In this document: one piece after another, positions 1 through 64,000 of the stretch | Layout of the letters: each line of letters starts with the position of its first letter | Numbering within the stretch: the first letter of the stretch is position 1 | From: an uncultured Alphaproteobacteria bacterium | GTDB lineage: Bacteria; Pseudomonadota; Alphaproteobacteria; Sphingomonadales; Sphingomonadaceae | Direction: 5' to 3' | Length of the DNA stretch: 64,000 nucleotides | NCBI GenBank assembly: GCA_963765775.1 | Contig: CAVXXQ010000007.1 | Span: 57,769 to 121,768, forward strand | Notes under the pieces: generated by a model | Databases searched by the model: none | What the model saw: the letters and a program-made list of their open reading frames with translations, nothing else | Told to the model about the DNA's origin: nothing | Position numbers and translations under genes: made by a program

Positions 1-53
1 CTTCGGCACATGACCCAAGCGACAGGGCCAACCCCGCAACCCCAAAAGCAAAA

Positions 54-152
54 CCCGTTCGCCCTGAGCTTGTCGAAGGGCCGTACTTACGCTTCGCTCC
101 AAGAGTGGAACACAAGGAAGAACGATGCTTCGACAAGCTCAGCACGAACGGG
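54..152. repeat. REP/MITE-like inverted repeat (type A)
   Basis: Arms CCCGTTCGCCCTGAGCTTGTCGAAG (54-78) and CTTCGACAAGCTCAGCACGAACGGG (128-152) are 25-bp reverse complements with 2 mismatches. Confidence 0.85.
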
Positions 153-166
153 TCTGGAGGTTGTGC

Positions 167-628
167 TTAAGCCACCGTCGCCTTGACGATCTTGCCGGGC
201 GCACGCGGCGGTTCGCCCTTGGGCAGCGCGTGGACGTGTTCCATGCCGCTCGTGACCTGGCCCCACACGGTGTACTGCTTGTCGAGGAAGCGCGCGTCGT
301 CGAGGCAGATGAAGAACTGCGAATTGGCGCTGTTGGGGCTTTGCGAGCGGGCCATCGAGCACACGCCTTCGACGTGCGGTTCGGCGTTGAATTCCGCCGC
401 AAGGTCGGGCTTGTCGCTGCCGCCCATGCCGGTGCCGGTCGGATCGCCGCCCTGCGCCATGAAGCCGTTGATGACGCGGTGGAAGATCACGCCGTCATAG
501 AAGCCTTCGCTCGCCAGTTCGGCGATGCGCGCGACGTGGCCGGGGGCCAGATCGGGGCGTAGCTTGATGACGACGTCCTTGGGCTCGGCATCGCCGGTGT
601 CGAGGGTGAAGGTGAGGGTTTCGGCCAT
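167..628 (-). CDS. Cyclophilin-type peptidyl-prolyl cis-trans isomerase
   Basis: C-terminal 153 aa of track ORF 167..1582, start re-picked at ATG 628 (MAETLTF) behind an AGGAG RBS; FHRVINGFMAQGGDP and ANSQFFI motifs. Confidence 0.95.
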   Translation of the reverse strand: MAETLTFTLDTGDAEPKDVVIKLRPDLAPGHVARIAELASEGFYDGVIFHRVINGFMAQGGDPTGTGMGGSDKPDLAAEFNAEPHVEGVCSMARSQSPNSANSQFFICLDDARFLDKQYTVWGQVTSGMEHVHALPKGEPPRAPGKIVKATVA

Positions 629-730
629 TATGTATCTCCTGCGGGAATTTGCCCGCGCTTTTAGCAGCCAAAACCCGCCTGTCACCCTCCTCCGCTTGCT
701 TTTCATCTGCCCCCACGTAAACGCCTCAAT

Positions 731-2179
731 ATGGCCGATGACCGCATCCTTGAAGACGATCTCATGATCGCCGATCCGGCAGATGCAGGCGCGCGCCCGG
801 ACGACCGCGTCGATGACGAGCGGCACGACGGGGAAAACCGGCTCAAGCCATCGTTCGTCAGCGCGGTGCACGATGCGATGGCAGCGGGCGACAAGGGCGC
901 GGTGTACGATCTGGTCGAGCCGCTCCACGCCGCCGACATCGCCGACCTGATCGAACTGCTCGAACCGCGCGAGCGTGCGCAGCTCGCCTCCACGATCAGC
1001 GATCTGATGACCGGCGAGGTGGTTGCCGAGCTTAACGATTACGTCCGCGAAGACCTGATGGACACGCTGTCCGCGCAGGCCGTCGCGGTGATCGCCGAAC
1101 AGCTCGACACCGACGATGCGGTGCAGCTGATCGAGGACTTGGATGAGGCCGACCAGCGCGCGGTGATGGCCGAACTGGAGCCCGAAACGCGCGAGGCGGT
1201 GTCCAGTGCGCTCGCCTATCCCGAAGAGACCGCCGGGCGCTTGATGAGCCGGCACTTCGTGGCGGTGCCCGAGCATCTGACTGTCGGCAATCTCATCGAT
1301 TTCCTGCGCGAGGACGGCGATCTCGACCACGATTTCTTCGAGGTCTTCGTGATCGACGAGCGGCACCATCCGGTCGGCACCTGCGCGCTGTCGTGGGTGC
1401 TGACGACGCCGCGCAACGTGCGGCTGACCGATGTGATGAAGCGCGACCAGACCCTGATCCCGGTGACGATGGATCAGGAAGAAGCGGCGCTGATGTTCCA
1501 GAAATACGCGCTGATCTCGGCCGCGGTGGTGGACGAGAGCGGGCGGCTGGTGGGGCAGATGACGGTCGACGATATCGTCCACATCATCTCCGAAGAAGCA
1601 GCGGAAGACGCCCTGCTGATGTCGGGTGCGGGCGACGGGGACATCAACGAGCCGCTGCGCGAGGCCTATTTCAGCCGCGTGCGCTGGCTGATCGCCAATC
1701 TCGGCACGGCAGTGATCGCCTCGTCGATCATCGCGTTCTTCGGCGCGGCGATCGAGCAGCTGGTGGCGCTCGCGATCCTTATGCCGATCGTTGCCAGCAT
1801 CGGCGGCAATGCCGGCACGCAGACGATGGCCGTGGCGGTGCGCGCGATTGCGACCAACCAGCTCACCCGCTCGAACACCAAGCGCATCCTGTGGCGCGAG
1901 TTCCGCGTCGCGCTGCTCAACGGCGGCACCATCGCGCTGCTGATCGGATTTGCGGCAGGCTTCCTGTTCTCGCCGATGATGGGCGTGGTGATTGCGATGG
2001 CGATGGTCATCAATATCGCGATTGCGGGTCTTGCAGGCGTGCTGGTGCCGGTGATTTTCGAGCGGCTGGATCAGGACCCGGCGGTCGCCTCCAGCGTGTT
2101 CGTCACCATGATCACGGATTCGATGGGCTTCTTCGCCTTCTTAGGTTTGGCAGTGGCGATGGGTCTGGCCACGTTCTAA
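731..2179 (+). CDS. mgtE: Magnesium transporter MgtE
   Basis: Acidic N-domain, CBS pair (YPEETAGRLM), TM domain with GGNAGTQT and TMITDSMGFF. Confidence 0.95.
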   Translation: MADDRILEDDLMIADPADAGARPDDRVDDERHDGENRLKPSFVSAVHDAMAAGDKGAVYDLVEPLHAADIADLIELLEPRERAQLASTISDLMTGEVVAELNDYVREDLMDTLSAQAVAVIAEQLDTDDAVQLIEDLDEADQRAVMAELEPETREAVSSALAYPEETAGRLMSRHFVAVPEHLTVGNLIDFLREDGDLDHDFFEVFVIDERHHPVGTCALSWVLTTPRNVRLTDVMKRDQTLIPVTMDQEEAALMFQKYALISAAVVDESGRLVGQMTVDDIVHIISEEAAEDALLMSGAGDGDINEPLREAYFSRVRWLIANLGTAVIASSIIAFFGAAIEQLVALAILMPIVASIGGNAGTQTMAVAVRAIATNQLTRSNTKRILWREFRVALLNGGTIALLIGFAAGFLFSPMMGVVIAMAMVINIAIAGLAGVLVPVIFERLDQDPAVASSVFVTMITDSMGFFAFLGLAVAMGLATF

Positions 2180-2206
2180 CGCTTTCCCCAACGATAAAGG
2201 GAGAGA

Positions 2207-2968
2207 GTGATGGCAGGACGTGTGGCAGGCAAAGTGGTGCTGCTGACCGGCGGCGCGATGGGTCTGGGCAAGGCGGCTACAAGTGCGCTGATGGCCGAGG
2301 GCGCAACGGTCATCATCACCGATATCGACGAGGCAGCGGGCCGCGCCACGGCGGCGGAACTGGGCTGCGATTACTTGCCGCAGGACGTAACCGACTGGGC
2401 GCGCTGGCAGGCGGTAATCGCCGAGGTCGAAGCATCTCATGGCCGGCTCGACGTGCTGGTTAACAATGCCGCGATCACCGTGTTCGGGTCGATCGCCGAC
2501 ATCTCGGTCGAAGACTTCAAGCGCTGCTACACGGTCGATGTGGATTCGATCTTCATGGGTTGCAAGGCGGCGATCCCGCTGATGGCGAAGAGCGGCGGCG
2601 GCTCCATCGTCAACTTCTCGTCAGCGGCGGGCAACAAGGTCTCGCCAGACCTTGCCGCCTACAACAGCGCCAAGGCGGCGGTGGTGACGCTCACCAAGAG
2701 CATCGCCCTCTACTGTGCGCGCGAGAAGAACAATGTGCGCGTGAACTCGGTACAGCCCGGCACGATCCTCACCCCCAACGTGGAAAGCGTCATCGCCGGC
2801 ACGCCCGATCCTGACGCGACCCGCGCGGCCTTCTCTGTCGCCCAGCCCATCGGCCGGATGGGCGAGGTCGACGATATCGCGCACCTCGTGGTCTATCTCG
2901 CCAGCGACGAGAGCAAGTTTGCCACAGGCGCGCCGTTTATTGTGGACGGGGGCCTCAGCATTGCTTGA
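2207..2968 (+). CDS. SDR family oxidoreductase
   Basis: TGGAMGLG, NNAA, YNSAK (YxxxK), GRMGEVDDIA. Confidence 0.93.
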   Translation: MMAGRVAGKVVLLTGGAMGLGKAATSALMAEGATVIITDIDEAAGRATAAELGCDYLPQDVTDWARWQAVIAEVEASHGRLDVLVNNAAITVFGSIADISVEDFKRCYTVDVDSIFMGCKAAIPLMAKSGGGSIVNFSSAAGNKVSPDLAAYNSAKAAVVTLTKSIALYCAREKNNVRVNSVQPGTILTPNVESVIAGTPDPDATRAAFSVAQPIGRMGEVDDIAHLVVYLASDESKFATGAPFIVDGGLSIA

Positions 2969-2998
2969 TCGCAGCGGGCATCGGCCCACATTGGGGCC

Positions 2999-3391
2999 AT
3001 GCCGCTGCACCTGACCAAGATCGCCTTCGGGGCGAAGAGCTACGAGCATCTCGAAGGTTGGTATCGGGGACGGGAGGCCATCGCGCTCACCACCCGCAAC
3101 CGCCCGACGCGGCACGAGGAATGCGTCGGCGGCTCGCTGTTCTGGATCATCAACCACGCGATCGTCGCGCGCTCGGCGATCCTCGGCTTCGAGAAGACCG
3201 AGGACGGGCGCTGGGACATCGTGCTCGAGCCGGTGCTGGTCCGCGTCCACCAGCAGGCGAAACGCGCGCACCAAGGCTGGCGCTATCTCACCGAAGACAA
3301 GGCCCCCAAGGACGTGCCCGAGGGCGAGGACATCGGCGACGCGCTGCCGGGGAAGCTGGCCATGAAGCTGGAGCGCTTGGGCCTCGTCTGA
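2999..3391 (+). CDS. DUF1489 family protein
   Basis: MPLHLTK start; GGSLFWII and HQGWRYL motifs typical of DUF1489. Confidence 0.8.
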   Translation: MPLHLTKIAFGAKSYEHLEGWYRGREAIALTTRNRPTRHEECVGGSLFWIINHAIVARSAILGFEKTEDGRWDIVLEPVLVRVHQQAKRAHQGWRYLTEDKAPKDVPEGEDIGDALPGKLAMKLERLGLV

Positions 3392-3431
3392 AGCGGCGGG
3401 GACAGGCCTCTTGCCCGCCCCCGCCCCTCAT

Positions 3432-3953
3432 TCAGAAGCTGACCGCGCGCGCGTTGCTGGCGTTATGACCGCCGTTGCGACCCAGCACTTCGCGGATGCG
3501 CTGTTCGTCGATGCCGGTGTCCTCGACCGTCACCACCACGCCGCCATCCTTGATGCGGTCGTTGTAGTAGGTCGCGTCATCCTCGCCGACGCCGTGCTTG
3601 GTCAGGGTCTCGTTGAGCGTCCCGCCGATCGCGCCGATCGCTGCGCCGACACCCATCGCTCCGGGGATGGCCGCGGACGCAATCGCGCCTGCCGCAACCA
3701 GCGGACCGACACCCGGGATCGCCAGTGCCGCCACGCCCAGCCCTGCGCCGAGCGCGCCGCCGCCGAGGATGCCGCGCAGCACATTGGTGTGGTCCTCGTC
3801 GGTCACCTCGCCGTCAGCCGAACGCGCGGTGGTGGTGCCCTTGTGATGGGCAATCACCGACATGTAATGATCGCCGATGCCGAGCGTCCGAAGATCAGTG
3901 ACGGCGCGCTCCGCTTCGGCGTGGCTGTCGAAAATCGCAGATACCTTGGACAT
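3432..3953 (-). CDS. General stress protein-like membrane protein with glycine zipper (YflT-like)
   Basis: Start re-picked at ATG 3953 (MSKVSAIFDSHAEAERAV); Gly/Ala zipper (GALGAGLGVAALAIPGVGPLVAAG); GGVVVTV motif. Confidence 0.75.
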   Translation of the reverse strand: MSKVSAIFDSHAEAERAVTDLRTLGIGDHYMSVIAHHKGTTTARSADGEVTDEDHTNVLRGILGGGALGAGLGVAALAIPGVGPLVAAGAIASAAIPGAMGVGAAIGAIGGTLNETLTKHGVGEDDATYYNDRIKDGGVVVTVEDTGIDEQRIREVLGRNGGHNASNARAVSF

Positions 3954-4114
3954 AAGTGTTCTCCTGCTGTGATGGCGCGTCCGGCCTGTGGCCTGGATCG
4001 CGGGGTGCATCCTTGCAGGAGATCGCGGGGGGCGGCGCTGACATGGGTGGCTGTCGGATAGCCCCTTGGCCCGGATTTGGGTCAGCTTGTCGCGCTGGTT
4101 TGTCGCCGCCCTTT

Positions 4115-4197
4115 TCGTCATCCCAGCGCAAGCTGGGACCTAGGGCGGCAAGCGCGGTGTGAGCCGCTCTAGGTCCCAGCTTGCGCTGGGATGACGA
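4115..4197. repeat. REP-like inverted repeat (type B)
   Basis: Perfect 29-bp arms TCGTCATCCCAGCGCAAGCTGGGACCTAG (4115-4143) and its reverse complement (4169-4197); each arm holds an internal CCCAGC..GCTGGG hairpin. Confidence 0.92.
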
Positions 4198-4205
4198 GGT
4201 TGAGA

Positions 4206-4892
4206 TTATGAAGGCGCCCGCGCCTTCTCAGCGACGCGCCTGAGCGCATTCACATACACCTCGGGGGCCTGCGCGCCGGGGATGAGGAATTTGCCCTCAA
4301 CAATCATCGCAGGCACGCCCGAGATGTTCATGTCCCACGCCTGCGCTTCCTCGGCCAGCACGCGAGCTTCGAGATCGGGGTCGTCCAGCGCCGCCTTGGC
4401 CGCGGCGCGGTGGAGGCCCACGGACGCCGCGATGTCGAGCAGGACGTCGCGGTCAGACAGGTTCCGGCGCTCGTTGAAATGCGCCCGGAACAACGCGAGT
4501 TTCAGCGCGGTCTGCACCTCGGGCCCGGCCTGCTCCAGCGCGAAGCCGAGCAGCTTGTGGCACGTCCGGGTGTTCCACATCATCGCCGGCGGAGCTTCGC
4601 CCTCACCCTCGTAGGACAGCGACACGCCTGCCCCTTCCGCGATGGCCTTCATCTGGCCGCGCAAGGCAGCGCCTTCCTCGGCGGGACGGCGGTACTTGCG
4701 CTGAAGGTGCGCCTCCTGCTCCTCGCCCTCGTGCGCCATGTCGGGGTTCAGCTCGAAGGGCCGCCAGCGGATCTCCGCCGCGATCTCGCCTTCGAGTTGC
4801 TCCAAAGCCTTGGTCAGCTGGCCATAACCGATCAGGCACCACGGGCACATGACATCGGAGTAGATGTCGATGGTCAGCTTCTGCGCCGTCAC
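4206..4892 (-). CDS. DsbA/FrnE family oxidoreductase
   Basis: SDVMCPWC (CPWC), ISGVP cis-Pro loop, GAQ motif; probable GTG start at 4892 overlapping the nudC stop (GTGA). Confidence 0.92.
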   Translation of the reverse strand: MTAQKLTIDIYSDVMCPWCLIGYGQLTKALEQLEGEIAAEIRWRPFELNPDMAHEGEEQEAHLQRKYRRPAEEGAALRGQMKAIAEGAGVSLSYEGEGEAPPAMMWNTRTCHKLLGFALEQAGPEVQTALKLALFRAHFNERRNLSDRDVLLDIAASVGLHRAAAKAALDDPDLEARVLAEEAQAWDMNISGVPAMIVEGKFLIPGAQAPEVYVNALRRVAEKARAPS

Positions 4893-5785
4893 CGGTCGAG
4901 CCACCAGCACACGAGGTGATGCGCGATGGCGAAAGGGCGCGGGAAGTAGAGGAGGTCGGTGCCCGCCTCGCCCGCCGCGCGTGCCGCTTCCAGCTCCTCG
5001 CGGGTGAACCAGCGCGCGTCTTCCAGTTCGGTGGTGTCGATGGTGATTGCCGGATCGTCGGCGACCGACGTGCAGCCGATCATCAGCTGGCTCGGGAAGG
5101 GCCAGGGCTGGCTGGCGATGTATTTGACATCGCGCACGCGCACGCCCGCTTCCTCGTGGATTTCGCGCGCGACGGCTTCCTCGATGGTTTCGCCGGGTTC
5201 GACGAAACCGGCGAGCGCGGAGTACATCTTGGGCGGAAAGCGCGGCTGTCGGCCCAGCAGCAGCTTGTCCTCATGCTCGACCAGCATGATCGTCACCGGA
5301 TCGGTGCGCGGGAAGTGGTCCGCGCCGCACGCATCGCAGTGCCGCTGCCAGCCGCCCTTGACGAGCTTCGTCGCCCCGCCGCAGCGCGCACAGAAGCGGT
5401 GCCGCGCGTGCCAGTCGGCAAGGCTGCGCGCGCAGCCATAGATCGCGAGATCGGGCGGGGAGAGTTGGGTCATCAGCTGCCACGCCCTCGGCATGGCATA
5501 GGCCGGGCCTTCCGCGCCCTCGCCCGGCACGGGGACGAAATGCGCCTTGCCGTCCAGCATGCCGAGGAACACCAGTTCGGCGGTCTCGGCCACATCGGCA
5601 AGGCTGCCCCACACAAGACCGCCCTGATCATCCACGCCGGGCAGCAAGCCATCGAGCAGCAGCACACGCGCGCGCCAGTTCATCAGCTCGCCCAGCGCCG
5701 CCTCATCCGTGCGGATGTGATCCGCGCGGTCGAGCGGCGATCCGGCGAAGGCCATCATCGCAGCCGGCGCAGCAGGCGCGTGCAT
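4889..5785 (-). CDS. nudC: NAD(+)/NADH pyrophosphatase NudC
   Basis: Zn ribbon (RFCARCG..RHCDACG), FPRTDP, Nudix box GFVEPGETIEEAVAREIHEEAG, SQPWPFP; ATG 5785 overlaps the upstream stop (TGATG). Confidence 0.95.
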   Translation of the reverse strand: MHAPAAPAAMMAFAGSPLDRADHIRTDEAALGELMNWRARVLLLDGLLPGVDDQGGLVWGSLADVAETAELVFLGMLDGKAHFVPVPGEGAEGPAYAMPRAWQLMTQLSPPDLAIYGCARSLADWHARHRFCARCGGATKLVKGGWQRHCDACGADHFPRTDPVTIMLVEHEDKLLLGRQPRFPPKMYSALAGFVEPGETIEEAVAREIHEEAGVRVRDVKYIASQPWPFPSQLMIGCTSVADDPAITIDTTELEDARWFTREELEAARAAGEAGTDLLYFPRPFAIAHHLVCWWLDR

Positions 5786-7110
5786 CACGCGGCCTTCTTG
5801 CCCATCTTGGCGCGCATCGCGGCAAGATCGGCATCGAGCGCGGCGATGAATTCTTCGCGGATCGGATAGGCCTCGGACGGCATGTACTGGGTCCACAGCG
5901 CCGTGCGCAGCTTGAGGTCGAAGTCGACCGCGCCGAGCGTGCCCGCTGCCCCGCCCCAGCCGAAGGTCGAGCCCTTGACGCGCCCGCCCGCGCCGTGGCC
6001 CTCGCCCTCGATCCAGCTGCCCTTGGTATCGACGCTGGCGGGGAGCAAGTTCGATGTGCCAACGCGCACCGCCTCCTCGCTCATCACGAACTTGCCGCTG
6101 ATCGTGCCGTAGCCGAGCACCATCCGCAGGAACCGGTCATAGTCCTTGGGGCTGGAAACCAGCCCGCCGCCGCCGGACGGCACCTCCGGCGCGTCGAGGT
6201 AGATCGAATTGGCCGCCGGATCGATCGGGAAGGCGTTGCCGCCGACGATGCCGTAATTGTCGGTGAGGCGGCCCGCCTCGCTGGCGGGGACCTGCATCCA
6301 GGTGCTGGTCATGCCGCAGGGATCGAAGATGCGCTGCTTGAGGAAGGCTTCGAACTCCATGCCGCTCACCACTTCGATGACGCGGCCAAGCAGGTCGATC
6401 GATGCCGAATAGCTCCACTTGGTGGCGGGTTGGTACATCAGCGGCAGCTCGGCCAAGCGGTCGGCCCAAACCGCAAGGCCCGGCGCAGGGGTAACCGGCG
6501 GGAAGCCCGGGATCGGCATGCGGCTGACCCGCCCGCCGACGAGGCCCTGCTCGTTGAAGGCCTTTTGCAGCGGCCCCTTGCTGACGATCTGGTAGCCGAG
6601 GCCCGCCGTGTGGGTAAGCAGCTGGCGGATCGTGATCGGCTGGTTGGCGGGCACTGTCTCGTCGAGCGAGCCTTCGGGATTGATCAGCACGCGCATGTTG
6701 CGGAACGCAGGCAGGATCTCGTGGACTGGCTGATCGAGGCCGAGCTTGCCTTCGTCGATCAGGATCATGGTGGCCATGCCGGTGATCGGCTTCGTCATCG
6801 AATAGATGCGGTAGAGCGAGTTTTCGTCGACCGGGGTGGGCTTCGCCAGCGACAGCGTGCCGCCGCCGACGGTGTGGGGGTGGTCTTCCTGCCCCCAGCC
6901 GAAGGTCAGGAACAGATTGGCGAGCTTGCGCTGCGAGACATACTTGTCCGCCATCGCCGCGACATTCGCCCAGCTCTCGCTCACGTCATGCGCGAAGGCC
7001 GCTCTGCCAAACGGCAGGCTGGTCAGCACCGCGCCGCCGGCGAATAGCGCGCTGTGCCGGAACAGGGAACGGCGCGAGAGGGCGAGCGAGGCTTGGGTGT
7101 CAAATGGCAT
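5785..7110 (-). CDS. Serine hydrolase, beta-lactamase class C-like family, with Tat signal
   Basis: SRRSLF twin-arginine leader; YSMTK (SxxK), LLTHTAG, WSYS; start re-picked at ATG 7110. Confidence 0.9.
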   Translation of the reverse strand: MPFDTQASLALSRRSLFRHSALFAGGAVLTSLPFGRAAFAHDVSESWANVAAMADKYVSQRKLANLFLTFGWGQEDHPHTVGGGTLSLAKPTPVDENSLYRIYSMTKPITGMATMILIDEGKLGLDQPVHEILPAFRNMRVLINPEGSLDETVPANQPITIRQLLTHTAGLGYQIVSKGPLQKAFNEQGLVGGRVSRMPIPGFPPVTPAPGLAVWADRLAELPLMYQPATKWSYSASIDLLGRVIEVVSGMEFEAFLKQRIFDPCGMTSTWMQVPASEAGRLTDNYGIVGGNAFPIDPAANSIYLDAPEVPSGGGGLVSSPKDYDRFLRMVLGYGTISGKFVMSEEAVRVGTSNLLPASVDTKGSWIEGEGHGAGGRVKGSTFGWGGAAGTLGAVDFDLKLRTALWTQYMPSEAYPIREEFIAALDADLAAMRAKMGKKAA

Positions 7111-7236
7111 GAGGCAGAATCTCCGAAACGGGTCGGGCGCCTGTCTGCGGCAGGCTGCCCTTCTGGTCAATCGGGCGGGTCAATCGCGGGCGCACGGCAC
7201 CTTGCAGAGCGTTGGTGTATTGCCTATATAGGACAC

Positions 7237-7458
7237 ATGCTCAATATCCTTGCCTATCTCGTCGGCCTTGTCAGCCTCGTCATCGTCATCCCCGCGCAGA
7301 TCCCGCTGCTCGGCTGGGCCAACTGGTTCGCCCTGCCGCTGATCGTGGTCGGCATCATCATCGGCGCGCTGTCGTCGAAGGACGGGGGGCGCAATTTCTG
7401 CCTCGTCGTCCTGCTGATCGCGGCGGTGCGGCTGACACTGGGCGGCGGCGTCCTTTAG
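7237..7458 (+). CDS. Small membrane protein (73 aa)
   Basis: MLNILAYLVGLVSL..., about three hydrophobic segments, GGA RBS; C-terminal part of track ORF 7054..7458. Confidence 0.7.
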   Translation: MLNILAYLVGLVSLVIVIPAQIPLLGWANWFALPLIVVGIIIGALSSKDGGRNFCLVVLLIAAVRLTLGGGVL

Positions 7459-8492
7459 GCCAGCGCGAGGGCGGCCACCTTGGCGAACAGGGTCGCAAGC
7501 CCCGCCTCGCCGATCCGCGCCACCGGCCACCACTGGCCCTCGCCTTCCGGCTGCGCAGCGGTTTCGATCGCCCGCACTTCGAGCGTCAGATGCGCATGGG
7601 TAAACCCGTGCCGCACCGCGCCGCAACTTCGCCATGCGGCCTTCATCGGCACCTCGCCCGACCCGTCGGCGCGCGCGGTCCAGCCGTCGTCCGGCAGAGC
7701 GCGCATCCCGCCCAGCATACCGGTGCCGGGGCGGGTGACGAGCCACACCTCCGCGCCATTCCCCCGCGTGATCCAGAAGGCAGTCCCGCGCCGCTCAGGC
7801 ACCGCCTTCTTCGCAGGCTTGACCGGCAGCCGCTCGGGCTCGCCCTGCTTGCGGCCCTCGCAGTCCGCCGCGAGCGGGCAGAGCAGGCAGCGCGGGTTTC
7901 GGGTGGTGCAGATGTGCGATCCGAGATCCATCATCGCCTGCGCAAAGTCGCCAGACCGGTCGTCCGGCGTGATCGTATCGGCGGCGGCGCGGATCGCCTT
8001 CCGCGCCCCAGGCAGCGGCTCTGCGATAGCAAAGAGACGTGCCACCACCCGCTCGACATTGGCATCGACCACCACTGCGCGCCGCCCGAAGGCGATCGCG
8101 GCGACGGCGGCGGCGGTGTAGTCGCCTAGGCCGGCGAGCTTGCGCAGCTCCGCCTCGGTGTCGGGAAAGCCGCCCAGTTCGGCCACAGCGGCTGCGCATT
8201 TCACGAGGTTGCGGGCCCGCGAATAGTATCCCAGCCCCGCCCACGCCGCCATGACGTCATCGTCGCTCGCCGCAGCCAGCGCAGCCACGCTCGGCCACGT
8301 GGCGGTGAACTTGGCGAAGTACGGCTTCACCGCCGCCACGGTGGTCTGCTGGAGCATCACCTCGGACAGCCACACGCGGTAGGGCCATTCCGGATCGTCC
8401 GGCAGCGGCGAACCCGGCGGCGCGCGCCACGGCAGGTCGCGGGCGTGCGTATCATACCATGCGAGGAGCGAAGCGGAGATGCTGGCGGTCAC
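7455..8492 (-). CDS. mutY: A/G-specific adenine glycosylase MutY
   Basis: VWLSEVMLQQT, WAGLGYYSRARN, HhH-GPD (VDANV), Fe-S loop CTTRNPRCLLCPLAADC. Confidence 0.96.
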   Translation of the reverse strand: MTASISASLLAWYDTHARDLPWRAPPGSPLPDDPEWPYRVWLSEVMLQQTTVAAVKPYFAKFTATWPSVAALAAASDDDVMAAWAGLGYYSRARNLVKCAAAVAELGGFPDTEAELRKLAGLGDYTAAAVAAIAFGRRAVVVDANVERVVARLFAIAEPLPGARKAIRAAADTITPDDRSGDFAQAMMDLGSHICTTRNPRCLLCPLAADCEGRKQGEPERLPVKPAKKAVPERRGTAFWITRGNGAEVWLVTRPGTGMLGGMRALPDDGWTARADGSGEVPMKAAWRSCGAVRHGFTHAHLTLEVRAIETAAQPEGEGQWWPVARIGEAGLATLFAKVAALALA

Positions 8493-8506
8493 GCGCGGGC
8501 TATGGC

Positions 8507-9058
8507 ATGGCTGCGCCGACTATGGGAAGCGGCACACCGAAAACTCCGAGACCTTATTCGCGCCCGCGCGGAAAAGGCGCGCGCGCGATCGGCGATCTCA
8601 TGCCCGAAATCGGCCGCACCGCCTTCCGCCGCTTCGGCTTTGTGCAAAGCTCGGTCGTCACCCGCTGGCCCGAAATCGTCGGCCCTCGCCACGCTCGCGT
8701 GTGCAGCCCCGAGGCGATCCGCTTTCCCCCCGGCGAGAAGGCCGAAGGCATCCTCCAGCTGGTCGTCCTTCCCGCCCACGCCCCGCTGATCGAGCAGGTG
8801 ACCCCTGAGATCATCGAGCGGGTGAACCGCTTCTTCGGCTACAAGGCCGTCGCCCGCGTGAAGCTGCGCCAGGGCGCGGTCACCCCGCCGGTGGACGACC
8901 GGCCCGCCAAGCCGCCGCCGTCCTTGAAGCCGATCCCGCTGGAACTCGGCGACAGCTTGCGCGATATCGGCGATCCGGAACTGCGCACGGTGCTCGAATC
9001 CCTCGCGCGCAGCCTCTCGAACACCGAAACCCCGACCCCGACGGAAGACGACACGTGA
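8507..9058 (+). CDS. DUF721 / DciA family protein
   Basis: VTRWPEIVG and EIIERVNRFFGYKAV motifs; divergent from mutY and upstream of DsbA-smc as in other Alphaproteobacteria; start uncertain (8507 or 8522). Confidence 0.85.
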   Translation: MAAPTMGSGTPKTPRPYSRPRGKGARAIGDLMPEIGRTAFRRFGFVQSSVVTRWPEIVGPRHARVCSPEAIRFPPGEKAEGILQLVVLPAHAPLIEQVTPEIIERVNRFFGYKAVARVKLRQGAVTPPVDDRPAKPPPSLKPIPLELGDSLRDIGDPELRTVLESLARSLSNTETPTPTEDDT

Positions 9059-9825
9059 TGATGAAGCCCCTCCTCCTTGCCGCCAGCGCAGCCCTCGTGT
9101 TTGCCGCTGGTGCCGCCACCGCACAGCAGGCCCCCAAAACAGGGCAGGACCTCTCGCGCCCCGGCAGCAGCTTCACGCCGCAGGACAACCCCGGCACTTG
9201 GGTCAGCACTGTCACCCGCACGGATCGCGGCCATGTGATCGGCAATCCGGCTGCCAAGGAAAAGCTGATCGAGTTCATCAGCTACACCTGTTCGCACTGC
9301 GCCGACTTTGCCGCGCGGGGCGAGCCGCCGCTTGAAATCGTGCTGCTGGCGCCGGGCAAGATGACGCTAGAGGTGCGCCCGCGCCTGCGCAACGGGCTCG
9401 ACATCACCGCGACCCTGCTCGCCAATTGCGGTAATCCGGCCGGGTTCAAGGCCCGCCATCAGGCGCTGATGATCAATCAGGCGGTCTGGCTCGGCAAGGC
9501 CCGCGCCGCGCCTGCCACCCAGCAACAGCTATGGGAGCGCGCCGACAAGGCCGGGCGGATGAACGCCGCCAGCGCGCTCGGCCTCACCGCGCTGCTCGCC
9601 GAACGCGGGCAGTCCAAGGCCGAGCTCGATGCCTGCGTGTCGAACGATGCCGCGGCCGCCAAGCTGATCGCCAATGACGAGGCTGACGGGGCCGAGTTCG
9701 GCGTCAACAGCACGCCGAGCTTCGCGATGGACGGCAAGCTGCTCGCCGATGTGCACAACTGGGCGGCGCTCTACCCCGTGCTCTCCGCCAAATTCGCGCC
9801 TCCGGCTCCCGCCCAAGGCAGCTAA
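9055..9825 (+). CDS. DsbA-like thioredoxin-domain protein (copy 1, Sec signal)
   Basis: Signal peptide; EFISYTCSHCADF; NSTPSF. Confidence 0.9.
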   Translation: MMMKPLLLAASAALVFAAGAATAQQAPKTGQDLSRPGSSFTPQDNPGTWVSTVTRTDRGHVIGNPAAKEKLIEFISYTCSHCADFAARGEPPLEIVLLAPGKMTLEVRPRLRNGLDITATLLANCGNPAGFKARHQALMINQAVWLGKARAAPATQQQLWERADKAGRMNAASALGLTALLAERGQSKAELDACVSNDAAAAKLIANDEADGAEFGVNSTPSFAMDGKLLADVHNWAALYPVLSAKFAPPAPAQGS

Positions 9826-9859
9826 GCCTGCGAATTGTTCACAGCCCGCAACGACGCGC

Positions 9860-9887
9860 TTGCTGCAAAGGCGCGTGCGCGGCTATC
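9860..9887 (+). promoter_or_regulatory. Putative sigma70 promoter of DsbA copy 2 (duplicated at 10729-10756)
   Basis: TTGCTG-N16-GCTATC here and TTGCTG-N16-GCTATT at 10729-10756, conserved between the two duplicated upstream regions. Confidence 0.5.
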
Positions 9888-9920
9888 TTGTTTGCCTGAT
9901 CTTCTGAGGACTGCTCCCCG

Positions 9921-10670
9921 ATGACCGTGACCCGCTTTTTCTCGCTCCCCCTGCTCGCACTTGCGCCGCTGATGCTGGTCGCCTGCGGAGACGATGCCAC
10001 CCCCGAAGGCAGCGCGGCCAAGGGCGAAGCGCTCCCCGCGATTGCCGCGCCGGCCGGTAGCAGCTGGGCCGACACCGTGGTGATCACGCCGGAAAGCGGC
10101 TATCAGATCGGCAATCCCGACGCGCCGATCAAGCTGGTCGAATATGCCTCGCACACCTGCTCGCACTGCGCGGACTTTGCCAAGACCGGCAAGGAAGCGC
10201 TCAAGGCCAAGTATGTCGCCAGCGGCGTCGTCAGCTTCGAGCAGCGCGAAGTGTTCCTCAATCCCTTCGATCTGGTCATCGCGGGCCTTGCCCAGTGCGG
10301 CACCAAGGAACAGTTCCAGCCGCTGTCCGATCAGGTGTGGGGTAACCTCGAAAGCGTGTTCGCCGGGCTGCAGGGCAACCCGCAGGCGGTTGAGGCAGCA
10401 GGCACCTTGCCGACCAACCAGCGTTTTGCCGCGATTGCGCAGGCCACCGGCCTGCTCGACTTCTTCGCCGCGCGCGGGGTGAGCGCGGATCAGGGCGTGA
10501 CCTGCCTGACCGACGCCGCCAAGATGGAAGCGCTGGTCAAGTCCACCGAAGCCAATTCGACCAAGGACCAGATCCAGGGGACGCCGACGTTCTTCCTCAA
10601 CGGCAAGAAGCTCGAAGGCACGACCTGGGAAATGGTCGAACCGCAGCTCCAGCGCGCCGGCGCACGCTGA
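9921..10670 (+). CDS. DsbA-like thioredoxin-domain lipoprotein (copy 2)
   Basis: Lipobox LMLVAC; EYASHTCSHCADF; QGTPTF. Confidence 0.92.
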   Translation: MTVTRFFSLPLLALAPLMLVACGDDATPEGSAAKGEALPAIAAPAGSSWADTVVITPESGYQIGNPDAPIKLVEYASHTCSHCADFAKTGKEALKAKYVASGVVSFEQREVFLNPFDLVIAGLAQCGTKEQFQPLSDQVWGNLESVFAGLQGNPQAVEAAGTLPTNQRFAAIAQATGLLDFFAARGVSADQGVTCLTDAAKMEALVKSTEANSTKDQIQGTPTFFLNGKKLEGTTWEMVEPQLQRAGAR

Positions 10671-10683
10671 GGCTGACGGGCGG
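10636..10683 (+). repeat. 48-bp direct repeat, identical at 11500-11547
   Basis: TCGAACCGCAGCTCCAGCGCGCCGGCGCACGCTGAGGCTGACGGGCGG covers the 3' ends of DsbA copies 2 and 3. Confidence 0.92.
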
Positions 10684-10790
10684 ACGAGCGGGGGCGCACG
10701 CGAATTGTTCACAGCCGCAAACGCGTGCTTGCTGCAAGGGCGCGTGCGCGGCTATTCTCGGGCACTTCGTTTCTTGAGGATTGCTCCGCG

Positions 10791-11534
10791 ATGACCGTGA
10801 CGCGCCTGTTCTCGCTGCCCCTGCTCGCACTTGCGCCGCTGCTGCTGGTCGCCTGCGGAGACGATGCCGCTGGTCCGGCCGCCAGTAGCGAGCCGCTGCC
10901 GATCATGGCCCCTCCTGCTGGCGCGAGCTGGTCGCAGACAGTCGCCGCGACTGCCGATGGCGGCTACCTCATGGGCAATCCCGATGCGCCGCTCAAGGTC
11001 ATCGAATACGGCTCGCTCACCTGCCCGGCCTGCGCCCGTTTCGCTGGCGAAGGCATGGAGCCACTGAAGGCGACCTACATCAATTCGGGCCGCGTCAGCT
11101 TCGAGTTCCGCAGCTTCCTGATCCACGGGCCGCTCGACCTTGCGTTGACCCGCCTGATCGGCTGTTCCAGCCCCGAGGCGGCGCTGCCGCTCGCAGATCA
11201 GGTCTGGGCCAATCTGCAACCCATTCAGGAACGCGCCTATGCTGACCAGTCGGCCATCGCGAACATCAACGGCCTTCCCGAAAACCAGCGTTATGTGAAG
11301 TTTGGCGAGCTCACCGGCCTGTTCGATTTTTTCGCCGCGCGCGGGATCAGCGAAGATCAGGCGCGCACGTGCCTTGCCGATTTCGCCTCGCTGGAGCGTC
11401 TTTCGAAACTCTCGGAAGGCTATTCCGCAGGCGGCATCAACCAGACGCCGACCTTCCTGCTGAACGGCAACAAGCTGGACGCTGGATCGTGGGCCGAGCT
11501 CGAACCGCAGCTCCAGCGCGCCGGCGCACGCTGA
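10791..11534 (+). CDS. DsbA-like thioredoxin-domain lipoprotein (copy 3)
   Basis: Start re-picked at ATG 10791 (MTVTRLFSLPLL); lipobox LLLVAC; EYGSLTCPACARF; NQTPTF. Confidence 0.92.
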   Translation: MTVTRLFSLPLLALAPLLLVACGDDAAGPAASSEPLPIMAPPAGASWSQTVAATADGGYLMGNPDAPLKVIEYGSLTCPACARFAGEGMEPLKATYINSGRVSFEFRSFLIHGPLDLALTRLIGCSSPEAALPLADQVWANLQPIQERAYADQSAIANINGLPENQRYVKFGELTGLFDFFAARGISEDQARTCLADFASLERLSKLSEGYSAGGINQTPTFLLNGNKLDAGSWAELEPQLQRAGAR

Positions 11535-11565
11535 GGCTGACGGGCGGGGGCGCACCGATAATCTG

Positions 11566-14500
11566 ATGCAGATCCACCGGCTCAAGCTCAGCGGGTTCAA
11601 GAGCTTCGTCAAGCCGGCGGAATTGCGTATCGAGCCCGGGCTGACCGGCGTGGTCGGCCCTAACGGCTGCGGCAAATCCAACCTCTTGGAAGCGATCCGC
11701 TGGGTGATGGGGGAGACCTCAGCCAAATCGATGCGGTCTGGGGGCATGGAGGACGTGATCTTCGCGGGCACGTCGACCCGCCCACCGCGCGACTTTGCCG
11801 AAGTGGTGCTCCACGCGCACGACGATGCCGACGAGGAACTGGTCGTCACTCGCCGGATCGAGCGCGGCGCGGGCTCTGCCTACCGCGTCAACGGCCGCGA
11901 CGTGCGCGCCAAGGACGTCGCGCTGACCTTCGCCGATGCCGCGACCGGCGCGCATTCCCCGGCGCTCGTCAGCCAGGGCAAGATCGCGCAGGTGATCGCC
12001 GCCAAGCCTGCCGAACGCCGCGCGATGCTCGAAGAAGCGGCGGGGATCGCGGGGCTGCACGTGCGGCGCAAGGATGCCGAAAGCAAGCTGCGCGGCGCCG
12101 AGGTGAACCTTGCGCGGCTCGAGGATCTGATGGCAGGCCTCGACGCGCAGATCGCGTCGCTGCGGCGGCAGGCCAAGCAGGCCGAACGCTACACCGAACT
12201 GACGCGGCTGATCCAATCCGCCGAAGCCCGGCTGCTGTTCGCGCGCTGGCGCGAGGCGGCGGCGGCGGCCAAGGCGGCGCGCGCTGCGGCGGAAGCTGCC
12301 GAAGCCAAGGTCGCGCAGGCACAGGGTCTGGTCGAGATTGCGCAGAGCCAGCAGGCCGAAGCGGCCCATGCGCTCGCCGATGCCCGCGACGAACTTGCCG
12401 ACCGCCGCGACGATGCCAGCGCCCACGGTCACCGCATGGCAGCCCTCGCCGAGAAGCTCGACGCCGCAGAAACCCGCCTTGCCGACCTTGCCCGCCAGCG
12501 CCAACGGCTCGAGGAGGATCGCTCCGACGCCGACAGGTTGACCGGCGCGGCGGTCGAGGCTTTGGCGCGGCTCACCGCCGAAGTCGCCGCCAGCCGCGAG
12601 GCGGTGAGCATTGCCGCCGCCGCGCGCCCGGTGCTCGCCGAAAAGGCCGAGGACAAGGAACGCGCCAGCCGCGCCGCCGAGCTCGCATTGGCCAAGGCAA
12701 CCGCCGATCAGGCCGGGGTCGAGGCCGAATGGCGCGTCGCCGAAGCTGCGGTCGACCAAGCCGCAACCCGCCTCGCCCGGATCGAAGCCGACGCCGCCCG
12801 CATCGCCCGCACCCGCGCCGAACTCGCCTCAAGCAGCGACCCCGAGGCCGACGTCATCGCCGCGCGTGAGGCTGCGGAGGCGGCGGCCGAGGACGTCACC
12901 CGCCTGCGCGCCAAGCTCGCCGCCGATCAGGCGCGCAAGGCCGACTTGCAGACCGCGCGTGACGAGGCCGCATCCGCGCTCGCCGCCGCCCGCGCCGAAC
13001 TTGCAGGGATCGAGCGCGAGCATACCGCCCTCGCCCGCGACCGCGAGGCGCGTGCCAAGCGCGAAGCGGGGCGGCAGGGCATGCCGACCCCGCTCGACCG
13101 CGTGACGGTCGCGCCGGGCTACGAACGCGCGCTTGCGGCGGTGCTGGGCCGCGACGGCAAGTCGCCGCTCGGCGCGCCCGCTACCGCGCAGGACGGTCGC
13201 TTCTGGACGGGGGCCGCGCCTCCGAAGCCGGTGGCCGACAGCCTGCTGTCACGCCTCTCGCAATGCCCTGACGAACTCGCCGCCCGCCTCGCGCTGGTCC
13301 ACTGCGTCGAGGCGGACGACGGCCGCGCGCTCGGCCCCGGCGAGTGGCTCGTCACCCGCGCCGGGCACCTCAGGCGCTGGGACGGCTTCGTCGCTCGGGG
13401 CGAAGGCGCCGGCGAAGCCGCGCAGCTCGAAGCCGCCAACCGCTTCGCCGAACTCGAATCCGCCCTGCCCCCCTTGCGCGAAGCCGCCGCCCGCGCCGAG
13501 GCCGAGGACAAGGCGGTTCGCGAAGAACTTGCGGCCCTCCAGTCCGATCTCGTCGCGCAGGAGCGCGGGATTGCAGGCGCTATCGAGGCCGAACGCCACG
13601 CGCTGCGCCGCCTCGATCAGGCCGAAGCCGCCAAGGAACGCCTCGCCGCGCGCCTCGCGGAACTCGCCGCCAGCGCAGGGGACGTCGAAAGCCAGATCGC
13701 CGCAGCAAAGGGCGAGGTCGAGACCGCACGGGCAGCCTGCGCGCGCCTCCCTGAAAAGGACGCCGGACGCGCCGCGCTCGAGGCTGCGCAAGCGAAGAAC
13801 GCCGCCGCCCGCGCCGCGGTGCAATCCGCGCTCGCCGATCTCGCCGCGCAGGACCAGGCCCTCGCCGTCGCGCGCGAGCGGCTCGCCGCGCAATCCGCCG
13901 ACCAGGCCGGATGGCAGGCCCGAGCCTCCGATGCCGAGCGGCGCATGGCCGAAACCGCGCGGCGGCTTGCGGAAATCGCCGAGGATCACGCCATCCACGC
14001 AGCCAAGCCCGCCGCGCTCACCGCCGAGATCGAGGCGGGCGAGGAGACTCGCACACGCCTCACCGCCGAACTCGCCGCCGCCGACACGGTGATGCGCGAG
14101 GCCGAAACCCGCCAGCGCGCCGCCGACGCTGCGCTTGCGGCAGCCACCGAGGTGCTCGCCCAGGCCCGCGAAAGCCGCGCCAGCCTTGTCGCCCGCGCCG
14201 AGAACGAAGAGCTGCGCCGCGCCGAGATGGGCCGCATTTCGGGCGAGCGCTTCCAGTGCTCGCCCCCACTGCTGCCCGACCGCTTCGGCTTTACCGAGGA
14301 CGCGCTTGCGCCTGCGTCAGAGGAATCCGCCGAGCTTGAAAAGCTCACCGCCTCGCGCGAACGGATCGGACCGGTCAACCTCGTCGCCGCCGACGATCTT
14401 GCCCGGATCGAGGCCGACCACGGCAACAGCGCCGAGGAGCAGGCCGAACTTGTCGAAGCAATCGCGCGGCTGCGCGGATCGATCGGCAGCCTCAACCGCG

Positions 14501-14988
14501 AGGGCCGCGAGCGGCTGCGCGCCGCCTTCGAAGCGGTCGATGGGCATTTCCGTGTGCTCTTCACCCGGCTGTTCGAGGGCGGCGCGGCGCACTTGGCGCT
14601 GGTGGACAGCGACGATCCGCTGGAAGCAGGCCTCGAAATCTACGCCCAGCCGCCCGGTAAACGGCTGCAGTCACTCTCGCTGCTGTCGGGCGGGGAGCAG
14701 GCGCTGACCGCAACGGCGCTGATCTTTGCGCTGTTCCTCACCAACCCCGCGCCGATCTGCGTGCTCGACGAAGTCGACGCGCCATTGGACGACGCCAATG
14801 TCGAACGCTTCTGCGATCTGCTGGATTCGATGGTCCGTACCACCACCACGCGCTACCTGATCGTCACCCACAACGCGGTGACGATGAGCCGGATGCACCG
14901 CTTGTTCGGCGTGACGATGGCAGAAAAAGGCGTCTCGCGGCTCGTGAGCGTCGACCTGGGCGAAGCTGCACTGCTGGCGGCGGAGTAG
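11566..14988 (+). CDS. smc: Chromosome segregation ATPase SMC
   Basis: Walker A GPNGCGKSN, long coiled coils, hinge, LSGGE signature, Walker B/D-loop LDEVDAPLD. Confidence 0.96.
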   Translation: MQIHRLKLSGFKSFVKPAELRIEPGLTGVVGPNGCGKSNLLEAIRWVMGETSAKSMRSGGMEDVIFAGTSTRPPRDFAEVVLHAHDDADEELVVTRRIERGAGSAYRVNGRDVRAKDVALTFADAATGAHSPALVSQGKIAQVIAAKPAERRAMLEEAAGIAGLHVRRKDAESKLRGAEVNLARLEDLMAGLDAQIASLRRQAKQAERYTELTRLIQSAEARLLFARWREAAAAAKAARAAAEAAEAKVAQAQGLVEIAQSQQAEAAHALADARDELADRRDDASAHGHRMAALAEKLDAAETRLADLARQRQRLEEDRSDADRLTGAAVEALARLTAEVAASREAVSIAAAARPVLAEKAEDKERASRAAELALAKATADQAGVEAEWRVAEAAVDQAATRLARIEADAARIARTRAELASSSDPEADVIAAREAAEAAAEDVTRLRAKLAADQARKADLQTARDEAASALAAARAELAGIEREHTALARDREARAKREAGRQGMPTPLDRVTVAPGYERALAAVLGRDGKSPLGAPATAQDGRFWTGAAPPKPVADSLLSRLSQCPDELAARLALVHCVEADDGRALGPGEWLVTRAGHLRRWDGFVARGEGAGEAAQLEAANRFAELESALPPLREAAARAEAEDKAVREELAALQSDLVAQERGIAGAIEAERHALRRLDQAEAAKERLAARLAELAASAGDVESQIAAAKGEVETARAACARLPEKDAGRAALEAAQAKNAAARAAVQSALADLAAQDQALAVARERLAAQSADQAGWQARASDAERRMAETARRLAEIAEDHAIHAAKPAALTAEIEAGEETRTRLTAELAAADTVMREAETRQRAADAALAAATEVLAQARESRASLVARAENEELRRAEMGRISGERFQCSPPLLPDRFGFTEDALAPASEESAELEKLTASRERIGPVNLVAADDLARIEADHGNSAEEQAELVEAIARLRGSIGSLNREGRERLRAAFEAVDGHFRVLFTRLFEGGAAHLALVDSDDPLEAGLEIYAQPPGKRLQSLSLLSGGEQALTATALIFALFLTNPAPICVLDEVDAPLDDANVERFCDLLDSMVRTTTTRYLIVTHNAVTMSRMHRLFGVTMAEKGVSRLVSVDLGEAALLAAE

Positions 14989-14991
14989 GCT

Positions 14992-15423
14992 TTACGCCTC
15001 CAGCGCAGCGGCCAGCTTTGCGCGCACCGCTTTCAGCCCCGCGATCACTTCGGCCATGTCGGGCCCTTCGGAGACCATCAGGCGCACGCCGGGCATGTCG
15101 GTGTCCTCGGCATCGGCCCGCCGGTCGCCGCTGCGGCGGTCGTCCTCGCGGCGGTCGAGCGGGGACTTGGCGGCCCCGCGCAGCACCGCTTCGGCGCCTT
15201 TGAGCGTATAGCCCTCAGCGTTGACCAGCCGGTCGATGGTTCGCACCAGATCGATATCGGCGGGGCGGTAATAGCGCCGCCCGCCGCTGCGCTTGAGCGG
15301 CTTCAACAGCGGGAACTGCGCTTCCCAGTAGCGCAGCACGTGAGCGCGGATGCCCAGCGCGTCGCTGACTTCGCCGATGGTGCGCAGTGCGCCCTCGTCC
15401 TTGCCGTCACCGAATGCGGACAT
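14992..15423 (-). CDS. MerR family transcriptional regulator (ihfA-associated)
   Basis: TIGEVS..HVLRYWE..GGRRYY MerR HTH directly downstream of ihfA. Confidence 0.9.
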   Translation of the reverse strand: MSAFGDGKDEGALRTIGEVSDALGIRAHVLRYWEAQFPLLKPLKRSGGRRYYRPADIDLVRTIDRLVNAEGYTLKGAEAVLRGAAKSPLDRREDDRRSGDRRADAEDTDMPGVRLMVSEGPDMAEVIAGLKAVRAKLAAALEA

Positions 15424-15443
15424 TGCATTTCACCTTTGCTGCG

Positions 15444-15743
15444 TCACCCCTTGGTGATGCGTTCCTTGAGCAGCTGGCTCGCACGGAAGGTCATCACCCG
15501 GCGCGGGGTGATCGGCACTTCGATCCCGGTCTTGGGATTGCGGCCAACCCGCTCGTTCTTGTCGCGCAGCACGAAGCTGCCGAAGCCCGAAATCTTGACG
15601 TTCTCACCCTTGGCGAGCGCGTCGCTCATCTTGCCGAGGATCGACTCGACCATATCGAGCGATTCAGCCCGGCTGAAACCCATCTTGCGATTGATCGTCT
15701 CTGCCAAATCGGCGCGGGTCAAAGTGCCAACCGAACGCATCAT
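15444..15743 (-). CDS. ihfA: Integration host factor subunit alpha
   Basis: [34 protein letters not shown]. Confidence 0.96.
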
Positions 15744-15881
15744 CCGAAATCTCCTCAGCGGCGCGACCCTAAAGATGCGAAAGCGTTTAAGGGATTTCTG
15801 GCGCTTTTGCAAAGCGATGCCGCGGGTTCGGACACTTTTTCTGCATTTATGTTAGGTATAGGGACAACTTCCCTGTCCAGG

Positions 15882-16856
15882 TCACATGCGGATCAGGCTC
15901 GCACCCCAGGTGAAACCGCCGCCCATCGCTTCAAGCATGACCAGATCGCCTGCCTTGATCCGCCCGTCCTTGCGCGCCACATCGAGCGCAAGCGGCACCG
16001 AGGCGGCCGAGGTGTTGGCGTGGCGATCGACGGTGACGATGACCTTTTCAGGCGCGACGCCGAGCTTGCGCGCGGTGGCATCAAGGATCCGGGCATTGGC
16101 CTGATGGGGCACGATCCAGTCGATCTCGTCAACCGAAATTCCTGTATCCTCAAGCACTTCCTTGAGAACGTTCGACAGATTGACGACCGCGTGGCGGAAC
16201 ACTTCTTGTCCTCGCATCCGCAGGTGGCCAACGGTTTGCGTAGTTGACGGGCCGCCGTCGACATAGAGCAGTTCGTGCTTGTCACCGTCCGCATGGAGGC
16301 GCGTGCCGATGATCCCCGGCGCGTCCTTGCCTGCGCTGTCTGCGCCGGGCGCTTCGAGCACCAAGGCCCCTGCCCCGTCGCCGAACAGGACGCAGGTGGT
16401 GCGGTCTTCCCAGTCGAGGATGCGGCTGAAGGTCTCTGCGCCGATCACAAGCGCGCGCTTGGCCATGCCGGTGCGCAGCAGCGAATCGGCGGTCGCGAGC
16501 GCATAAAGGAAGCCCGAGCACACAGCGGCGACATCGAAGGCGATCCCGCCCTGGCAGCCAAGCGCGGCCTGCACCTTGGTGGCGGTGGCGGGGAAGGTGT
16601 TGTCGGGCGTTGCGGTGGCCAGCACGATCAGGCCGATCGAAGACGCCTCGATCCCCGCATCCTCGAGCGCAGCGCGCGCTGCGGCAATCGCGAGGGTTGC
16701 AGTCGTTTCATCATCGCTTGCGATATGGCGCTGGCGGATGCCGGTGCGGGCGACGATCCACTCGTCCGAGGTGTCGACCCGCTCGGCAAGCTCGGCATTG
16801 GTGACGATCCGGCGGGGCAGCGCGGAACCCGTTCCAAGCACGCGCGATCCGTTCAC
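15882..16856 (-). CDS. fabH: 3-oxoacyl-ACP synthase III
   Basis: AVCSGF catalytic Cys, [27 protein letters not shown]. Confidence 0.96.
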
Positions 16857-17956
16857 GGGGTCGGCTCGCTATCGCTTGCGGCAGGCACGGGCGCGGGGGC
16901 GGGATGGCGGCCGTTGCGGCCGAACGCCCCTTCGCCGAGCTGCGAAAGATCTTCGGCGATCCGCTGCGTCAGCTTGTTCTCGAGCAATCGCGCGGTCACC
17001 GCGACGGCATGGGCGACGCCCTTGGCATTGGCGCTGCCGTGGCTCTTAACCACCACACCGTTGAGGCCGAGGAAGACCGCGCCATTGTGGTTGTTGGGGT
17101 CGAGATGGTGCTTCAGAAGCTCCGTCGCGGGGCGCGAGACGAGGAAGCCGATCTTGGAACGCAGCGAGGAGGTGAAGGCCTGACGCAGCAGATCGGTGAC
17201 GAATCGCGCCGAGCCTTCGATCGCCTTCAGCGCGATGTTGCCCGAAAAGCCGTCGGTGACGACCACATGGGTCTCGCCCCGGTTGATCTTGTCGCTCTCG
17301 ACGAAACCGTCGAATTGCAGCGCCAGCCCGCCATCGGCCGAAGCGGCGATCAGCATGGCAGCCGCATCACGCAGCTCTTCGGTGCCCTTGATCTCTTCGG
17401 TGCCGATGTTGAGCAGCCGCACGACCGGCTTGTCGAAGCCGGTGACGATCCGCGAATAGGCCGCGCCCATCACCGCGTATTGCACAAGGTTGCGCGCATC
17501 GGCTTCGGTGTTCGCGCCCAGATCGAGCATCACCACGTCATGCGCCTGCAACGTCGGCATGATCGCGGCGAGCGCAGGGCGGTCGATCCCGGGCATAGTG
17601 CGCAGCGCGAGCTTGCTCATCGCCATCAGCGCGCCGGTGTTGCCTGCGCTGACCGCAGCGCCCGCATCGCCGGTCTTCACCGCGTTGACCGCAAGGCCCA
17701 TCGAGGTGGTCTTGGCGCGGCGGATCGCCTTGCTGGGCAGCTCGTCGCCGCCCACCACATCGTCGCAATGGAGGATTTCGGAGGCCGCCCGAAGGTTCGG
17801 ATGGTTCGCAAGCGCGGCCTCGATCCGCTGGCCGTCACCGACGAGCAGGAACTTGAACTTATCGTGATCGCGGCGCGCAAGGGCAGCGCCTTCGACCATA
17901 ACGCGCACGCCCTCATCGCCGCCCATCGCATCGACAGCGATACGCGGGAGGTTCAT
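16853..17956 (-). CDS. plsX: Phosphate acyltransferase PlsX
   Basis: [39 protein letters not shown]; start re-picked at ATG 17956. Confidence 0.96.
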
Positions 17957-17994
17957 CGTGCGATACTCCGGTCTAGGGTGAAGGCCACCGGCAA

Positions 17995-18171
17995 TCAGCC
18001 GACGGCGACGACCTGACGCCCGTTGTAGTGGCCGCAATGGCCGCAGATGTTGTGCGGGCGCTTAAGTTCGCCGCAGTTGCTGCACTCACCGAAGGCTTCG
18101 ACCCTCAGCGAATCGTGCGAGCGACGCATGCCGCGACGCGAAGGCGATGTTTTCCTCTTGGGGACAGCCAT
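17995..18171 (-). CDS. rpmF: 50S ribosomal protein L32 (58 aa, absent from ORF track)
   Basis: Hand translation [58 protein letters not shown]; Zn-binding CxxC..CxxC form; upstream of plsX. Confidence 0.97.
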
Positions 18172-18410
18172 GGTGGCACCATTTCCTCAAATAAATACGT
18201 TTGTTCGCGCCGCCGACACTACACTGCGCCAAGGCGTGATTCTCGAAGGCCGCCCTTACGGCAAGGATAGAGCCCGCACAAGCAGAAGCCGCGCGCACTT
18301 TCCTTGGCCAGCAGTGGCGGGAAGGCGCGCGCTATAGCTGAAAATTCGCGCGTTGCAAGCAGCGCGAGGCAGCCCTAGCACAGCCGCATATCAACGAGGG
18401 GATCTCATCC

Positions 18411-18806
18411 ATGACCGTACTTCCCGTAACGCTCGCTGCTGCGGCGGCGGCCGCTGTGCTCAACATCTGGTTGGGTATCCGCATCGGCGCATTGCGCACC
18501 GCGCTCAAGATCAGCATCGGCGACGGCGGTAGCGAGCCGCTCCAGCGCCGGATGCGGGCGCAATTGAACTATGTCGAGAACACCGCCTTCGTGCTGGTGC
18601 TGATCGCCGCGATCGAGCTCGCCGACACCGGCAGTTGGTGGCTTAGCCTTGTCGCTGCAGCCTATTTCTTGGGCCGCATCGCGCACGGTTTCGGCATGGA
18701 TGGGGGCAAGCTCAAGGTCGGGCGGATGATCGGCACGTTACTGACGATGCTGATCCAGCTCGGATTGGCCGTCGTGGCGGCGCTGACCGCGGCTGGGGTC
18801 ATGTAG
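18411..18806 (+). CDS. MAPEG family membrane protein
   Basis: RRMRAQLNYVE and GRIAHGFG motifs, four TM segments. Confidence 0.88.
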   Translation: MTVLPVTLAAAAAAAVLNIWLGIRIGALRTALKISIGDGGSEPLQRRMRAQLNYVENTAFVLVLIAAIELADTGSWWLSLVAAAYFLGRIAHGFGMDGGKLKVGRMIGTLLTMLIQLGLAVVAALTAAGVM

Positions 18807-18910
18807 CCCTAGGAGCTCAAACGCCAACCGGCCCGCCCCCGGACGGGCCGCAAGGCCGACCGGCCGCCCGCAGGCGCCCCGGAGCGGAGCGGAGGGAATA
18901 GCGCCGAGGA

Positions 18911-18932
18911 TGCTCGCCCGGAGGGGCGAGCA
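18911..18932. terminator. Hairpin between convergent genes
   Basis: TGCTCGCCC-GGAG-GGGCGAGCA perfect 9-bp stem; no U-tract; ends a GC-rich repeat-like tract at 18820-18932. Confidence 0.45.
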
Positions 18933-18935
18933 CAC

Positions 18936-19607
18936 TCAAGAAAGCGCGTAATCGCTCACAAACGCGTTGGTCTTGCGTTCGCGGCCGAAGGTGCTGGTCG
19001 CCCCGTGGCCGGGGATGAACATCACGTCCTCGCCGAGCGGCCAGAGGCGCTGGGTGATGCTGTCGATCAGGTCCTGATGATTGCCGCGCGGGAAGTCGGT
19101 GCGGCCGATGCTGCCCTGGAACAGAACATCGCCGACGATCGCGAAGCGGCTGGGTTCGTGGAAGAACACCACGTGGCCCGGCGTATGGCCGGGGCAGTGG
19201 ATCACGTCGAGCGTCAACTCGCCCACCGTCACCGTGTCGCCGTGCTTCAGCCAGCGGGTCGGCGTGAAGCTCTTCGCGACCATCCCCCAGCGCGGGCCGT
19301 CATCGTCGAGCTGGTCGATCCAGAAGCGGTCGTCTTCGTGCGGCCCTTCGATCTCGAGCCCCAGCTCCTCGGCCAGCATCCCCGCCTGCCCGCAATGATC
19401 GAGATGCCCGTGGGTGACGAGCAGCTTCTCAAGCGTAACGCCCGCCTTCGCGACGCCCTCCTTGAGCTTGTCGAGATCCCCGCCCGGATCAACCAGCGCG
19501 CCGCGCATGGTCTTGGTGCACCAGATCAGCGAGCAGTTCTGCTGGAGCGGCGTCACCGGAATGATCGCGGCGCGCATGGGGGGGAGCGGTTTGGGGGTGT
19601 CGGTCAT
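18936..19607 (-). CDS. MBL-fold metallo-hydrolase (glyoxalase II-like, YcbL type)
   Basis: THGHLDH, PGHTPGH, VGDVLF, PGHG; start re-picked at ATG 19607. Confidence 0.92.
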   Translation of the reverse strand: MTDTPKPLPPMRAAIIPVTPLQQNCSLIWCTKTMRGALVDPGGDLDKLKEGVAKAGVTLEKLLVTHGHLDHCGQAGMLAEELGLEIEGPHEDDRFWIDQLDDDGPRWGMVAKSFTPTRWLKHGDTVTVGELTLDVIHCPGHTPGHVVFFHEPSRFAIVGDVLFQGSIGRTDFPRGNHQDLIDSITQRLWPLGEDVMFIPGHGATSTFGRERKTNAFVSDYALS

Positions 19608-19653
19608 AGGATCGGAAATGGCTTGCCATCTGCGTGAATGCAAGCCGAGCCGA

Positions 19654-19944
19654 TCAGCAGCGAAGATCGACAATGTAGTCGGCAATCGCGCTGATGGTCG
19701 CCTGCGCGCGCGGCATCGCCGAAGGATGGGGGCCCAATCCCATGTGTTCCGCTTCAACCAGAACGAGGTAGTTGGCCGCCGCCACAGGGTTTTTACCGTC
19801 CCAAAGATGCGATGCAATGTGCGTGAGATAGCGATCATATTCGTCGTCGCAGTCATCACGCACCGCCCGGAGACCGATAGGGTCCCAGTGCGTCCAGCCA
19901 ATGTCCCTCAGTCGATTAAGGTCGAAAGTCGGGGGCGAAGTCAC
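19654..19944 (-). CDS. Hypothetical 96-aa protein with WDPIG..DEYD motif (DUF1871-like)
   Basis: C-terminal part of track ORF 19654..20340; GTG at 19944 overlaps the repressor stop (GTGA); LRDIGWTHWDPIG..DDEYDRYL. Confidence 0.7.
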   Translation of the reverse strand: MTSPPTFDLNRLRDIGWTHWDPIGLRAVRDDCDDEYDRYLTHIASHLWDGKNPVAAANYLVLVEAEHMGLGPHPSAMPRAQATISAIADYIVDLRC

Positions 19945-20633
19945 ACCCGCCCCCCCTTCCACACAACCCGGCCGATAATCTCGACCTCGTCCGCCGCCAC
20001 CTCCACCGGGGGGTAGGCGAAGTTCTGCGACAATAGCGCCACCCGCCCCGCCCCGGCGCTTGCGACGCGCTTCACCATCAATGTCTCGCCTAGGCGCACC
20101 ACGTGGATGCCGTCGCGGAATGCGCGAGGGCTGCGGTCGATCAGTATCTCGTCGCCGTCGTTGAGCAGCGGCTCCATCGAATCCCCCTCGACCCGGATGG
20201 CTGACAGGCTGGCGCGGGCGAGGCCTTGCTCCTCCAGCCAGCGGCGCGAGAAGCGGAAGGTGTCGAAGGCCTCCTCGCCGCCCGCGATGCGCCCCGGCCC
20301 CGCCGAGGCGCCAAGGTCGAGCCGCGGCACGTCCACCCACTCGCCCGATTCGCGCTGCCTGAGGGGTTTTACGTAGGAATTTTCCTGCGCATCGCGCAAC
20401 TCCTCCTCCCCCACCCCGAAGAACCGCGCCAGCGTCGCGCGGTCCTGTTCCTCGAGCTTGCGGGGTGAGCCTTTGCGAATGAATTGCTGGAGATAGCTCG
20501 CATTGCGGCCGAGCAGCTCGGAGAGAGCTGCGAGGCTTACCCCCCGCTCTTGCGACAATTCGAGCAGCCGCGCGCGGGGTCCAGCGACCATTTTGCGGGG
20601 CGACTTACGAGGGGTTTGTACGATTTCCAGCAT
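19941..20633 (-). CDS. CI/LexA-like repressor: HTH plus S24 autopeptidase
   Basis: HTH (SLAALSELLGRNASYLQQFIRKG), Ala-Gly site in LGASAGPG, catalytic Ser in GDSMEP, Lys in MVKRV; start may be ATG 20591. Confidence 0.92.
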   Translation of the reverse strand: MLEIVQTPRKSPRKMVAGPRARLLELSQERGVSLAALSELLGRNASYLQQFIRKGSPRKLEEQDRATLARFFGVGEEELRDAQENSYVKPLRQRESGEWVDVPRLDLGASAGPGRIAGGEEAFDTFRFSRRWLEEQGLARASLSAIRVEGDSMEPLLNDGDEILIDRSPRAFRDGIHVVRLGETLMVKRVASAGAGRVALLSQNFAYPPVEVAADEVEIIGRVVWKGGRV

Positions 20634-20639
20634 GCAAAT

Positions 20640-20676
20640 ATCCTACACGAAGGATTTTTCCTAGACAAGTAGGAAA
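20640..20676. promoter_or_regulatory. Putative operator array in the divergent intergenic region
   Basis: Alternating half-sites TCCTA (20641), AAGGA (20650), TCCTA (20659), TAGGA (20670); perfect IR TTTCCTA-N6-TAGGAAA at 20657-20676. Confidence 0.65.
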
Positions 20677-20758
20677 TCGCATGAAACAAAAAGGGAACGC
20701 CGAGCTGATTCGCCGGGCGGAAACAATCATCTAGATCAGCAAAACAGGGACGCAAACC

Positions 20759-20962
20759 ATGCTGCTACGGACCATCGAGACCTTCATGCGCGAGCATGCC
20801 ATGCCCGCCACCAAGTTCGGGCGGCTCGCCGCTCACGACCCGCGCTTCGTGCTCGACCTGCGCATGGGGCGCACCCCGCGCCGCGACACCGAACTGCGCA
20901 CCCGCGCGTGGATGCAGGGCTACGCCGATGGCGCGTCCGCCGAAATGAGGGAGATGGCCTGA
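20759..20962 (+). CDS. Cro-like small HTH protein (67 aa)
   Basis: Helical pattern LLRTIETFMREH-MPATKFGRLAA-DPRFVLDLRMG; divergent from the S24 repressor. Confidence 0.75.
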   Translation: MLLRTIETFMREHAMPATKFGRLAAHDPRFVLDLRMGRTPRRDTELRTRAWMQGYADGASAEMREMA

Positions 20963-21378
20963 TGCTCACCGAAAGCCTTCGCGATCCGTTCGCCCACATG
21001 TTCGCCGATCTTGACCCGATCGAGCTCAAGTCCGCCCCCCGTCCCTCCGCCGCCCTGCGCCCCCGCCGCACGCTTGGCGACAGGGTACGCGCGGCGTTGA
21101 TGGGGCTGACCAGCGGCTCGGGCACGGTCCTCGTTCACAGCGAGACAACGTGGTCCTCCATCACCTTTTCCGGAACGCGCCACGAGGTGGTGCTGGAATT
21201 CTGCGGTCCTGACGCGGTCGCGGCGGGCGAGGAGCTGATCGAGCGGCTGCCCGATCACGAATTCGCCCTGCCCGGTCAGCTGGTTGCCGATGCGACGATC
21301 AGCGCGGTCGACCACCGCTTTGGCGCGATGGAGCGGCTGGAGGTGACGGCGGTGCTGTTGCTGCTGGAGGATGGCTGA
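20962..21378 (+). CDS. Hypothetical protein (138 aa), tail-terminator/DUF3168-like motif pattern
   Basis: ATG 20962 overlaps the Cro-like stop (TGATG); WSSITFSGTRHEVVL..LPDHEFALPGQLVAD..LLLLED. Confidence 0.75.
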   Translation: MLTESLRDPFAHMFADLDPIELKSAPRPSAALRPRRTLGDRVRAALMGLTSGSGTVLVHSETTWSSITFSGTRHEVVLEFCGPDAVAAGEELIERLPDHEFALPGQLVADATISAVDHRFGAMERLEVTAVLLLLEDG

Positions 21379-21390
21379 TTGTCATTTCCA

Positions 21391-21475
21391 CGTCTTCCCG
21401 GACTTGATCCGGGATCCCGCTTACTTTTGGCCGACGAAAAGGTAGCGGGGCCCCGGCTCGGGGGCCGGGGAGACG
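21391..21475. repeat. REP-like inverted repeat (type C), degenerate
   Basis: CGTCTTCCCGGACTTGATCCGGGATCCCGC ... GCGGGGCCCCGGCTCGGGGGCCGGGGAGACG between convergent genes. Confidence 0.75.
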
Positions 21476-21482
21476 AAAGTGG

Positions 21483-22919
21483 CTATGTCCGCCGGATCAC
21501 CAGATTCCGGATCTCGCTCATGTCCTCCATTGCAAAGCGGATCCCCTCGCGGCCGAGGCCCGAATCCTTGACCCCGCCATAGGGCATGTTGTCGACGCGG
21601 TAGCTCGGCACGTCGTTGATCACGACGCCGCCGACATCGAGCCGGTCCCAGGCGTCGAACATCTGGAACAGGTCGCGGGTGAAGATGCCCGCCTGAAGGC
21701 CGAACTTCGAATTGTTCACCTCCTCCAGCGCCTCATCGAATTGGGTGAAGCGTTGCAGGATGGCGAGCGGGCCGAAGGCTTCCTCGTTCTTCGCCTTGGC
21801 GCCGTCTGGCACATTCTCGAGCAGGGTCGCCTCCAGCATATTGCCGCGGCTGAGCCCGCCCCCGCACAGCAGGGTCGCGCCGGATTCCACCGCCTCGTCG
21901 ATCCAGCCCTTCAGCCGCTTGGCTTCGCCGTCCGAGATCATCGGGCCGATGAAGGTGTCGCGGTCCTTGGGGTCGCCTGCGACCAGCTTGCCCGCGCGCT
22001 CCACCAGCATCGCCTTGAAAGCATCGTAGACGTCGGCGTGGATCAGGATGCGCTGCACCCCGATGCATGACTGGCCCGACTGGTAGAAGGCGCCGAAGAT
22101 GACGCGTTCCAGCGCGTCGGCCAGATCGGCATCCTTGTCGACGATCACCGCCGCATTGCCGCCGAGTTCGAGCACGACCTTCTTCTTGCCCGCCTTGGCC
22201 TTCAGATCCCAGCCCACCCCGGGCGAGCCAGTGAAGCTGAGCAGCTTCAACCGCTCGTCCTGCGTGAACATATCCGCGCCTTCGCGGTGCGCGGGAAGGA
22301 TGCTGAAGGCGCCCTCAGGCAGAATGTCGCATTCGGCCAGCACCTCGCCCATAATGATCGCGCCCAGCGGCGTCTTGGAGGCGGGCTTCATGACGAAGGG
22401 GCAGCCCATCGCGATGGCAGGCGCGATCTTGTGCGCGGCGAGGTTCAGCGGGAAGTTGAACGGGCTGATGAAGCTGCACGGGCCGATGGGGACGCGCTTC
22501 CACATGCCCTGATAGCCCTTGGCGCGCGGGGAAATGTCGAGCGGCTGGACCTCGCCGTAGTTGCGCACCGCTTCTTCGGCGGCGATGCGGAAAGTGTCGA
22601 TCAACCGGCTGACCTCGCCCTCGCTATCCTTGATCGGCTTGCCCGCCTCGACACACAGGGCGTAGGCGAGCTCGTCTGCGCGTTCCTTGAAGCGCCGGAC
22701 GCAGTGCATCAGCACGTCCTGCTTCTCGTAGGACGCAAGCCGCGCCATCGGTTCGGCCGCGCGGACGGCGCCTGCGATGGCCTCCTCGATCACATCGGGC
22801 GTCGCCATCGCAGTGCGGAAGGCGACCTCGCCGGTGTATTTGTCGGTCACCTCAAGATCGGTGTTGGGCTGCACCGCCTTGTTATTGAGGTAGAGCGGGT
22901 AGACAGAATTGAGCTTCAC
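21483..22919 (-). CDS. Aldehyde dehydrogenase family protein
   Basis: SPFNFPLN, MKPA, FTGS, LELGGN, GQSCI catalytic Cys, EEAFGP, GLQAGIFT. Confidence 0.95.
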   Translation of the reverse strand: MKLNSVYPLYLNNKAVQPNTDLEVTDKYTGEVAFRTAMATPDVIEEAIAGAVRAAEPMARLASYEKQDVLMHCVRRFKERADELAYALCVEAGKPIKDSEGEVSRLIDTFRIAAEEAVRNYGEVQPLDISPRAKGYQGMWKRVPIGPCSFISPFNFPLNLAAHKIAPAIAMGCPFVMKPASKTPLGAIIMGEVLAECDILPEGAFSILPAHREGADMFTQDERLKLLSFTGSPGVGWDLKAKAGKKKVVLELGGNAAVIVDKDADLADALERVIFGAFYQSGQSCIGVQRILIHADVYDAFKAMLVERAGKLVAGDPKDRDTFIGPMISDGEAKRLKGWIDEAVESGATLLCGGGLSRGNMLEATLLENVPDGAKAKNEEAFGPLAILQRFTQFDEALEEVNNSKFGLQAGIFTRDLFQMFDAWDRLDVGGVVINDVPSYRVDNMPYGGVKDSGLGREGIRFAMEDMSEIRNLVIRRT

Positions 22920-22955
22920 GCGAGGTCTCCAGCGATTGTCTGCGACTGCGGTGCT

Positions 22956-24611
22956 CTAGAGCTCCTTGCTCAGCCGCTTGATATCGTGGTTCAGGATCTG
23001 GTCGTTTTCGGTGTAATCCACCGGGCAATCGATCAGATGCACACCCGGCGTGGCAAGGCAGTGCGCCAGCAGGTCGGTGAGGTGCTCGGAGGACGTCACC
23101 CGGTGCCCGATCGCGCCGTAGCTTTCGGCGTATTTCACGAAATCAGGGTTGCCGTAGGTCAGGCCGAAATCCGCAAAGCCCATGTTGGCCTGCTTCCAGC
23201 GGATCATCCCGTAAGCGTCATCGCGCAGGATCAGCACGGTGAGATTGAGGCCGAGGCGGACCGCGGTCTCCATCTCCTGGCTGTTCATCATGAAGCCGCC
23301 ATCGCCGCAGATCGCCATCACCTTGCGGTCGGGATAAAGCATCGATGACATCATCGCGCTCGGCAGGCCCGCGCCCATCGTCGCCAGCGCATTGTCGAGC
23401 AGCACGGTGTTGGGCAGGTAAGCAGTGTAGCCGCGCGCGAACCAGATCTTGTAGACCCCGTTGTCGAGGCAAATGATCGCGTCTTCGGGCATCGCACTGC
23501 GCACTTGGGCCACCAGATGCGGCGGGAAGATCGGGAAACGCGTGTCGGCGGCGAGCGGCGCGGTGTGGGCGACCTCGGCGGCGCGGTATTCGAGCGTCCG
23601 GCCAAAGTCCCAGCGCCCTTGCGGGACGATGTCTTCCTTGATCTGGTAAATCGCGTTGGCGATGTCGCCGATCACTTCGATATGCGGGAAATAGACCGGA
23701 TCGACCTCGGCCGTGCGGGTCGAGACGTGGATCACCGTCGGCCCGCCCGCCTGCATGAAGAACGGCGGCTTCTCGATCACGTCGTGGCCGATGTTGACGA
23801 TGCAGTCCGCGTCCTGGATCGCGCGGTGCACGAAGTCGCCTGCCGAAAGCGCGGCGCAGCCGAGGAACAGCGGGTGACGCTCGTCGACCACGCCCTTGCC
23901 CATTTGCGTCGTGACGAAGGGGATGCCGGTCTTGTCGATCAACTGGCGTAGCATTCGCCCGGTCATCTTGCGGTTGGCGCCCGCGCCGATGACGAGGATC
24001 GGGGCCTTGGCGCCCTCGATCGCGAGCACCGCCTGACGCACCGCCTTTTCCTCGGCAATCGGGCGGCGGGCAAGGCTGGCGGGGATCGGCTGGCTGGTGG
24101 TGTGCTCCTCGGCGATGTCCTCGGGGAACTCGAGATGCACCGCGCCGGGCTTCTCCTCCTCGGCCAGCCGGATCGCCTCGCGCACCCGGCTGGGGATGTT
24201 GTCGGCGCTGGCGAGCTGGTGGGCGTATTTGGTGATCGGGCTCATCATCGCCACCACGTCGAGGATCTGGAAGCGGCCCTGCTTGGATTTCTTGATCGGC
24301 TTCTGGCCGGTGATCGCCAGCGTCGGCATCCCGCCGAGCTGCGAATAGGCGACCGCGGTCACCATATTGGTCGCCCCCGGGCCCAACGTGGCGAGGAACA
24401 CGCCGGTCTTGCCGGTGTGCCGGCCGTAGGTCGCGGCCATGAAGCCTGCGCCCTGTTCATGGCGGGTGAGGATCAGCTTGATCTTGTCAGACTTCGAAAG
24501 ACTTTCGAGAAAGTCGAGGTTCTCCTCGCCCGGCACGCCGAAGATGTATTCGACGCCCTCGGCCTCGAGGCACTCGATAAACAGGTCCGATGCCTTCTTG
24601 GTGTCGCTCAT
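22956..24611 (-). CDS. ThDP-dependent acetolactate synthase large subunit-like enzyme
   Basis: FGVPGEEN, RHEQGAGFMA, TLGPGATN, ThDP motif GDGGFMMN. Confidence 0.92.
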   Translation of the reverse strand: MSDTKKASDLFIECLEAEGVEYIFGVPGEENLDFLESLSKSDKIKLILTRHEQGAGFMAATYGRHTGKTGVFLATLGPGATNMVTAVAYSQLGGMPTLAITGQKPIKKSKQGRFQILDVVAMMSPITKYAHQLASADNIPSRVREAIRLAEEEKPGAVHLEFPEDIAEEHTTSQPIPASLARRPIAEEKAVRQAVLAIEGAKAPILVIGAGANRKMTGRMLRQLIDKTGIPFVTTQMGKGVVDERHPLFLGCAALSAGDFVHRAIQDADCIVNIGHDVIEKPPFFMQAGGPTVIHVSTRTAEVDPVYFPHIEVIGDIANAIYQIKEDIVPQGRWDFGRTLEYRAAEVAHTAPLAADTRFPIFPPHLVAQVRSAMPEDAIICLDNGVYKIWFARGYTAYLPNTVLLDNALATMGAGLPSAMMSSMLYPDRKVMAICGDGGFMMNSQEMETAVRLGLNLTVLILRDDAYGMIRWKQANMGFADFGLTYGNPDFVKYAESYGAIGHRVTSSEHLTDLLAHCLATPGVHLIDCPVDYTENDQILNHDIKRLSKEL

Positions 24612-24741
24612 GCTTGCAATCCCCCCGGTCGCTGGCGCCGCACTGCGTTGCAGTTAGCGCATGCTTGTGACAGCGCGGTGATGCGCGTTCACGGGCGAGG
24701 AGTCTTGCAGAAAAGCGCCAAGGCGCAAACGCTCGTGCGAT

Positions 24742-25692
24742 TCAGTATCCGAGGCGCGGGTCGAACACCGGGGCGACAGGCTCACCCTTCAGATACCTGC
24801 CCAGGTTCTCGAGGAAGCGATCGGCGGAGCGCACGAACATCTTGTCCTGTGCCCGGCCCGAAAGGTGCATCGAGATATGCGCACCCGGCAGCGACCACAG
24901 CGGGTGGTCGGCTGGGAGCGGCTCGGGCGTGGTGACATCAAGGAACGCAGCCCCGATGGTCTTCTTTTCGAGCGCCTCCACCAGCGCCGGCTGGTCGATC
25001 ACCGAGCCGCGCGCGATGTTCACGATCACTGCGTCGGATTTCATCGCCGCAAGCTCATCCGCACCGATCATGCCCTCGGTTTCGGGCGTCGAGGGAACGG
25101 CGAGGATCACCCAGTCGAACTCACCAAGCCGCGCGCGCCATTCGTCGGGGCCGAGGGTGTTTTCACCGGCGCTGCGGCGCACCACGCTGACCTCGACATC
25201 GAAGGCCTTCAGGCGCGGCTCAATCAGCTTGCCGATCGCGCCGTAGCCGAGCAGCAGCGCTTTCGACCCCGCCAGCTCGCGCTTGCCGGGGCTGTCGAGC
25301 AGCCACTCGTGCCGATCCTGCGCGCGCACCACCTCGCGGTAGCCCTTGGCGATGTTGAGCATCCCCATCACCACATATTCGGCGATGGTGATGGCATTGA
25401 TCCCCGCCCCGTTGGTGACAGTGATCCCGCGCTCGATCAGCACGTCCATCGGCATGAAGTCGAGTCCTGCGTAGATCGAATTGAGCCACTTGAGCTGCTT
25501 GGCCGCCAACAGCGTCTCGACCATCGCGTCCTTGTCGTTCATGTCGAACCAGCCGATCTCGGCCCCGGCGACCGCGCCCATCGCCTCGTCGTGGGTCATG
25601 AACCAGCGCACGTCGAGGCCCTGCGGCAGGCGCGGTTCAAGCATCGGGCGGATCAGGCCGGAGATGGCCAAAGTGATCGGGCGCGTGGTCAT
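24742..25692 (-). CDS. D-2-hydroxyacid dehydrogenase
   Basis: GYGAIG, VNIARG, LDVTTPEPL, SMHLSG; start re-picked at ATG 25692. Confidence 0.92.
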   Translation of the reverse strand: MTTRPITLAISGLIRPMLEPRLPQGLDVRWFMTHDEAMGAVAGAEIGWFDMNDKDAMVETLLAAKQLKWLNSIYAGLDFMPMDVLIERGITVTNGAGINAITIAEYVVMGMLNIAKGYREVVRAQDRHEWLLDSPGKRELAGSKALLLGYGAIGKLIEPRLKAFDVEVSVVRRSAGENTLGPDEWRARLGEFDWVILAVPSTPETEGMIGADELAAMKSDAVIVNIARGSVIDQPALVEALEKKTIGAAFLDVTTPEPLPADHPLWSLPGAHISMHLSGRAQDKMFVRSADRFLENLGRYLKGEPVAPVFDPRLGY

Positions 25693-25707
25693 CGATGTTC
25701 CTCTAAT

Positions 25708-25792
25708 CCCCGCCCCGGGCTTGACCCGGGGTCCAGCTTTTCTGGTGGCTGAGGTGAAGGGAGCGGGGTCCCGGGTCAAGCCCGGGACGGGG
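25708..25792. repeat. REP-like inverted repeat (type C)
   Basis: CCCCGCCCCGGGCTTGACCCGGGGTCC ... GGGGTCCCGGGTCAAGCCCGGGACGGGG; same CCGG-CTTGA-CCGGG core as 21391. Confidence 0.85.
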
Positions 25793-25796
25793 TGAG

Positions 25797-27248
25797 TCAG
25801 CCGAGCTTCCATTCCCAGCCGAGCGGATCGCCATCCATCACCTCGACGCCTTGGGCGACAAGTTCGTCGCGGATCGCGTCGGATGTAGCGAAGTCCTTGG
25901 CGGCGCGGGCCTCCTTGCGGCGGGCGAGCGCGGCTTCGATTTCGGCTTCGCTGACGGCCGCGGACTTGGGGCGGATGCGCAGATCGACGCGGGTGAGGTT
26001 GAGGAGGTCGAGGCCAAGGACGGCGTCCATATCCTCGACCACTGCGCGCTTGATACCGGCATCAATCTTTTTGACGGCGAGCGCCTCTTCCAGTGCGGTC
26101 AGAGCAATCGGCGTATTGAGATCGTCTGCCATCGCCTCATCGAACCGCGCCAGCACGGGCGCAAACTTCGGATGTTCTGCCTCAGGTTGCGGCAGCACGT
26201 CTGCCAGCGTGGCGGCCGCCATCACCATCCGCTTCAACCGCGTCAGCGCAGCCCCCAGGCCCTCCCACGAGAACTCCAGCTCGCTGCGATAATGCGCCTG
26301 CAGGCACATCAGCCGATACGCCAGCGGATGATACCCCCTGTCGATCAGCAGCTGCAGCCGCAGGAACTCTCCCGAGGACTTCGACATCTTCCCTGACCGC
26401 TCGACGAGGAAGTTGTTGTGCATCCAGATCCGCGCGCCCGAATTCTTCGCGTCGTCCAAGCCATTGGTGCAGCAATGCGCCTGGTTCTGCGCAATCTCGT
26501 TGGGATGGTGGATCTCGCGGTGGTCGATCCCGCCGGTGTGGATGTCGAAGGGGAAGCCCAGCACCTCGCCGCTCATCACCGAGCATTCGAGATGCCAGCC
26601 GGGCGCGCCCTTGCCCCACGGCGAATCCCACTCCATCTGGCGGCTTTCGCCCGGCGGGGTCTTGCGCCAGATTGCGAAGTCGGCGGCGTTGCGCTTGCCC
26701 TCGACGCTTTCGATCCGGCCTTCCCCTTCGTCGGTCACGGCACGCGCCAGACGGCCATAATCCGCGACGGTCGAGACGTCGAAATAGAGGCCGCTATCGA
26801 GCTCATAGCAGTGCTTGTCCGCGATGCCTTGCGCAAATGCGATCATCTGCGGGACGTAGTCGGTGGCGATGGTCCACTGCGCCGGCTGGCGGATATTGAG
26901 CGCTGTCACATCGGCCCAATAGGCCTGCTTGTAATGCTCGGCGATGTCCCAGATCGACTCCGCTTTCTCGGCAGCCATCTTCTCCATCTTGTCCTCGCCC
27001 GCATCGGCATCATCGGTGAGGTGGCCCACATCCGTGATGTTGATGACGTGCGTGAGCCTATAGCCCTTCCAGCTCAGCGTGCGCCCCAGCACATCGGCAA
27101 AGACGTAGGCGCGCATATTGCCGATGTGAGGATAGTTGTAGACCGTCGGCCCGCACGAATAGACGCGCGCCTCACCGGCATGGACAGGCTCGAACACCTC
27201 GACTTGGCGGGTGAGCGAGTTGAACAGTTTGAGAGACGCGTCAGTCAT
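25797..27248 (-). CDS. cysS: Cysteine--tRNA ligase
   Basis: CGPTVY, HIGN, PGWHLECS, HTGGIDH, KMSKS. Confidence 0.97.
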   Translation of the reverse strand: MTDASLKLFNSLTRQVEVFEPVHAGEARVYSCGPTVYNYPHIGNMRAYVFADVLGRTLSWKGYRLTHVINITDVGHLTDDADAGEDKMEKMAAEKAESIWDIAEHYKQAYWADVTALNIRQPAQWTIATDYVPQMIAFAQGIADKHCYELDSGLYFDVSTVADYGRLARAVTDEGEGRIESVEGKRNAADFAIWRKTPPGESRQMEWDSPWGKGAPGWHLECSVMSGEVLGFPFDIHTGGIDHREIHHPNEIAQNQAHCCTNGLDDAKNSGARIWMHNNFLVERSGKMSKSSGEFLRLQLLIDRGYHPLAYRLMCLQAHYRSELEFSWEGLGAALTRLKRMVMAAATLADVLPQPEAEHPKFAPVLARFDEAMADDLNTPIALTALEEALAVKKIDAGIKRAVVEDMDAVLGLDLLNLTRVDLRIRPKSAAVSEAEIEAALARRKEARAAKDFATSDAIRDELVAQGVEVMDGDPLGWEWKLG

Positions 27249-27292
27249 GGGCGAGGCCTTTGCCCCAATCCGTCACCCGAGCGCAAGCCGGG

Positions 27293-27955
27293 TCAATCGA
27301 AGCCGATGAACTTCACGTGTTGGTCCAGCGGCACGCGCTCGCGCTCGAAATTGTTCACCGGGGCGTCCGGGTCGCGATAGCCGATCGCCATGCCGCAGAA
27401 GAACATGTAGCGGTCGTGATCGAGGCCGAGGAAGTCGCGGATCGTGTTGGCGTAGAGCGCCATGAATTCCTGATAGCAGCTGTCGAGCCCCTCTTCGCGC
27501 AGCAGCAGCGCGGCGGTCTGGAGCCACATGCCGACATCCGACCACTGCGGCTCCTTCATCAGGCGCGGGAAATAGACGAACATGACAGCAGGCGCATCGA
27601 AGCTGACCGCGTTCTTGGCCATCGCCGCCATACGGCCAGCCCCGTCATCGCGGGCAATCCCCATCGCCCCGAACATGCCGGCAGAAACTCCGTCGAGGCG
27701 CTTTTTGTAAGCCTCCTCCTGCCCGGGCGAGGCCCAGTCATATTCGGCGGCACCGGGGCCATTGGCGATGATCTTCGCCTGCAAATCCTTGAGCGCCGCA
27801 CCGGTGACGATGCTCGCCTCCCACGGCTGGTAATTGCACCCCGAGGCCGCCCATCGCGCCTTGTCCATCACGCGGGTGATGGTGGCCAGATCGACCGGCT
27901 TGTCGAGAAAAGCGCGGATCGAGCGGCGGGTGGTGACAGCTTCGGTGACGTTCAT
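27293..27955 (-). CDS. Nitroreductase family protein
   Basis: RRSIRAF, AASGCNYQPW, DVGMWLQ, CGMAIGY. Confidence 0.92.
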   Translation of the reverse strand: MNVTEAVTTRRSIRAFLDKPVDLATITRVMDKARWAASGCNYQPWEASIVTGAALKDLQAKIIANGPGAAEYDWASPGQEEAYKKRLDGVSAGMFGAMGIARDDGAGRMAAMAKNAVSFDAPAVMFVYFPRLMKEPQWSDVGMWLQTAALLLREEGLDSCYQEFMALYANTIRDFLGLDHDRYMFFCGMAIGYRDPDAPVNNFERERVPLDQHVKFIGFD

Positions 27956-28413
27956 CAGTTCAGTTTCCTATCTTCCAATTCGACCACCCGAACAACCGTT
28001 TCGGGAACGGCGATGATTTCAACACAGAGATCCTCGCCAGCTACCATCAGATGGATAAATTCATCTGACCAGGGCACAGGGCTCGCTGAGCGGATTTCAT
28101 CGAGGAATGCACTAGCCTCGATCTTGTAGATGGAAGTCTTCGGATCGACCCCCTCAGCAGTCCGAACGCCCCAATAGTGCAGTAGGTCGCCTTCGTCCGT
28201 GGCCCGAAAACTGACAATGCGGTCGACCACGATCTCTATTCGGCGAGGTGGGTAACCGATAAGATTGGGCGTTTGGGGCACGGCCTCTTCGGCAAAAAGG
28301 CGAATGGCGCAACTTTCGGGGCCTGTCTGAACCGCAGTGATGTGCCAGCCGAACGACGTGATCGCTTCTGGAAGCTGCACCGCAAATGGACTAAAACCTC
28401 TGGGAAGAGTCAC
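27955..28413 (-). CDS. Hypothetical protein (152 aa), AT-richer than flanks
   Basis: Open frame overlapping the cobT stop (GTGA) and the nitroreductase start (TGATG); atypical codons. Confidence 0.65.
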
Positions 28414-30251
28414 CGCCGCCCCTTCACGCCCTTCTCATCCTCGAACAGCTCGGCGAGCTGCTCCATGATCGTGCCGCCGAGCTGTTCGACATCCATGATC
28501 GTCACCGCGCGGCGGTAGTAGCGCGTCACATCGTGCCCGATGCCGATCGCCACCAGCTGCACCGGCGAGACCTTCTCGATCCACTCGATCACGCTGCGCA
28601 GGTGCGCCTCGAGATAGCCCGCCGAATTCACGCTCAGCGTCGAATCGTCAACCGGTGCGCCGTCACTGATCACCATCAGGATACGGCGTTCTTCGGGGCG
28701 GTAGAGCAGGCGGCTGTGCGCCCAGATCAGCGCCTCGCCGTCGATGTTTTCCTTCAGCAGCCCCTCGCGCATCATCAGGCCGAGATTGCGGCGCGCGCGG
28801 CGCCACGGCTCGTCGGCCTGTTTGTAGATGATGTGGCGCAGATCGTTGAGGCGGCCGGGGTTCGGTGTCTTGCCATCGGCGAGCCAGGCCTCGCGGCTTT
28901 GTCCGCCCTTCCATGCGCGGGTGGTGAAGCCGAGGATTTCGGTCTTGACCCCGCAACGCTCCAGCGTGCGCGCCAGAATGTCGGCACTGATCGCGGCGAT
29001 GCTGATCGGCCTCCCGCGCATCGAGCCTGAATTGTCGATCAGCAGGGTGACGATCGTGTCCTTGAACTCGACGTCGCGTTCGACCTTGTAGCTCAAGGCC
29101 GTGCCGGGCGAGATGACGACGCGGGCAAGGCGCGCGGCATCCAGCACGCCTTCCTCCATATCGAAATCCCAGCTCCGGTTCTGCTGCGCCATCAACCGGC
29201 GCTGCAAGCGGTTGGCGAGGCGCGTCACCACGCCCTGAAGGCCGGTCAGCTGGCTATCGAGATAGGCGCGCAATCGGTCGAGTTCCTCGGCGTCGCAAAG
29301 GTCGGGCGCGGCGACTTCCTCGTCGAATCGGGTGGTGAAAGCCTTGTAATCGACGCTGGCGGGAATTTCGGCCTGCGGGCGGTTGGGGCGCACGGGGGCG
29401 TTGGAGGCATCGCCTTCCTCGCCCGGTTCGCCTTCGGACATGTCGCCATCGGTTTCGGCTTCGGAGGATTGCTCGCCCTCGCCTTCGCCTTCGGCCATGT
29501 CGCCGGCCATTTCGGCCGATTGCGGATCGCCCTCGCCCTGGTTGTCGTCCTCGCCCTCGTTCTCGTCTTCGGGGCCATCCTCGTCGTCGGGCTCGTCGCT
29601 GTCGCCTTCGTCGGGCGCGTCGGTGGGCCGGGTGAGGTCAAGCTCGCGCAGCATGTCGAGCGCGAGCTTCTGGAAGGCCTGCTGGTCGGCGAGCTTTTCC
29701 GCCAGCGCGGCGAAATCCTTGCCGACCTTCTCTTCGAGGAAGTCGCGCACCAGCTCGATCCCGCCCTGCGCCTTGGCAGGCACCGCCTCGCCGGTCAGCG
29801 CCTCGCGTACCAGCAGCGCAAGCGCGGTCTGGAGCGGGACTTCGGAGGAATTCTGCGCGCGCACGATCTTGTCGGACGCTGTGCGCATTTCCGTCGCAGC
29901 GTCGAGATTGGCGCGGATGCCGCCGAAGCGGTTGGCGCCCAGCGCCTCGTAACGCACCTGCTCGATCGCGTCATAGCAGGCCCGCGCGATTGGTTCGGGC
30001 GGCGCGGATTTGGCGTGGAGCGCAGCGTTGTGGTGGCGCAGCTTCAGGGCGAACGAATCGGCGAAGCCGCGCGCTTCGGTGACCTGATCGGCGGGCAGAT
30101 CACGGCCCGGCAAGGGCACACGGAAGCGGTTACCCGCAGCGCCCGGCACATCCGCGCTCCACGCGACCTCGACCTCGGGATCGCGCGCAATCGCCCGCGA
30201 CGCGCCGGTCAAAGCCTGCTTGAGCAGATCGAGCGGGGACTGGTCAGCCAT
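28410..30251 (-). CDS. cobT: Cobaltochelatase subunit CobT (vWA domain)
   Basis: Acidic linker; LQRRLMAQQ; MIDAS DNSGSM; [30 protein letters not shown]. Confidence 0.94.
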
Positions 30252-30254
30252 GCG

Positions 30255-30908
30255 TTAGAGGATCGACTGGCCGGTCTTGGCCCAGTCAGCCATGAAGCCC
30301 TCGATGCCCTTGTCGGTCAGCACGTGCTTGAACAGATCGTGGATCACTTTGGGCGGCGCGGTCATGACGTCGGCCCCGATCTTGGCTGCCTGCAGCACGT
30401 GCATGGTGTGGCGCACCGACGCGACGAGGATTTCGGTCGAGAAATTGTAGTTGTCGTAGATCAGACGGATGTCCTCGATGAGGTCCATCCCGTCAAAGCC
30501 ATTGTCGTCATGCCGGCCGACGAACGGCGAGATGAAGCTCGCCCCCGCCTTGGCCGCGAGCAGCGCCTGATTTGCCGAGAAGCACAAGGTGACATTGACC
30601 ATCGTGCCTTCGCCTGTGAGCGCCTTGCAGGTTTTGAGGCCGTCGACCGTCAGCGGCACCTTGATGCAGACATTGTCGGCGATCTTGCGGAGGATTTCGG
30701 CCTCTTTCATCATCGTCGCGTGATCGAGCGCGACCACTTCGGCGCTGACCGGGCCATCGACCAGCTTGCAGATCTCGGCGGTGACTTCCTTGAAGTCCAA
30801 CCCCGACTTGGCAATCAGCGAGGGATTGGTGGTCACCCCGTCGAGCAGGCCGGTGGCGGCGAGTTCGCGGATCGGCTCGATCTCGGCGGTATCGACGAAG
30901 AATTTCAT
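30255..30908 (-). CDS. Transaldolase / fructose-6-phosphate aldolase family
   Basis: [20 protein letters not shown] Schiff-base Lys, SPFVGR, ASVRH. Confidence 0.94.
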
Positions 30909-30966
30909 GGGTTCACTCCAGATTTTGCGATAGCCAGCGTGGCTCAGGCAGGCCTAGGGGGCGAGC

Positions 30967-31623
30967 GTGAAACGTTGGCCGATCAGATTTGCGATGCTGC
31001 TTGCCGCCACGATCGCAGCTTGGCAACCATCGAAAGCAATCGCGCAGGATGAAGACCTGCAATTGTGGCAGTACGCGAACTTGACCGGGGATCTCGACAA
31101 GAACACGCGGCTGACAATCGACCTGTCCCATCGCTGGCGCGAGGAAGCGCGCGGCGATGAACAGCAAACGATGCGCTTCACCATCGAACAGACTGTCGCC
31201 AGGGGCGTGCGTATCGGCGGCGGCGGGGCGGTGTTCGAGGCGGGCGGCGCAACCGAACTACGCCCGCACCAGCAGATCATCTTCGTGCAAGGCCGATTCG
31301 AAGCGCGCACCCGGCTGGAAGAACGGTTCTTTGACGCCGCGGACCGGATGGAACTGCGGCTGCGCCAGCGCGTGCAGTACAGCCAGCCGCTCGGCAAGGA
31401 TTGGCGCGGAAGTGTCGGCGGCGAGTGGCTAGGCCTGTTGCAGTCGCGCAATGACGGCCAGGGCGCATCGACCGAGCAATGGCGCGCGCAGGTGGGGATT
31501 GCCTACAAGGTGAGCAGCAGGATCGAGCTGGGCGCGAATTATTGGTTGCTGGTCTTCCCGCGCGGCGACCAGCCCGATCGCATCACCCACGTGCCGCAGA
31601 CGGTGGTTACTGTACGTTTCTAA
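30967..31623 (+). CDS. DUF2490-like outer-membrane beta-barrel protein
   Basis: Signal peptide, EDLQLW, ELRPHQQI, RTRLEERF, RLRQRV, C-terminal Phe. Confidence 0.75.
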   Translation: MKRWPIRFAMLLAATIAAWQPSKAIAQDEDLQLWQYANLTGDLDKNTRLTIDLSHRWREEARGDEQQTMRFTIEQTVARGVRIGGGGAVFEAGGATELRPHQQIIFVQGRFEARTRLEERFFDAADRMELRLRQRVQYSQPLGKDWRGSVGGEWLGLLQSRNDGQGASTEQWRAQVGIAYKVSSRIELGANYWLLVFPRGDQPDRITHVPQTVVTVRF

Positions 31624-32318
31624 ATTCGCGAGCCGAGCCCGAACACACCGATGATCGCCGGATCGCGGGTTGCACCGGGGTCGGCGCGGATCGCGGCTTC
31701 CTCGCGGCCGATCTCGCCCCAGATGGCGTTGTCGACCTCGCGTCCCACCCGGTCCGCGACGCCTGCGACATCGACACCGGTCAGGGCGTTCAAGGCTTCG
31801 CCGAGCAGCGGATCGCGGCTCACACGGAGCGCATCGCCGAGTTCAGGCACGACCGCATCGAGCAGCGCGGTGCCGACTTCCTCGCGCAAGTAGCTGCTGG
31901 CCGCAGTCGGTCCGCCGCGCACCAGCGCGATGGCGTTCTGGAAGCCGATCACCCGCACCGCGTCGGTCACCACCGGCGCGGCGCGGTAGCTGGCATCGAT
32001 CGCAAAGGTTGCGAACCGCTCTTCGAGCCGGTCCTTGACTAGCGACGAGGTGAGAATGCGCGACAGCACGTCGCCGCGCGTGCCCATCAGGTTGCTAAGG
32101 CCGATCCGCGCGACCTGTTCGTCCCAGTAGCCGCCCTGCGCGGTGAGGCGCGCAAAAGCGTTTTCGGATGCGAGCATCAGCATCCGCCGCACCGCTTCTT
32201 CAAGGCTGAAACCCCCACCGGTGCCCACGCACCCCGGCAGCATCAAAAGGGCGCCTGCGCCCGCGGCTCCGGCGAGCAGGCTGCGGCGGCTGGTGGCCTG
32301 GTTTACAATTGCAGTCAT
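31620..32318 (-). CDS. DUF4197-like lipoprotein
   Basis: RRSLL leader with LMLPGC lipobox; GPTAASSYL and EEAAIRADP. Confidence 0.75.
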   Translation of the reverse strand: MTAIVNQATSRRSLLAGAAGAGALLMLPGCVGTGGGFSLEEAVRRMLMLASENAFARLTAQGGYWDEQVARIGLSNLMGTRGDVLSRILTSSLVKDRLEERFATFAIDASYRAAPVVTDAVRVIGFQNAIALVRGGPTAASSYLREEVGTALLDAVVPELGDALRVSRDPLLGEALNALTGVDVAGVADRVGREVDNAIWGEIGREEAAIRADPGATRDPAIIGVFGLGSRI

Positions 32319-32374
32319 TGTTCGTGCCTTTCAATCTTGCCGTACCGCTATGCGGCTCTCCATATAGCGCCAAC

Positions 32375-34543
32375 ATGAACCGCGTTCGCCTTCTTGTCCT
32401 CAATGCTGCGTTGGGCGCACTCGATTACCGCCTGCCGGAAGGTGTGAGCGCGCCTGCGGGAAGTGTGGTGGTCGCGCCGCTGGGGCCGCGCAAGGTGATG
32501 GGGATCGTCTGGGACGAGGGACGGTTGCCGGGCGACGAAATCGCTTTCGAGCGGCTGCGGCCGATCACCGAGGTGCTCTCCGTCCCTCCGCTCCCAGCGC
32601 CGCTGCGGCGGCTGATCGAGTGGACGGCAGATTATTACTGCGCCCCGCTCGCCAGCGTCGCGCGGATGGCGCTGGCCAGCGGCGGGGCGCTCGGCGGCCC
32701 TGCGACCATGACCGAATACCGGCTGACCGGCGCCGAGGCTGCGGGCCGCCTCACCGCACAGCGCAAGACCGCGATGGAGAAGCTCGCTGGCCAGCAGGGC
32801 ACGATGCGCGAACTTGCGGGTCTTGCCGGGGTCTCGGAAGGCGTGCTGCGCGGGATGGCGGGAGCCGGTCTGATCGGGCCGGTGACAGTGCAGATCGACC
32901 GCTCATACCCCGCCGCCAAGCCCGATTTTCACCAGCCCGATCTTTCACCGGTCCAAAGCGAGGTGGCCGCGCAGTTTGTGGAGGCGGTGAAGGCGCGGGC
33001 CTTTGCGCCGTTCCTACTCGACGGCGTGACGGGCTCCGGCAAGACCGAGACCTATTTCGAGCCCGTCGCCGCCGCAATCCGCGCCGGGCGGCAGGTGCTG
33101 GTGCTACTGCCCGAAATCGCGCTCACCGAAAACTTCCTCGCCCGCTTCGCCGCCCGCTTTGGCGCAGCGCCGGTGCTGTGGCACTCCTCGCTGCGCTCCA
33201 CCGAGCGGCGCCGCGCGTGGCGGGCGATAGCGGAAGGCTCGGCGCAGGTCGTGGTCGGCGCACGCTCGGCGCTGTTCCTGCCCTATGCGAACCTCGGGTT
33301 GATCGTGGTCGACGAGGCGCACGAGATCAGCTTCAAGCAAGACGACGGCGTGCGCTACAATGCCCGCGACGTCGCCGTGATGCGGGCGCGCTTCGAGTCC
33401 ATCCCGGTGATCCTCGCCAGCGCCACCCCCGCGCTCGAAAGCCTGCACATGGCGAGCCAGGGCATCTACACCAAGCTCGACCTGCCCAGCCGCTTTGGCG
33501 GGGCGAGCCTGCCGACGGTAAAGCTCGTCAACCTCACCGAGGAAAAGCCGGGAAGCGGGCGCTGGCTGGCCGGGCCACTGGTCGAGGGCCTGCGCGATCG
33601 GCTGGCGAAGGGCGAGCAGTCGCTGCTGTTCCTGAACCGCCGCGGCTATGCGCCGCTGACGCTGTGCCGCAATTGCGGGCACCGCTTCAAATGTCCCTCG
33701 TGCAGCGCGTGGCTGGTCGAGCACCGCCTGTCCGCGCGGCTCGCCTGCCACCATTGCGGCTTCGAGACGCGGGTGCCCGAGGCTTGCCCCGAATGCGGCG
33801 AAACCGACTGCCTCGTCGCCTGCGGGCCGGGGGTGGAGCGGATCGCGGCGGAAGTGGCCGACCTGTTCCCCGAGGCACGGGTGGCGGTTGCCACATCCGA
33901 TACCCTCAACACGCCCGAGCGCGCCGCCGAGTTCATCGCGATGGCGGAAGGGCGCGCGATTGACATCATCATCGGCACGCAGCTTGTGACCAAGGGCTTC
34001 CACTTCCCCGAACTGACGCTGGTGGGCGTGGTCGATGCCGACCTTGGCCTCGAAGGGGGCGATCTGCGCGCGGGGGAACGCACCTTCTCGCAGATTGCGC
34101 AGGTCGCCGGACGCGCGGGGCGCGGGGCCAAGCCGGGCGAGGTGCTGATCCAGACACGCCACCCCGATGCCCCCGTCATCGCCGCACTGGCTGACGGCGA
34201 CCGCGACGCCTTCTATGCTGCCGAGACCGAGGGCCGCCGCGATGCCGGCGCGCCGCCATTCGGGCGCTGGGCGGCGATTATCCTTTCCAGCGAGGACGAG
34301 CGCGAGGCGCGCGAGGCGGCGATGCGGCTCGGCGATGTTCGCCCGCGCCTGGCCGATGTGCAGATCCTCGGCCCTGCCCCTGCGCCGCTGGCGCTATTGA
34401 GGGGCCGCTACCGCTACCGCTTCCTTGTGAACGCCAAGCGCAGCGCGAACCTGCAGGCGGTGCTGCGCGACTGGATCGCGGGGGTGAACTTCGCCCCCGG
34501 CGTGCGGGTCGGCGTGGATATCGATCCCTATTCCTTCGTCTGA
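32375..34543 (+). CDS. priA: Primosomal protein N'
   Basis: GVTGSGKTE, VLLPEIAL, DEAHE, LNRRGYAP, four CxxC, GTQLVTKG, QVAGRAGR; start re-picked at ATG 32375. Confidence 0.97.
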   Translation: MNRVRLLVLNAALGALDYRLPEGVSAPAGSVVVAPLGPRKVMGIVWDEGRLPGDEIAFERLRPITEVLSVPPLPAPLRRLIEWTADYYCAPLASVARMALASGGALGGPATMTEYRLTGAEAAGRLTAQRKTAMEKLAGQQGTMRELAGLAGVSEGVLRGMAGAGLIGPVTVQIDRSYPAAKPDFHQPDLSPVQSEVAAQFVEAVKARAFAPFLLDGVTGSGKTETYFEPVAAAIRAGRQVLVLLPEIALTENFLARFAARFGAAPVLWHSSLRSTERRRAWRAIAEGSAQVVVGARSALFLPYANLGLIVVDEAHEISFKQDDGVRYNARDVAVMRARFESIPVILASATPALESLHMASQGIYTKLDLPSRFGGASLPTVKLVNLTEEKPGSGRWLAGPLVEGLRDRLAKGEQSLLFLNRRGYAPLTLCRNCGHRFKCPSCSAWLVEHRLSARLACHHCGFETRVPEACPECGETDCLVACGPGVERIAAEVADLFPEARVAVATSDTLNTPERAAEFIAMAEGRAIDIIIGTQLVTKGFHFPELTLVGVVDADLGLEGGDLRAGERTFSQIAQVAGRAGRGAKPGEVLIQTRHPDAPVIAALADGDRDAFYAAETEGRRDAGAPPFGRWAAIILSSEDEREAREAAMRLGDVRPRLADVQILGPAPAPLALLRGRYRYRFLVNAKRSANLQAVLRDWIAGVNFAPGVRVGVDIDPYSFV

Positions 34544-34579
34544 CGAAACCAAACGGGGCGCCTGCGCGTAACCCTGCGC

Positions 34580-36136
34580 ATGACCCGTCCCATCCTCGTT
34601 CCGATCCTTGGCGACCAACTGTCGCGCAATCTCTCCAGCCGTGGAGGCCTCACCCCGGACGAAGCCGTCATCCTGATGATGGAGGTGTGGGACGAGGCGA
34701 CCTATGTGAAGCACCACAAGCAGAAGATCGTGCTGATCTTCTCGGCGATGCGTCACTTCGCCGAAGAACTTCGCGCCGAGGGCTGGCAGGTCGATTACGT
34801 GCGCCTCGATGATCCCGCCAACACCGGCAGTTTCACCGGCGAGGTCGCGCGTGCGGCCGAGCGCCACGCGCCGTCCGAAATCCGCGTCACCGAAAGCGGC
34901 GAGTGGCGCGTGCACAATGCCATGCTGGAATGGGAGGGCCGCTTCCCCTGCCCCGTGTCGATCCTCCCCGACACGCGCTTCATCGCCGCCCACGCCGAGT
35001 TCCGCGCCTTTGCAGACGGGCGCAAGCACCTGACGATGGAGTACTTCTACCGCGAGATGCGCCGCAAGACCGGGCTGCTGATGGAGGGCGACAAGCCCAC
35101 AGGCGGCGTCTGGAATCTCGACGCCGAAAACCGCGAGCCGCCCAAGGCTGGCATGGCCGCGCCGCCCACCCCCAAGTTTCCGCCCGATGCGATCACGCAG
35201 GAGGTCATCGCATTGGTGGGGACGCGCTTTGCCGATCACTTCGGCGACCTTGAACCGTTCGGGTGGCCCGTCACCCGCGCGCAGGCTTTGGAGGCTGCCG
35301 AGGCCTTCTTCGCCCGCCGACTGAGCCTCTTCGGCCCCTATCAGGACGCGATGGTTCATGGGGAGGACGACCTCTACCACTCGATGCTCTCGACCAGCCT
35401 CAACTGCGGGTTGCTGGACCCGCTCGAACTGTGCCACGAGGCCGAGGCTCGTTACCGGTCAGGCCACGCGCCTTTGAATTCTGTCGAGGGTTTCATCCGC
35501 CAGATCATCGGCTGGCGCGAATATGTGCGCGGCTTTTACTGGCACCAGATGCCGGGGCTGTCCGAGGCCAACGAATTGGGCGCGCACCGCCCGCTCCCCG
35601 AGTTCTTCTGGACCGGCAAAACCGACATGCGCTGCCTGTCCGACTGCATCCGCACCACCCGCGAGGACGCGCACGCGCACCACATTCAGCGGCTGATGGT
35701 GCTCGGCAATTTCTGCCTGATCGCCGGGATCGACCCGCAGCAGGTCGCCGACTGGTATCTCGCCGTCTATGCCGATGCCTATGAATGGGTCGAGCTTCCC
35801 AATGTCGCCGGCATGGTGCTCTATGCCGATGGCGGCCGCCTCGCGACCAAGCCCTATGCGGCGTCCGGCAATTACATCAACAAGATGAGCAATTACTGCG
35901 GCAAATGCCGTTACAAGGTCGCCCAGAAGACCGGGCCGAACGCCTGCCCCTTCAACCCGCTCTACTGGGACTTCATGGTCAAAAACCGCGCCAAGCTGGA
36001 GAGCAACCACCGCATCGGACGCATCTACGGCACCTGGGACCGGATGGCCGAGGACAAGCGCGCGGAGTACCTGGAGAGCGCGGAAGCGTTCCTCGACAGC
36101 CTTGTCCCCGCTGCGTCAGGCTGGGCGCGGGGCTAG
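34580..36136 (+). CDS. Fe-S cryptochrome/(6-4) photolyase (PhrB/CryB clade)
   Basis: ILGDQL, HHKQKI, MEYFYREMR, GWREY, HHIQRLM, WVELPN; Cys in MRCL, YCGKCRY, ACPFN. Confidence 0.92.
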   Translation: MTRPILVPILGDQLSRNLSSRGGLTPDEAVILMMEVWDEATYVKHHKQKIVLIFSAMRHFAEELRAEGWQVDYVRLDDPANTGSFTGEVARAAERHAPSEIRVTESGEWRVHNAMLEWEGRFPCPVSILPDTRFIAAHAEFRAFADGRKHLTMEYFYREMRRKTGLLMEGDKPTGGVWNLDAENREPPKAGMAAPPTPKFPPDAITQEVIALVGTRFADHFGDLEPFGWPVTRAQALEAAEAFFARRLSLFGPYQDAMVHGEDDLYHSMLSTSLNCGLLDPLELCHEAEARYRSGHAPLNSVEGFIRQIIGWREYVRGFYWHQMPGLSEANELGAHRPLPEFFWTGKTDMRCLSDCIRTTREDAHAHHIQRLMVLGNFCLIAGIDPQQVADWYLAVYADAYEWVELPNVAGMVLYADGGRLATKPYAASGNYINKMSNYCGKCRYKVAQKTGPNACPFNPLYWDFMVKNRAKLESNHRIGRIYGTWDRMAEDKRAEYLESAEAFLDSLVPAASGWARG

Positions 36137-37023
36137 GTAGCAGCGCGCCGGCGGCGGACCCACCAAGGCGCCATCACCTCGCCCTTGTCGTAGGCGCGCT
36201 TGACCAGCCACACGCCGAAGCTGCCTGCCACTACAAGCGCGATCACCGAAGCCTCAAGCCCGAACGCGCCGCCGGAGATCAGCGGATCGCCGACCAGCCG
36301 CGCATCGACCAGCCCGTCGACCGCGTGGCCTGAAACCGGCACGTCCCACACCAGGCCCTGCGTCATGTTCCAGCCGAAGTGGAGCCCGATCGGCACCCAC
36401 AGCGAGCGGGTCAGCATGTAGGCCCCGCCCAGCATCACACCCGCCTCGATCGCGATCGCCACCGAGGAGAACCAGCTCGCGTTGTCATTGCCGATATGGC
36501 CAAGGCCGAACAGCGCCGAGGTCACGAACAGCGCGGCCCAGCTGCCGGCGAATTCCTCGATCCAGCGGAACAGGATTCCGCGAAAGATCAGCTCCTCGAT
36601 GAAGCCTGCGCCGACCCCTCCAGCGAACAGGATGAACACCCAGTTGTCCAAGCCGCCCCAGCCGACAATGCGGTAAGACCCGAACAGCGCAGCCAAGCCG
36701 ACGACCGCGCTGAACAGCACGAAGGCGGCTGCGGTTCCGAGCAGCAGGCCCCGGGCCGCTCCGGCCAAGGGCAGATCGTCATGTCGCCGCTCTCCCAGAC
36801 GCCGGATCGCCAGCTTGTAGATTGCGATCAGCGCCCCGATGGCGAGCACTGTGTTCACGGGGTTGGCGATATCCCGCCCGAGCCAGTCCTTGAACGGCTG
36901 CAGCGTCAGTGTGGCTCCCGCGAGCACAGCGACGACCAGCGCCAGCGCGACGAGCATCGCGACCAGCGGGAAGTTCCAGATCCGCTTCCACAGCGGCTGC
37001 AGCAGAGTCTGTTCGGCGTCCAT
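36133..37023 (-). CDS. CPBP family intramembrane metalloprotease
   Basis: EELIFRG, FGLGH, HFGWN; multiple TM segments. Confidence 0.92.
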   Translation of the reverse strand: MDAEQTLLQPLWKRIWNFPLVAMLVALALVVAVLAGATLTLQPFKDWLGRDIANPVNTVLAIGALIAIYKLAIRRLGERRHDDLPLAGAARGLLLGTAAAFVLFSAVVGLAALFGSYRIVGWGGLDNWVFILFAGGVGAGFIEELIFRGILFRWIEEFAGSWAALFVTSALFGLGHIGNDNASWFSSVAIAIEAGVMLGGAYMLTRSLWVPIGLHFGWNMTQGLVWDVPVSGHAVDGLVDARLVGDPLISGGAFGLEASVIALVVAGSFGVWLVKRAYDKGEVMAPWWVRRRRAAT

Positions 37024-37122
37024 GATCTGCGGTGCTCCCCCAAAGTTGCACCGAAAGGATGGCGCACCGCCGCGCCATTGGCTAGGTCTTGGGGAACACT
37101 AATCGACGAAAGAGCCGACACC

Positions 37123-37758
37123 ATGCTGACCATCCACCACCTGCGCCTGTCGCAATCCGAACGCATCGTCTGGCTCGCCGAGGAGATGGGGCTTGATTAC
37201 GAGTGCAAGCTCTACAACCGCCGCACCGACAACCGCCTCGCTCCCGACGAGTACAAGGCGCTGCATCCGATGGGCATTGCGCCGGTCATCACCGACGGCG
37301 ATCTCGTGCTGGGCGAGAGCGGCGCGATCATGGATTACATCATCGCCAAGTACGCGCCCGATACGGCGCTGGTGCCGGGCGTGGATCACCCCGACTTCAC
37401 CGACCACCTGTTCTACCTCCACTGGGCCAACGCGACCTTCATGACCAACGGCATGATGGCGCTGGTGGCGCAGTTCATGGGCGCCAAGGAGCTTCCCCCC
37501 TTTGTCGCCGACCGGGTACAGAAGGGCTGGGCGATTGTCGAAAAGCGGCTGGGCGAGGCGGAGTATTTCGGCGGATCGCAGCTCACCACCGCCGACATCA
37601 TGATGGGCTTCCAGCTCACCACCAGCCGCGCGATGAGCGGGTCAAACATCGAGGGCATGCCAAACCTGCAAGCGTACCTGAAGCGGATTGGCGAGCGGCC
37701 TGCGTACAGGGAAGCGATGGCCAAGTGCGAACCGGGGATGCCGCCGAAGCTGGATTGA
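37123..37758 (+). CDS. Glutathione S-transferase family protein
   Basis: MLTIHHLRLSQSERIVW, HPMGIAPVI, ESGAI, TADIMM; start re-picked at ATG 37123. Confidence 0.93.
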   Translation: MLTIHHLRLSQSERIVWLAEEMGLDYECKLYNRRTDNRLAPDEYKALHPMGIAPVITDGDLVLGESGAIMDYIIAKYAPDTALVPGVDHPDFTDHLFYLHWANATFMTNGMMALVAQFMGAKELPPFVADRVQKGWAIVEKRLGEAEYFGGSQLTTADIMMGFQLTTSRAMSGSNIEGMPNLQAYLKRIGERPAYREAMAKCEPGMPPKLD

Positions 37759-37769
37759 GGGTCGCGCAG

Positions 37770-37856
37770 GCCCACCCCTAACCCCTCCCGCAGGCGGGAG
37801 GGGGACCGGAGACGCTGCTACTCCCCTCCCGCCTGCGGGAGGGGCTGGGGGTGGGC
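37770..37856. repeat. REP-like inverted repeat (type D)
   Basis: GCCCACCCCTAACCCCTCCCGCAGGCGGGAGGGG ... CCCCTCCCGCCTGCGGGAGGGGCTGGGGGTGGGC between convergent genes. Confidence 0.88.
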
Positions 37857-37885
37857 GTTTCCTTAATTTCGGACGGCCAGCCGCT

Positions 37886-38812
37886 CTACTTGCCCGGCAC
37901 GTTGATCTTCACCGCCTTGCCCTCGCCCAGAACGGCAGCGAAGATCGTCAGGCCGTTCCGCAGCTTCGCGGCTTTCAGCGCATCGAACTGGGCATCGAAG
38001 GCCGCGCCGGAGAGCGAGCGGTTTACCCGAAAATCGCCCATCCGATAGACCGACGCCGCCTTGCCGTCGAAGATCACCAGCTTGTCGCTGCTGCCGAACA
38101 GCAAGGCCGCGTTGACGGCGTCCTGCGCGCTGGCAAACCGGTTCACGGCGAACGTCCGGGCGAAATCGATGTTCTTGTTCGCTTGCGCAAAGGCCTCTGC
38201 GCGCGGGTTGTTTTCCGCCAGCACCGAATAGAGCAGACCATCGTTGATCTTTGTCCCCACGAGGGGGTTTCCGGCGTCACTTTCCTCGAGGTGGAGGGAA
38301 TCGTATTGGCCGATGGTAAGCATGATCGGAATGGGATCGCAGTCGCGCTTGCGGGGAAACCACGTTGCGGCCAGCTTGCTGCGCATGTCATCGATCATCG
38401 CCCGCTCACGTGCCTTGCGTTCGGGATCAGACAGCTTGGCGCCGGGATTGGCCGTGCGCCAGTCCTGATTGGTCTTGAAAGGCTGATCGATGCCTGCCCG
38501 CTCAAGGGTCGTCATCGAGTAGGTTACCGGTTTTGCCGGATCACAACGGGAATTCAGATAGACCAGCTCCGCGCCCTTGCGCAGCGTCTGGTTTTGTACA
38601 TTTCCACGCGAACTTTCCAAGATCGTATTCAAGTCTCTGAAATACGTTGTGAACACGCCGTTAGCGCCAACATGGGTCCACGGCCTCAACTCCTCTGCAG
38701 CGGTTTGCGGTTGAACGGCGGGCGTTTGCTGCGCTCCAGCCGGAGCCAAGGCGCTCAATGCCATCGCGGCGCTGGGCGCCAAGCCAGTCATGGAAAGCGA
38801 AATTCTGTTCAC
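37886..38812 (-). CDS. Hypothetical secreted protein (about 300 aa)
   Basis: Ala-rich signal ending AGA-QQ; AT-richer 5' half; no family recognised with confidence. Confidence 0.7.
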   Translation of the reverse strand: MNRISLSMTGLAPSAAMALSALAPAGAQQTPAVQPQTAAEELRPWTHVGANGVFTTYFRDLNTILESSRGNVQNQTLRKGAELVYLNSRCDPAKPVTYSMTTLERAGIDQPFKTNQDWRTANPGAKLSDPERKARERAMIDDMRSKLAATWFPRKRDCDPIPIMLTIGQYDSLHLEESDAGNPLVGTKINDGLLYSVLAENNPRAEAFAQANKNIDFARTFAVNRFASAQDAVNAALLFGSSDKLVIFDGKAASVYRMGDFRVNRSLSGAAFDAQFDALKAAKLRNGLTIFAAVLGEGKAVKINVPGK

Positions 38813-38909
38813 CTGATACCCCCGAGCATGGACGATCGCCTGGCCAGCCCGGCGCCGGCACCGGAATTGGCTCTTGCGTCCCTAGCCCCCATAACAATTC
38901 TACAGCCGC

Positions 38910-39938
38910 TTACTTGGACGTTTTGGCCTTTTCGCGCGCCAACAACTCCGCCTTGATCGTAAGTCCATAAGCATAGCCCCCCAGCGTCCCGTCGCCTGCA
39001 ATCACCCGGTGGCAGGGGATCAGCACCGCCACGTGGTTCGCCCCGTTCGCACCGCCGACCGCGCGGCTCGCTTTGGGATTGCCGAGCGCGGCGGCCAGCT
39101 GGCCGTAGGAGCGCGTCTCGCCGTGGGGGATGCGGCGCAGTTCTTCCCAGACGCGCTGCTGGAAGGCGGTGCCTTTCACGTCGAGCGGGATGGCGGCGCT
39201 GCCCGGGCCGGGCTGTTCGACCGCCTCGACAACTTGGGCGAACAGCGCGCGGAAGTCTTCGCCTGCAGGGGCAAGTTCAGCGCGGGGGAAGCGCATCCGC
39301 AACTCAGCCTCGCCTTCTCCGAACGCCAGACAGCACACACCCTTATCGCTCGCCGCCACCAGCATTGGCCCCAGCGAGGTCTCCAGCACTGCCCAATGCA
39401 CCAAGCGGCCCGCGCCGCCCCTGCTCCAGTCGCTCGGCGTCATTCCCAGCCTGCCTTTCGTGGCGTTGTAGAACGTTTTAGACCCCCCGTAGCCTGCTTT
39501 AGACAGGGCTTCGGTCACATTTAGACCCCCTCCAAGCGCGTCTCGCAAACGCTCTTCGCGCAAAGCCCGGGCTAAGGCGGCGGGTGACATGCCGACCGTG
39601 CGTTTGAACAATCGCTGGAAGTGGGTCGGGGTGTAGCCGGTGAGGTCCGACAGCGCCTCCAGCGTCATAGCGCCCTGTTCCCGGATTGCGGCGATGGCGG
39701 CGAGGACACACGCCTCCTCGGCGCTCTGCGTCTTGGGAGAGCAGCGTTTACAGGGCCTTAGTCCCGCATCCTCGGCATCGGCAGGCGTCGCATAGAAGCG
39801 CACATTCTTGCGCAAAGGCGCCCGCGCCGGGCAGGAAGGGCGGCAATAGATGCCGGTCGAATGCACGCCGGTGACGAAGGCCCCGTCGAAACGCCAGTCC
39901 TTGGCCAGCGCCGTCTGCCAGCGGTCCTCATCGGTCAT
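38910..39938 (-). CDS. ada: Bifunctional Ada: methylphosphotriester transferase/AraC HTH plus O6-methylguanine methyltransferase
   Basis: GIYCRPSC and RPCKRC Zn ligands, THFQRLFK HTH, GTAFQQRVW, IPCHRV; start re-picked at ATG 39938. Confidence 0.94.
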   Translation of the reverse strand: MTDEDRWQTALAKDWRFDGAFVTGVHSTGIYCRPSCPARAPLRKNVRFYATPADAEDAGLRPCKRCSPKTQSAEEACVLAAIAAIREQGAMTLEALSDLTGYTPTHFQRLFKRTVGMSPAALARALREERLRDALGGGLNVTEALSKAGYGGSKTFYNATKGRLGMTPSDWSRGGAGRLVHWAVLETSLGPMLVAASDKGVCCLAFGEGEAELRMRFPRAELAPAGEDFRALFAQVVEAVEQPGPGSAAIPLDVKGTAFQQRVWEELRRIPHGETRSYGQLAAALGNPKASRAVGGANGANHVAVLIPCHRVIAGDGTLGGYAYGLTIKAELLAREKAKTSK

Positions 39939-39948
39939 GTTCTCATAA

Positions 39949-39964
39949 TGTTTCACGTGAAACA
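39949..39964. promoter_or_regulatory. parS: parS centromere site (ParB binding)
   Basis: Perfect 16-bp palindrome TGTTTCACGTGAAACA matching the canonical chromosomal parS consensus; only copy seen in the window. Confidence 0.9.
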
Positions 39965-40048
39965 CTCTGCCACAGCCCTCGCCCTGCCGCACCCCCGGTT
40001 GTTGCGTTCAATGTCGCGCAGGCTGAAAAAACAGCTATAAGCGCGGCC

Positions 40049-41605
40049 ATGACCCGGCTTCTCGGCGCGCTTGCGCTGCTCCTGACCCTCCTCGCGTTCC
40101 CCGCTTCCGCCGATCCCGGCGACGTAGACGCGGCCTCGCGCGGGGTCGTGCGGGTGGTGATCATCGGGACCGAGAACGGCGAGCCCGTGCCCATCAGCCA
40201 CGGCACCGGCTTTGCCGTCAGCCCGACGCGGATCGTCACCAACGCGCACGTAGTGACCGAGGCCGCGCAGGACGACACGCTGCGGATCGGCATCGTCCCT
40301 GCCGAGGGCGAGGGCGGGGCATTTGCCCGTGTGATCGCGATCAGCGCCCGCAACGATCTGGCCCTGCTGGAGATCGCCAAGGGCAGCCTGCGCCTGCCGC
40401 CGCTGGCGCTCGCGGGAGGGGCCGCCGTCGATCAGGGCGAGGTCGCGGCGGTTGGCTATCCGATGAATGTCGATCTTGCTCAAGGACTTGGCATGAACGA
40501 CATCTTCCGCGCCCAGCCGCCGGTAAAGTCGCGCGGCTATATTTCAGGCCTGCGCCCCAGCCGCCAGTTCGACACGATCCTCCACAGCGCGCCGATCGCG
40601 CGCGGCAATTCTGGCGGGCCGCTGCTCGATCCGTGCGGGCGGGTGATCGGGGTCAACTCGTTCAGCACTGATTCGACCGGGGGGGACGCCGAGTTCTTCT
40701 TTGCGGTCTCCTTGCGCGAATTGCTGCCGTTTTTGCGCAACCTCGGGGTGGAGCCGTTGACCAACGCCCTCCCCTGCCGCTCGATCGACGAGCTGAACGC
40801 CGAGGAGCGCCAGCGGCTCGAGGCTGAACAATCGCAGGCCCGCGCGCGGCTGGAACAGCGCTCCGAGACCTTGCGCGGCGTGCGCGAAAAGGCGCAACTG
40901 ACCGCGCAGATGGAGGTGCTCGAGGCGCGCGAGAACCGCATGGCGATCGCCCTGATCGCGCTGCTGGCGGCGATTGGCGCGGGCTATGCGGCAGGCGTGT
41001 GGCGCGGCGATGAAGCGCGGCGCACCCACACCCGGATCGCCGCCGCGGTGGCCGCTGTGGCGGCGGTGATCGCGGTGCTGGCATGGGTCACCCGTCCGGG
41101 CCTTGCCGAGATCGAGGACCGGGTCGCGGCCGCCATCGCCAAGGCCGAAGGGCGCGATCCTGCGGGAACAACCTCAGCCTCTGGCGCTGCCGAGGGCGCG
41201 CTGATCTGCACGCTTGTCCCCGATCGCAGCCGCGTGACCTCGGCACGGATCGACGATGTCGCGCTCGAATGGTCGGCGGACGGCTGCGTCAACAAGCGCA
41301 CGCAATACGGGCTCGGCCCCGGCGGCGAATGGCAGCGAGTGTTCGCCGCGCAGGACGATGCCGCAGTGGCCGTCAACACCTACGACCCCGAAACCCGCAC
41401 CTTGCGCACCGACCGCTACCTGCTCGGCCAGCAGGCGCTGAGCGCGGCGCGCGAGGACCGCTCGGCCTACACGCCGCCCTCCTGCGGGGTAACAGATGCC
41501 GCGCGCACCCTGGGCGAGCAGCAATCGGCGCTGATCGCCAAACTGCCCGATCGGCCCAATGAGCGGCTGGTCTATTCCTGCACGGCGAAGTCGGCGGCGA
41601 AGTGA
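40049..41605 (+). CDS. Membrane-anchored trypsin-like (S1) serine protease
   Basis: Signal peptide; TNAHVV, NDLALL, GNSGGP triad; coiled coil, two TM segments, C-terminal domain with 4 Cys. Confidence 0.88.
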   Translation: MTRLLGALALLLTLLAFPASADPGDVDAASRGVVRVVIIGTENGEPVPISHGTGFAVSPTRIVTNAHVVTEAAQDDTLRIGIVPAEGEGGAFARVIAISARNDLALLEIAKGSLRLPPLALAGGAAVDQGEVAAVGYPMNVDLAQGLGMNDIFRAQPPVKSRGYISGLRPSRQFDTILHSAPIARGNSGGPLLDPCGRVIGVNSFSTDSTGGDAEFFFAVSLRELLPFLRNLGVEPLTNALPCRSIDELNAEERQRLEAEQSQARARLEQRSETLRGVREKAQLTAQMEVLEARENRMAIALIALLAAIGAGYAAGVWRGDEARRTHTRIAAAVAAVAAVIAVLAWVTRPGLAEIEDRVAAAIAKAEGRDPAGTTSASGAAEGALICTLVPDRSRVTSARIDDVALEWSADGCVNKRTQYGLGPGGEWQRVFAAQDDAAVAVNTYDPETRTLRTDRYLLGQQALSAAREDRSAYTPPSCGVTDAARTLGEQQSALIAKLPDRPNERLVYSCTAKSAAK

Positions 41606-42195
41606 CCCGCCGGACGAAGTGGCTGGCCTTGTTTGCAGGCGCGCTGGTGCTGCTCTTCGCCGGACGGATGGTGCTTCGCTATCTCGACAATCAGGCCTCG
41701 GAGGCGAGCCGCGTGCCCGTGCTCGCGACGTATCCCGATGACGGGATCGACCCGGCCATGCCCGCCAGCAAGGTGGACGAAGCGCGCCTGCAAGCACTCG
41801 CCACCGGTGCCTGCCGCTGTACCCGCGAAAGCGGCGGGTCTAACGATGAGGCCTGCTGGCAGGACTATAAGGCCGCCATCGCACGCTTCACCATCAACGG
41901 TGTCGCCAGTGCCTGCGCTCCGATTTCGACCGAACTCGATTGCATCGCCACAGACGCGGGCGAAAAGTGCATCGTCACCGGCTACGGCGATGGCATTTGC
42001 ACTGCCGAAGAGGCCGATGCCGCCGACCGCGCCTACACGCAGGCGCTTAACGCCGAGGGGGAATTCAGTACCCTCGACGAGGCGGCCGCCAATCGGGCTA
42101 ATGACCGTGCTGGCGCGGCCTATAAGGACGTGATCGAACGCATCAGGCGGGGCGAGCGCGTGGCCGTACTACCTGGTCCCGGCGGTTGCACCTGA
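41602..42195 (+). CDS. Hypothetical Cys-rich membrane-anchored/secreted protein
   Basis: GTG overlapping the protease stop (GTGA); N-terminal hydrophobic segment; 8 Cys; ends PGPGGCT. Confidence 0.7.
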   Translation: MTRRTKWLALFAGALVLLFAGRMVLRYLDNQASEASRVPVLATYPDDGIDPAMPASKVDEARLQALATGACRCTRESGGSNDEACWQDYKAAIARFTINGVASACAPISTELDCIATDAGEKCIVTGYGDGICTAEEADAADRAYTQALNAEGEFSTLDEAAANRANDRAGAAYKDVIERIRRGERVAVLPGPGGCT

Positions 42196-42359
42196 CCTCG
42201 CTCCACTTCGCACCCGCACAATTCCCGCCCCTCGCGGCTTGCACCGGCGGGAATCAATTGCTAGGCGCGCGCCAACCTTGAGGGCGGCCCTTGCGCATGC
42301 CCCATTCCCAAGGCCCAAGCATATTACCCTTCGAAGCTTCGCAAGAGGATTGCACGCGC

Positions 42360-44454
<2,095 letters not shown>

Positions 44455-44455
<1 letters not shown>

Positions 44456-44709
44456 TGCTTCAAATCGTCATCATTGGTATGTGTTTGATGCTGACCGTTA
44501 AAGCGATCGATATGCTGCAGCGTATGGCACTTGCCCGCGATCCGCAGAAAGGCGGGGGCCTGTTCACAATCATTGGCGTGGTTGTTGCCATTGTTGGTGC
44601 TGTGATTCTGTTTGCGCTTAGTGAATCGCAAGTTTCGCAGATGCCACCCGTTTCTTCGTTTCAAAGTCGGCCTGACCTGCTCGCTGATCCTGCCCCGGGA
44701 GGTTACTAA
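44455..44709 (+). CDS. Hypothetical 84-aa two-TM protein inserted between atpA and atpG
   Basis: TGATG overlap with atpA; TAA 44709 abuts the atpG GTG; two hydrophobic helices; AT-richer codons. Confidence 0.72.
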
Positions 44710-45579
44710 GTGCCCTCACTCAAGGAACTCAAGGGCCGGATCAACTCGGTCAAGTCGACCCAGAAGATCACCAAGGCCAAGCAGATGGTCGCGGCGGCCA
44801 AGCTGCGCCGTGCCCAGGCTGCGGCCGAGGCGGCGCGGCCCTATGCCACGCGCCTTGCTGCGGTGATGGCATCGCTGGCGGGCAAGGTGTCCGGATCTGC
44901 CGCGCCCAAGCTGCTGGCTGGCACCGGCGCGGACAGCAAGCACCTGCTCGTGGTGGTCAACACCGACAAGGGGCTGTGCGGCGGCCTGAACTCGAACCTC
45001 ATCAAGGCCGCCAAGGCCAAGGCGCGCGAGCTTCAGGCGGCTGGCAAGTCGGTCGAGTTCTACCTCGTAGGCAGAAAAGGCCGCGCGCCTCTGAAGCGCG
45101 AATTTCCCACGCTGATCGGCGGCGGGTTCGACACCAGCACGGTCAAGACCCCGGGGTTCAACGAAGCCGAGGCCATCACAGATGAGCTGATCGCGATGTT
45201 CGCAGCTGGCAAGTTCGATGTCGCTCACCTCGTCTACCCGACCTTCAAGTCGGCGCTGGCGCAGGACCCGACGGTGAACCAGCTGATCCCGGTCCCTGCC
45301 CCGACCGAAGCGGTCGCGGCCGATGCGGTGGTCGAGTACGAGCCGAGCGAGGAGCAAATCCTCGAAGACCTGCTGCCGCGCTACGTGCGCACCCAGCTGT
45401 TCGGCGCGCTGCTCGAGCGTGAGGCATCGGAGCAAGGCGCTTCGATGAACGCGATGGACAACGCGACGCGCAACGCGGGCGATCTGATCAGCAAGCTGAC
45501 GATCATCTACAACCGCCAGCGTCAGGCCGCGATCACGACTGAACTCATCGAAATTATTGCTGGCGCAGAAGCGCTCTAA
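44710..45579 (+). CDS. atpG: ATP synthase F1 subunit gamma
   Basis: [44 protein letters not shown]. Confidence 0.97.
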
Positions 45580-47058
<1,479 letters not shown>

Positions 47059-47064
47059 GGCGAA

Positions 47065-47322
47065 ATGCCCCTCCACTTCGAACTCGTCACCCCCGCCAAG
47101 CTCGTCCGGTCCGAGGAAGTCCACATGGTGGTCGTCCCCGGTACCGAAGGCGAATTCGGCGTGCTGGAAGGCCATGCGCCCTTCATGAGCACTATCCGCG
47201 ACGGCGCCTTGCAGGTCTTCAAGACCGCCAATGGCGCGCCGGAAGTGATCCAGGTCCGCGGCGGCTTTGCCGAGGTGGGCGAGAAGGGCCTCACCGTCCT
47301 TGCCGAGCACGTCGAGGGCTGA
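47065..47322 (+). CDS. atpC: ATP synthase F1 subunit epsilon (short, beta-sandwich only)
   Basis: [23 protein letters not shown]; stops at 85 aa without the C-terminal helical hairpin. Confidence 0.95.
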
Positions 47323-47347
47323 GGCTCTCCGCCATACGCGACACAAG

Positions 47348-47374
47348 AGGGCGGGCCGTTGGCTCGCCCTTTTT
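47348..47374 (+). terminator. Rho-independent terminator of the atp operon
   Basis: AGGGCGGGCC-GTT-GGCTCGCCCT followed by TTTT. Confidence 0.85.
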
Positions 47375-47445
47375 GTTTGTATGCCCTTCCCTTTCCGCCT
47401 CTCCATCGGCACAACACCGTCAGCATTTCCCTGAGGAGAGGACGC

Positions 47446-49593
47446 TTGAAACTTGTCTCCACTTTCGCATTGGCTCTCGCAATGACCGTCGCATCAGCCA
47501 CTGGCGCATCGGCAGCGGATGAAACTCCCGTCGCGGGCGTTCCCGGACCCGAGCAGGACCCCTATATCTGGCTCGAGCAAGCCCGCAGTCCAGAGGCGCT
47601 GGAATGGGTCGCCAAGGAGAACGAGCGCACGCTGGCCTCCTTCGAAGCCGACCCGCGCTATCAGCAGCTCAAGTCCGAAGCTCTGGCGATCTTCGACAGC
47701 GAGGACCGCATCCCCTTCGTCAGCTTCCGCCCTGACGGTCTTTACAATTTCTGGCAGGACAAGGCGAACCCCAAGGGGCTACTGCGCCGCACCACGCTGG
47801 AGAGCTACCGCACTGATAAGCCTGTCTGGGAGACAATCCTCGACGTCGATGCTCTCGCCAAGGCTGAGGGCAAGGAATGGGTCGATCAGGGCTCGACCTG
47901 CCTGCCTCCCGCGCTCAACAAGTGCATGATCGCACTGTCTGACGGGGGTGAGGATGCCACCATCATGCGCGAATTCGACACCGCGACGAAGCAGTTCGTC
48001 GAGGGCGGCTTCGTACTCGACGCCAAGAGCCAGGGCGGCATCGAATGGATCGACGCCGACACGCTGCTGGTCGGCCGCAGCTTTGGCGAAGGCACGGTCA
48101 CCGAAAGCAATTACCCCTTCACCAGCCGCGTCTGGAAGCGCGGCACGCGGATCGAGGACGCGCCGGAAATCTATCGCGGCGAGCCCAAGGACGTGTGGGC
48201 CGGCGCAAGCCTGCTGCGCGACAACACGGGCACCATCCACGCCCGCACCGCCTTCCGCGGCGTCAGCTTCCACGAGCGGCTCTACTACGTCGAGAAGGAC
48301 GGACAGTGGCTCTTGCTCGACATTCCCAAGAAGGCCGGCCTGTTCGGGATCGTCGATGGGCACCTGTTGATCTCGACCGACGTGGACTGGACCGTTGATG
48401 GCCAGACCTTCCCCGCCGACAGCCTGATCGCGGTCGATCTGGAAGAGTGGAAGGCCGATCCCAACGGCGCGAAGAAGACCCTCGTCTGGGCTCCGGGCGA
48501 GCGTCAGACCAAGCAGGGCGGCGCGGTGACCGGCAATGCGCTGTTCGTGACGCTCCTCGACAACGTCGTCGGCAAGGTCCTGCAGTTCAACTACGAGGGC
48601 GGCAAATGGGTCAGCAAGCCTGTGCCCCTGCCCGACAACGCTACGCTGGGCATCGCGGCCTCCTCGGACGAGACCGACCAGATCATGTACACCGTGACCG
48701 GCTTCCTTGAGCCGACCACGCTTTACTACACCGACGGCAGCGCAGCCCCGGCCGTTCTCAAGACCTCGCCCGCCTATTTCGTGCCTGAAGGCATGGAGGT
48801 GGAACAGCACGAGGCGACCAGCAAGGACGGGACCAAAATCCCCTACTTCATCGTCAAGCCCAAGGGCATGAAGCTGGATGGCACCGCCGCCACCCTGCTC
48901 ACCGGTTACGGCGGGTTCCAGGTGCCGCGCCTGCCCGGCTATCTCGGCTCCACCGGCAAGCTGTGGGTCGAGAAGGGCGGCGCCTATGTGCTCGCCAACA
49001 TGCGCGGCGGCGGCGAATTCGGGCCGAACTGGCACCAGACCGCGATCCGCGAGAACAAGCAGCGCACGTGGGACGATTTCCTCGCGGTCGGTGATGACCT
49101 CGTGAAGCGCGGCTTCACCTCGCCGCAGCATCTCGGCATTCAGGGCGGCTCGCAGGGCGGCCTGCTGGTGGGCACCGCCTTCACCCAGCGTCCCGACCTG
49201 TTCGGCGCGGCAATCGTCCAGATCCCGCTGTTCGACATGCTGCGCTATCACCTGATCGGCCGCGGGGCTTCGTGGATCGGCGAATACGGCGATCCGCGCA
49301 TCCCCGAACAGCGCGCCTGGATCGAAGGCTATTCGCCCTACCAGAAGATCGTCGCAGGCGTGGATTACCCCTCGCCATTCCTATGGGCTTCGACCGCGGA
49401 TGACCGCACGCACCCTGCCCACGCGCGCAAGGCGGCGGCGAAGCTCAAAGAGCTGGGCCAGCCCTACTACTACTTCGAGGACACTACAGGCGGGCATTCG
49501 GGCGGGGTCGACAACGACCAGCGCGCCAAGCTTCAGGCGCTGCAATTCATCTACCTGATGCAGCGCCTTATGGACGAACGCGGGGCCAAATAA
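47446..49593 (+). CDS. Prolyl oligopeptidase family (S9) serine peptidase, secreted
   Basis: TTG start behind GAGGAG; signal peptide; DPYIWLE, RGGGEFG, GGSQGG, DDRTHP, GGHSG. Confidence 0.94.
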   Translation: MKLVSTFALALAMTVASATGASAADETPVAGVPGPEQDPYIWLEQARSPEALEWVAKENERTLASFEADPRYQQLKSEALAIFDSEDRIPFVSFRPDGLYNFWQDKANPKGLLRRTTLESYRTDKPVWETILDVDALAKAEGKEWVDQGSTCLPPALNKCMIALSDGGEDATIMREFDTATKQFVEGGFVLDAKSQGGIEWIDADTLLVGRSFGEGTVTESNYPFTSRVWKRGTRIEDAPEIYRGEPKDVWAGASLLRDNTGTIHARTAFRGVSFHERLYYVEKDGQWLLLDIPKKAGLFGIVDGHLLISTDVDWTVDGQTFPADSLIAVDLEEWKADPNGAKKTLVWAPGERQTKQGGAVTGNALFVTLLDNVVGKVLQFNYEGGKWVSKPVPLPDNATLGIAASSDETDQIMYTVTGFLEPTTLYYTDGSAAPAVLKTSPAYFVPEGMEVEQHEATSKDGTKIPYFIVKPKGMKLDGTAATLLTGYGGFQVPRLPGYLGSTGKLWVEKGGAYVLANMRGGGEFGPNWHQTAIRENKQRTWDDFLAVGDDLVKRGFTSPQHLGIQGGSQGGLLVGTAFTQRPDLFGAAIVQIPLFDMLRYHLIGRGASWIGEYGDPRIPEQRAWIEGYSPYQKIVAGVDYPSPFLWASTADDRTHPAHARKAAAKLKELGQPYYYFEDTTGGHSGGVDNDQRAKLQALQFIYLMQRLMDERGAK

Positions 49594-49618
49594 CCCCTCT
49601 TTGTCCGGCCTTCAAAAG

Positions 49619-49649
49619 AGGGGCGGCTCCACCCGAAGCCGCCCCTTTT
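49619..49649 (+). terminator. Rho-independent terminator
   Basis: AGGGGCGGCT (49619-28) pairs with AGCCGCCCCT (49637-46), then TTT. Confidence 0.8.
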
Positions 49650-49818
49650 ACGTTAACTTGGGGAGGACAACGCGGCTGCCTGTAAAACAGGCCGACACTT
49701 TGTGCTCGGCTCGTCGCGCACGAGGCACGGCGCGTTTCAACAACGACTTGTTAACCCTGTCTGGCAGCATCCCGTTAAGGCTCCCCGTCAACAATTGCCT
49801 CATCGGGGGCGATGATGA

Positions 49819-50076
49819 GTGACGAGGAACAAAGCGATGGCCTATCCCAGAAACGTCTCGATCGCTGATGCGATCAAGAGCTACTACCAGCTACCCCGTA
49901 CCCACCGCGTGCATTGGTCCAAGGCGCGCAAGGACGAAGTGGTGCGCGCCGTGCGTGACCGGGCGATCAGCTTCCACGAGGCGCGCGAGCGGTATCTGCT
50001 GAGCCGCAGCGAGTTCGATCAGTGGGAAGCAGATTATCTCGCCAGCGGCGAAGACGCGCGCAAACAGGACGCCTGA
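49819..50076 (+). CDS. DUF1153 (SciP-like) protein, divergent
   Basis: LP..HWSKARKDEVVRAV..ISFHEARERYLLSRSEFDQW follows the DUF1153 pattern; start GTG 49819 or ATG 49837. Confidence 0.78.
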   Translation: MTRNKAMAYPRNVSIADAIKSYYQLPRTHRVHWSKARKDEVVRAVRDRAISFHEARERYLLSRSEFDQWEADYLASGEDARKQDA

Positions 50077-50079
50077 AGT

Positions 50080-50676
50080 CTACTTGATTGCCACGGGGAT
50101 CAGCACCTCGTTGCGGCGGAGAGGTCCGGGTACCATCGGCGCGTCATAGAAGGCGAACTCGGCCTCGCCCGCCGGCATCAGGCCCTGCCCCATCATCCAG
50201 TCGCGCAGCCGCGCCTCCATCAGCGCCAGATCGCTGGCCCCGCCATTGCCCGCAAAACGGATCGCCGCCATGCGCCGCGCCGGCATCTGCGTGAGCGTGA
50301 TGTCGGCAGGGGCAGCCGGGAGGGTTTCGAGCGTATATTTGGCCGGCATCACGAACCGCATCCGCCATTCGCCCGGCTCCGTCTCGTCCTGCAAGACAGG
50401 CGCGGTCATGTCGATCTTGTCGCCGCCCGCAGGCCGGTCCTGCGCGAAGATATAGGCGGCCAAGCGCCGGAAGCTCGCCCCGCTGGCGCGCTCGCGGCTG
50501 CCAGTGTTGCTGACTTCCGCGACGACCAGTGCGGGGTAATCACGCAGCTCGAAATCGGCATCGGCGTGCAGTAGCGCGTAATCGGGCTGCTCGGTCTGGC
50601 GGGACTGGGCATAGACGGCGGCAGCTCCGACAACGGCAAGGCCTGCGCCTGCGGCGATCCATCTAGCGGCTTTCAT
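50080..50676 (-). CDS. SOUL family heme-binding protein
   Basis: EQPDY, FELRDYP, FRRLAAYIF, IDMTAPV, YDAPMVPGPLRRNEV; start re-picked at ATG 50676. Confidence 0.9.
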   Translation of the reverse strand: MKAARWIAAGAGLAVVGAAAVYAQSRQTEQPDYALLHADADFELRDYPALVVAEVSNTGSRERASGASFRRLAAYIFAQDRPAGGDKIDMTAPVLQDETEPGEWRMRFVMPAKYTLETLPAAPADITLTQMPARRMAAIRFAGNGGASDLALMEARLRDWMMGQGLMPAGEAEFAFYDAPMVPGPLRRNEVLIPVAIK

Positions 50677-50760
50677 GGCGTGTCTCCTGATCGGGGCCCC
50701 GATGAGACTAGTCCGCGAAAGCACCCAAGGTTCCCACCCCCAACGGCTTTGAGCGCCGGT

Positions 50761-51033
50761 CTATCGGGTCGGCGCGTCGAAATCGGCTGGCTTGTTGGCG
50801 ATCCAGGACACGAATTTGGCGATGGCGGCATGGTCGCGGATGGTCGCGACATTATCGCCGATGCGCGCCAGTTCATTGTTGGTGAAATTGGCGTGGATCG
50901 TCTTGTGGCATATCGGGTGGATCGGCACCTTCACCTTACCTTTCTTGGCCTTGGGCACGGGGTGGTGCCACTGGACGATATCGCCCAGCTCTCGCTCGCA
51001 CAGCCAGCAGATGAGGTGGTCGGTGCCGCTCAC
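50761..51033 (-). CDS. Small HNH endonuclease-like protein (YisB-like)
   Basis: CWLCER..WHHPVPK..HPICHKTIH..NNELA; GTG overlapping the glmU stop. Confidence 0.85.
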   Translation of the reverse strand: MSGTDHLICWLCERELGDIVQWHHPVPKAKKGKVKVPIHPICHKTIHANFTNNELARIGDNVATIRDHAAIAKFVSWIANKPADFDAPTR

Positions 51034-52403
51034 CCTTTTGCCTTCTCGGCCGCCTTCTTCTTCTTCATCGCGTCATGGAAGCGGTCGGCCCAGCCGTCCT
51101 TTACGAGCTGCTCGGCGCGGACCATGCGCAACTCGCCCGCAGCGACATCGCGGCTCACGGCCGATCCTGCGGCGACAATCGCGTCGGCCCCGATGGTGAC
51201 GGGCGCGATCAGCGACGAATTCGATCCGATGAAGGCGCCCGGGCCAATCACTGTCTTGTACTTGAAGTAGCCGTCATAATTGCAGGTGATGGTGCCCGCG
51301 CCAATGTTCGCGCCCGCGCCGATGGTGGCATCGCCCAGATAGGTGAGATGGCTCGCCTTGGCACCTTCGCCCAGCACCGCGTTCTTCACCTCGACGAAGT
51401 TGCCAATGAAGCTATTCTTCCCGAGCACCGTGCCCGGCCGCAGGCGCGCGAAGGGCCCGACCTTGACGCCGCTTGCAAGGCTCGCGCCTTCGATGTGGCT
51501 GTTGGCGCGGATCAGTACCTTATCGGCAATCGACACGCCGGGGCCGAAGAAGACATTGGGCTCGATGGTGACGTCCCGGCCCACTTGCGTGTCCCAGCTG
51601 AAGAACACAGTCTCGGGCGCGATCAGGGTCGCGCCGTCGTCCATTGCGCTGAGGCGGCGAGCGGCCTGCCAACGGCCTTCGGCACCGGCGAGTTCGGCGC
51701 GGCTGTTGATGCCCGCAACCTCGTCAGCGCTGTCGGCGATGATGACCGCACAGGTGCGCCCATCGGCAATCGCGATGTTGACGATGTCGGGGAGGTAATA
51801 CTCGCTCTGCGCATTGTCGTTGCCAACCCGCGCCAGCAGCGCGAAGAGGTCTTCGCTGCGTGCCGCGAGCAATCCTGAATTGCACAAGCGGCAAGCGCGC
51901 TCACCCTCGTCGGCGTCCTTGAATTCGACCATCTTGATGATCGTCCCGGCGTCGTCAGCAATCACGCGGCCATAGGCAAGCGGTTCGGCAGGCTCGAAGC
52001 CGAGCACCACTGCTGCAGGTTTATCCGCCCCGTGCAGGCGTTCGAGCATCGCCCGCATCGTCGAAGCCTTCACGAAGGGCACGTCGCCATAGAGCACCAG
52101 CACGTCACCGACGAAGCTCTGCAATGCGCCCTCGGCCTGCTGCACCGCGTGGGCGGTGCCGAGCTGCGGTTCTTGCAGGCAGGTCGCAGCCCGCGTGCCC
52201 ACGGCTGCCTCGATTTGCTCGCGCCCCGCGCCGACGACCACGGCCGTCCGCTCCGGCCCGAGCTCCGCGACGCTCGCCATCAGGTGTTCGAGCATCGGCC
52301 GCCCAGCGATCTGGTGCAGCACCTTGTGCGTATCGCTCTTCATGCGGGTGCCCTTGCCGGCGGCAAGAATGATGGCGGCAAAGGAGTGGGTCGTGGTGGT
52401 CAT
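51030..52403 (-). CDS. glmU: Bifunctional UDP-GlcNAc pyrophosphorylase / GlcN-1-P acetyltransferase
   Basis: LAAGKGTRMKS, QLGTAHAV, YGDVP, hexapeptide repeats, GAGTITCNYDG; start re-picked at ATG 52403. Confidence 0.97.
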   Translation of the reverse strand: MTTTTHSFAAIILAAGKGTRMKSDTHKVLHQIAGRPMLEHLMASVAELGPERTAVVVGAGREQIEAAVGTRAATCLQEPQLGTAHAVQQAEGALQSFVGDVLVLYGDVPFVKASTMRAMLERLHGADKPAAVVLGFEPAEPLAYGRVIADDAGTIIKMVEFKDADEGERACRLCNSGLLAARSEDLFALLARVGNDNAQSEYYLPDIVNIAIADGRTCAVIIADSADEVAGINSRAELAGAEGRWQAARRLSAMDDGATLIAPETVFFSWDTQVGRDVTIEPNVFFGPGVSIADKVLIRANSHIEGASLASGVKVGPFARLRPGTVLGKNSFIGNFVEVKNAVLGEGAKASHLTYLGDATIGAGANIGAGTITCNYDGYFKYKTVIGPGAFIGSNSSLIAPVTIGADAIVAAGSAVSRDVAAGELRMVRAEQLVKDGWADRFHDAMKKKKAAEKAKG

Positions 52404-52495
52404 GATTGCGTCCTTAGGCAAAGCCGTCGCTGCCAGCAATTGCTTGCGGTTTGAAGTCGCATCCGCCACGCCGCCGCTGATTTTTGGAGACCGCC

Positions 52496-53191
52496 ATGAC
52501 CGACATCCCCTTCGACGCGATCGGCTTCGATCTCGACGGCACCTTGCTCGACACCTTCCGTGACTTGGGCGCAGCGGTGAACCATGCGCTGGTACTCGGC
52601 GGTTTCCATGAGGTGTCGGTGGAGAGCAGCAAGGACCTCATCGGCGGCGGGGCCAAGATCATGCTCGCCCGCGCGGTGGACGCGCAAGGCGGACTGCCGG
52701 AAGTCGAGTTCAAGCGGCTCTACAAAGCGATGCTGGGCTATTACGAGGCGCATAATGCCGTTCACACCGCGCCTTACCCCGGTGTGCGCGAGGCGCTCGC
52801 CGAACTGGCGGAGCGCGGCGTGCGGATGGTGGTGGTCACCAACAAGTTCGAAGCCTTTGCCCGCAACGTGCTCACCCAACTCGATCTGATCGACCAATTC
52901 GAGACCGTGATCGGCGGGGATTCGATGGGCAAGGGGCCGGACGGCCAGTTCCTCGCCAAGCCCCACCCCGCCCCGGTCATCAAGGCGCACGAGGTGACTG
53001 GCAGCGGCCGTTTCGTGTTCATCGGCGATTCCACCTATGATGCGCGCGCCGCCAAGGCGGCCGGCGTGCCCTTTGTCGCGGCGGCCTATGGCTATTGCGA
53101 TGCGCCTGCGCACGAGATGGGCGCGGATGCGGTTATCGATTCGTTCGCAGAGCTGATTCCCGCTCTTGCAGGCCTTCGCCTCGCCGCCTGA
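52496..53191 (+). CDS. gph: HAD hydrolase, phosphoglycolate phosphatase-like
   Basis: FDLDGTL, VTNK, KPHP, IGDS. Confidence 0.88.
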   Translation: MTDIPFDAIGFDLDGTLLDTFRDLGAAVNHALVLGGFHEVSVESSKDLIGGGAKIMLARAVDAQGGLPEVEFKRLYKAMLGYYEAHNAVHTAPYPGVREALAELAERGVRMVVVTNKFEAFARNVLTQLDLIDQFETVIGGDSMGKGPDGQFLAKPHPAPVIKAHEVTGSGRFVFIGDSTYDARAAKAAGVPFVAAAYGYCDAPAHEMGADAVIDSFAELIPALAGLRLAA

Positions 53192-53329
53192 CCCTACGGC
53201 ATCGCCTCCTGCCTTTTCCACTGTTGCAAGCGCTGCGCGAAAGTGCCACGCAGCGCGCCGCATATCGGTTTACGCGGGCGTAAAGCGCAACGGCGCGCCG
53301 CCCTCTCACACGCACAGGAGAGAACAGTC

Positions 53330-54259
53330 ATGACCATCAGCTTCAAGGACAAGGTCGCCATCGTCACCGGTGCCGGCGGCGGGCTCGGCAGGGCCTATGC
53401 GCTCGAACTCGCCCGGCGCGGCGCAAAGGTCGTCGTCAACGACCTCGGCGGCTCGCGCGATGGCACCGGAACCTCGGACGCAGCAGCCGAAGTCGTCGCC
53501 GAAATCGAGGCAATGGGCGGCGAAGCAATCGCCAACGGCCATTCGGTGACCGAATACGAGCAGATGGAAGCGATGGTCGCAGCAGCCAAGGAAAAGTGGG
53601 GCGGCATCCACGTCCTCATCAACAACGCCGGCGTGCTGCGCGACAAGACCTTCATCAAGATGGAGCCCGCCGACTTCGAATTCGTCGTCAAGGTGCACCT
53701 CACCGGATCGGCCTTCGCCACCAAGGCGTGCTGGGAAACCATGCGCGAGCAGGGCTATGGCCGCATCCTGATGACCGCGTCCTCGACCGGCTTGTTCGGC
53801 AATTTTGGCCAGGCCAACTACGGCGCGGCGAAGCTCGGCCTTGCGGGTCTGACCAAGACGCTGGCGCTGGAAGGCGCGAAGTACAACGTGCGCTGCAACA
53901 CCCTGTCGCCGGTGGCGGGCACCCGCATGACGCAGGACCTCTTCCCCGAGGAGGCCTTCAAGCTCTTCGCGCCTGAAAACGTCGTTCCGGCCGCGCTCTA
54001 CCTCGTCTCCGAGGACGCGCCCACCAACGCCATCGTCGGCGCGGGCGCAGGCGGCTTCCACTCCTCGTGGACCGTCATGAACGACGCCGTTTGGCTGCCG
54101 GAAGGCGAGCGGACCGTCGAAGGCTTTGCCGAGCGTTGGGAAGAAATCAATTCCTTCACCAACCTCATCGCCCCGCAATCGGGCAGCGAGCAGTCGGGCA
54201 ATATCCTGAGGGCGATGCAGAAGGTCACCGGCACCGGGCCTGCCAGCGCGCGCGGCTGA
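53330..54259 (+). CDS. SDR oxidoreductase (MFE-2/HSD17B4-like hydroxyacyl-CoA dehydrogenase)
   Basis: [39 protein letters not shown]; AGGAG RBS before ATG 53330. Confidence 0.92.
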
Positions 54260-54282
54260 TCTGATCATAAGCGGAATTGAGG

Positions 54283-54314
54283 AGGCCCGTCCCTGCAAGG
54301 GGGCGGGCCTTTTC
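54283..54314 (+). terminator. Rho-independent terminator
   Basis: AGGCCCGTCCC..GGGGCGGGCCT followed by TTT, between convergent genes. Confidence 0.8.
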
Positions 54315-54326
54315 CTTGTGCTGTCC

Positions 54327-54692
54327 TTAGTCCTCCACCGCCTTGAACAGCCGCCGCTCCATCGGGGCGAGGACGTTGGCGAGGTCGTGGCCGCGCTTCA
54401 GCACCTGGCCGTGCTCCCCAAACAAGGTCCACATCCCCTGCTTGCCGCGCAGCGATGGACGCTTCTCGACCCGTGCTTGCGGGCGCTCGGCGGCGCGGCG
54501 GAAGGCGGCGAATGTTGCGGCCTGACGGGTGAAGTCCATCGCGTAATCGCGCCACTCGCCTGCCGCGACCATGCGGCCGTAGAAGTCGAGGATACGCATC
54601 AGCTCAGCGCGTTCGAAGCCGACCTGATCCGCAGCGCGCGCCGGGAAGGGAAGCACCTGTCCTGGACCACCCGGGGTCTGGGGTGCAGCCAT
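54327..54692 (-). CDS. DUF2794 family protein
   Basis: FERAEL..ILDFYGRMVAAGEWRDYA..LKRGHDL. Confidence 0.88.
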   Translation of the reverse strand: MAAPQTPGGPGQVLPFPARAADQVGFERAELMRILDFYGRMVAAGEWRDYAMDFTRQAATFAAFRRAAERPQARVEKRPSLRGKQGMWTLFGEHGQVLKRGHDLANVLAPMERRLFKAVED

Positions 54693-54700
54693 CCTCGCGT

Positions 54701-55483
54701 TCAGTCTTTCGCCGCCCGCTTGCGCAGACGCACTGGTGCGCTGGCCAGTGCAGGGGCCTGTGCAGGGGACGTCTCAGGAGCCAGTTCAGGCGCCGGCAGG
54801 GCACGCTCGGTGAGCAGCGCCTTCATCGCCGCCATCTCCTCGCGCATCGCGGCGACTTCGCCTTCGAGCTTCTCGATGCAGTCGCGGCGCGGGCGGCCCT
54901 GATCGTCGCAGGGCGGATCGTCGCAGGGGGTGCCATAGGGGACGAAGTCGCGCATCCATTCCTCGGCCGGCACCAGCGTCGAACGAGCCTTGATCCCGAC
55001 CATCGTCGCGCCCGCAGGCACGTCCTCGGTCACGACCGCATTGGCGCCGACGCGCGCGCGCTCACCGACCACGATCGGGCCGATGATTTGCGCGCCCGAA
55101 CCGATGATGACATTGTCCGCAAGCGTCGGGTGGCGCTTGCCGCCCTTGCCGTTGGCGGGATTGGTCCCGCCGAGCGTCACGCATTGGTAGATCGTGACAT
55201 TGTCGCCAATCTCCGCCGTCTCGCCGATCACGGTGAAACCGTGGTCGATGAAGAAGTTTTTCCCGATGGTCGCACCGGGGTGGATATCGATCGCGGTCAG
55301 CAGGCGCCCGATGTGATTGACGGCGCGCGCAAGGAAATAGAGCTGCGCCTCGAACAGCCAGTGCGCGACGCGGTGAAAACCCATCGCCCAGACGCCGGGA
55401 TAAAGCAGGATCTCCCAACGCGAACGCGGCGCGGGGTCGCGTGCGCGGATCGAGTCCAGATAACTGACAAGTTGTTCGAGCAT
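54701..55483 (-). CDS. cysE: Serine O-acetyltransferase
   Basis: RDPA, LYPG, IDIHPGA, FIDHG, GKRHPT, GANAVV. Confidence 0.94.
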   Translation of the reverse strand: MLEQLVSYLDSIRARDPAPRSRWEILLYPGVWAMGFHRVAHWLFEAQLYFLARAVNHIGRLLTAIDIHPGATIGKNFFIDHGFTVIGETAEIGDNVTIYQCVTLGGTNPANGKGGKRHPTLADNVIIGSGAQIIGPIVVGERARVGANAVVTEDVPAGATMVGIKARSTLVPAEEWMRDFVPYGTPCDDPPCDDQGRPRRDCIEKLEGEVAAMREEMAAMKALLTERALPAPELAPETSPAQAPALASAPVRLRKRAAKD

Positions 55484-55545
55484 TGCCCCTCAACATCCCA
55501 CCAAAGCGCGGCCGATGCAATCGCGCCGCCTGATCAACACAGTGT

Positions 55546-56208
55546 TCAAAGCAGGCGCTGCTGTTCGGGCCCGTGAAGAGCCTCGAGCGCCGCTCGCCAA
55601 ACAGACATGGTGGCAGGCGTCTGGCGTTCAAGGGAAATGCGGTCGATCGCTGCCACCAACGCCTCGATCGCAGCGAAACTACGGACCGTTCGGGGCACCA
55701 GATAATCGGCCGCACCCTCGGGCAGCGAGAGCCCGCGCTGCTCCGCATGGGCGAGGATCAGCTCGCCCGCCATGTCATCGTCTGGGGCCTGGATCGCGAG
55801 CTGGAGCGAACCGCCGATGCGAGAGGCGAGGTCCGGCAGCGCAATGTGCCATCCGCCGTGTTCCTCATCCGCGTTGGCGATGAGAAGCAGCGCTCCGCCT
55901 TCCCGCAGACCGCCCTTCTGCACAGCGTTCCAGCGGTGGAACAGCTCGGTTTCGTCGAGGGTCTCGGCATTGTCGAGAACCTCGAGGCGCTCGGCGCCCA
56001 GATGCGCGCGCGCCCAGCGGCCGATCAGCGACTTGCCCGACCGCTGCGGCCCGGTCAGCACCGCGACATGGAAAGGCCAGCGTTCGGGCCTCTGCAACGC
56101 CTCGATCACCGCTGCATTGCCATTGCCGATCACGATCCGTTGAGCGCTGCCAGGCATGCGCCCGGCCAGCGGCAGGGCGATCTGCGACGGAATGTCATTT
56201 TCGCTCAT
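55546..56208 (-). CDS. hdaA: DnaA regulatory inactivator Hda/HdaA
   Basis: N-terminal QIALPL clamp-binding motif, [19 protein letters not shown]; downstream of the gene divergent from purM. Confidence 0.85.
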
Positions 56209-56219
56209 CAGCCTCAGCC

Positions 56220-57509
56220 TCAGCGGCTGATGGCGAGCGCGTTCGCCCCTCGCCGCACGCTGAACCCCCGCGCTTCAAGCGCCGCGGCGAGTTCATCAAG
56301 CGAGCCGGCATAGCTCACCGCCATCACCGATGTGCCGCCGATCGCGGTGCTGGTCACGCCCACGCCGCGCACGCCGCCCGTGCCGCGCACCGCGCCGAGC
56401 GAGGTGTCGAAGGTGCCGGCATCAGGCGTCGCGAACTGCACAGTGATGAGCCGCACCTGCGCCTCGCCCGGCTCGCTACCAGTCACCGGCTGCGCCTCGA
56501 TCCGCGGAACCGCCCCAGTTGCCAGTGCCGCCTCGGTTGCCCGGCGCGCCTGCGCAGCGCGGCCAATGTCGATCAGCCGCTGGATAGCCGCATCGATCTG
56601 CCCCGCGCCGCCCAGCCGCAGCGACGGATCGGGCCGCAGCTTCCCGGAATTGAGCGCGGCGGAAAATACTCCGTCGAACCGCTCGACCGCCTGCGCCAGC
56701 ATATCGGCCAGCGCGTCGGGGCTGTCAGCCTTGAGCGTGAAGGTTTCGAGCGGGCGGCTGTCGGGGCCGTAGCGCGCGGTGAAGGTGCCGTTGACCGGCC
56801 CACCGGGGAACTGATGCTCAAGCCGAGCGAAGGCCATCAGCACGTCGGTCGCGCCATACTGGTCGAGCGTCGTGCGCCACCAGCCACGGCTGCGGCGGGT
56901 AGCCTGCCCGAAATTGACCAGCAGCGAATCGCCCCCTGCCCCGTTGAGGCGCACGTAGTCGATCCGGCTCGCGCCAGGATTGAACTCGGCCCAGGCGCGC
57001 TGCCAGGGGTTGCGCTGTTCGAAGGTGATGTAGGCGCCGCCGCTTTCCACGACCGGGATGAGCAGCAGCGGGGCCGAACGGCTCGCCTGCTGCGCTCCGC
57101 CGAGATAGCCCCGGGCGCGCTGACGGTCGAAGACCACGCCGAGCGTCGCGATGTAGCGGCGCGGGCCCAGCCGCTCGCGCTCGATCACGATCGCCGAGAC
57201 GAGGCCTGCAAGCTGCCCTTCGGAAAGCTGCGGGCCGCCGAGTTTGGCCCAGGCCTGCTTCTGCGCCTCGCGCCAGCCATTCGCGCGCGCATCTTCGGCG
57301 CTCTTGCCAGACACGTCGACGCTGATGCCCTTGACCTCGATGTCGGCGCTGGCGGCGGTCGGCGCGATGCCGCGTTCGCCCGCAATCTGCGCCAACACGG
57401 CATAGCCACCGCCCAGCAATGCAAGCGCGATACCCGCACTGCCCAGCCATCTGCGCAGCGGCGAAGAAAGGGCGGCAACAGGGCCGGGAGGGGGAAGCGG
57501 ATCGCTCAT
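56220..57509 (-). CDS. Exported protein (DUF2066-like N-terminus, small C-terminal ferredoxin-like domain)
   Basis: TM/signal, [31 protein letters not shown]; lies between purM and hdaA; start re-picked at ATG 57509. Confidence 0.75.
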
Positions 57510-57578
57510 GGGGAAAATCGCAAGTCCTTTGCCCAATGGCGAGTGGAATTCCAAGCGCGAACAGCTATGGCGGCGTGC

Positions 57579-58700
57579 ATGACTTCGGGGACAAATGACG
57601 AGAGCGCGCCGAAAGGCACAGGCTACACCTATGCCGATGCGGGCGTATCGATCGCTGCGGGCAATGCGCTGGTCAAGGCCATCGCCCCGCTGGCGAAGGC
57701 CACCGCGCGTCCGGGCGCGACGAGCGAGCTGGGCGGTTTCGGCGGGTTTTTCGATCCCAAGGCGGCAGGCTATACCGATCCGCTGCTGGTCGCGGCGAAC
57801 GACGGCGTCGGCACCAAGCTGAAGCTTGCGATCGAGTATGACCGGCACGACACCGTCGGCATCGATCTGGTCGCGATGTGCGTCAACGATCTCATCGTGC
57901 AGGGCGCAGAGCCGCTGTTCTTCCTCGACTACTTCGCCACAGGCAAGCTGGAGAATGGCGATGCTGAACGCGTGATCGCGGGAATCGCCGAAGGCTGCAA
58001 AATGGCCGGCTGCGCGCTGATCGGCGGCGAGACGGCGGAGATGCCGGGCATGTATGCGCCCGGCGACTACGACCTTGCCGGCTTCTGTGTCGGCGCGGTG
58101 GAGCGCGGCGAGCAGCTCACTGGCGACAAGGTCGCGCCGGGCGACGTGCTGCTCGGGCTAGCGTCGAGCGGCGTCCACTCCAACGGCTATTCGCTGGTCC
58201 GCAGGCTGGCGGCCGACAAGGGCTGGAAGCTCAATCGCCCCGCCCTGTTCGATCAGGATCAATTGCTGATCGATGCACTGATCGCGCCGACGCGCATCTA
58301 TGTCGCAAGCCTGCTACCGCTGATCCGCGAAGGGATGATCAACGCGCTCGCTCACATCACCGGCGGCGGGTTGCTCGAGAACATCCCGCGCATCCTGCCC
58401 GGCGGCGCGCATGCCCATGTCGATGCCGACTTGTGGGCCCAACCCCGGCTCATGGCTTTCCTGCAGGCACAGGGACATATCGAGCCTGAGGAAATGGCGC
58501 GCACCTTCAATTGCGGGGTCGGCATGGTGCTGGCCGTCGCGGCGGACAAGGTCGCCGAGGTGACGGAGCGGCTCGAAGCGGCGGGCGAGACGGTCGTGAC
58601 CGTCGGGCTGATCGAAGCGGGCGAAAAGGGCTGTACGGTGCGCGGATCGGTCGAGACATGGTCCGCCAAGGCCGGTTGGAGCGCGACGCACCTTGGCTGA
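57579..58700 (+). CDS. purM: Phosphoribosylformylglycinamidine cyclo-ligase
   Basis: [57 protein letters not shown]. Confidence 0.97.
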
Positions 58701-59658
58701 AAAAGCCCGCATCGCCGTCCTCATTTCGGGCGCGGGGACCAATATGGCCGCGCTGGTCTATGCCAGCCGGATCGGCGAATGCCCCTACGAGGTGGTGCTG
58801 GTCGCCAGCAATGATCCGGACGCACCCGGCCTCGCGCTCGCCGCGGCAGAGGGGATCGCCACCTTCGCTTTGCCGCACAAGGGGCTCACCCGCGAAGCGC
58901 ATGACGCAAGCATGGAGGCTGCGGTGCTGGAAGCGGGCGCCGACACGATCGTGCTCGCCGGCTACATGCGCATCCTTTCGGACGGGTTCGTGGAGCGATG
59001 GGCCGGGCGGATGCTCAACATCCACCCCTCGCTGCTGCCGCTCTACAGGGGGCTGGACACCCACGCGCGCGCCATTGCGGCGGGGGATAGCCAAGGGGGC
59101 ACAAGCGTACATCTCGTAACGCCCGAGCTCGACGCGGGCGAGGTGCTGGCGCAGGTGCGCGTGCCCATCGCGCCGGGCGACACGCCCGAAACACTCGCAG
59201 AGCGGGTCAAGTTTGCTGAACATCAGCTCTACCCGCGCGCCGTTGCCGAATATGTCGGCCGCTGGCGCGATCCTGCGCATTTTCTCGAGCGGCTGCGCAC
59301 CCTCGTGCTCGCCCTCCCCGAAACCGACGAGCGCGAGAGCCACGGCAGCCCCGGCTTTCGCGTCGGGGGCGAGAAGGCGGGCAAGTTCTTCGCCTATTTC
59401 GCCGACCAGCACCACGGCACACCGCACATTGCGTTGCTGGTGCGAACCGGGTCGATGGACGAGTTGCTCAACCTCGTCGAGAGCCAGCCGGAGATCTACT
59501 TCAAGCCCGCCTATTACGGCGCGAGCGGCTGGGTGGGGATCATCCTCAACCGGCCCGGCGTGGACTGGGGCGACGTGGCCGAGTGGCTCCAGCGCAGTTG
59601 GCGCATGGTCGCGCCCAAGCGGCTGACCCGCATGATGGATATCGCGGACGAGTTCTGA
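58693..59658 (+). CDS. purN: Phosphoribosylglycinamide formyltransferase fused to a C-terminal MmcQ/YjbR domain
   Basis: [31 protein letters not shown] (about aa 1-190), then [31 protein letters not shown]. Confidence 0.92.
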
Positions 59659-60863
59659 TGCCGCCGGTCCGCGAACATCTCCTGGCGCGCGGGCCGATGG
59701 CGACCCGCGCCAACGCCTTCCTCGGCAAGGCATGGCAGCGCGGGTGGCTCCCGCCCCCTGATCTCGATGCGGACTCGCTGTGGGCGCTCGCAGCCAAACC
59801 CTACGGCCCGCATGCGGAGGCGGTGGAGCACGGCGGGCGCTCCCCCGAAGACGTCGCCGACTTCCGCGAGCGCTTCGCCCGGATGATCGCCGCCATCGAG
59901 GCCGAGGCCGATCTCAACCCGCTGGGGCGGGCGATGGCCTGGGGGCAATTGTCGCGGGTGGTCAAGAACCGCCTCGCCTTCGGCGCATTGTGGCTGGAAC
60001 GGCCCGAGCTGCTCGCCGCAACGCTTGCCCCGCCGATCATCGTCATCGGCCATATGAGGAGCGGAACGACCCGCATCCACACGCTGCTCGCCGCCGATCC
60101 GGCGCATTCGCACACCCGCTATTGCGATGCCTACCACCCGGTACCAGCGCGGCTCGGGGTGAATCGGTTGAAGGCTGCGGTGGAGCTCGCCATGCTGGGG
60201 ATGCTCAACCCGTGGATGCAGTCGATCCACCCGATGGCGGCGGGCGCGGTCGAAGAGGAGCTGGCGTGGATCTCCACCGCGCTCCATCACTCGATCTACG
60301 AAAGCCAGTGGCACATCCCGGCCTATGCGGATTGGAGCGAGGCGCGAGGGGCCTTGCCGATCTACCGCGAGTTCCACCGCATCCTGCAGACCGACGCTGC
60401 ACATCGCGGGGTCGCGGACAAACCGCGCGTGCTGAAAGTCCCCGCCTTTGCCGAGGACCTCGCCACGCTGCTGACCCTGTTCCCCGACGCCCGGCTCGTT
60501 ATCGCCGAACGCGAGCACAAGGCGGTGCTCAAGAGCGCGATCAGCCTCGCGGCGAACCAGATGGCGATGCAGTCTGACAGCTGTTCGCTTGACGCGATCG
60601 AAGCGCGCTGGCGGCACAAGATCGCGCTGCGCGAGGCGCGGATGGCTGGCGTGCTGACGGACTGGGAGGGGCACATCGCACGCGCCTCCTTCGATGATCT
60701 CAATGCCGATTGGGAGGCCGCGATCGCGCGCGTCTATGCCGATCTTGGCCTCGCCCTCATCCCCGCAGCGCTCGCCGCGATGCGCCGGACTATGGCAGCG
60801 AGCGAGGGCGGGCAGCACCACGCCCATGCCCAGCAGCTGGCGCGCTTTGCTGGGGCCGAATAG
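59658..60863 (+). CDS. Sulfotransferase family protein
   Basis: ATG 59658 overlaps the purN stop (TGATG); 5'-PSB GHMRSGTT; VLKVP; R-x7-S 3'-PB (REHKAVLKS). Confidence 0.88.
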   Translation: MPPVREHLLARGPMATRANAFLGKAWQRGWLPPPDLDADSLWALAAKPYGPHAEAVEHGGRSPEDVADFRERFARMIAAIEAEADLNPLGRAMAWGQLSRVVKNRLAFGALWLERPELLAATLAPPIIVIGHMRSGTTRIHTLLAADPAHSHTRYCDAYHPVPARLGVNRLKAAVELAMLGMLNPWMQSIHPMAAGAVEEELAWISTALHHSIYESQWHIPAYADWSEARGALPIYREFHRILQTDAAHRGVADKPRVLKVPAFAEDLATLLTLFPDARLVIAEREHKAVLKSAISLAANQMAMQSDSCSLDAIEARWRHKIALREARMAGVLTDWEGHIARASFDDLNADWEAAIARVYADLGLALIPAALAAMRRTMAASEGGQHHAHAQQLARFAGAE

Positions 60864-60864
60864 C

Positions 60865-60895
60865 AAAAGGGCCACCCCTCGCGGGACGGCCCTTT
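60865..60895. terminator. Bidirectional terminator
   Basis: AAAAGGGCC..GGCCCTTT between the convergent sulfotransferase and ndk genes. Confidence 0.7.
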
Positions 60896-60916
60896 GGCAT
60901 TCGTCAGAGCTGCAAA

Positions 60917-61339
60917 TCAGCCGACGAGTTCTTCCGGCTTGAAGAAATACGCGATTTCGATTGCCGCGTTCTCTTCCGAATCCGAACCGTGGACGGTGTT
61001 CTCGCCGATCGACAGCGCCAGTTCCTTGCGGATCGTGCCCGGAGCGGCGTCGGCGGGGTTGGTCGCGCCCATGATGTCACGGTTGCGGGTGACGGCGTCT
61101 TCGCCTTCAAGCACCTGCACCACCACCGGCTCGCTCATCATGAACTCGACGAGCTCGCCGAAGAACGGACGCTCGGAGTGGACCGCGTAGAAGCCTTCGG
61201 CCTGTTCGCGGGTCATGTGGATGCGCTTGGAAGCGACGACGCGCAGGCCGGCGTCTTCCAGCATCTTGGTGACCGCCCCTGTGAGGTTGCGGCGGGTGGC
61301 GTCGGGCTTGATGATCGAGAAGGTGCGGGTGACCGCCAT
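60917..61339 (-). CDS. ndk: Nucleoside diphosphate kinase
   Basis: [22 protein letters not shown]. Confidence 0.97.
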
Positions 61340-61507
61340 GGTATGCTCCTGTGAACGTCTTTTTATATCGGGGGGATGCTGGCCGCGCCCCTAGATGCTG
61401 CGCTGCAAAATGGCAAGCACCAGCGCACCGCGCCCCCGTGCGCCGTGGTTCCCATCAGGCGGCAGCCGTGGTATGCCTTGGCGGGGGACGGTAAAGGGGG
61501 GAACATC

Positions 61508-62146
61508 ATGGATTACGATCACAAGCTTTCGCGGCGGCATTTTGCAGGCGCTGCCATCACTGCAGTGGGACTGGTCGCCAGCGGCGGGATCGCGCGCGCG
61601 GCCGAGCCAGCGCTGACAGCCGGAGGCCCGCTCGGGCCGTTCTACCCGATCATGCGTCCGAGTGACGACGACTTCGACATGACCCAGATCAAGGGCAACG
61701 CCGGACGCGCGCTCGGCCGGGTGATCGAAGTCACGGGCCGGGTGCTCGACCGCAAAGGCAATCCGGTGAGCGGCGCCGAGCTGGAGCTTTGGCAATGCAA
61801 CTCTGCCGGACGCTACGCCCATCCGGGCGACGTTGCCACGGCACCGCTCGATCCCAATTTCCAAGGGTCCGCGCGGCTGATCACAGGCGCGACCGGCGAG
61901 TGGCGGGTGCGCACCATCAAGCCGTCAGGCTATGACAGTCCGATCGGCTGGCGCACCCCGCACGTCCACTTCGACATCAAGGGCCGTCAGCACCGGCTCA
62001 TCACGCAGATGTATTTCACCGAGGACTATGCGGCCAACAGCAAAGACGCGCTCTACAACGAGCTCGGCGAGGACGCCGTGACGGCAATGGCGAAGCAGGC
62101 CGAAGCCGATAAGTACCGCTGGGACATCGTGCTCTTCGAGACCTGA
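61508..62146 (+). CDS. Tat-exported intradiol dioxygenase-like protein
   Basis: SRRHF leader; GPFY, WQCNSAGRY, KPSGY, RTPHVHF (Tyr, Tyr, His, His ligands); start re-picked at ATG 61508. Confidence 0.87.
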   Translation: MDYDHKLSRRHFAGAAITAVGLVASGGIARAAEPALTAGGPLGPFYPIMRPSDDDFDMTQIKGNAGRALGRVIEVTGRVLDRKGNPVSGAELELWQCNSAGRYAHPGDVATAPLDPNFQGSARLITGATGEWRVRTIKPSGYDSPIGWRTPHVHFDIKGRQHRLITQMYFTEDYAANSKDALYNELGEDAVTAMAKQAEADKYRWDIVLFET

Positions 62147-62155
62147 GGCGGGGGC

Positions 62156-62683
62156 CTAGCCTATCGCGCCGAGCGTGATCACCAACTGACCGGTGGTCGG
62201 CTTGCCTTGTGTCGCAGTGGCCGCGATTTTCGCGCCGTCACGCTCGCCGATCATGATGACGGTATCGCCGGTTTCAGCCTCAAGCGCGATGGCAAAGCCA
62301 GCCGCCTTCGCCTGCTCGCGGTAATGCGCGATCACGTCCGCCGCGGCCGCGTCGGTGTCAAAGGTGACGAGCGTATTCTGTCCCTCGCCGGTGCGCATGA
62401 CCAGCGAATTGCCGACCACCCGGCTGCCGGGAAACAGGCTGAACCCCGCAGGCAAGGTGACGGGGACGTTCGGCCCCGAACGCAAGGTCGCGATGCCGTC
62501 CTTTTGCGGGATGATGATGCGGGTCTCGCCTGTTGCAGGGTCGATAGTGTGCTCGGTCGTGGTGCGCAGCGCGGTGTCGGGGGCGCCCGGCATGTCCAGC
62601 TTGCCGAGCCAGACCAGCGCAGCCACAGCCAGACCCAGAGCAGCAAGCACCAGTGATGCCAGAACCGCGATCCTCAAGCCCAT
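62156..62683 (-). CDS. Hypothetical membrane-anchored protein
   Basis: N-terminal TM, LPAGFSLFPG and VIAHYREQAKAAGF pattern; host-like codon usage. Confidence 0.7.
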   Translation of the reverse strand: MGLRIAVLASLVLAALGLAVAALVWLGKLDMPGAPDTALRTTTEHTIDPATGETRIIIPQKDGIATLRSGPNVPVTLPAGFSLFPGSRVVGNSLVMRTGEGQNTLVTFDTDAAAADVIAHYREQAKAAGFAIALEAETGDTVIMIGERDGAKIAATATQGKPTTGQLVITLGAIG

Positions 62684-62748
62684 CCGCGCCGTGCCCCCGT
62701 CAAATCGCCCGGGGCATCATCTCCCATCGCGCGGCGCGCGGCAAGCGG

Positions 62749-63183
62749 TCAGCCCTTCTTCACCCAGCGCCCGTCTTCCTGCGCATAATAGGCCCGTTCA
62801 ACCCCTTCGCGGCCGTCTTGCGCGCGCCACGCTGCCCGCGCATCGGGAGCGCCCTCGGGAGGGAAGAGCAGGAAGACCCGCGCGAAGCCGGTCGTCTCGC
62901 GCCAAGTGCCGTCGGCGAGGATCAGGTGGGTTGCGCCGTTGGCGGCGACAGGCTCGGCAGTGAGAAGGATCGGCTGGTGATCGGCGCCCGCAGCATCGGC
63001 CTCGCCATTGGCAAGAAAGCTCTCCGGCCCGCCCTCCCAAAGCGCGCGCGCAATCGCAGCGCGTTGCTCGGGATCGGCCGAGACAACCAGCACCCGCTCG
63101 CCCTGCGACACCGCCCGCTTGGCGATGAGCGTCACGACTTTCTCGACCGGATCATCGGTGACCTGCCAAAAATCGAGCTTCAT
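62749..63183 (-). CDS. holC: DNA polymerase III subunit chi
   Basis: DFWQ, LWEGGPESFLANG, QPILLT, ARAAWR, YYAQEDGRW. Confidence 0.92.
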   Translation of the reverse strand: MKLDFWQVTDDPVEKVVTLIAKRAVSQGERVLVVSADPEQRAAIARALWEGGPESFLANGEADAAGADHQPILLTAEPVAANGATHLILADGTWRETTGFARVFLLFPPEGAPDARAAWRAQDGREGVERAYYAQEDGRWVKKG

Positions 63184-63602
63184 TCAAGCCCGCCTTCATA
63201 TTTGCTAGTGCTCGGCTGTCTGCGGCTTTTGAAAAACAAGTAGATCAAGGCCGATGTGACCACCACAGATGTGGCCGGACCGGGGAACAAGCCTGACCAC
63301 GTATCGCCCAAAACAGCAAACATCCAAGCTGGCCAAAGGATGAAGTCCCATTCGCCAAAAGCATAGACGAAGGTGGTGGGCGCGAAGGTCAGCCCCAGCG
63401 CGATAGCAGACACCGCGTCGGTGATCGGGCCGGGATTGCCGATCGTCCTTCGCGCAACCCAAAGTGCCGCCATGACGACGACACCGATAATGGCAAATGC
63501 GACCCCAAAGACGTAAATAAGTCCGGAAAAATCGCTCGCCATCGCCGGACTTGCGAACATCAGGGCCGTTGCCATCAAGCCAAGCCGAACCGCCTTGCGC
63601 AT
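63180..63602 (-). CDS. Hypothetical multi-pass membrane protein, AT-richer
   Basis: ATG 63602 overlaps the DUF2256 stop (TGATG); its stop overlaps the holC ATG (ATGA); signal plus about 3 TM segments. Confidence 0.68.
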   Translation of the reverse strand: MRKAVRLGLMATALMFASPAMASDFSGLIYVFGVAFAIIGVVVMAALWVARRTIGNPGPITDAVSAIALGLTFAPTTFVYAFGEWDFILWPAWMFAVLGDTWSGLFPGPATSVVVTSALIYLFFKSRRQPSTSKYEGGLE

Positions 63603-63772
63603 CAATGCTTCCCCTTGGCCTCACCACCCGACTTCGCGTTACCCCGGCAGCGGTCGGAACAATACTTCACATTGTCCCAGTCCCGCTCCCACTTCTTGCG
63701 CCACGTGAACGGCAGCCCGCAGGCGAGGCAGGTCTTGGTCGGCAGCTCCGACTTTTTCCGCATTTTCGGCAT
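63602..63772 (-). CDS. DUF2256 family Zn-finger protein (56 aa, absent from ORF track)
   Basis: Hand translation [56 protein letters not shown]. Confidence 0.92.
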
Positions 63773-63813
63773 TCTGAGCCTACCGCTTCGCTACTTGAGG
63801 CCCAAAATGCGGA

Positions 63814-64000
63814 TCAAGCTTCCGCCACATCCCGCACGAACTGGTCGAGCAGGCGCACGCCGTAGCCGGTCGCGCCCTTGTCCCATGTCGCACCGGGCTT
63901 GTTCGACCAGACCATCCCCGCGATGTCGAGGTGCGCCCAGGGGGTGCCGTCCTTGATGAAGCGCTGCAGGAACTGCGCCGCGGTGATCGAACCGGCTTCG
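63814..64000 (-). CDS. pepA: Leucyl aminopeptidase (M17), C-terminal end, truncated by the window
   Basis: Hand translation [49 protein letters not shown]; upstream of holC. Confidence 0.92.

What the first reader, a model, noticed from the sequence alone, without database searches (positions are those of the whole stretch)
19654..21378. Prophage-free CI/Cro-like switch controlling two uncharacterised genes (best candidate for an undescribed system)
Seen: an HTH-S24 repressor with all autocleavage elements (Ala-Gly in GASAG, Ser in GDSM, Lys in MVKR) faces a 67-aa Cro-like HTH gene across about 125 bp containing operator-like palindromes. Each arm carries one coupled passenger: a WDPIG/DEYD protein (GTGA overlap) and a 138-aa orphan (TGATG overlap). 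No integrase, att site or structural gene is nearby. The flanks are housekeeping genes, and codon usage of the repressor, Cro-like gene and 138-aa orphan is host-like, so the module looks domesticated. Established: lambda-type CI/Cro pairs form bistable switches flipped by RecA*-stimulated S24 self-cleavage. Inference: a DNA-damage- or phage-triggered bistable module whose output is the 138-aa protein, possibly anti-phage or controlling gene transfer agent (GTA) production in a subpopulation.
Basis: partly seen in the sequence, partly recalled or inferred. Interest (0 to 1): 0.78.

Follow-up and report, generated by a model that had tools for sequence, protein, structure and literature searches.

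The report
Domesticated phage switch with tail-terminator cargo
A self-cleaving phage-type repressor facing a small Cro-like gene is a real, prophage-free, vertically inherited module of Sphingomonadales whose conserved output is a strongly diverged phage tail-terminator protein; it looks wired to the DNA-damage response, and its presence does not depend on the gene transfer agent.

Summary
At 19941-20633(-) lies an HTH + S24 repressor with Ala111-Gly112, Ser152 and Lys188. It faces, across 125 bp, a 67-aa Xre/Cro-fold gene that overlaps a 138-aa gene by one base.

New here:
- The repressor-Cro-138 triad is single-copy, at the same site and under purifying selection in 25/25 genomes of the genus. 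Related modules occur in at least 6 Sphingomonadales families.
- The WDPIG gene is a strain-specific, codon-atypical hitchhiker, not part of the module.
- The "orphan" is a diverged tail terminator (gpU/DUF3168 fold). Its best structural match is the RcGTA virion. In other families the same position holds a bona fide PF11367 gene.
- A 14-bp palindrome (AGGA-W4-TCCT) occurs only twice in the genome: in the intergenic region and inside the repressor gene. Both copies are conserved at the DNA level.
- A LexA box and a GANTC site follow the operator.
- GTA control is not supported. The genome's gafZ-like gene has its own regulator elsewhere, and the module persists in 11/25 genomes that lack the GTA capsid.

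The closest analogues are AlpR/AlpA, PrtR/PrtN and RogA/GafYZ. What the output protein does remains unknown.

The parts
19941..20633 (-). c/CI-type repressor: Xre HTH + S24 autopeptidase (Ala111-Gly112, Ser152, Lys188), 230 aa
   Evidence: Pfam S24 E=1.8e-19 and phrog_4 E=1e-37. The catalytic columns align with LexA. 37% identical to the c repressors of Mu-like Pseudomonas phages D3112/DMS3/MP22. Syntenic orthologues in the genus loci examined, dN/dS 0.17.
20374..20387 (.). Second operator-like palindrome TAGGAATTTTCCTG inside the repressor CDS (codons E-N-S-Y)
   Evidence: One of only two AGGA-W4-TCCT sites in the genome. The A/T-ending codons GAA/GAT-AAT/AAA-TCC-TAC are kept across the genus although GC3 is about 0.83.
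20641..20677 (.). Operator cluster: TCCTA half-site, 14-bp palindrome AAGGATTTTTCCTA (20650-20663), TAGGAAAT half-site. It overlaps -35-like TAGACA (20662-20667, rightward). On the other strand it overlaps TTGTCT-N17-TAGGAT, which ends 6 nt before the repressor ATG
   Evidence: Nearly invariant in 20 genus loci while dS of the flanking genes is about 0.85. The same ATAGGA-N4-TCCT type is seen in modules of other families. The promoter hexamers are my own reading; the consensus scan found none.
20684..20698 (+). LexA (SOS) box-like direct repeat AAAC-N7-GAAC. One mismatch here; TGGAACA-N5-GGAACA in many relatives
   Evidence: The same GGAACA-N5-GGAACR box lies upstream of recA, lexA, and imuA-like and uvrD-like genes of this genome. 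The alphaproteobacterial LexA motif GTTC-N7-GTTC is cited in PMC9578287 and PMC4211646.
20707..20711 (.). Conserved GANTC (CcrM methylation) site inside a CGAWTCG palindrome
   Evidence: Present in almost all genus loci just downstream of the SOS box. Function not tested.
20759..20962 (+). Cro/Ner-like small Xre-fold HTH protein, 67 aa
   Evidence: AF2 pLDDT 88.8 and Foldseek hits to Xre/Cro HTH proteins. Core KFGRLAAHDPRFVLDLRMGR is near-invariant. dN/dS 0.18. The domain lies next to repressor homologues in 13 of the 27 class-level loci outside this family that were checked.
20962..21378 (+). Diverged tail-terminator-like protein, 138 aa: disordered N-terminal ~36 aa plus a gpU/DUF3168-fold domain. 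Start overlaps the Cro-like stop (TGATG)
   Evidence: AF2 pLDDT 82.6. Top Foldseek hit is the RcGTA virion chain 6tba_4A (E=1.6e-4), followed by lambda gpU and the monocin cap. hhalign against GTA g8 terminators: 78% probability, E=1.8e-5. It nests within the module-type PF11367 genes in the tree. Found in 25/25 genus genomes; dN/dS 0.23.
19654..19944 (-). WDPIG/DEYD 96-aa gene: strain-specific hitchhiker, not part of the conserved module
   Evidence: Absent from all other genus loci. Codon score 0.13, GC3 0.67. Homologues are sporadic among Alphaproteobacteria. The one homologue whose context I read (5 places) sits beside IS transposases, ParB and ParE/RelB.

Best explanation
This is a domesticated, vertically inherited phage immunity switch.

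Inferred from the sequence:
- A self-cleaving c/CI-type repressor binds a 14-bp palindrome that overlaps the two back-to-back promoters. A second copy lies about 276 bp away inside its own gene.
- In this way it represses both itself and the divergent operon.
- That operon encodes a Cro/Ner-like HTH protein and, with overlapping stop and start codons, a strongly diverged tail-terminator (gpU/DUF3168-fold) protein.
- The operon promoter also carries a LexA box and a GANTC site.

Inferred mechanism:
1. DNA damage produces RecA*, which stimulates cleavage of both LexA and the repressor.
2. The Cro-like and tail-terminator-like proteins are then made.
3. The Cro-like protein probably holds the repressor promoter off, which would give a bistable response.

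Most speculative step: the output protein keeps the terminator fold, so it most likely acts on tail-tube or connector assemblies. It could, for example, cap or poison the tails of induced or infecting siphophages. It does not appear to act as a transcription factor or as an obligatory GTA part.

The WDPIG gene is a recent insertion that is co-transcribed by accident of position.
For: - Repressor identity and catalytic residues.
- Cro-like fold.
- Tail-terminator fold and homology.
- Triad in 25/25 genus genomes at one locus, with dN/dS 0.17-0.23 at dS~0.85.
- The same module (repressor | [Cro-like] - [~140-aa unknown] - PF11367 terminator) lies between housekeeping genes where the flanks were read. 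It occurs in families f1, f2, f5, f7, f9 and f10 of the order.
- The operator occurs only at the module, both copies are conserved, and the same type is used across families.
- The LexA box is identical in type to those of recA, lexA, imuA-like and uvrD-like genes.
Against: - There are no expression, binding or cleavage data, and no RNA runs exist for this organism.
- The LexA box has one mismatch in this strain. I did not find it in the modules of other families.
- The promoter hexamers fall below the scan's consensus threshold.
- P4 lacks about 20 residues of canonical DUF3168 and has a long stem branch, so it may have lost its tail-binding activity.
- Nothing shows what the output protein does.
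Confidence: 0.6

Rival explanations
1. GTA link. The switch controls GTA production, or supplies an alternative or accessory tail terminator for RcGTA-like particles in a subpopulation.
For: - The genome has an RcGTA-like cluster at C6:754655-768560.
- P4's best structural match is the RcGTA virion chain.
- Module-type terminators group next to the Sphingomonadales GTA g8 genes, in a tree that has no phage outgroup. The best known-phage hit of one of them is only 26% identical.
- Caulobacter GTA is controlled by a LexA-like repressor, RogA (PMC9632790).
Against: - The GTA capsid is absent from 11/25 genus genomes, including complete or near-complete G003, G008, G012, G014 and G021. P4 is in 25/25 and intact wherever the contig is complete.
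- The GTA cluster has its own g8.
- A gafZ-like DUF6456 gene with its own divergent Xre regulator lies at C3:34665-35822.
- P3 and P4 are neither Bac_DnaA_C nor DUF6456 proteins.
- The operator motif is found nowhere else in the genome.
- RogA lacks the catalytic residues and matches only weakly.
Confidence: 0.12
2. Immunity is the selected function. The repressor is kept because it silences incoming temperate phages or ICEs that use the same operator. The Cro-like and terminator-like genes are then merely tolerated cargo.
For: - Repressor/Cro-like pairs of this type are widespread next to mobile-element genes in Alphaproteobacteria.
- A 38%-identical paralogue sits beside an integrase in this genome.
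- The HTH and the operator type are conserved across the order.
Against: - P3 and P4 are as constrained as the repressor (dN/dS 0.18 and 0.23).
- The terminator-like gene is the constant cargo across families, while the middle genes vary.
- The autocleavage residues and a LexA box are kept, which would be pointless for pure immunity.
Confidence: 0.12
3. Inert prophage remnant decaying in place.
For: All parts are of phage origin. No neighbouring phage genes are left.
Against: - Conservation across the order and synteny across the genus.
- Intact frames in every locus not cut by a contig end, purifying selection, and conserved cis-elements at saturated dS.
- The profile search found 887 clusters at 50% identity for the P4-type family.
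Confidence: 0.03

Closest known systems
Pseudomonas aeruginosa AlpR/AlpA-alpBCDE and PrtR/PrtN-pyocin circuits (PMC7969949; PMC12796719)
   Same: A chromosomal, prophage-free CI/LexA-like S24 repressor responds to DNA damage and releases phage-derived genes next to it. The response occurs in a subpopulation.
   Different: - The outputs there are an antiterminator or activator plus lysis or tailocin genes. Here the output is a Cro-like HTH protein and a single tail-terminator-like protein.
- No lysis or tail genes follow here.
- There is no sequence relationship beyond the S24 repressor class.
- Here there is an additional LexA box.
Caulobacter RogA-GafYZ control of the gene transfer agent (PMC9632790; PMC11150451)
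   Same: An alphaproteobacterial LexA-like HTH + S24-fold repressor binds GGAA/TTCC-type inverted repeats and represses a small operon linked to a domesticated phage.
   Different: - RogA has lost the catalytic Ser and Lys (GDDL and VRE). It matches the window's repressor only over the S24 domain (E~1e-3).
- GafY is a Bac_DnaA_C protein and GafZ a DUF6456 protein. P3 and P4 are neither.
- The half-site spacing differs: AGGAA-N2-TTCCT here against GGAA-N4-TTCC.
- This genome has a separate gafZ-like locus.
- The module is kept in genomes without a GTA.
Lambda/434/P22 CI-Cro and Mu-like phage c-ner immunity switches
   Same: - Divergent repressor and small HTH genes, with palindromic operators overlapping back-to-back promoters.
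- A RecA*-type autocleavage triad.
- A second, distant operator that could support looping.
- 37% identity to the D3112/DMS3 c repressors.
   Different: - It is not in a prophage, and no integrase, replication, lysis or morphogenesis genes are present.
- It is inherited vertically as a core locus.
- The small HTH belongs to an unannotated alphaproteobacterial subfamily.
Tail terminators: lambda gpU, SPP1 gp17 / PF11367 (DUF3168), RcGTA g8 (PDB 6TBA)
   Same: The fold of residues 37-138 and the W-S-x-x-F-x-G-x-x-H motif. The gene at the same position in other families is a bona fide PF11367 member.
   Different: - It stands alone under a repressor, outside any tail gene cluster.
- It lacks about 20 residues after the first helix and carries a ~36-aa disordered N-terminal extension.
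- It is not recognised by the Pfam, PHROG or NCBIfam models.

Membership tests
CI/LexA-type self-cleaving repressor (HTH + Peptidase S24) | N-terminal HTH and C-terminal S24 domain | tested here: met
   Pfam PF00717 E=1.8e-19, HTH_31 E=1.4e-3, phrog_4 E=1e-37
CI/LexA-type self-cleaving repressor (HTH + Peptidase S24) | Ser/Lys catalytic dyad and Ala-Gly cleavage site | tested here: met
   GDSM Ser152 and VKR Lys188 align with Caulobacter LexA. SAG Ala111-Gly112 lies in the linker. All three are conserved in all orthologues.
CI/LexA-type self-cleaving repressor (HTH + Peptidase S24) | RecA*-stimulated autocleavage | not testable with these tools
   Needs an in vitro or in vivo cleavage assay
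Lambdoid CI/Cro bistable immunity switch | Divergent small Cro-type HTH gene | tested here: met
   AF2 and Foldseek show an Xre/Cro fold. Related P3-domain proteins give weak HTH_3/HTH_26 hits.
Lambdoid CI/Cro bistable immunity switch | Repeated operators overlapping both promoters and bound by both proteins | tested here: inconclusive
   Conserved palindrome plus half-sites overlap the promoter-like hexamers. Binding was not tested, and the consensus promoter scan found nothing.
Lambdoid CI/Cro bistable immunity switch | Belongs to a (pro)phage genome | tested here: not met
   Housekeeping flanks, no tRNA, integrase or structural genes, and the same locus across the genus
LexA (SOS) regulon | GAAC-N7-GAAC (GTTC-N7-GTTC) box in the promoter | tested here: inconclusive
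   This strain has AAAC-N7-GAAC, one mismatch. Many relatives have a perfect TGGAACA-N5-GGAACA. The box type was validated on recA, lexA, imuA-like and uvrD-like genes. LexA binding was not tested.
RogA-GafYZ GTA regulatory module | Repressor orthologous to RogA (S24-like fold without the catalytic residues) | tested here: not met
   In the C. vibrioides genome P2 matches only LexA (E=2.5e-5) and RogA (E=1e-3), and only over the S24 domain. RogA has GDDL/VRE.
RogA-GafYZ GTA regulatory module | Activators GafY (Bac_DnaA_C) and GafZ (DUF6456) | tested here: not met
   P3 and P4 hit neither family. PF08299 finds only DnaA in the genome. The real DUF6456 gene is at C3:34665-35147.
RogA-GafYZ GTA regulatory module | Co-occurrence with a GTA cluster | tested here: not met
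   P4 is in 25/25 genus genomes; the GTA capsid is in 14/25
Tail terminator (PF11367 / gpU-like) | Match to the family profile | tested here: not met
   P4 and 52 diverse relatives give no PF11367 hit. The genes at the same position in G038 and G032 do (E=1e-21 and 2e-9). hhalign of the P4 family against GTA g8: 78% probability, E=1.8e-5.
Tail terminator (PF11367 / gpU-like) | gpU-type alpha/beta fold | tested here: met
   Foldseek: 6tba_4A E=1.6e-4; also 3fzb (gpU), 9j1j/4acv (monocin cap) and the T1 terminator
Tail terminator (PF11367 / gpU-like) | Encoded within a head-tail morphogenesis cluster and assembled on a tail tube | tested here: not met
   It is a stand-alone gene behind a repressor/Cro pair. 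Assembly cannot be tested here.

The most novel reading that the evidence does not exclude
The conserved output is a neofunctionalised tail terminator that cells make only when the SOS response and the repressor switch fire. It acts as a decoy cap on the tail tubes or connectors of induced prophages or infecting siphophages. This would be a chromosomal, order-wide 'tail-poisoning' defence that sits in none of the PADLOC models searched. Alternatively, it has acquired a wholly new non-structural role in the DNA-damage response.
Probability: 0.2. Interest if true: 0.75.

Novelty: new variant of a known kind. Interest (0 to 1): 0.55.

Why it matters
Prophage-free CI-like switches (AlpR, PrtR, RogA) have each turned out to govern notable subpopulation behaviours: self-lysis, tailocins and GTA release. 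This one is a core locus of a whole order of environmentally important bacteria. It has a nearly invariant operator, a probable LexA input, and a cargo of a kind I found no report of: a lone, fast-evolved tail terminator.

The P4-type family has 887 clusters at 50% identity and no annotation. Finding its function would name a large family. It could also reveal a new way in which a phage structural fold is reused by the host.

Tried and rejected
- **GafY/GafZ and RogA hypothesis.** I fetched C. vibrioides gafYZ through a published primer and compared it. Rejected: different families, and a separate gafZ-like locus exists in this genome.
- **Direct family searches.** Pfam, NCBIfam, PHROG and PADLOC searches with P1, P3 and P4 gave nothing. 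A P4 profile search against PDB sequences also gave nothing.
- **First hhalign.** With the genus-only alignment it was weak (18% probability). It improved with a broader alignment.
- **5'-UTR hairpin.** I took the CATCGGG-CGAATCG-CCCGATG element for a covarying RNA hairpin. The flanks do not pair in several lineages, and the constant core is the CGAWTCG/GANTC palindrome. I therefore treat it as a DNA site.
- **Promoter and terminator scan.** No hits.
- **Sequencing runs.** Only metagenome DNA was found, no RNA.
- **GTA_TIM (PF13547) as a GTA marker.** It returned nothing although a GTA cluster exists. I used the capsid instead.
- **Literature.** Searches for DUF3168, for tail terminator with SOS, and for the Sphingomonad LexA regulon found nothing on this module.
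Full report
**1. Anatomy**

The finding's coordinates hold four ORFs:
- P1, 19654-19944(-), 96 aa, the WDPIG/DEYD gene. Its GTG start overlaps the repressor stop (GTGA).
- The repressor, 19941-20633(-), 230 aa.
- A 125-bp spacer.
- P3, 20759-20962(+), 67 aa.
- P4, 20962-21378(+), 138 aa, with a TGATG overlap.

The repressor is an HTH + Peptidase_S24 protein (PF00717 E=1.8e-19; phrog_4 'transcriptional repressor' E=1e-37). When aligned with Caulobacter LexA, its GDSM (Ser152) and VKR (Lys188) fall on the catalytic columns. SAG (Ala111-Gly112) lies in the linker. Its nearest phage relatives are the c repressors of the Mu-like Pseudomonas phages D3112/DMS3/MP22, at 37% identity over 85% of the length.

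P3 and P4 match no Pfam, NCBIfam, PHROG or PADLOC model.

**2. The small genes**

P3 was modelled with AF2 (pLDDT 88.8) as four helices. The model superposes on HipB, SinR, P22 c2, 434 Cro and DdrO at TM~0.6 and rmsd~2 A. It is therefore an Xre/Cro-type HTH.

P4 was modelled at pLDDT 82.6. It has a disordered N-terminal stretch of about 36 residues and an alpha/beta domain. The best PDB match of that domain is a chain of the RcGTA virion (6tba_4A, E=1.6e-4, probability 1.0). Lambda gpU, the monocin cap/Listeria antigen B and the T1 terminator follow.

Sequence evidence agrees:
- In two other Sphingomonadales families, the gene at the same position behind a repressor homologue is a bona fide Tail_completion_gp17/DUF3168 protein (E=1e-21 and 2e-9; phrog_176 'tail terminator').
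- A same-family intermediate (G335) hits both types.
- A 53-member P4-family alignment aligns to GTA g8 terminators with 78% probability and E=1.8e-5.
- In a maximum-likelihood tree, the P4 clade (100/100) nests inside the module-type terminators on a long stem. The GTA g8 genes form a separate clade (100/100).

P4 is therefore not an orphan. It is a fast-evolved tail-terminator derivative. Its own subfamily comprises 887 clusters at 50% identity, and none of the 53 members I scanned is recognised by Pfam.

**3. Distribution**

P4 is single-copy in 25 of 25 genomes of the genus. The names attached to database hits are Erythrobacter and Porphyrobacter.

The repressor-P3-P4 triad is adjacent in all genus loci examined. 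In nearly all of those whose flanks I read, it lies between an MBL-fold hydrolase and an aldehyde dehydrogenase. Median dN/dS is 0.17, 0.18 and 0.23 for the three genes, at dS~0.85.

P1 is in no other genome at this locus. It has atypical codon usage (score 0.13, GC3 0.67). It belongs to a family that is sporadic among Alphaproteobacteria. The one homologue whose context I read lies beside IS elements, ParB and ParE/RelB. In most relatives the repressor gene is followed within 14-33 bp by the hydrolase gene. P1 is therefore a recent insertion.

Across the order, 15 of 20 'second' DUF3168 copies that I fetched lie next to a repressor homologue. The layout is repressor | [P3-like] - [a ~140-aa unknown protein with a vD+rW++RkGWaR motif] - terminator. 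It occurs in families f1, f2, f5, f7, f9 and f10.

Repressor/P3-type pairs also occur elsewhere in Alphaproteobacteria. They include multi-copy 242-aa proteins with two P3 domains plus an HTH_17 domain. The switch itself is thus a common mobile-element device. What is special is its fixation together with the terminator-like gene.

**4. Cis-elements**

The spacer is nearly invariant in the genus although synonymous sites are close to saturation. It contains:
- A TCCTA half-site (20641-20645).
- The palindrome AAGGATTTTTCCTA (20650-20663).
- A TAGGAAAT half-site (20670-20677).

AGGA-W4-TCCT occurs only twice in the 3.18-Mb genome. The second copy, TAGGAATTTTCCTG (20374-20387), is inside the repressor gene. 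There it is encoded by E-N-S-Y codons whose A/T third positions are kept throughout the genus against a GC3 of about 0.83. That is a DNA-level constraint, consistent with a distal operator about 276 bp away.

My reading of the promoters is as follows:
- TTGTCT-N17-TAGGAT on the minus strand ends 6 nt before the repressor ATG, giving a short or absent leader.
- TAGACA-N17-AACAAA (AACATT in relatives) on the plus strand is preceded by TG(G) in relatives.

Both fall below the scan's consensus threshold, so they remain inferences.

Immediately downstream lies a direct repeat. It reads AAAC-N7-GAAC here and TGGAACA-N5-GGAACA in many relatives. The same GGAACA-N5-GGAACR element precedes recA, lexA, and imuA-like and uvrD-like genes of this genome. 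It also matches the alphaproteobacterial LexA motif GTTC-N7-GTTC (PMC9578287, PMC4211646).

A conserved CGAWTCG palindrome follows, which contains a GANTC CcrM site.

The ATAGGA-N4-TCCT operator type recurs in the modules of other families. The LexA box was seen only in this family.

**5. The GTA hypothesis**

The genome has an RcGTA-like cluster at C6:754655-768560, with its own DUF3168 terminator. I retrieved Caulobacter vibrioides gafY, gafZ and rogA through a published primer:
- GafY is a Bac_DnaA_C protein.
- GafZ is a DUF6456 protein.
- RogA is an S24-fold protein with GDDL/VRE in place of the catalytic Ser and Lys.

P3 and P4 belong to neither activator family.

The window's genome has a true gafZ-like DUF6456 gene at C3:34665-35147. 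It is divergent from its own 194-aa Xre-type regulator.

The GTA capsid is missing from 11 of 25 genus genomes, five of them complete or nearly so. All 25 keep P4. A dedicated role in GTA control or assembly is therefore unlikely in this genus. The module-type terminators do group next to the Sphingomonadales GTA g8 genes, though that tree has no phage outgroup. The best known-phage hit of one of them is only 26% identical.

**6. Mechanism**

Shown:
- The parts list.
- Conservation.
- The uniqueness of the operator.
- The type of the LexA box.
- The folds.

Inferred:
- The repressor binds the two palindromes, represses both promoters and possibly forms a loop.
- RecA* triggers cleavage of LexA and of the repressor.
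- P3 and P4 are then co-expressed (their stop and start codons overlap).
- P3 feeds back on the repressor promoter.

Speculative: P4 acts on tail-like assemblies.

The closest functional analogues are AlpR/AlpA and PrtR/PrtN of P. aeruginosa (PMC7969949, PMC12796719) and RogA/GafYZ (PMC9632790, PMC11150451). It is not a member of those systems.

**7. Earlier notes of this scan**

Earlier notes had flagged the palindromes, the DUF3168 resemblance and a family-wide switch in Sphingomonadaceae. I re-derived each point independently.

**8. Verdict**

This is a real, conserved, domesticated CI/Cro-type switch with an unusual tail-terminator-derived output of unknown function. I rate it a new variant of a known kind, with interest 0.55.

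Noticed in passing
own genome, outside the window: G000 C3:34665-35822: A gafZ-like gene (160 aa, DUF6456 E=8e-40, 44% identical to C. vibrioides GafZ) is divergent from a 194-aa Xre-HTH protein with an S24-like tail that lacks GDSM. This is probably the real GTA activator/repressor pair of this genome. No GafY (Bac_DnaA_C) gene was detectable apart from dnaA.
   Followed up: partly
own genome, outside the window: G000 C6:754655-768560: An RcGTA-like cluster running from terminase through portal, protease, capsid, g6, g8 (DUF3168), tube and tape measure to a 727-aa g15-like protein. The PF13547 GTA_TIM search did not find it. Its capsid is absent from 11 of 25 genomes of the genus, so the GTA appears to have been lost repeatedly.
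   Followed up: partly
own genome, outside the window: G000 C6:8910-11166: A 38%-identical paralogue of the repressor (199-207 aa) lies beside a 386-aa gene that I read as an integrase (not family-checked) and low-codon-score genes. This looks like an integrative element or prophage remnant.
   Followed up: no
window 20700-20720 and the homologous sites in L002-L024: A conserved CGAWTCG palindrome containing a GANTC (CcrM) site lies just after the LexA-like box. It fits, from memory, the GcrA-preferred YGAKTCK motif. This hints at cell-cycle or methylation input to the promoter.
   Followed up: partly
L051, L057 (other Alphaproteobacteria), also L046: Proteins of 242 aa carry two tandem P3-like domains plus a C-terminal HTH_17 (excisionase-like) domain. 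They are divergent from repressor homologues. One genome has 12 P3-domain matches, mostly in such ~240-aa frames. This is probably an ICE or prophage regulator family built from the same unannotated HTH domain.
   Followed up: partly
L026 6403-6825, L097, L098, L104, L109, L115: A ~135-150-aa protein family sits between the Cro-like gene and the terminator in several Sphingomonadales families. It has a conserved C-terminal motif (A/P)GPvLd...vD+rW++RkGWaR. It has no Pfam or PHROG hit and is not DUF6456. It is absent from the Erythrobacteraceae loci I examined.
   Followed up: partly
window 18936-19944 versus L006-L010: In most relatives the repressor gene is followed on the same strand, after only 14-33 bp, by the MBL-fold hydrolase gene, so the two may be co-transcribed. 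The repressor's 3' flank is a hotspot for small insertions of 0.15-2.2 kb in different species, and P1 is the one here.
   Followed up: partly

Follow-up and report, generated by a model that had tools for sequence, protein, structure and literature searches.

Genes and features of the locus

Within the window, i.e., the whole stretch of 64,000 nucleotides of sphingomonad DNA that was analysed, a repressor gene stands back to back with a short operon of two genes, the second of which is referred to here as the output gene. The genes of this cassette and the repeat element downstream of it are as follows:

19941..20633, minus strand: CI/LexA-type repressor with an XRE-type HTH and a Peptidase_S24 domain, predicted to be self-cleaving, 230 aa, divergent from the output operon
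20759..20962, plus strand: small Cro-like HTH protein of 67 aa, encoded first in the output operon
20962..21378, plus strand: output gene, very probably a diverged stand-alone DUF3168/tail-terminator paralogue, 138 aa
21397..21413, no strand assigned: REP-like hairpin CCCGGACTTGATCCGGG, in the 104-bp gap ahead of the convergent aldehyde dehydrogenase gene

Translation of the plus strand from the ATG at 20962 to the TGA at 21376-21378 gives the 138-aa product, in which all three motif strings quoted in an earlier, sequence-only reading of this DNA (ETTWSSITFSGTRHEVVLEF, AAGEELIERLPDHEFALPGQLVADATI and LEVTAVLLLLED) were found. The ATG overlaps the stop of the 67-aa upstream ORF by one base (TGATG) and is preceded, 8 nt to its 5' side, by the Shine-Dalgarno sequence GGGAG. 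Across loci the overlap between the Cro-like gene and the output gene is typically 4-11 nt, against 1 nt in the window. Simple scans of 20550-21520 found no canonical intrinsic terminator or promoter; the hairpin CCCGGACTTGATCCGGG, which has 10 genomic copies when both orientations are counted, is a possible operon end.

The neighbours of the cassette in the window are housekeeping genes (plsX, rpmF, a MAPEG protein, an MBL-fold hydrolase, aldehyde dehydrogenase and cysS), and no integrase, replication, lysis or structural genes that would signal a prophage were present at the locus. Close relatives preserve synteny with cysS and the genes for aldehyde dehydrogenase and 2-hydroxyacid dehydrogenase, and some distant ones that with MBL, MAPEG, rpmF and plsX, which points to vertical inheritance of the cassette.

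Conservation and selection

The output gene has 1141 relatives in a protein database clustered at 90%, and its family comprises 482 representatives at 50% identity. In the family alignment W64 and G71 are invariant, and S66, F69, R73, H74, F80, G82, F101, V108 and L133 are nearly so. Residues 1-37 are variable and unstructured, while the core that follows has the topology alpha-beta-beta-alpha-beta-beta and is acidic (family median pI 4.9).

A single, intact copy without internal stops is carried by 138 of the 151 high-quality genomes of the bacterial family. In a class-wide sample the gene was found in 3 of 301 genomes, all of them in this family. A small ORF adjoins the output gene at every one of 51 family loci, and a divergent S24 gene was detected at 49 of them. 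The cassettes of sister families keep the terminator gene behind a different first gene, which belongs to no family in Pfam or PHROGs and stands in place of the Cro-like gene. All three cassette genes are under purifying selection, with similar dN/dS values of about 0.1-0.4 (0.11-0.33 for the output gene).

The phage-type regulators alongside the output gene, and its lack of a match to any characterised family, might suggest a functionless relic of an ancient prophage. However, intactness in so large a share of the genomes, the low dN/dS, and the retention of invariant residues and a near-invariant operator across the order all speak against such decay, and we consider this explanation extremely improbable.

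The regulatory pair and its control region

The repressor matched Pfam Peptidase_S24 (1.8e-19) and the PHROGs family phrog_4, ‘transcriptional repressor’ (1e-37), with a weak match to HTH_31. Among 51 homologues, the candidate Ala-Gly site ASAG(P)G, the serine of GDSM and the lysine of VKR are each at least 96% conserved. The repressor thus carries intact S24 autocleavage motifs, and self-cleavage is predicted. It is not the LexA of the cell: the true lexA, on another contig (C5), scores 169 bits on TIGR00498, and the repressor only 26. A search of the defence-system models of PADLOC-DB 2.0 returned only noise-level matches to capH and mad1 for the repressor and none for the Cro-like protein.

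The Cro-like protein is very basic (family median pI 11.2). Its AlphaFold model (pLDDT 88) has four helices, and Foldseek aligned it, at TM 0.60-0.65 and an rmsd of about 2 Å, with HipB, SinR, P22 c2 and the 434 repressor. Synechococcus phage MinM1 carries an unannotated homologue, and there too an S24 gene is transcribed divergently. Given the HTH fold and this phage homologue facing an S24 gene, the regulatory pair is of phage type.

The following features were identified between the two divergent genes:

20640..20676, no strand assigned: operator region, putative repressor sites
20640-20655, no strand assigned: palindrome ATCCTACACGAAGGAT, part of the operator region
20659-20674, no strand assigned: core operator TCCTAGACAAGTAGGA within TTTCCTA-N6-TAGGAAA, a 16-bp palindrome conserved across loci
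20684..20698, no strand assigned: degenerate alphaproteobacterial LexA-type box AAAC-N7-GAAC, with one mismatch here
20707..20711, no strand assigned: GANTC site, here GATTC as part of TGATTCGC, lying between the operator and the start codon

Of 50 related loci, 37 have an exact copy of the core operator TCCTAGACAAGTAGGA and 45 a copy with at most two mismatches; we infer that the S24 repressor binds this region. The core operator occurs once in the 3.18-Mb genome, so that the repressor seems to control the cassette alone; a remote regulon, such as one that includes the gene transfer agent (GTA) cluster, is ruled out by the same uniqueness. An exact LexA-type box (GAAC-N7-GAAC or GTTC-N7-GTTC) stands at the equivalent place in 12 of the 50 loci, where shuffled sequences would lead one to expect 0.4%, and 23 loci, with that of the window among them, have one that departs from it by no more than one mismatch. 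The genome's own lexA has GTTC-N7-GTTC 71 nt upstream. Downstream of the operator, GANTC, mostly as CGANTCG, is found in 47 of the 50 loci, compared with 28% in shuffles; its reading as a site of CcrM methylation or GcrA-type control is carried over from Caulobacter biology.

The S24 motifs, the Cro-like HTH protein, the conserved operator and the frequent LexA boxes all back the proposal of the sequence-only reading that the output gene is under an inducible switch, and on sequence grounds induction of the cassette by DNA damage is a well-supported prediction. We consider it likely that regulation proceeds in the following way. The S24 repressor would occupy the near-invariant operator between the divergent genes and, upon DNA damage (RecA*), would cut itself. 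Loss of the repressor would then yield one mRNA, from which the Cro-like gene and the terminator paralogue would be co-translated. The LexA box would add a second SOS lock in many lineages, and the conserved GANTC may couple expression to the cell cycle.

Kinship of the output protein with tail terminators

Direct sequence searches were blank. In hmmscan the output protein had no match in Pfam, NCBIfam, PHROGs or PADLOC; it did not match PF11367 at E ≤ 1, nor did PF11367 match any of 100 diverse family members at E ≤ 0.1. BLASTP against the DUF3168 protein of the same genome's GTA (g8) found nothing, and a sequence-profile search of the PDB with the family alignment returned noise only, with MtrB at E = 0.04.

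Profile-profile comparison was more informative. Using hhalign, the family profile was aligned to a profile of 25 alphaproteobacterial g8/DUF3168 proteins with 72% probability (P = 3.4e-5, 68 columns), where the control with a reversed g8 target gave P = 0.24 and none of 30 column-shuffled targets did better than P = 0.011. The alignment places W64...G71 onto the W-x-T-K-x3-G of GTA g8 and, beyond this hairpin motif, helix on helix and L-P-G-x-L-V onto l-l-g-x-lv.

A further line of evidence came from sister families. Weaker matches to the family profile were present in 14 of 62 genomes from other families of the same order, and eight of these sister-family loci were fetched as a bridge set. 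All eight bridge genes are divergent from an S24 repressor, and no structural genes lie within 3 kb on either side of the eight loci. Every one of them exceeds the PF11367 gathering score of 24.5 bits (28.7-76.9 bits, best E 1.8e-21; the genome's own GTA g8 scores 47.4 bits). With hhalign, the bridge set aligned to the output-gene family with 97.1% probability (E = 7.6e-11) and to g8 with 99.7% probability over 134 columns, i.e., full length (E = 5.9e-27). A family that is invisible to Pfam can thus be traced to its origin through bridge sequences that occupy the orthologous slot.

The output protein shares with PF11367 terminators its size class, the W-x6-G hairpin motif, the L-x-(I/L)-P-G-x-L-V strand in register, and acidity. 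It differs from full-length DUF3168 in that about 15-20 residues with a P-x5-PY motif are missing between the first helix and the first strand, and its family, unlike PF11367 members, has invariant residues of its own in R73-H74, LPDHEF and LVADA. Loss of the stopper-binding N-terminal helix is unsupported, as a helix like alpha-1 of g8 is kept (RVRAALMGL compared with LRAALIAWL).

The AlphaFold model of the output protein, built with the family alignment as input, has a pLDDT of 91.9 and consists of a helix (38-49), two strands (55-65 and 70-81), a second helix (83-98) and two further strands (106-119 and 125-136). This succession of helix, hairpin, helix and hairpin is the fold of RcGTA g8, SPP1 gp17 and lambda gpU. 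The sequence-only reading had named AlphaFold and Foldseek as a check on its proposal, and the result agrees with it: the best PDB match of the model is the RcGTA terminator 6tba_4A, ‘Tail terminator protein Rcc01690’ (E = 1.9e-4, TM about 0.5); behind it come Listeria antigen B, lambda gpU and the neck or cap terminators of NF5, monocin and SaPI1. The g8 sequence profile matches the same 6tba_4A at 1.2e-30 and SPP1 gp17 at 1e-19. In the viral structure library BFVD the top matches were a ‘Tail completion protein’ and a ‘DUF3168 domain-containing protein’ (TM 0.5-0.64). Similarity to solved terminators is moderate, at TM 0.45-0.55. Foldseek matches to collagenase domains were uninformative, being restricted to part of a sub-domain with a target-normalised TM of 0.11-0.18.

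Three independent lines, namely model fold, hhalign against g8 and PF11367-passing bridge genes, agree, and we therefore regard the output protein as a diverged DUF3168 protein. This substantiates, more firmly than had been anticipated, the resemblance to DUF3168 tail terminators that the sequence-only reading had noticed by pattern recognition. The order of elements that the same reading had given for such proteins stands in part: the hairpin motif, the helix and the L-P-G strand align with g8, while the last strand ending in ED lies beyond the end of the g8 alignment, and that ending is common only to the output protein and the cassette genes of sister families. Taken together, the output gene very probably descends, with much divergence, from a tail terminator of phage type (DUF3168/Tail_completion_gp17) and has been fixed in sphingomonad chromosomes as the sole output of a domesticated CI/Cro-type switch.

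Relation to the gene transfer agent

The genome also has an RcGTA-like cluster, located on a contig (C6) other than that of the cassette. It comprises terminase, portal, capsid, connector, a DUF3168 g8, a Phage_tail_2 tube, a short tape measure and g13, with g8 adjoining the tube gene. The output gene is placed quite differently, outside any virion structural module and among the S24 repressor, the Cro-like gene and housekeeping genes.

To survey the bacterial family, g13 (TIGR02218) served as the hallmark of a GTA. It was used instead of PF13547 (GTA_TIM), which was absent from all genomes of the family, even those with clear GTA clusters. By this measure g13 is present in 112 of 151 genomes and the cassette in 138. 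The two are weakly associated across these 151 genomes (odds ratio 3.9, P = 0.04): 32 genomes have the cassette and lack g13, and six have g13 and lack the cassette. The GTA capsid was also missing in 15 of the 16 cassette-bearing, g13-free genomes that were checked, including a complete congeneric genome. In nine genomes of seven genera the cassette lies 9-32 kb from g13, never within the cluster, a spacing that may reflect old synteny.

The sequence-only reading had offered an accessory GTA part as an option. In the form considered here, the output protein would be an accessory or regulatory GTA part, a second terminator that would complete or limit GTA tails when production is triggered by the SOS response. 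The closest solved structure is indeed the g8 terminator of RcGTA, SOS/LexA influences RcGTA production, and both the weak association and the 9-32 kb spacing could be read in its favour. Against it, the cluster owns a PF11367 g8, cassettes persist without GTAs and GTAs without cassettes, the two loci are on different contigs here, and a genome search did not find the core operator at the GTA cluster. With a g8 already in the genome's GTA and at least 15 GTA-free genomes keeping the cassette, the accessory role was not borne out and is quite improbable; the output protein is not a structural part of the cell's own GTA.

Phage-borne copies

A tblastn search of 50,697 GenBank phage records with the output protein gave no match. 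Temperate phages do carry members of the family, which were found on three IMG/VR phage contigs and in one prophage (genome G407), 55-69% identical to the window protein or to each other. The gene order around these four copies is always the same: up199 and up65, then the copy itself, followed by Mu-Gam (PF07352), HNH, TerS, TerL, portal and capsid. The phage copy overlaps gam by 4 nt, up199 and up65 belong to no Pfam or PHROGs family, and no S24 or Cro-like partner occurs within 8 kb of the copies or on the rest of the contig. In the two phage contigs tested, a true PF11367 terminator lies about 9.5 kb downstream of the copy, in the tail module. As the true terminator is encoded elsewhere in the same phage, the phage copy, too, appears to be a surplus paralogue with no structural role, expressed alongside early or DNA-handling genes. 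Two of the phage copies nest, in a maximum-likelihood tree, with the window copy and that of a congener (support 100/98). Their position inside the clade of the host genus implies gene flow between host and phage lineages.

What the output protein may do

Our preferred explanation as a whole combines descent from a terminator, release by the damage switch and interference with tail assembly, and we assign it a probability of roughly 0.4. The last of these components is the tentative one. Once released, the terminator paralogue would act as a soluble terminator-like oligomer and not as a GTA building block. Its targets could be tail-tube or neck proteins, whether of induced prophages, of superinfecting siphophages or of GTAs, and binding them would disturb tail completion or the joining of heads to tails. 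This proposal builds on the retained terminator features and on the precedent of Tab, a small phage-derived protein of Pseudomonas prophages that blocks tail assembly in other phages; the infected cell still dies, and no infectious progeny is released (PMC10884400). Tab is expressed constitutively from the prophage and targets the tape measure protein (PMC10884400); it is a model for the outcome of the presumed assembly block.

Several observations sit uneasily with interference. Near-universal, single-copy, syntenic inheritance throughout the order is odd for a factor that must match fast-evolving phage partners, there was no PADLOC match, and phage copies in a lytic operon overlapping Mu-Gam would point equally to the biology of DNA ends or recombination. 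The decoy function proposed by the sequence-only reading fits the order-wide vertical conservation and the gam-coupled phage copies moderately well at best.

The rival reading is an exapted DNA-damage effector, in which the fold would have been re-used in the SOS response, for example to modulate a nuclease such as AddAB/RecBCD, or RecA, or in DNA-end handling, perhaps as an acidic ring or mimic, and phages would have borrowed it for the same use alongside Gam. Vertical conservation across the order, retention in GTA-free genomes and wiring through LexA boxes, GANTC and a dedicated S24 repressor all speak for such a protein, and the unique operator makes the output protein the entire output of the switch. 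The acidic core, the gene order around all four phage and prophage copies, in which up199 and up65 precede the copy while Mu Gam, overlapped by 4 nt, HNH and TerS follow it, and the nesting of phage copies inside the host-genus clade, as expected of a captured host gene, are likewise consistent with it. However, a catalytic or known binding motif was looked for and none was found, and adjacency to gam may be mere operon layout. Moreover, the most conserved residues, W64, T68 and G71, are also conserved in true terminators, which suggests that ancestral contacts have been kept rather than a new site acquired. The exapted role suits the conservation, the SOS and cell-cycle wiring and the gam coupling better than interference does, and the two readings stand close together; on balance we judge it possible, if somewhat unlikely. 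Its fullest form is unlikely: here a terminator fold, possibly a ring, would serve order-wide as a cellular damage effector that a bistable CI/Cro-plus-LexA switch sets free. Its targets would be DNA ends or the machinery of repair and nucleases, not virions, and phages would have re-captured it and coupled it to Gam for the same purpose.

The output protein might instead belong to the switch itself, as a co-repressor or anti-repressor that binds the S24 repressor or the Cro-like protein and has no outside target. The precedent is UmuDAb/DdrR of Acinetobacter, a divergent pair (PMC11332147) that links DNA damage to SOS functions through a small gene beside an S24 repressor, and in which DdrR plays such a part for UmuDAb. 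In keeping with this, the cassette appears to regulate only itself, and its three genes evolve at similar rates. Such a role is at odds with phage copies that have neither an S24 nor a Cro-like partner and with sister families that swap the Cro-like gene and keep the terminator gene, and is very improbable. Interference with tail assembly remains our preferred, tentative function for the output protein.

Comparison with known systems

Domesticated phage genes are usually seen as whole machines (GTAs, tailocins, T6SS) or as repressors like FddR. Here, a single neck protein is kept under purifying selection behind a damage switch throughout an order, even where there is no GTA, with extra copies in phages. 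A full-text search for DUF3168 among 8.4 million papers and preprints found the term in just seven, all unrelated to such a cassette. The output protein adds to DUF3168 a new branch that Pfam does not see, and its setting is one in which no terminator had previously been described. If it blocks tail completion, the cassette would constitute an assembly-interference defence conserved across the order; if its target lies in DNA repair, the tail-tube/terminator fold would have been put to a new use. In either case the cassette is a compact regulatory module, with a 16-bp operator, a LexA box and a GANTC site.

The arrangement resembles the CI-Cro switches of lambda, P22 and 434, in which a self-cleaving S24 repressor lies opposite a small HTH gene with palindromic operators between them. 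Unlike those phages, the cassette has housekeeping flanks and no prophage around it. Among chromosomal S24 repressors, PrtR/PrtN controls pyocins and so couples DNA damage to phage-derived functions. The cassette is like both PrtR/PrtN and UmuDAb/DdrR in pairing a chromosomal S24 repressor with a small adjacent gene, and differs from them in its output and in an operator that occurs at the cassette alone, with no remote regulon evident.

The closest comparison is with Francisella FddR, an S24 repressor co-opted from a phage, which controls itself and divergent genes after DNA damage (PMC13148647). Both systems have a domesticated, phage-type S24 repressor that is present taxon-wide, a palindromic operator in the repressor's own promoter, and a self-contained divergent unit wired to damage, a wiring that for the cassette is predicted from its sequence. 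Unlike in Francisella, the host of the cassette has a normal LexA as well, and the output gene, a lone tail-terminator paralogue, follows a Cro-like one.

Control region of the cassette

The stretch between the S24 repressor gene and the divergent operon of the Cro-like gene and terminator paralogue carries two further candidate regulatory sites.

20684-20698: LexA-type box, one mismatch
20707-20711: GANTC site, past the operator and ahead of the Cro-like gene

In 12 of the 50 loci (L005, L008, L009, L022, L028, L031, L039, L040, L043, L045, L046 and L051), the S24 operator is closely followed by a LexA box that fits the alphaproteobacterial form (GAAC-N7-GAAC or GTTC-N7-GTTC) exactly. Judging from these motifs, the operon seems to be under a double lock, exerted by its own S24 repressor and by LexA. 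Of 50 related loci, 47 have a GANTC, mostly as CGANTCG, at the corresponding position, against a chance expectation of 28%, and on the basis of this site the operon may be subject to CcrM methylation or GcrA-type cell-cycle control.

A hairpin follows the terminator paralogue.

21397-21413: hairpin CCCGGACTTGATCCGGG, 3' of the terminator paralogue

It is one of 10 genomic copies (both orientations counted) of a small repeat, probably of the REP-like kind. A 67-aa ORF that spans it (21379-21582) is probably spurious.

Proximity to gene transfer agent clusters

The source genome contains an RcGTA-like cluster with its own DUF3168 tail terminator, g8 (762389-762778), adjoining the tube gene.

G000:C6:757740-768608: RcGTA-like cluster, g1/terminase to g13

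In nine genomes from seven genera, the cassette lies merely 9-32 kb from the GTA marker gene g13 (genome:contig G341:C3, G430:C88, G416:C1, G439:C2, G353:C3, G359:C3, G360:C2, G437:C1 and G414:C3). With genomes counted regardless of kinship, such closeness is far commoner than would be expected if the cassette were placed at random on a 3-Mb chromosome. One GTA cluster, at locus L074 (G416:C1:1372000-1391999), looks decayed: a terminase and a portal fragment stand directly against g12-g13, and the intervening capsid and tail genes are absent. Pfam GTA_TIM (PF13547) had no match anywhere in the Sphingomonadaceae genomes searched.

Related regulators and phage-borne copies

Some public records of the terminator paralogue family (proteins P0023 and P0043) are labelled 'transaldolase', which is an annotation error.

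The Cro-like protein has an unannotated homologue in Synechococcus phage MinM1 (ON981384.1), divergent from an annotated S24-like protein. The deposited record draws minus-strand 'hypothetical' genes over this ORF.

L071:3983-4207, plus strand: 74-aa ORF, Cro-like protein homologue

In cassettes of the sister families, the Cro-like protein is replaced by a 130-190-aa protein, encoded between the S24 repressor and terminator genes; locus L086 has both.

L090:3476-4012, minus strand: sister-family first gene
L088:2272-2679, plus strand: sister-family first gene
L092:3497-3886, minus strand: sister-family first gene
L086:3454-4032, minus strand: sister-family first gene

This protein has a conserved C-terminal HTH-like motif and matched no family in a Pfam search. 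Its profile is weakly similar (hhalign 69%, P=4.5e-5) to that of up199, which stands ahead of the phage copies of the terminator paralogue.

L076:7716-8336: phage/prophage copy
L077:8019-8393: phage/prophage copy
L085:5977-6330: phage/prophage copy
L080:9990-10337: phage/prophage copy

In temperate HK97-like phages and the prophage of genome G407, the copy overlaps the start of the Mu-Gam gene, 5' of HNH-TerS-TerL. In their tail module, both IMG/VR contigs tested (those of L076 and L077) encode a true PF11367 terminator as well.
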